Positions 1-15,919 of a DNA stretch of 15,919 nt are shown in pieces. The DNA is from Limnothrix sp. BL-A-16. GTDB lineage: Bacteria > Cyanobacteriota > Cyanobacteriia > CACIAM-69d. The position numbers and the translations under genes are program-made. The number at the start of each line of letters is the position of its first letter. Position 1 is the stretch's first letter. The stretch lies in assembly GCA_041937175.2 (NCBI GenBank), contig CP166613.1, positions 1-15,919 of the forward strand, in the 5' to 3' direction. Under the pieces are notes generated by a model. It had not been told where the DNA came from. It made no database searches and saw only the letters and a list, made by a program, of their open reading frames with translations.

Positions 1-261
1 GTGGGGATGGATATGCTCTTGGATGTAGAGCGGAACCGTCGGCACTTCTAAATCTTGCCCATCCTGTTCATCTTTTCCCTTCCAGACCAATTGCGGATCG
101 AGCGACGGATCGCGGGGATAACGCATCATGGGTGGCTGCTCTGCCGTCACAAAACCGCGCAACTCTTCCGTGGGGATATTCACCCGCTGATCATCATGTT
201 TCAGATGCTCGATCGGCGTGGTGTTGTCAGAATTGCTGCTGGTCTTTTTAGAGCGAGGCAT
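1..261 (-). CDS. mod: Type III R-M Mod methyltransferase, N-terminal 87 aa (continues across the circular junction at 15919)
   Basis: Hand translation from ATG at 261: MPRSKKTSSNSDNTTPIEHLKHDDQRVNIPTEELRGFVTAEQPPMMRYPRDPSLDPQLVWKGKDEQDGQDLEVPTVPLYIQEHIHPH. There is no stop before position 1. DPQLVWKGKD...VPLYIQE.IHP is the N-terminal block I recognise from this Mod subfamily. It is absent from the ORF track. Confidence 0.92.
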   Translation of the reverse strand, partial: MPRSKKTSSNSDNTTPIEHLKHDDQRVNIPTEELRGFVTAEQPPMMRYPRDPSLDPQLVWKGKDEQDGQDLEVPTVPLYIQEHIHPH

Positions 262-298
262 GAGCTTTTATAAATAGCGGGTCAAACAGAAAACTCAA

Positions 299-943
299 TC
301 AATTTTCAGCTTGTTTAGCACTAGCAGCAAAGACAACATCCTCATAGACCGTTGCCAAGCTACAGCTAAAATCTAAACTCTTGAATGGAACAATAATCTT
401 AGACAAATCCATCGGGTCTTGATCAAATTCAATCCCATCAATCTGATTTTCTTGGGGGCTATAACTTTCAAAATCCCAACGTTTCGACTCTCGATGAAAA
501 TAGCAATCAATCGCAGGGCGATCGCTCGCAATCAAAATATACTCCTGCAATGACTCCAATCGCCGATATTGCCGAAATTTTTCAGAATAATCAAACGATT
601 GGGTCGATGGTGACAAAACCTCAATAATTAGACAGGGATGCCGCAAACCTTGAATCGCATCAAAATCCCGTGAATCACAGGTCACAACCAAGTCAGGATA
701 GAAAAACGGCCCCTTTTCGCTAACAAAGACCCTGGCATCACTGCCATAGAGACGGCAGTTTTTTTGCCGCATATGATTACGCAAGACCGCCACAAGGTTA
801 ATCGCGATCGCATTATGAGGCAACGTGCCTCCAGACATTGCGTAGGCTTGCCCATCCAAATATTCATAGCGCTGAGATTGTTGTACTTCCCAGACTAGAA
901 ATTCTTCTGGAGAAAGATAATTTTGATCAGAAAGAGCAATCAT
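299..943 (-). CDS. Uma2 family (PD-(D/E)xK-like) putative endonuclease
   Basis: Motifs RYEYLDGQAYAMSGGT..HNAI, FFYPDLVVTCD, PCLIIEVLSPST...D..EKF..YR..SLQEYILI. It lies between res and mod on the same strand with 23-bp and 37-bp gaps. Confidence 0.92.
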   Translation of the reverse strand: MIALSDQNYLSPEEFLVWEVQQSQRYEYLDGQAYAMSGGTLPHNAIAINLVAVLRNHMRQKNCRLYGSDARVFVSEKGPFFYPDLVVTCDSRDFDAIQGLRHPCLIIEVLSPSTQSFDYSEKFRQYRRLESLQEYILIASDRPAIDCYFHRESKRWDFESYSPQENQIDGIEFDQDPMDLSKIIVPFKSLDFSCSLATVYEDVVFAASAKQAEN

Positions 944-966
944 AAATTCACTCCATAATAGCCAAA

Positions 967-3900
967 CTAACGAATCGCAATGGTAGGACGGCCCGCGATC
1001 GCGTTGCGTAACCGTTCAGGCGTGACATTGTAGGGATCAATCACTTCCACAAACGCCCAACGACCAAAGCCCCCATGCTGGTTAATTGCCTTCACCCAAT
1101 ACTTACGAGCATAGAGAGTTTTAGAAGCTTTTGTAGGATCAGGTTTTCCCGAAACTTCCAAGATCAAATTTAACGGATCTTGCAGGTTCCCATCATTCCA
1201 CCGAATCAAAAAATCAGGAATATAATTGCGTTGCCGACCGTCAATAACATAGGGAATTGAAAACCCTAAATTCTGGTTTTTGACATAGCAAATGACTTCA
1301 TCACACTCGGTTTCCAGCACTTGCGCGATCTTTTGCTCCCAGCTATCCGTATCGGCAACCATGTGGGAAATATGACATTTTTCACGACGAGTTGTATAGG
1401 TCGATCGCGTCGTGAAAAAGTCCACCCCGTGAGTGCTGCCAGTCACATTATCCGGCGGCAAAATTGGCTTTATAAACTGATTTGAATCGCCCCGCACAAT
1501 CGCCTGATAGATCGCATCCGAGGCGCTGTAGGCATTTTCGGTTAACAGCAGCATTTGCGGATAGGTTCCCGCTTTGCACTCCAAGCACCGTTCCAGCCAC
1601 TGTTTGGTGATGCTCAAAATCTGGGGAAACAGCCACGCTTGCACATCTGGCTCAAACTCATGCTGTTTGGGGCGATCACGCTTCTGGCTGCCATCCACCC
1701 GGTAATAGCGCTCTAACACCAACTTAGCCAGCAAAAACACCACCTCTTGTTCCCGGCGTTCCTTCAGATCATCTAACCGGTGAATACTCGATTCCCCCAC
1801 AATCGGCGCGTTTTCTACCATCGTTGGGATATCGCCCGTCGTCAAAGAAAAACTTTTATCTATGAGAAAAGCCTTTAGATTGTCCTGTCTGCTTTCCAGG
1901 CGATAGCCCAACACACGGGGAAAGGAAATGGCGAGATCGGCCCGCTCTTCCAAGGCTCTCACCCGAATAGCCGCCTTGATCGTAGGTGGTTGCGTTCCTG
2001 ATGCAGCACAGGGAATAAAGGCAAACGGTACGCCATAAACCTCGGCATACTCTGGGGCAAAACCATCAAAGGTGATGGACTGGTCATTAACCGTGATCGT
2101 GCGGGGTTCCACAGCATAGCTAATCCGTCGCAAACCACGGCCCACCACTTGCTCGCACAGCAGTTGTGACCCAAAAGCCCGCACGCCCAAAATATGCGTC
2201 ACGGTGTTTGCGTCCCACCCCTCTGTCAGCATCGAAACCGACACCACACACCGAATTTGCTCGCCTAACTTGCCTGCCTTGCCCACGGTGTTCATGGCTT
2301 CTCGCAGCAAGTCAGCATCGGTCAATTTGTCAGGATCGGAACCGGGGAACCGATCGCGATATTCCTTCTTAAATTCCTCAATTTCCCCCTCTGCGATTTT
2401 CCGAAAATCAGCGCTCAGTCCCTCACCCGATTCCAATTGCTCGCTATCAATCAGCAGGGTTTTGGGCCGGGCTGACCAGCGCCCATCGGCCACATTGCTG
2501 AATAGGGGCAGCTCCCCTGGGGCCAAAATCGGATCGCCGGTGGGGGTAACTTTGCCCGTTTCGCGCCCGGCCACAAAGTCATAGACCAGCTTGGAAACGG
2601 TCGTGTTGTTGCACACCACAATGAACACCGGCGGCGTTTGGCCATTGGCGATCGCCTCGGAATCATTAGCCCAATCCTTAAAGCTCTTTTCGTAGTTGCT
2701 GTAGAGACTGCGAAGCGCCCCCTCTAGTTCTTTGGGGATCGTGATCGCCCGATCCTCGATCGCCTGCTGTGATTCCTTAGCCGCCCGCCCTTTTTTGGGC
2801 AAGGCTTCTCGCACGATCGGCCAAATATGGCGATAGATCGGCAGCTCCCCCCGTTGGCGATCGTCATCGATCGGCACGCGGGGAATTTTCACGATGCCGC
2901 TCTCGATCGCCTCAATCAGCGAAAAATCCGACACCACCCAGGGGAACAAGTCACCCTCGGGATAGCCTGACCCCTTCAGGAAAAACGGCGTGGCTGATAG
3001 GTCATAGATCGCCAAAATTCCCACTTTTTGGGCGATCGCCTCCAAACCTGAAATCCACAGGCTGGCCGATTCGCTGTTGCGCTTGGCTTCCGTCAGATCA
3101 TCGCCCTTGTACTTCTGCTGAGAGGCGCGATCGGGGTTGGGGCGATAGCAGTGGTGGGCTTCATCGTTCAGAACAATGATTTGCCGCTTGTTCCCAAAAT
3201 CCCGACAGACCCGGGCCGCCATCTGGTCTGGGGTTTCCTTAAAAGCATCTACATCGGGATTCGCCGTGCGTTTCGTGAATGCGGCCGCCTTCTCCATGCG
3301 CGGATCGGCCGTCTCTTTCAGCTTGAAGCCGTGATAGTTGGTGATCACGATTTTGGCGCGATCGAGCTGGGGCCGTAGGTCGATCGGCACCAAATCCAGC
3401 GCTTGGTAGTAGTTGCCAGAATCATTGGGCTTCAGGACTCGCAGGCGATCGCGGATCGTCAGACCAGGGGCCACCACCAGAAATGCATCGGTATAGCGCT
3501 TGAGTCTGGGGTTAGCGGCCTTGTTTAACACCTGCCAAGCCACAATCATCGACATCACCACCGTTTTGCCCGTGCCGGTGGCCATCTTCAGGGCCATGCG
3601 CAGCGCAGGCAGCAAATCGGGGTTATGGTTTTCCGCTGCTGATTTCAGCCGCTCCAAAATCCGATGATCATTGCCGCTAGGGGCCACCTCTGTCAGATAA
3701 ATCAGGGTTTCCAGCGCCTCGATCTGACAGAAAAATAGGCGACGCTCGCGATCAGTCCGCTGCCAATGCTCTAGCAGCCGCCGGGATGTGGCTGTTGCAC
3801 CCCGGTAATCATCCCGTCGCCACAAAGTCAGGCGCGATCGAATTTCGTTAACCAGGTCGTTTTTCTGGGATTTTTCCCGAATCGCCTCAATACCCAACTC

Positions 3901-4071
3901 CAATTGCGCTGATTTGCGCCTTGGGGCCGGAACGGGTACGAAATACTGGCTTTCCCGGCGCTCGGGATGGATCTCCCCTGTAATCCCTTCATCATCGAAA
4001 TGAAAATGGCGCTGCGGCTCTTCAAAAGCCGACGTGATCACCGGATTTTCGATAATGACAGGACGGGGCAT
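967..4071 (-). CDS. res: Type III restriction enzyme Res subunit (SF2 helicase plus C-terminal nuclease; BPTD_3080-like)
   Basis: LFFCQIEALET, Walker A MATGTGKT, Walker B DEAHHCY, SATP, MLTEGWDANTV, QVVGRGLR, and C-terminal YIPDFLIR...LILEVSG nuclease motif. Confidence 0.93.
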   Translation of the reverse strand: MPRPVIIENPVITSAFEEPQRHFHFDDEGITGEIHPERRESQYFVPVPAPRRKSAQLELGIEAIREKSQKNDLVNEIRSRLTLWRRDDYRGATATSRRLLEHWQRTDRERRLFFCQIEALETLIYLTEVAPSGNDHRILERLKSAAENHNPDLLPALRMALKMATGTGKTVVMSMIVAWQVLNKAANPRLKRYTDAFLVVAPGLTIRDRLRVLKPNDSGNYYQALDLVPIDLRPQLDRAKIVITNYHGFKLKETADPRMEKAAAFTKRTANPDVDAFKETPDQMAARVCRDFGNKRQIIVLNDEAHHCYRPNPDRASQQKYKGDDLTEAKRNSESASLWISGLEAIAQKVGILAIYDLSATPFFLKGSGYPEGDLFPWVVSDFSLIEAIESGIVKIPRVPIDDDRQRGELPIYRHIWPIVREALPKKGRAAKESQQAIEDRAITIPKELEGALRSLYSNYEKSFKDWANDSEAIANGQTPPVFIVVCNNTTVSKLVYDFVAGRETGKVTPTGDPILAPGELPLFSNVADGRWSARPKTLLIDSEQLESGEGLSADFRKIAEGEIEEFKKEYRDRFPGSDPDKLTDADLLREAMNTVGKAGKLGEQIRCVVSVSMLTEGWDANTVTHILGVRAFGSQLLCEQVVGRGLRRISYAVEPRTITVNDQSITFDGFAPEYAEVYGVPFAFIPCAASGTQPPTIKAAIRVRALEERADLAISFPRVLGYRLESRQDNLKAFLIDKSFSLTTGDIPTMVENAPIVGESSIHRLDDLKERREQEVVFLLAKLVLERYYRVDGSQKRDRPKQHEFEPDVQAWLFPQILSITKQWLERCLECKAGTYPQMLLLTENAYSASDAIYQAIVRGDSNQFIKPILPPDNVTGSTHGVDFFTTRSTYTTRREKCHISHMVADTDSWEQKIAQVLETECDEVICYVKNQNLGFSIPYVIDGRQRNYIPDFLIRWNDGNLQDPLNLILEVSGKPDPTKASKTLYARKYWVKAINQHGGFGRWAFVEVIDPYNVTPERLRNAIAGRPTIAIR

Positions 4072-4315
4072 GGACGGACATAAGCATTTTTCTAACTAAT
4101 CTTGCCTTGAAAAGCTCCCATTCATCACTCCCACCTGATGGCTAATCCACAGATTTCCCCTACCCCCCAAAAGCCCAGAAAACAACGGAATAAAGAGATC
4201 GGAGAGCTTACACCTATTTTTCTGCGATCGCGCGCGTTCCGGTGGGGTTGCACTTTGCGTATAACCCACAATCCCCACAATTCAGCGAGAGATTAGTGGG
4301 ATTGCCACGCGGAGG

Positions 4316-4340
4316 CTAACCGATCACCTCGATCGGTTGG
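4316..4340. terminator. Hairpin downstream of the replication gene (possible terminator)
   Basis: AACCGATC-ACCTC-GATCGGTT inverted repeat about 20 bp past the rep stop codon. There is no clear U-tract. Confidence 0.3.
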
Positions 4341-4359
4341 ATGAAGGGGGCGCGGTTGG

Positions 4360-7300
4360 CTACCAATGCCTATGGACTGCAATCCTGGCTAACTCTCGAT
4401 CGTCCAGATGCTCGATCGCCCGGTTACCTGTAACCCTGGCTCGGCCGTAGATGGCCACCTGTGCTTCAAGCCATTCCACCAGGCTCGATCGATCAACGAT
4501 CGCGTGCAATGCCCTGCGTTCACGCGCCGGTAACGCTTCAATCGCTTGCGCCGTAACTGTTTCACCCGATTCGATATAGGATTGGGCCAGTTGCGCTCTC
4601 GCCTCATCTGGGGCGATCGTGCCGTCCAGTAGATCAATGGACAGTTGCTTCAGGGTTTCAGCCAGAGCCTTTGCTTCAGGGGGTAAATCCTCAAGTTTCC
4701 ATTTGTTACTAAGGCTGCTAAATAACATTTGGAAACTTCCAATCGCATCACGGAAAGTCTTACCCGTTACTGCTTTCACGGCTTTAGAGACGGTTGACTT
4801 AACGATCGAGAGCTTGGCTGCTACCCCGGCTAGGGTGGGCTTGATGCCGTCCACAATTTCTTGCGCGATCGTCTCCATAACCCGCTTCTCAGTTTGGCTA
4901 CCCTTAGGCGCGGCCTCAGGGCAAAACTGATGGATCGTCTGGGTTTCAAATGCAGCCCCAGGGAAGTAGTCCAGCACCCCATCGATTAGCCACTGAGGCC
5001 AGTCACTAGCCAGGTAAACCACTTTCTCGCTGTTCCCGTGTTGGCTACGCAACCGGGCGATCGTCTGGACGGCTTCTTTGATCACTTGCGCGCGTAACCA
5101 CCGGCAATAGCGACGATGGCCCCGAACGTTGGTGGCCTCAAAATCCCAACGCCCCAGTGGATCTTCCACCGGCTCACCGGTTCGCACCTCGTAGATGGAG
5201 GCCATGGCTATCAGGTTAGGCGTGGGGCGGCCGATCATCAGCAAGGCTTGGCAGTTGCGATAGTCGTTTGATTTACGGCTGTCACGGAAGTAGGCCCCCT
5301 CGATCCCATGGCCCGTCAGGTGGGCCAGCTTATCGAATGTGGCTACGGGTTCCCCAGGGTGTAAGGCTTGCACCTGTTGGCGCAAGATTTTGTCCCTTTG
5401 CCCCGCGCAAAATTCCGAATCATCCCGCCGCTTGGCTCCAAAGTTGCCGGCCCCCGTGATGCTGTCGATTTTGAGCTTGCCTGCATAGTTTGAGCGGATG
5501 GCCTGAATTTCCACAATCGAATCGGCTGCCCATCCAAACCGGTGGGCCGTTTCCTTCAACTTGCCCGTGGCATCTGCCAACAGGACAAAATCAGCCCTGT
5601 TGAGCTTTTTGACCATCGAGCGATCTCGTGTGGTGATGGTCAGACCGTAGGTATCGGCTGCGATCGATGTTCCCGATTTTGGAGAGCTAAAGGCAATTTG
5701 CAGCAAGTCACCGATCGCCCGCACTGATTTGGCATCGTTGATCGCAGCCTTAGCCATCGCAGGGCTAGCGGCTCGATCGCCTAACTCTCTCAGGGTGTCG
5801 AGTGGATTACCCCCCAAGCGCCCAATAAACTCAGCAAGGTTTCGGGGGAAGCGTGAGCAGTGCAGGAAACGAGTTGGGGAGACTTGCGCTTTGAGTTTGG
5901 CAGGGTTTTTAGGATCGCTGGGCAGCAACAAATCGGTTGGATTCCCCTCGATCGCTCCAAACATCCCTAGGTAAACCATGTGGGACTGGCCTAGAACCCG
6001 GTTAAACCGTGCTACAGCTCCCCCATCACCCCAGGGGTCAAACATTCCCTCAGGCCCCAAGGGTAAGGCTCCTAAGAATGTTGCGCGGGTATCCAAGGGG
6101 TCTAGCCCGTGTTTCGACTTGCCAGCCAGGGCCGTGAGCCGGTCTTGCGCCGATCGCACCCCGTCGGCCATCAGTCCCTCGTAAAGAGTTGGGGCGATCG
6201 TTTGCATTCGCCCCCATTCCTGATTGGGGTAGTCTGTGTTGCGCGTCCGTTCGGTAACGATCGTTCGGTCGGATTCATCCGCCGCTATCACATCGCCATC
6301 AGCCACCGGTACAGCAGCAGGGTGGCCGATCCATGCACCCCCGTCTTGCGCTTGCTTCACTTGCTCGGTTACTGGGCAAGACCAGCCGCCCTTGTGTTCC
6401 CTAAAGGACGGGCAAGCCGCACAGACGGGGTTCTCAGTCCCGATCGGGGCATTCACCCCCTCCTGGCTAAGGAGCTGGTGAATTGTTGCTGACGGGCAAT
6501 TCGCAGGCTCAAAAAGCTCATCCTCTGGGGTGTTTGAGCCTGCTACCCTGACTTTCCCCTCTCGGGTGATCACTAGCCCCCCATGTTTTGAAGGGTAGGG
6601 GGTGAGCGCTGCGGTGGTGTCTGTGGACGGGTTGCGATGGTCGGGATCGAGCAAGATGGCCCGCGCCCGCTTGCCCGCTTCATCAGGGTGATCGGTTTGG
6701 GCGATCGCATAGTCGCGATCGATTTCGGTCTGAACTTCGATCAAATATTCCCCGATCGTGTGGGTTTTGCCGCCCCCCGCTTCTGAGGTGTCGATCGCCC
6801 GCTTATATCCCTTGCGCCGCAATTCTGACCACAGGGCATCACGATCCTGGGGCTGGTAGCAAATCTTGGGGCGATCCATTCGTTGCCACAGTTCAGAGCT
6901 TGGCAAGCAACCGGGCTGATAGATGATGGTGGCTGCGATCCGAGGCCATGCCCATGACCATTGCCCGCGGCCCGTGGCTGCATAGCTTGAGTGGTAGAGG
7001 ACGATCGCCCCATCTTTGGGAGCAATGGCCTTGGCCCCAGGCGCTGGCTTAAATCCAACGGGTTTGGAGCGCTTGGGATTGAGATCATCCTTGGTTACGA
7101 TCCGCCGATCCGCTGCCAACAGCCGATCGGTGGGCACTTCGTCAGGATCGAGCTTATCGGCCTTAGCCGATCGCCATTGCCCCCAATCGGCCACCCGCGC
7201 CGCTGGGAACAGCTCTAGGCACTTGAAAATCTGTGTGGCAACGTCCGATTGCTCTTTCCTGGGTAGCCCCGGGATTGGCTTGGGTGGGTTGGCCCATCCC

Positions 7301-8178
7301 GCGTCTGGTAGCAGGGTGATTTCACAGGGGGTGAACCGATCGACGATCGCCCGCAAGTAGTTGGGGGATGATGCCCAGTTGCAACCACCGGCCCCAACCA
7401 CGATCACGTCCAGATGCCCCGCTTCCCAAGCCTGTAGCGCGGTGATTAGGGGTTTTAGGTAGGCTTCAGTGATCCAAAGTCTGGGGCGGCGATCGAGGGG
7501 GCGATCGGGGTGTTGGAACACGGGTAAGGGCATCTCCCCGTCTAATTCCCCGTTGCCGCTTGCCAGATAGCGATACTTGCCCCCGTCAGCAGGCAACCGA
7601 TCGGGCCGCACCTGATGCAACACCAATCGCCCCTCAAGGTCTGGGGCGGCGATCGCTAGCCCTTCGTTGATGCCAGTCTCGATCGCCCCATGCCAACTTC
7701 TCACCAGCCCTGGGATGTTGTCTGGGGCACGATGGGCAGCCGTGCCCTTAACCCAGGTTTTCAGCCAGCCCTGAGACTCTGCTAGGTCGATTTGCTGGTC
7801 ATTCAACCCGCGCCGGTGCAATTCAGCCCGGTGGCGTTGGGCTAGCCGCTGGTTGGGTAGCAGGGCACGGAACACGCGATCGCGTTGATCGGCCGTGGTG
7901 AGCTTCCGCCGGGCCTCAGCTTCCTTGGCCAGTCGATCGGCCCGGTTAGCTTCAATTGCGGCCCAATCCCGTTCGGTGCGATCGCCCTTGCCCTCTACGA
8001 ACTTGGCAAAACCATGCGCGTCATCACCGATATAGCCCCAGCCGATCGGGGCGGAAACCTTACCCCGGCAATGGACTTGCAAGCGCCCATCATCACGCTT
8101 AAAGCCCCGGCACTCTTTCGATGCGCCGTTGCAGATAGGGCAATTGCCACGGTTGTAGCGAATCCATTTGGGGGCCAT
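4360..8178 (-). CDS. Putative plasmid replication protein: Zn finger + TOPRIM-like primase + SF2 helicase with Cys cluster + C-terminal HTH
   Basis: N-terminal CPIC..C..HC. TOPRIM-like WITEAYLKP...LLPDAG...DPDE. Walker A SEAGGGKTH, Cys cluster C..CAAC..C, Walker B ADES, motif III-like LADAT, motif VI-like QTIARLR. HTH-like PTLAGVAAKLSIVKSTVSKAV. Confidence 0.78.
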   Translation of the reverse strand: MAPKWIRYNRGNCPICNGASKECRGFKRDDGRLQVHCRGKVSAPIGWGYIGDDAHGFAKFVEGKGDRTERDWAAIEANRADRLAKEAEARRKLTTADQRDRVFRALLPNQRLAQRHRAELHRRGLNDQQIDLAESQGWLKTWVKGTAAHRAPDNIPGLVRSWHGAIETGINEGLAIAAPDLEGRLVLHQVRPDRLPADGGKYRYLASGNGELDGEMPLPVFQHPDRPLDRRPRLWITEAYLKPLITALQAWEAGHLDVIVVGAGGCNWASSPNYLRAIVDRFTPCEITLLPDAGWANPPKPIPGLPRKEQSDVATQIFKCLELFPAARVADWGQWRSAKADKLDPDEVPTDRLLAADRRIVTKDDLNPKRSKPVGFKPAPGAKAIAPKDGAIVLYHSSYAATGRGQWSWAWPRIAATIIYQPGCLPSSELWQRMDRPKICYQPQDRDALWSELRRKGYKRAIDTSEAGGGKTHTIGEYLIEVQTEIDRDYAIAQTDHPDEAGKRARAILLDPDHRNPSTDTTAALTPYPSKHGGLVITREGKVRVAGSNTPEDELFEPANCPSATIHQLLSQEGVNAPIGTENPVCAACPSFREHKGGWSCPVTEQVKQAQDGGAWIGHPAAVPVADGDVIAADESDRTIVTERTRNTDYPNQEWGRMQTIAPTLYEGLMADGVRSAQDRLTALAGKSKHGLDPLDTRATFLGALPLGPEGMFDPWGDGGAVARFNRVLGQSHMVYLGMFGAIEGNPTDLLLPSDPKNPAKLKAQVSPTRFLHCSRFPRNLAEFIGRLGGNPLDTLRELGDRAASPAMAKAAINDAKSVRAIGDLLQIAFSSPKSGTSIAADTYGLTITTRDRSMVKKLNRADFVLLADATGKLKETAHRFGWAADSIVEIQAIRSNYAGKLKIDSITGAGNFGAKRRDDSEFCAGQRDKILRQQVQALHPGEPVATFDKLAHLTGHGIEGAYFRDSRKSNDYRNCQALLMIGRPTPNLIAMASIYEVRTGEPVEDPLGRWDFEATNVRGHRRYCRWLRAQVIKEAVQTIARLRSQHGNSEKVVYLASDWPQWLIDGVLDYFPGAAFETQTIHQFCPEAAPKGSQTEKRVMETIAQEIVDGIKPTLAGVAAKLSIVKSTVSKAVKAVTGKTFRDAIGSFQMLFSSLSNKWKLEDLPPEAKALAETLKQLSIDLLDGTIAPDEARAQLAQSYIESGETVTAQAIEALPARERRALHAIVDRSSLVEWLEAQVAIYGRARVTGNRAIEHLDDRELARIAVHRHW

Positions 8179-8546
8179 TACCGCGCACCCCCTACCCGGG
8201 TCAACTGTGCCTCACGGACGCGCTCCTTAGCCGCCTTGATCGCCGGGCTGGTGATCACCCGTTGCCAACCGCATTGGCAGTGATAGCCCCAGAGCTGAGC
8301 TGATCCGCCCCAGGGCCGCCCGCCCGTCCACTTCCAACAACGGGGGCAGGGGCGATCAGGTATTAACTCCCTGAATCTCCCTGTATTTAGTGGGGATTCC
8401 AGTATTAGGCTATAATTAATGGGATAGCCGCCCTGAAACTGGCTTGGTGAGAGGTTTTCAGCGCCGCTATAGATATCGTTACAAAGGGCTGCTAGACTGG
8501 TACTACACATGAACAGTGCCTTGCGCTTAATGGCGCGGGTGGCCAT
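8178..8546 (-). CDS. Hypothetical protein with C-terminal Zn-ribbon-like motif, coupled to rep
   Basis: CPRC...CQC motif. Its stop overlaps the rep start (TAATG at 8180-8176). The true start is uncertain. Confidence 0.55.
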   Translation of the reverse strand: MATRAIKRKALFMCSTSLAALCNDIYSGAENLSPSQFQGGYPINYSLILESPLNTGRFRELIPDRPCPRCWKWTGGRPWGGSAQLWGYHCQCGWQRVITSPAIKAAKERVREAQLTRVGGAR

Positions 8547-8558
8547 TCCTAAAGGCTG

Positions 8559-8593
8559 AAAACGTCACCGGTCGCCAAACTAGCAGACGTTTT
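8559..8593 (-). promoter_or_regulatory. Leader stem-loop (loop UUGGCG) just upstream of the rep operon
   Basis: AAAACGTC/GACGTTTT stem with an inner imperfect stem that pairs through G-U on the - strand. It ends 12 nt before the ATG at 8546. Confidence 0.45.
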
Positions 8594-8627
8594 TAAGCTA
8601 TAGAAATGGGTGTTTATAAAAAACTCG

Positions 8628-8661
8628 AAAGCCCCGGAAGCCTTATGCTGCCGGGGTTTTT
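8628..8661. terminator. Intrinsic terminator or attenuator-like hairpin, possibly bidirectional
   Basis: CCCCGG (8632-8637) / CCGGGG (8651-8656) stem with T-runs following on both strands. It overlaps the stop of the 57-aa RHH ORF. Confidence 0.55.
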
Positions 8662-8816
8662 GCTTGATTACTCAAGAATTGATCAAGAGCCATTAGGATT
8701 AGTTGACTCTTGGAAATCTTGAGTTCTAGAGATTTCTCACGAAGTCGTTTCTTGATTGCATCAGATGCACGGAAACTAACTGGTGGTACTCGCTTTTTTG
8801 GGGAATTGTTGTGCAT
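8643..8816 (-). CDS. CopG-like ribbon-helix-helix protein, 57 aa (not in ORF track)
   Basis: Hand translation: MHNNSPKKRVPPVSFRASDAIKKRLREKSLELKISKSQLILMALDQFLSNQAKTPAA. Beta strand VSFRA, helix A, then the S-K-S-x-L-I..AL helix B pattern. It lies upstream of rep on the same strand. Confidence 0.78.
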   Translation of the reverse strand: MHNNSPKKRVPPVSFRASDAIKKRLREKSLELKISKSQLILMALDQFLSNQAKTPAA

Positions 8817-9154
8817 AACAATTAATCCTAGAAACTGGATTGGAGCGTCGGTCGTACCTGTGGAAAATTATAGCGCACTCACTTAGTGATCGAAACCAAG
8901 TTTTCAGAGTTGGCGCTTGAAAGCCGTGATCAGTATAGATTTCTGTTGCTCAATCCCAAAGCATCCCGAAGTATCCCTAGATGAGATTCGAGATATTAAA
9001 AATGGGTACATACGCTCGCATTCAATCATCACTCAAAATTAGATCCGCAAAAGATTAGATCTTGTCTTTAGCAGTTGTAAGATGGGATCTTTTTCGCCAA
9101 TTGGCGAACCTTGGTATCAGAGGATCCAAGTCAATCTCGCTGAGTCCCGCCAAT

Positions 9155-9394
9155 CTAAGGTTGTGGCCCGGGGTGATATGCCGTGATCACGATCCGACCA
9201 TCACCGCTATGGATGGATTCGATCGGGTCATGGGTAGCGTGACCATACCAGACTTTTAGCCTTCCCCCATTGGCGGGGGCCGATCCTGTGCGGTAGTAAC
9301 CGTGATCGGCTAGCAGGGTCTCAAACTCAGAGCGGGGCATGGTGCGACGTTCGATCCGCCCAATGCCCTGTAGCTCATGCTTATCAAGGGTCAT
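9155..9394 (-). CDS. Hypothetical protein, 79 aa (MTLDKHEL...ITAYHPGPQP)
   Basis: ATG at 9394 is preceded by AAGGAG and overlaps the end of the upstream ORF. It is the last gene of a five-gene co-oriented cluster. Confidence 0.6.
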   Translation of the reverse strand: MTLDKHELQGIGRIERRTMPRSEFETLLADHGYYRTGSAPANGGRLKVWYGHATHDPIESIHSGDGRIVITAYHPGPQP

Positions 9395-9626
9395 AGCTCC
9401 CTTGATAGCTCGTAAAAATTCGATAACCGGGCAAGACGATCGCCACACCCCAAAAATCGTGAATCGTTCCGGGGTAAGTGTTTTCGGCCTCGCACCCACC
9501 GATTCTCAGCACGGCATTTCCCCACCAGGCATAGAAGCCAGGGATGAGTGCATCCATGCAGTAGGCAATATCACGGGTCGGTGTTGCGGTTGGTGAAGGG
9601 GCTGGTGTTTTGGTGTGGGTGGTCAC
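9384..9626 (-). CDS. Hypothetical protein, 80 aa
   Basis: GTG start with AGGAG upstream. It is tightly packed between co-oriented ORFs. Confidence 0.6.
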   Translation of the reverse strand: MTTHTKTPAPSPTATPTRDIAYCMDALIPGFYAWWGNAVLRIGGCEAENTYPGTIHDFWGVAIVLPGYRIFTSYQGSYDP

Positions 9627-9638
9627 GGGCGATCGCTC

Positions 9639-10025
9639 CTAGGCTGGCTCTAGTTCTAGGACGGGTTGGGAAGCCCTAGGGACTTCACGCCATACCTGCT
9701 CCTGTTGAGGCACGGGGGCAAATCGACAAGTACAGACGGCGATCGCTTCGTATTCAGTGGGCTTGGTACTGATAAACAAGTCCACTGCTTCCACGACCCA
9801 ATCGCCTAGGCGTGACTGCATATCGTCGCCACCGTCTGCATAGTTGGTGCGATAGAGCCGTGGCCGATCGCCCGGATTAGGGAGCTTCCCAGTAAACGAC
9901 CATTCCTCAGACAGCAGCCAGGTAAAGCCCCCAAAGGGTAATCGCATCACCGATTCAGCTCCTTCAGGCAGTGGGTGATCCTGGCTGGCAACGTATTGGA
10001 TCCAGATATTTTTAACTTCATCCAT
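9639..10025 (-). CDS. Hypothetical protein, about 128 aa (MDEVKNIWIQY...)
   Basis: GAGGA 8 nt before the ATG at 10025, which overlaps the upstream stop (ATGGATGA). The start could alternatively be 10034. Confidence 0.65.
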   Translation of the reverse strand: MDEVKNIWIQYVASQDHPLPEGAESVMRLPFGGFTWLLSEEWSFTGKLPNPGDRPRLYRTNYADGGDDMQSRLGDWVVEAVDLFISTKPTEYEAIAVCTCRFAPVPQQEQVWREVPRASQPVLELEPA

Positions 10026-10215
10026 TGCGGTCATCCTCAAAGCTGGTTTGCTCCCCTTCAAAGACGCAATCCCACTTGAGGATCGGATCTTTAGTCGGTT
10101 CGATGCGTTTCAGGTTTCCTAGCTGATACTTGCGCCCCATTGCTTGGCAGAGAGAGGGATGGGTGACAGCGTGGCGATTTTCCAAAGGTTCTATCTCATT
10201 TTGCGGATCGGTCAT
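10018..10215 (-). CDS. Small hypothetical protein (DCVFEGEQTSFED motif)
   Basis: ATGA overlap with the upstream RHH gene and overlap with the downstream gene. The motif resembles small conserved cyanobacterial proteins (recollection, not searched). Confidence 0.65.
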   Translation of the reverse strand: MTDPQNEIEPLENRHAVTHPSLCQAMGRKYQLGNLKRIEPTKDPILKWDCVFEGEQTSFEDDRNG

Positions 10216-10397
10216 GGGCGATCGCTCCCTTCCGTTTGACGTGCATCACGCTTGGCCAGCCAGTCTGCTACCAACACCTCAATCACGCTTGATTGGTTGG
10301 TCTGTTCCAATGCGCAGGCCGCTTTGAACTGAAGTGCAAGCTGTTTTGGGATGTAGGCACACACCTGTCTGTAGTCCGGGCTGTGGCGTTTGCTCAT
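10212..10397 (-). CDS. Ribbon-helix-helix (ParG/CopG-like) DNA-binding protein
   Basis: YRQVCAYIPKQLALQFKAACALEQTNQSSVIEVLVADWL fits the RHH pattern. It is the first gene of the operon. Confidence 0.78.
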   Translation of the reverse strand: MSKRHSPDYRQVCAYIPKQLALQFKAACALEQTNQSSVIEVLVADWLAKRDARQTEGSDRP

Positions 10398-10416
10398 GTT
10401 TCTCTTGATTACTAAT

Positions 10417-10432
10417 TCATTCTATTGAATGA
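10417..10432 (-). promoter_or_regulatory. Inverted repeat overlapping a candidate -10 box; possible operator of the 10212..10397 RHH
   Basis: TCATTC-TATT-GAATGA. TAGAAT lies on the - strand at 10424-10419, about 20 bp upstream of the ATG. Confidence 0.35.
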
Positions 10433-10832
10433 TTCATATCATCCAGTTGACATGAATACAAGATAGTGTGACATACGTAAAAGGACATCAACCGGGACAC
10501 AAACCAGACAAGCTCCGGGCTGTAAACGGACTATGGCTAAAGAACTTCCCGTTGCTGTCAATCAATCCAGACATGGCCCGCAAGCGTCACCTAGCACCCT
10601 CAATACTGGCTTACACCAGGTGCTTGCGGGAAACCTGGGAAAGCGAACAGGCCAGCAGCCCCAGCGATCAATCATCAGACGCTTGATTACCCGTTGCCTG
10701 CGAGCTTTTCGAGTGATTCAGCGCCAAATCATATGATTGCCGCGAAAAAGGTGAGCCGATTAGGACTGGTATTTCTAACCGCCTCAGTTGAAAACCAGTT
10801 CTGGCAAAGGTTTCACCTACAATCCGACGGTT

Positions 10833-11051
10833 GACACCCAATAGACACCCAAAATCGACGAATCGCCCCCTAGAGATAGGCGGGCGATTTTTGTTGGGAA
10901 GCTTTGGGGCAAAACCCAGCTTTTGCTATCGCGAGACTCCTAGGATGCAAATTTTGCAGCCAATTTCGTTTCTGACTAGCAGGAAATGAAATTGGCCATG
11001 TTCGGCCCCTAAGGGTTGAACATGGGCCGCGCGATACCTAAGGGCCGCGCG
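10833..11051 (+). other. Non-coding array of hairpins and short direct repeats; candidate replication origin, single-strand initiation site or ncRNA
   Basis: GACACCCAA x2 (10833, 10844). Hairpins at 10861-10889, 10899-10922, 10959-10996 and 10996-11025. GGGCCGCGCG x2 (11024, 11042). Confidence 0.5.
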
Positions 11052-11403
11052 TTTAATCACTGTCACACCGGACGGGGGATGAGGCGATCGGGCGGGCCAT
11101 GAGGTGTTGTCAACAATGAGGGGGGTAAACGCAACAAGGGGGTGATTATTTTTCCTGCATTGGACTGATTAGGGTCTAACCTTTGCGGGGCTTGAGTTTC
11201 AGCGTTTTTCTCAATGCAACTTTATTATGGTAATCTTGTATTCAATCCTGGAAGCGTTGCGGGGTCTGGTTTTGGGCTGGCACACCTCCTACTAGGGCGA
11301 TCGGTCTGGGTTAGCGGTCGGTTGGGTTGGCCCCCGGTGAAGTGATGGGGGCGATCGGGCGGGGAGCCGTGTAGCGGTTGGCTCAACCCGTTTGTATACA
11401 TAT

Positions 11404-11433
11404 ACTGTAGCTTATTGTATAGCTAATCGTCAA
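11404..11433 (-). promoter_or_regulatory. Sigma70-type promoter, copy A (no downstream ORF)
   Basis: TTGACG-N18-TACAGT, same architecture as copies B and C. Confidence 0.65.
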
Positions 11434-11484
11434 TACTCGTATAGCTAGTTTGCTATACATCCTGCTCATGGATGCAACACAATC

Positions 11485-11517
11485 GTATAGGCTATCGTAA
11501 ATAACGATAGCCTATAC
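11485..11517. repeat. Perfect 14-bp inverted repeat (terminator and/or operator)
   Basis: GTATAGGCTATCGT-AAATA-ACGATAGCCTATAC, 11 bp downstream of the stop at 11529. Confidence 0.8.
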
Positions 11518-11528
11518 AAAGCGCTAGA

Positions 11529-11963
11529 CTATAGGTTGAACTTGCGACTGGTGGCGATATACACACTGCTAGCAGCCGCTTGGATGGCAGCATCGGGGGC
11601 ATCAGGGGACATGACCGATCGCGCTTGCTGGTAGCAGTAGCTATAGAGCTTGGCTTGCTGGGTTGCGTAGTCTGCGATCGCCACCTTGTCTAGTTCTGGC
11701 TTGGGAGCCGTGGCTTGGGGGGCGGGGTGTTGAGCCGGTTGGGGGGTTTGGGCGATCGCAACTGGCTTGAATTTGCCTTTAGCGTCCTGTAGCAGGGCGA
11801 TTGAGTCCCCCCGGCGATAGGATTGCAGCTCATCCGGCTTGCCCCAGATCTTTAACTCACTGCCATCGGGCATCGTGACCAGCACATTGCAGCTAGGGCC
11901 GTATTGCCCATCAAAGATTTTGGCTACAGGGAATTTGATCGTTGCGGTGGTTAGGGACTGCAT
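11529..11963 (-). CDS. Hypothetical protein, 144 aa; possible OB-fold N-terminal domain, P/Q/A linker and helical C-terminus
   Basis: The ATG at 11963 aligns with the ATG in the duplicated leader. The N-terminal half is beta-rich (VAKIFDGQYGPSCNVLVTMPDGSELKIWG). The fold call is inference. Confidence 0.7.
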   Translation of the reverse strand: MQSLTTATIKFPVAKIFDGQYGPSCNVLVTMPDGSELKIWGKPDELQSYRRGDSIALLQDAKGKFKPVAIAQTPQPAQHPAPQATAPKPELDKVAIADYATQQAKLYSYCYQQARSVMSPDAPDAAIQAAASSVYIATSRKFNL

Positions 11964-12109
11964 GGGGTTAGACCTTTGGGGTGAGCGAGAGGGGCTGAGT
12001 TTGAGCACTTGCCCTTCCCTGTATGTATATACTGTAGCTTAGTGTATATACGATAGTCAATACGAGATTGATTACATTCTAGCTAAATGTATAGCACTTT
12101 GTATAAGCA
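11961..12109 (-). repeat. About 150-bp promoter/5'UTR cassette, copy B
   Basis: Aligns with 12645-12796. Contains TTGACT (12060-12055)-N18-TACAGT (12036-12031), a 5'UTR hairpin and CAAAGGTCTAA before the ATG. Confidence 0.9.
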
Positions 12110-12123
12110 GCTATGATTGCAGG

Positions 12124-12146
12124 CAGGGGCCGGGCGGCCGGCCCTG
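12124..12146 (-). terminator. GC-rich hairpin after the SWIM gene
   Basis: GGGCCGG-GCGG-CCGGCCC about 10 bp past the stop at 12156. The U-tract is weak. Confidence 0.35.
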
Positions 12147-12155
12147 TGGCGTGGG

Positions 12156-12647
12156 CTAGAAACCCAAATCAGCCAAGGCCACCAGACCAGCGGCGATCGC
12201 TTGCTCATCAGTCAGTGCGCGGTAGTCCGTGGCGATCGCCTCCAATTGTTTGCGGCCGCTCAATTCCACGGCCGCGACGTGCTTGCAATATGGGCGATCG
12301 CGTCCGGCTTCACTTTGGCGCTGGTAATCGTGGCAATCGCAAGCCAGGGACTCGCTTTCAGGATCGGGATAGACCACGTGGGGGTCATCGCCCCCGGTCA
12401 CTTCCCAGCAGTCTCCATCACGCTCGACTGTTAGGCCAGCCCCCCGATCGCACCGTTGCCGATCATGTTCGGTTTCCAGCTCTGAAAGCTCGATCGCCAC
12501 CGGGTAAACCGCCCCTGCTTCCAACACCAGGGCGTAATCCCCAAGCACCTCGATCGATTCGATTTTGCGGGGGGTGGTTCCCAGCAAGCTGGCTGCTAAA
12601 GACTTTTGAGCGAAGTAGGCGGGGCTGAATGCGGTTTGTGCGATCAT
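12156..12647 (-). CDS. SWIM zinc-finger protein, 163 aa
   Basis: CDCHDY...YCKH (CxC...CxH) preceded by WEVTG..PHVV strands. The ATG at 12647 matches the duplicated leader. Confidence 0.8.
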   Translation of the reverse strand: MIAQTAFSPAYFAQKSLAASLLGTTPRKIESIEVLGDYALVLEAGAVYPVAIELSELETEHDRQRCDRGAGLTVERDGDCWEVTGGDDPHVVYPDPESESLACDCHDYQRQSEAGRDRPYCKHVAAVELSGRKQLEAIATDYRALTDEQAIAAGLVALADLGF

Positions 12648-12796
12648 GGCTTTAGACCTTTGTGGGTTTGAGAGAGGGGTTGAGTTTGAGCGCTTGCCCC
12701 TCTCTCTGTATGCATACACTGTAGCTAATCGTATATACGCTAGTCAATACTCAATCAATCACAATCTAGCTAAACGTATAGCGTTCTGTATAAGCA
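12645..12796 (-). repeat. About 150-bp promoter/5'UTR cassette, copy C
   Basis: TTGACT (12747-12742)-N18-TACAGT (12723-12718). Perfect 10-bp UTR stem GAGAGAGGGG/CCCCTCTCTC. Confidence 0.9.
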
Positions 12797-12815
12797 ATCT
12801 TGATAGACAACTGTA

Positions 12816-12844
12816 TAGACAATCTCTAGCGCCTCAGCTATACT
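12816..12844 (+). promoter_or_regulatory. Promoter of the divergent RHH gene
   Basis: TAGACA-N17-TATACT. The -10 box overlaps a GCTATAC motif (12837-12843). Confidence 0.6.
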
Positions 12845-12877
12845 ACTAGCAGAACGCAATACAGAGCGCTAGAGACA

Positions 12878-13219
12878 ATGCCCAAAAAGCAATACAACGC
12901 ACGGCTAGAGCCGGACGCGATCGAGAATTTGCAAGCGATCGCCCAAGCCAACGGGGTATCGGTGGCCGAAGTGATCGAGGCCTCGGCCTATTGGTTGGCA
13001 GGGAACGATCGGGCCCTGGCTGATTGCTCGCTGGCCATGCGTGAGGCGATCGCTAACCGATCAGGCCAAGACTCGATCGCCCCCGTTCCCATGCCCCAGA
13101 CAGTAGCGGCCGCGGCCTTGGACTCTGAGGCCCTGACTGAGGCGATCGCACAGGCAATGGCCCCGGTGTTGGAACGGATCGAAGCGCTGGAAAAGTCAGA
13201 CGGGGCGATCGCGGCTTAG
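12878..13219 (+). CDS. RHH-domain regulator, 113 aa (short form)
   Basis: KQYNARLEPDAIENLQAIAQANGVSVAEVIE fits RHH. The C-terminus is coiled-coil-like (VLERIEALEK). Confidence 0.75.
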   Translation: MPKKQYNARLEPDAIENLQAIAQANGVSVAEVIEASAYWLAGNDRALADCSLAMREAIANRSGQDSIAPVPMPQTVAAAALDSEALTEAIAQAMAPVLERIEALEKSDGAIAA

Positions 13220-13233
13220 AACCGATCGCCCCG
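13189..13233 (+). promoter_or_regulatory. Candidate -1 programmed ribosomal frameshift signal
   Basis: G_GAA_AAG (13189-13195, contains A_AAG), a 5-nt spacer, then a perfect 11-bp stem CGGGGCGATCG/CGATCGCCCCG (13201-13233). Confidence 0.65.
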
Positions 13234-13476
13234 CAAAACGTTGCTAGTGGTGAAACGCTGCAAACAGCACTCTTAGTCACCCCTGACGCTCCCACGGGGG
13301 TGCAGCTCACCATTGATGAGGTGTGCGATCGCCTGGGTCTCAGTAGCAAAAACATTGCCAGAACCGCTAAGGATGCTGGCCATGCATCAACTGACCGCTA
13401 TTTGGCCAGCCGTGGTTTTGTTGTGGTGGGTAAGGATGGCCGTCGCAAGCTCTATGCCCCAGCAATTCCCAACTAG
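13192..13476 (+). CDS. -1 frame extension encoding an HTH/winged-helix-like domain (199-aa fusion with the RHH ORF, or a 58-aa ORF from GTG 13300)
   Basis: KVRRGDRGLEPIAPQNVASGETLQTALLVTPDAPTGVQLTIDEVCDRLGLSSKNIARTAKDAGHASTDRYLASRGFVVVGKDGRRKLYAPAIPN*. It fills the gap up to the convergent mod stop. Confidence 0.62.
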   Translation, partial: KVRRGDRGLEPIAPQNVASGETLQTALLVTPDAPTGVQLTIDEVCDRLGLSSKNIARTAKDAGHASTDRYLASRGFVVVGKDGRRKLYAPAIPN

Positions 13477-13489
13477 GCGATCGCTCGGA

Positions 13490-15919
13490 CTATCTCAGGT
13501 CGTAGACTTTCAGGACTTCATCGCCATAGTGGTTAATCACCTTGACCGCGATTTTGCCGGTGCTGGGTTTTGGGAATGGGCGGCTGGTGGTGGAATACAG
13601 CACTTCCCAAGCATCGGGATCGATTTCGGCTTTCAGGGTTTTTTGCAGCTTTTCGTAGGGGCGATCGGCTCCGGTGAAATAGGCGTGGCGAACGTAGAAG
13701 TGTTCTTCGTTGTACCGGGTGTCAATAAACCAAGCCGCAATGTCATCAGTAGTGCTGCTACGGATTTGGCCGGTGGTGGGGTCGTAGATATCCAGCCCCT
13801 TGAGCGTGACGGTGTATTGGCCATCCTCTAGGCGATCGAGCGATAGGTCTGGCTCCCCAAACACCACAAACAAATTGGCGGCGCTGGTCTTTTTCAGCAG
13901 CTCATCATCGAGCATCAGATCGGAGTTGATCCGCGTGATCAGAATTTGGAGATTGCCATAGCGTTTTGACTCTTCCGTGACGCTGGCCTCAAAGGCAAAC
14001 GCACAAACCACCAACATATCGAAACCAAAGCCCTTGACGGCTTCTTTGGCTGCTTGCTTGATATGGTCGCTGCCGACGGTTCCATATTCGGGGCCGATCG
14101 CCACAGCCACGGTTTTGCGATCGCCGTTGCTATCGACATATTCCCCAGTCGCCTGAATCCACTCGCTACCGGCGTAGGGGTCTAGGGTCTCGAACTCTAG
14201 GCGCTCACCCTTTTTGGTGTTTTGCACTCCGGCTTTGCGTAGGTTTTCGATGATCCGAATCTCGAATTGATCGCTGGCTTTAGCTTGGCCGGCTTGCTCG
14301 GATTTCGGACGATCGCCATCGGGATCGAGAACGCGATGGGGTGAAAGGCTTTCAACCGTGAAGGGGCCGGTTACACGCAGCCGCTTTTTATCCTCATAGG
14401 GCTGGTCATAGAGGGTTTCTTGCTCTGCGCGTCGGGCGATCGAGTCGTCGATCTCCTGTTGCCGCTTGCGTCGCAATTCCCACCATTGGGCGTGCTGTTT
14501 TTTGGTAGCAGCAGGCCAGTTTTCTGCTGGCTCGCGGGGAATCTCCCATTCTTGCCAGTTTTGCCCCAGTGTCCGATTCAGTTCATCGCGACAGGGTTCT
14601 AGTTTGGCCTGCCATTTTTCATGGATCGTGTCGATCTCTTCATTGTTGGCGATCGACTTGAGCGTAATGTGGGGAACCGTGCGATAGACAAAACCCTGTT
14701 TGATGTCGTTTTTGGTCTTGTTTGTTGAGACTGGCTGGCCGGTCAAATCAGCGATTTTTGCCAAGCCTTCGGGGGAATCTTTCAGCAGGTAATAGGGATA
14801 TTTAGCGGTCATCAATCGGGTGCGAGCCAATGCCAACGCAACGCGACTGGTATCGATAGCAATCCAACGCCTCCCCCATTGTTCAGCTACATAAGCTGTC
14901 GTTCCTGATCCGTCAGTGGGATCTAAGACTATATCCCCAGGATCAGTTGTCATCAGAATGCAGCGTTTTACTATTTTTTCATTAGTTTGAACAACATAAA
15001 TTTTCTCTCTAGATCCCATCGAATCTAGCCATATATTTGTTTGTGGCGAATACCCAAAGTCAGACATTAATGATTTATAGCGAAGACTCGTCTTCTTTGG
15101 TAAAATTCTATCTGCCATTTTAAGTCTGTTCATTCCAGAAAATGAGGTTTTCCAGCTATTATTCAATGGTGGACAGAACCTCTTTCCATTGATCAAAAAA
15201 TCAAATACTTGAGTCCTGAAAACCCCTCCACTCGTAAGTGGATTAGCAGATTCTTCATTTGCATGTTTTTTTATAAAAACAGGCTTAAATTTCATAAGTT
15301 TAACATTTTTTGCGAAGAACAAAATATAATCACATACTGGTTCTAATGTCGATCCTTTTTGATTTCCTGTTTTCTGAAAAACAATTGTCGATATGAAATT
15401 TTCTCCGCCAAAAACTTCATCCATCAAACAACGAACAAGATGAACATTATCATCACCAATCTGAACAAAACAACTGCCCGATTCTGTTAGTAACTCACGC
15501 GCCACCATCAAGCGATCTCGTAAATAACTGAGATAAGAGTGAATTCCTAGTTCCCATGTATCGCGAAATGCACGAATTTGTTCTGGTTGATGTGTCACGT
15601 CGTTAATTACGCCATCTTTTACATTTGTTTCTTGTATTGAAACCTGCCAATTAGACCCAAACTTAATTCCATAGGGCGGGTCAATATAAATACATTGCAC
15701 CTTGCCCCGCAAATCCTCCTTTTCCGCTAACGAATTCATCACTAACAACGAATCGCCTAAAATCATCCGATTTGACCAATCCGATGCATGGTTATAGAAA
15801 TCCACCCGCGCATCAAAATCCAATCCCCCTTCAAACGTGGTAGCAAATAAATCCAGTTGCGCTGCATTGGGTTCCGGCTCATGCCCTTCCAATTCCCGCC
15901 GAAACTCTTCAATTAAGGC
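13490..15919 (-). CDS. mod: Type III R-M Mod adenine methyltransferase, C-terminal 809 aa (896 aa in total with 1..261)
   Basis: NRMILGDSL, catalytic IYIDPPYG preceding SAM-binding VLDPTDGSGTT (beta-class order), C-terminal KIAVKVINHYGDEV. The frame is open to the window end, so the TTG at 15892 is not the start. Confidence 0.94.
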   Translation of the reverse strand, partial: ALIEEFRRELEGHEPEPNAAQLDLFATTFEGGLDFDARVDFYNHASDWSNRMILGDSLLVMNSLAEKEDLRGKVQCIYIDPPYGIKFGSNWQVSIQETNVKDGVINDVTHQPEQIRAFRDTWELGIHSYLSYLRDRLMVARELLTESGSCFVQIGDDNVHLVRCLMDEVFGGENFISTIVFQKTGNQKGSTLEPVCDYILFFAKNVKLMKFKPVFIKKHANEESANPLTSGGVFRTQVFDFLINGKRFCPPLNNSWKTSFSGMNRLKMADRILPKKTSLRYKSLMSDFGYSPQTNIWLDSMGSREKIYVVQTNEKIVKRCILMTTDPGDIVLDPTDGSGTTAYVAEQWGRRWIAIDTSRVALALARTRLMTAKYPYYLLKDSPEGLAKIADLTGQPVSTNKTKNDIKQGFVYRTVPHITLKSIANNEEIDTIHEKWQAKLEPCRDELNRTLGQNWQEWEIPREPAENWPAATKKQHAQWWELRRKRQQEIDDSIARRAEQETLYDQPYEDKKRLRVTGPFTVESLSPHRVLDPDGDRPKSEQAGQAKASDQFEIRIIENLRKAGVQNTKKGERLEFETLDPYAGSEWIQATGEYVDSNGDRKTVAVAIGPEYGTVGSDHIKQAAKEAVKGFGFDMLVVCAFAFEASVTEESKRYGNLQILITRINSDLMLDDELLKKTSAANLFVVFGEPDLSLDRLEDGQYTVTLKGLDIYDPTTGQIRSSTTDDIAAWFIDTRYNEEHFYVRHAYFTGADRPYEKLQKTLKAEIDPDAWEVLYSTTSRPFPKPSTGKIAVKVINHYGDEVLKVYDLR

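Follow-up and report, generated by a model that had tools for sequence, protein, structure and literature searches.

A probable −1 ribosomal frameshift that would extend an RHH-like plasmid regulator with a winged-helix-like domain

The window, by which we mean the whole stretch of 15,919 nucleotides analyzed here, carries an open reading frame (ORF1) that lies beside a putative replicase and is transcribed away from a divergent SWIM gene, from which it is separated by an AT-rich intergenic region. ORF1 ends within the loop of a hairpin, and a second frame, open in the −1 register from just upstream of that hairpin, runs through a linker into a small folded domain (Table 1). The end of a convergent mod ORF, at 13490, lies 13 bp past the last base of this second frame.

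Table 1. Features of the ORF1 locus, in window coordinates.
Feature	Position	Strand	Content and basis
ORF1	12878-13219	+	113 aa + TAG; open reading frame and translation
Candidate shift site G_GAA_AAG	13189..13195	+	In register with ORF1
5-nt spacer TCAGA	13196..13200	+	Sequence
Stem-loop, 11-bp stem and 11-nt loop	13201..13233	+	Folding; arm invariance in relatives
0-frame stop TAG inside the hairpin loop	13217..13219	+	Sequence
−1-frame linker, 37 codons, Pro/Ala/Thr-rich	13195..13305	+	Frame analysis; AF2
−1-frame winged-helix-like domain and stop TAG (13474-76)	13306..13476	+	AF2; homologues
Alternative 58-aa ORF2 from GTG 13300	13300..13476	+	Open reading frame
AT-rich divergent intergenic region with repeated CTGTATA/ATAGACA-type motifs	12700..12877	.	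Conservation; repeats
Sigma-70-like promoter candidate TAGACA-17-TATACT, 5' of ORF1	12816..12844	+	Consensus match only

In its own frame, ORF1 reads CTG (13187-89), GAA (13190-92) and AAG (13193-95) and then continues TCA GAC GGG GCG ATC GCG GCT TAG. From position 13195 the −1 frame has 93 sense codons before its stop and is the only frame open over this stretch: nine stops interrupt the +1 frame, and two, at codons 7 and 26, the 0 frame. A −1 shift on AAG would thus add 93 residues to the first 106 of ORF1, giving a long product of 199 aa with the predicted junction peptide ...ALEK/VRR..., next to the 113-aa product of ordinary termination. The initial annotation had described this arrangement, and each part of its description could be verified on the sequence: the CTG GAA AAG, the 5-nt gap, the perfect 11-bp stem and the TAG in its loop; the −1 frame that stays open to 13476, 13 bp short of the mod stop; both product sizes; and the ALEKVRR junction. 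The peptides LTIDEVCDRLGLSSKNIARTAK and GFVVVGKDGRRKLY were likewise confirmed in the −1-frame translation.

In ORF1 an RHH-like N-terminus is followed by a disordered segment and then by a long C-terminal helix, which reaches to the shift site. Pfam RHH_1 matched residues 8-35 with an E value of 0.0024 and 18.2 bits, under the cut-off of 20.5. The AF2 monomer model contained an extended N-terminus, then helices at residues 12-25 and 29-40 at a pLDDT of about 85, and a further helix at 83-106; the strand of an RHH fold forms only in the dimer. For the −1 product, pLDDT was about 51-57 over residues 1-30 and 86-90 over residues 40-90, where the model has the topology H-H-H-E-E (H40-47, H54-60, H66-72, E75-81, E84-89). 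The best Foldseek rows for this domain were winged-helix proteins (S25e, SmtB, CzrA and Z-alpha) at E values of at least 0.078, with VIA-align Z scores of at most 3.7, and its Pfam matches to HTH_17, HTH_24 and MarR_2 were all sub-threshold. Since both labels rest on sub-threshold Pfam matches and weak fold matches, we use them as "RHH-like" and "winged-helix-like." A sequence-profile search of the PDB with the ORF2 domain returned chance rows only (E ≥ 0.053), and no meaningful match came from NCBIfam or PHROGs for ORF1, the −1 product, the fused relative P0025 described below or the backbone proteins.

The A-site tetramer of the window heptamer, A_AAG, is canonical, and the full heptamer is imperfect, as re-pairing of the P-site tRNA from GAA to GGA requires a central G·U pair. 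In PMC5009743, the minimal −1 motif is given as Z_ZZN, and A_AAG is described as used at A_CGA_AAG (Bacillus cdd) and at G_CGA_AAG (IS1222), the latter being a natural case of A_AAG preceded by a noncanonical P-site codon. The same review describes G_GGA_AAG as highly shift-prone in E. coli and gives 5 to 9 nt as the typical spacer between shift site and structure. The host encodes tRNA-Lys(UUU) as well as tRNA-Lys(CUU). Following the work of Tsuchihashi and Brown in 1992 on E. coli dnaX, a CUU tRNA-Lys is said to reduce slippage on AAG. The imperfect heptamer and this second tRNA-Lys both count against frameshifting in the window.

The hairpin pairs 13201-13211 with 13223-13233 over 11 bp, with one more pair beyond a bulge, and its CGATCG-based, HIP1-type arms read GGGGCGATCG / CGATCGCCCC. 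Its folding energy within 52 nt is −24.0 kcal/mol (z = −4.2), none of 200 shuffled sequences being as stable, and a longer stretch around it folds at −32.1 kcal/mol (z = −3.5). When the host genome was scanned on both strands and in any frame, only 13 of 32,503 canonical X_XXY_YYZ heptamers preceded a 38-nt fold of −24 kcal/mol or lower, which, like the recurrence of the arrangement in related DNA, points beyond a chance association. HIP1, whose function in cyanobacteria is still debated, has 5,226 copies on the chromosome contig and another 26 on the plasmid, and hairpins of the form GGGCGATCG-N3-25-CGATCGCCC number 56 in the whole host genome. We considered the stem as a Rho-independent terminator and rejected this, since there were no terminator-like sites in 12600-13600 and given the sequence directly 3' of the stem (GCAAAACG in the window, AGACCCC and AGCGCCCC in the related loci L015 and L016). 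No promoter-like site was found between ORF1 and ORF2 either, which speaks for the frameshift reading, and an Rfam search of 12500-13700 matched no family, its lone row being a chance microRNA match (E 0.2).

We compared the locus at the DNA level with two metagenome loci, L015 and L016, and with short contig ends. All three loci keep the frame break, together with a slippery motif in register and a hairpin that has a stop codon in its loop. L015, whose ORF1 is 69% identical, has A_AAA_AAG in register, a 3-nt spacer (shorter than the usual range of 5 to 9 nt) and a −1 frame open for 90 codons into the homologous domain; L016 has G_GGA_AAC in register, a 6-nt spacer and 87 open codons. The stop in the loop is TAA in both, and the 0 and +1 frames contain stop codons at all three loci. 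Their stems fold at −19.6 kcal/mol (L015, z = −5.3) and −24.4 kcal/mol (L016, z = −3.9). Contig ends from three further sequencing runs carry A_AAA_AAC at the same place. Two of these runs, X2 and X7, have loose ends reading ...CTAAAAAACG that abut window base 13197, so that the frame of the window puts A_AAA_AAC in register, and such ends fit the ELKNADGAIAA C-termini of the proteins P0005, P0007 and P0012.

Around these conserved elements the sequence diverges. No alignment of the window with L015 is possible in the immediate flanks of the stem, and the −1 linker is unalignable among relatives, yet it is open at all three loci, and the distances from shift site to domain (111, 108 and 105 nt) differ in steps of three. 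The window, L015 and L016 share exactly the same stem arms; with no base pair varying there is no covariation, and conservation of the arms could reflect whatever maintains HIP1. We found 18 ORF1 homologues of 89 to 121 aa. The G-A-I-A that the arm encodes is present in all 19 ORF1-family proteins save for one A-to-L change, the G-L-I-A of P0015, which, on its protein sequence only, implies an altered stem arm. As read from the alignment, a dipeptide encodable as NNA-AAR/Y also occurs in all 19, one to two residues N-terminal of the invariant G-x-I-A (E-K in 11, K-N in 3, K-K in 3, and G-N and G-K in 1 each), and DNA was seen for four of these five types. Homologues of the −1 domain are P0022 to P0025, P0033 and P0034, so that homology extends across seven sequences, with 84-94% identity to P0022 and P0023.

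The initial annotation had proposed a programmed −1 frameshift that gives an RHH-only and an RHH plus winged-helix isoform, and had suggested checking whether homologues keep the break, the motif and the hairpin. They do so at three of three loci, L015 and L016 with canonical heptamers, and the comparison supports the proposal. The further suggestions of the initial annotation, a fixed ratio of the two products and a possible part of the long one in DNA bridging or ParA-independent segregation, stand as conjecture. We consider it likely that −1 frameshifting at the end of ORF1 is real, and that ORF1 and the downstream −1-frame domain form one recoded gene of a small cyanobacterial plasmid backbone.

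Among the homologues, P0025 (164 aa) is a distant relative in which both halves are fused in frame through a (PPPPA)n linker. It shares 52% identity with ORF1 over its residues 1-61 (E 9e-17) and 53% identity with the −1 domain over its residues 102-161 (E 2e-17). The fused form makes up one cluster, whose one member occurs on two contigs and is known from its protein sequence alone, and a search with P0025 as the query recovered only P0025 itself. As a called protein, then, the long RHH-like plus winged-helix-like architecture exists elsewhere. (An alignment of the fused form that misplaced the C-terminal helix of ORF1 onto the winged-helix domain was discarded.) Such a relative would also be expected if the locus were a decayed fusion or an assembly error, in which a 1-nt indel had broken an ancestral in-frame gene and left the 113-aa fragment as its sole product. 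We regard this as very unlikely. The break lies at the same site in the window, L015, L016 and contigs from independent studies, with the stop in the loop and with differing slippery motifs; the 18 ORF1 homologues share the G-A-I-A terminus; and the downstream domain is intact, as its identities to P0025, P0022 and P0023 indicate. A contig of 653 nt from sequencing run X1 reproduces window positions 12742-13394 with no differences and no gaps, so the indel error against which the initial annotation had cautioned was not found.

We also considered that the locus might hold two ordinary genes: ORF1 would stop at its TAG, a separate winged-helix protein would initiate independently at GTG 13300, the HIP1 stem-loop would be generic and perhaps RNA-stabilizing, and the A-rich motif would be incidental. 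The position of the start argues against this. Candidate starts lie 2 aa upstream of the domain in the window, 13 aa in L015 and 16 to 19 aa in P0022 and P0023, the first ATG, GTG or TTG of L016 sits within the conserved domain itself (at the V of LTVPEF), and by reading of the sequence there is no Shine-Dalgarno-like element at a usable distance 5' of GTG 13300. Homologues are neither always fused nor always separate, the two outcomes that the initial annotation had set against its proposal: P0025 is fused, and the others lack a positionally conserved start. Independent initiation would also leave unexplained why the −1 frame stays open past the shift site at three of three loci, with unalignable linkers that differ by multiples of 3, and why four different slippery motifs occur in register at one place. 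Weighed against these points, GTG 13300 does give a 58-aa ORF that spans the whole folded domain, a 58-aa NCBI-sourced sequence is on record (P0029, from a 15,919-bp contig), P0024 (71 aa) begins with ATG, and both the 56 similar hairpins in the host genome and the host tRNA-Lys(CUU) would fit a generic stem and an incidental motif. On balance we find two separate genes improbable. Initiation at GTG 13300 is compatible with frameshifting, and both could co-occur.

A shift of frame could in principle arise in the mRNA itself, if RNA polymerase slipped on the A run. Six consecutive A occur in L015 and in the X2/X7 variants and four in the window, and L016 has GGG followed by AAA; the known homopolymer runs prone to such slippage are about 7 to 9 or more identical bases long. 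The conserved 3' stem, at 3 to 6 nt, is a hallmark of ribosomal and not of transcriptional slippage, and we judge the transcriptional alternative to be very improbable. The two kinds of slippage are treated separately in PMC5009743.

Under the frameshifting model that we prefer, most ribosomes would read ORF1 through to the TAG in the loop and make the 113-aa protein, with its RHH-like part and long helix. Some would pause on GAA (P site) and AAG (A site) when the 11-bp GC-rich stem, five bases downstream, meets the mRNA entrance. Paused ribosomes would slip back by one base, exchanging AAG for AAA, and would then translate the proline-rich linker and append the winged-helix-like domain of about 55 residues, so that the long product of 199 aa would carry two DNA-binding modules. 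We infer both the slippage itself and its efficiency. The two products may act on the AT-rich repeats upstream of ORF1, and the regulated target could be the gene's own expression, the divergent SWIM gene, or plasmid replication or maintenance. Compared with L015, that intergenic region is conserved at least as well as the coding sequence; it contains direct and inverted repeats, and its promoter candidate matches the consensus at 10 of 12 positions. It is likely the promoter/operator region of ORF1 and of the divergent SWIM gene.

The frameshift type is the classical one of dnaX and IS3. In the IS3 family (IS911, IS150, IS3 and IS1222), a short DNA-binding OrfA with an HTH ends after A_AAA_AAG or A_AAG and a stem-loop, and ribosomes that slip by −1 make a longer fusion with the same N-terminal DNA-binding part; IS911 and IS150 have the orfA/orfAB organization that we liken to the present one. 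The locus differs from this family in that the extension is a winged-helix-like domain rather than a DDE transposase, the gene belongs to a plasmid backbone and lies beside a putative replicase without IS inverted repeats, and the cyanobacterial HIP1 palindrome supplies the presumed stimulator. In E. coli dnaX, a stem-loop lies a few bases downstream of the slippery site. Here the likeness is to the slippery motif A_AAA_AAG, as in L015, with a stable stem-loop, and to one gene with two products (PMC5009743). The dnaX shift, however, leads to a near-immediate stop and a shorter product, while the shift proposed here would add a domain. The Shine-Dalgarno-like stimulator 5' of the dnaX site is not conserved here (L015 and L016 have a GAGG at distances of 10 and 7 nt upstream, respectively, and the window lacks one), and E. 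coli has a single tRNA-Lys where this host has two.

Plasmid RHH regulators such as CopG, ParG and omega also resemble ORF1, in having a small N-terminal RHH-like domain, a place in the plasmid backbone and an adjoining repeat-rich promoter region, although the RHH_1 match of ORF1 falls short of the cut-off. We know of no regulator of the CopG, ParG or omega type that is extended by recoding, and our literature search found no paper describing a recoding-extended plasmid RHH regulator. The class of gene proposed here, in which an RHH regulator of a plasmid backbone gains a winged-helix domain, appears to be unreported. Frameshifts that lengthen the C-terminus are described for the g-t tail-assembly chaperone genes of phages and of haloviruses HCTV-1, -2 and -5 (PMC5009743). 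Those products are viral structural chaperones, as opposed to the predicted plasmid DNA-binding regulator, and PHROG matches were absent for ORF1, the −1 product and P0025.

Further relatives of ORF1 were sought more widely. Among GTDB representatives, 401 genomes of the phylum gave no convincing ORF1 match (short matches at E ≥ 0.004 only), and seven other genomes of the same order held no ORF1 relative. A scan of genome contigs found no relative of ORF1 and, with the ORF2 profile, four short, weak matches in unrelated phyla. Viral contigs, and PLSDB plasmids searched by tblastn, likewise contained no relative, and there were no paralogues within the host genome (best E values 0.22 and 0.16). 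A chromosomal AAAAAAG followed by a hairpin at C1:758538 was dropped, its 0-frame ORF having merely 37 codons. In sequencing runs labelled as RNA, at most 0.08 of the sampled words were present.

Apart from those in insertion sequences, phage tail genes, dnaX and some other cases, there are to our knowledge few well-supported programmed −1 frameshifts in bacterial genes. If the present one is true, it would be a case of a plasmid regulator gaining a second DNA-binding domain solely by recoding, with a built-in setting of the ratio of one-headed to two-headed regulator, and would provide an example of a HIP1 palindrome acting as a functional RNA stem. For annotation, calls of the 58-aa ORF2 and "hypothetical proteins" of roughly 113 aa should probably be joined as a recoded gene, and for the design of cyanobacterial vectors a conserved backbone module would be marked beside the putative replicase.

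We also entertain a broader idea, more speculative and in our estimation somewhat unlikely, that the helix, slippery site, HIP1 hairpin, linker and winged-helix domain make up a portable recoding module that is swapped among RHH heads on cyanobacterial plasmids. The HIP1 palindrome would have been co-opted as the stimulator, and the ratio of short to long product would control the replication or copy number of a hitherto uncharacterized plasmid family with a Toprim-like replicase. What suggested this reading is a pair of proteins, P0019 and P0020, in which unrelated N-terminal domains are followed by the same C-terminal helix and G-A-I-A end.

ORF1, an RHH-like regulator gene, ends ...CTG GAA AAG TCA GAC GGG GCG ATC GCG GCT TAG, and it is here that the initial annotation had placed a probable programmed -1 frameshift yielding two products, the regulator alone or the regulator joined to a second DNA-binding domain. 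The layout that it described was recovered: the A_AAG tetramer is followed, after a spacer of 5 nt, by an 11-bp stem with CGATCG-based arms, the 0-frame stop lies inside the loop of this stem, and the -1 frame stays open for 93 sense codons before its own TAG, 13 bp short of the end of the convergent methylase ORF. The predicted products measure 113 aa and 106 + 93 = 199 aa. Between 13195 and 13476 there are 2 stops in the 0 frame and 9 in the +1 frame, and no promoter-like or terminator-like site was found between ORF1 and ORF2, the separate ORF that could begin at a GTG in the -1 frame. For the stem, the folding energy is -24.0 kcal/mol (z = -4.2), a stability reached by 0 of 200 shuffles. 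When both strands of the host genome were considered in any frame, 13 of 32,503 canonical heptamers were followed by a 38-nt stretch at <= -24 kcal/mol; a heptamer with an equally stable fold is rare in this genome.

The heptamer in the window, G_GAA_AAG, is imperfect at its P site. Both tRNA-Lys(UUU) and tRNA-Lys(CUU) are present in the host, and from work on Escherichia coli dnaX the latter is reportedly expected to lower slippage on AAG. Excerpts from Atkins et al. (2016; PMC5009743) give Z_ZZN as the minimal -1 motif, A_AAG as being in use after noncanonical P-site codons (A_CGA_AAG in cdd and G_CGA_AAG in IS1222), and 5 to 9 nt as the typical spacer; a passage in a second source (PMC4066793) adds that the best bacterial motifs permit cognate re-pairing in the A site.

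A frame break at this position could also have come from an assembly indel, an alternative named in the initial annotation. Contigs from four public sequencing runs (X1, X2, X7, and X13) were aligned to 12700-13600. A 653-nt contig of X1 corresponds to 12742-13394 with 0 differences and 0 gaps, so that no assembly indel lies behind the frame break, with the reservation that X1 is possibly the source sample itself. The remaining runs brought variants of the site itself: contig ends of X2 and X7 reading ...CTAAAAAACG adjoin window base 13197, and matching insertions lie around 13190-13196 in X7 and X13. Read in the window's frame, the X2 and X7 ends give A_AAA_AAC, in agreement with the ELKNADGAIAA ends of three ORF1 homologues (P0005, P0007, and P0012). 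Past 13232, the loose ends of X2, X7, and X13 keep the -1 frame open over the 10 codons shown, as judged by eye.

Apart from these contig ends, the DNA of two related metagenome loci (L015 and L016) was read, making three loci with the window. In L015, ORF1 is 69% identical and ends ...GAG CTA AAA AAG CCA GGG GCG ATC GCC TAA, with a canonical A_AAA_AAG in register, a short spacer of 3 nt, the same stem, here of 10 bp, that folds at -19.6 kcal/mol (z -5.3) and encloses the TAA in its loop, and a -1 frame whose 90 open codons run into an ORF2-domain homologue. The L016 gene ends ...TTG GGA AAC GCA AAC GGG GCG ATC GCC TAA, with G_GGA_AAC in register, a spacer of 6 nt, the same stem, again with the TAA in its loop, and 87 open codons leading into the domain. 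At this one position the slippery motif takes four different forms, and the X bases of the heptamer change together, A_AAA in one lineage and G_GGA in another. The domain's first conserved residue comes 111, 108, and 105 nt after the shift site (window, L015, and L016), distances that always differ by multiples of 3, and Pro, Ala, and Thr abound in the linkers. Stops are present in both other frames at 3/3 loci. Frame break, in-register slippery motif, and stem with the stop in its loop are kept in all three loci, and this conservation supports the proposed programmed -1 frameshift, which, judged from sequence, we consider a good deal likelier than any other reading. Such a shift is of the established dnaX/IS3 type, in a class of gene that appears to be new; in our full-text literature search, mostly outside subscription journals, no recoded RHH or plasmid regulator was described, nor was HIP1, the signature palindromic repeat of cyanobacteria, as a frameshift stimulator. 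A Shine-Dalgarno-like GAGG lies 10 nt before the heptamer in L015 (3328-3331) and 7 nt before it in L016 (198-201), recalling the 5' stimulator of dnaX; by eye, no GAGG-type motif precedes the window's heptamer.

A search of 5.8 billion proteins returned 18 homologues of ORF1, all of 107 to 121 aa except for one 89-aa fragment. Every one ends in G-A-I-A(A), the translation of the stem's 5' arm; G109, I111, and A112 are invariant in 19/19 sequences, with one A-to-L change. When aligned by eye, each member also carries, 1 to 2 residues before G-A-I-A, a dipeptide that can be written as NNA-AAR/Y (E-K in 11, K-N in 3, K-K in 3, and G-N and G-K in 1 each). In two homologues (P0019 and P0020) the N-terminal halves are unrelated, one carrying a further RHH-like sequence, and the C-terminal helix, E-K, and the terminal G-A-I-A-A are common to both. 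Because their heads are unrelated and this end is kept, the family suggests that the 3' part of the gene may move as a module while the DNA-binding head is exchanged.

The stem arms are invariant between the window and L015 while their flanks diverge freely, and past the stem no alignment of the DNA is possible. With invariant arms in the window, L015, and L016, the stem has no covariation. The HIP1 octamer GCGATCGC occurs 5,226 times on the chromosome contig and 26 times on the plasmid contig. HIP1-armed hairpins are common here, with 56 of the form GGGCGATCG-N3-25-CGATCGCCC in the whole genome; in several, the loop is short and the complementarity extends into the flanks, and these may form a class of HIP1-based RNA or DNA structures.

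Independent initiation of ORF2 is poorly supported, because the first ATG, GTG, or TTG in the -1 frame differs in place in each relative: in the window, at GTG 13300, it stands 2 residues ahead of the domain; in L015, 13 ahead; in L016, at the V of LTVPEF, already within it; and in P0022 and P0023, 16 to 19 ahead. An exhaustive, profile-free search with the -1 product among 1.84 billion representatives gave five proteins at E <= 0.001, of which three (P0022, P0024, and P0025) are real relatives. P0025 (164 aa), known from its protein sequence, is an in-frame fusion: residues 1-61 match ORF1 (52% identity; E 9e-17) and residues 102-161 match the -1 domain (53%; E 2e-17). Between them stands a (PPPPA)n linker, and the G-A-I-A cassette is missing. 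P0025 stands alone in its cluster (1 member, 2 contigs).

The ORF1 model has an extended N-terminus, RHH-like helices at 12-25 and 29-40, disorder over 65-82, and then a long helix (83-106) whose end coincides with the shift site; Pfam RHH_1 falls slightly under its cut-off. In the -1 product, a low-confidence linker precedes a three-helix core with a beta hairpin (pLDDT 86-90). The best Foldseek and VIA-align rows for this core are winged-helix proteins, with weak scores (E >= 0.078; Z <= 3.7), and all Pfam HTH families are sub-threshold; the modeled domain is therefore called winged-helix-like by topology, not by family membership.

The window is the whole of the second contig in a two-contig, 4.56-Mb genome and looks like a small plasmid. 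The methylase ORF leaves its high end in whole codons (2,430 nt) and an 87-codon ORF leaves its low end; joined, they would make one ORF of ~896 aa, consistent with a circular plasmid.

Features of the 15,919-bp contig
Feature	Position	Strand	Remarks
87-codon ORF	1-261	-	From ATG 261
Uma2-family nuclease gene	299-943		
res	967-4071		ResIII domain; weak TnsA-like C-terminal match; type III restriction-modification, paired with mod
1,272-aa ORF	4360-8178	-	Language-model neighbours Toprim/DnaG-like and "CyRepA1 family" plasmid replication proteins
171-aa ORF	12113-12628	+	Overlaps SWIM ORF; no family match
SWIM zinc-finger ORF	12156-12719	-	Pfam E 1e-4; divergent from ORF1
ORF1	12878-13219	+	113 aa
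A_AAG tetramer	13195 (last base)		
Stem	13201-13211 with 13223-13233		
0-frame stop TAG	13217-13219		
-1-frame stop TAG	13474-13476		
Methylase ORF (mod)	13490-15919	-	Pfam N6_N4_Mtase, E 8e-34

The 1,272-aa ORF has no match in Pfam, NCBIfam, or PHROG; its language-model neighbours, which are a lead only, include primase-type proteins, and the ORF probably encodes the replicase for a family of cyanobacterial plasmids not yet characterised. The AT-rich region upstream of ORF1 is conserved, with repeats and divergent promoter-like sites. In L015, a SWIM zinc-finger neighbour (53% identity) holds the same position, and a homologue of the 1,272-aa ORF (38%; E 2e-70) is represented downstream of the cassette by its C-terminal part. 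Since these neighbours recur, the recoded gene would be part of the plasmid backbone, and its likeliest role is in regulating either the divergent promoters or replication and maintenance. A part in DNA bridging or segregation, as proposed in the initial annotation, is speculative. The type III restriction-modification pair and the Uma2 gene (299-4071 and 13490-15919) look like inserted cargo; in the window they separate backbone genes which in L015, a smaller relative, lie side by side. Downstream context is not conserved, because L016 has there a 384-aa ORF (654-1808, - strand), where the window and L015 have other neighbours; by eye it has an HTH-like N-terminus and a C-terminal HEAAH motif. 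After 13484, within the 13 bp that part the convergent stops of ORF2 and mod, contigs of X1, X2, and X7 carry a 20-base insertion, absent from the window, that is partly self-complementary.
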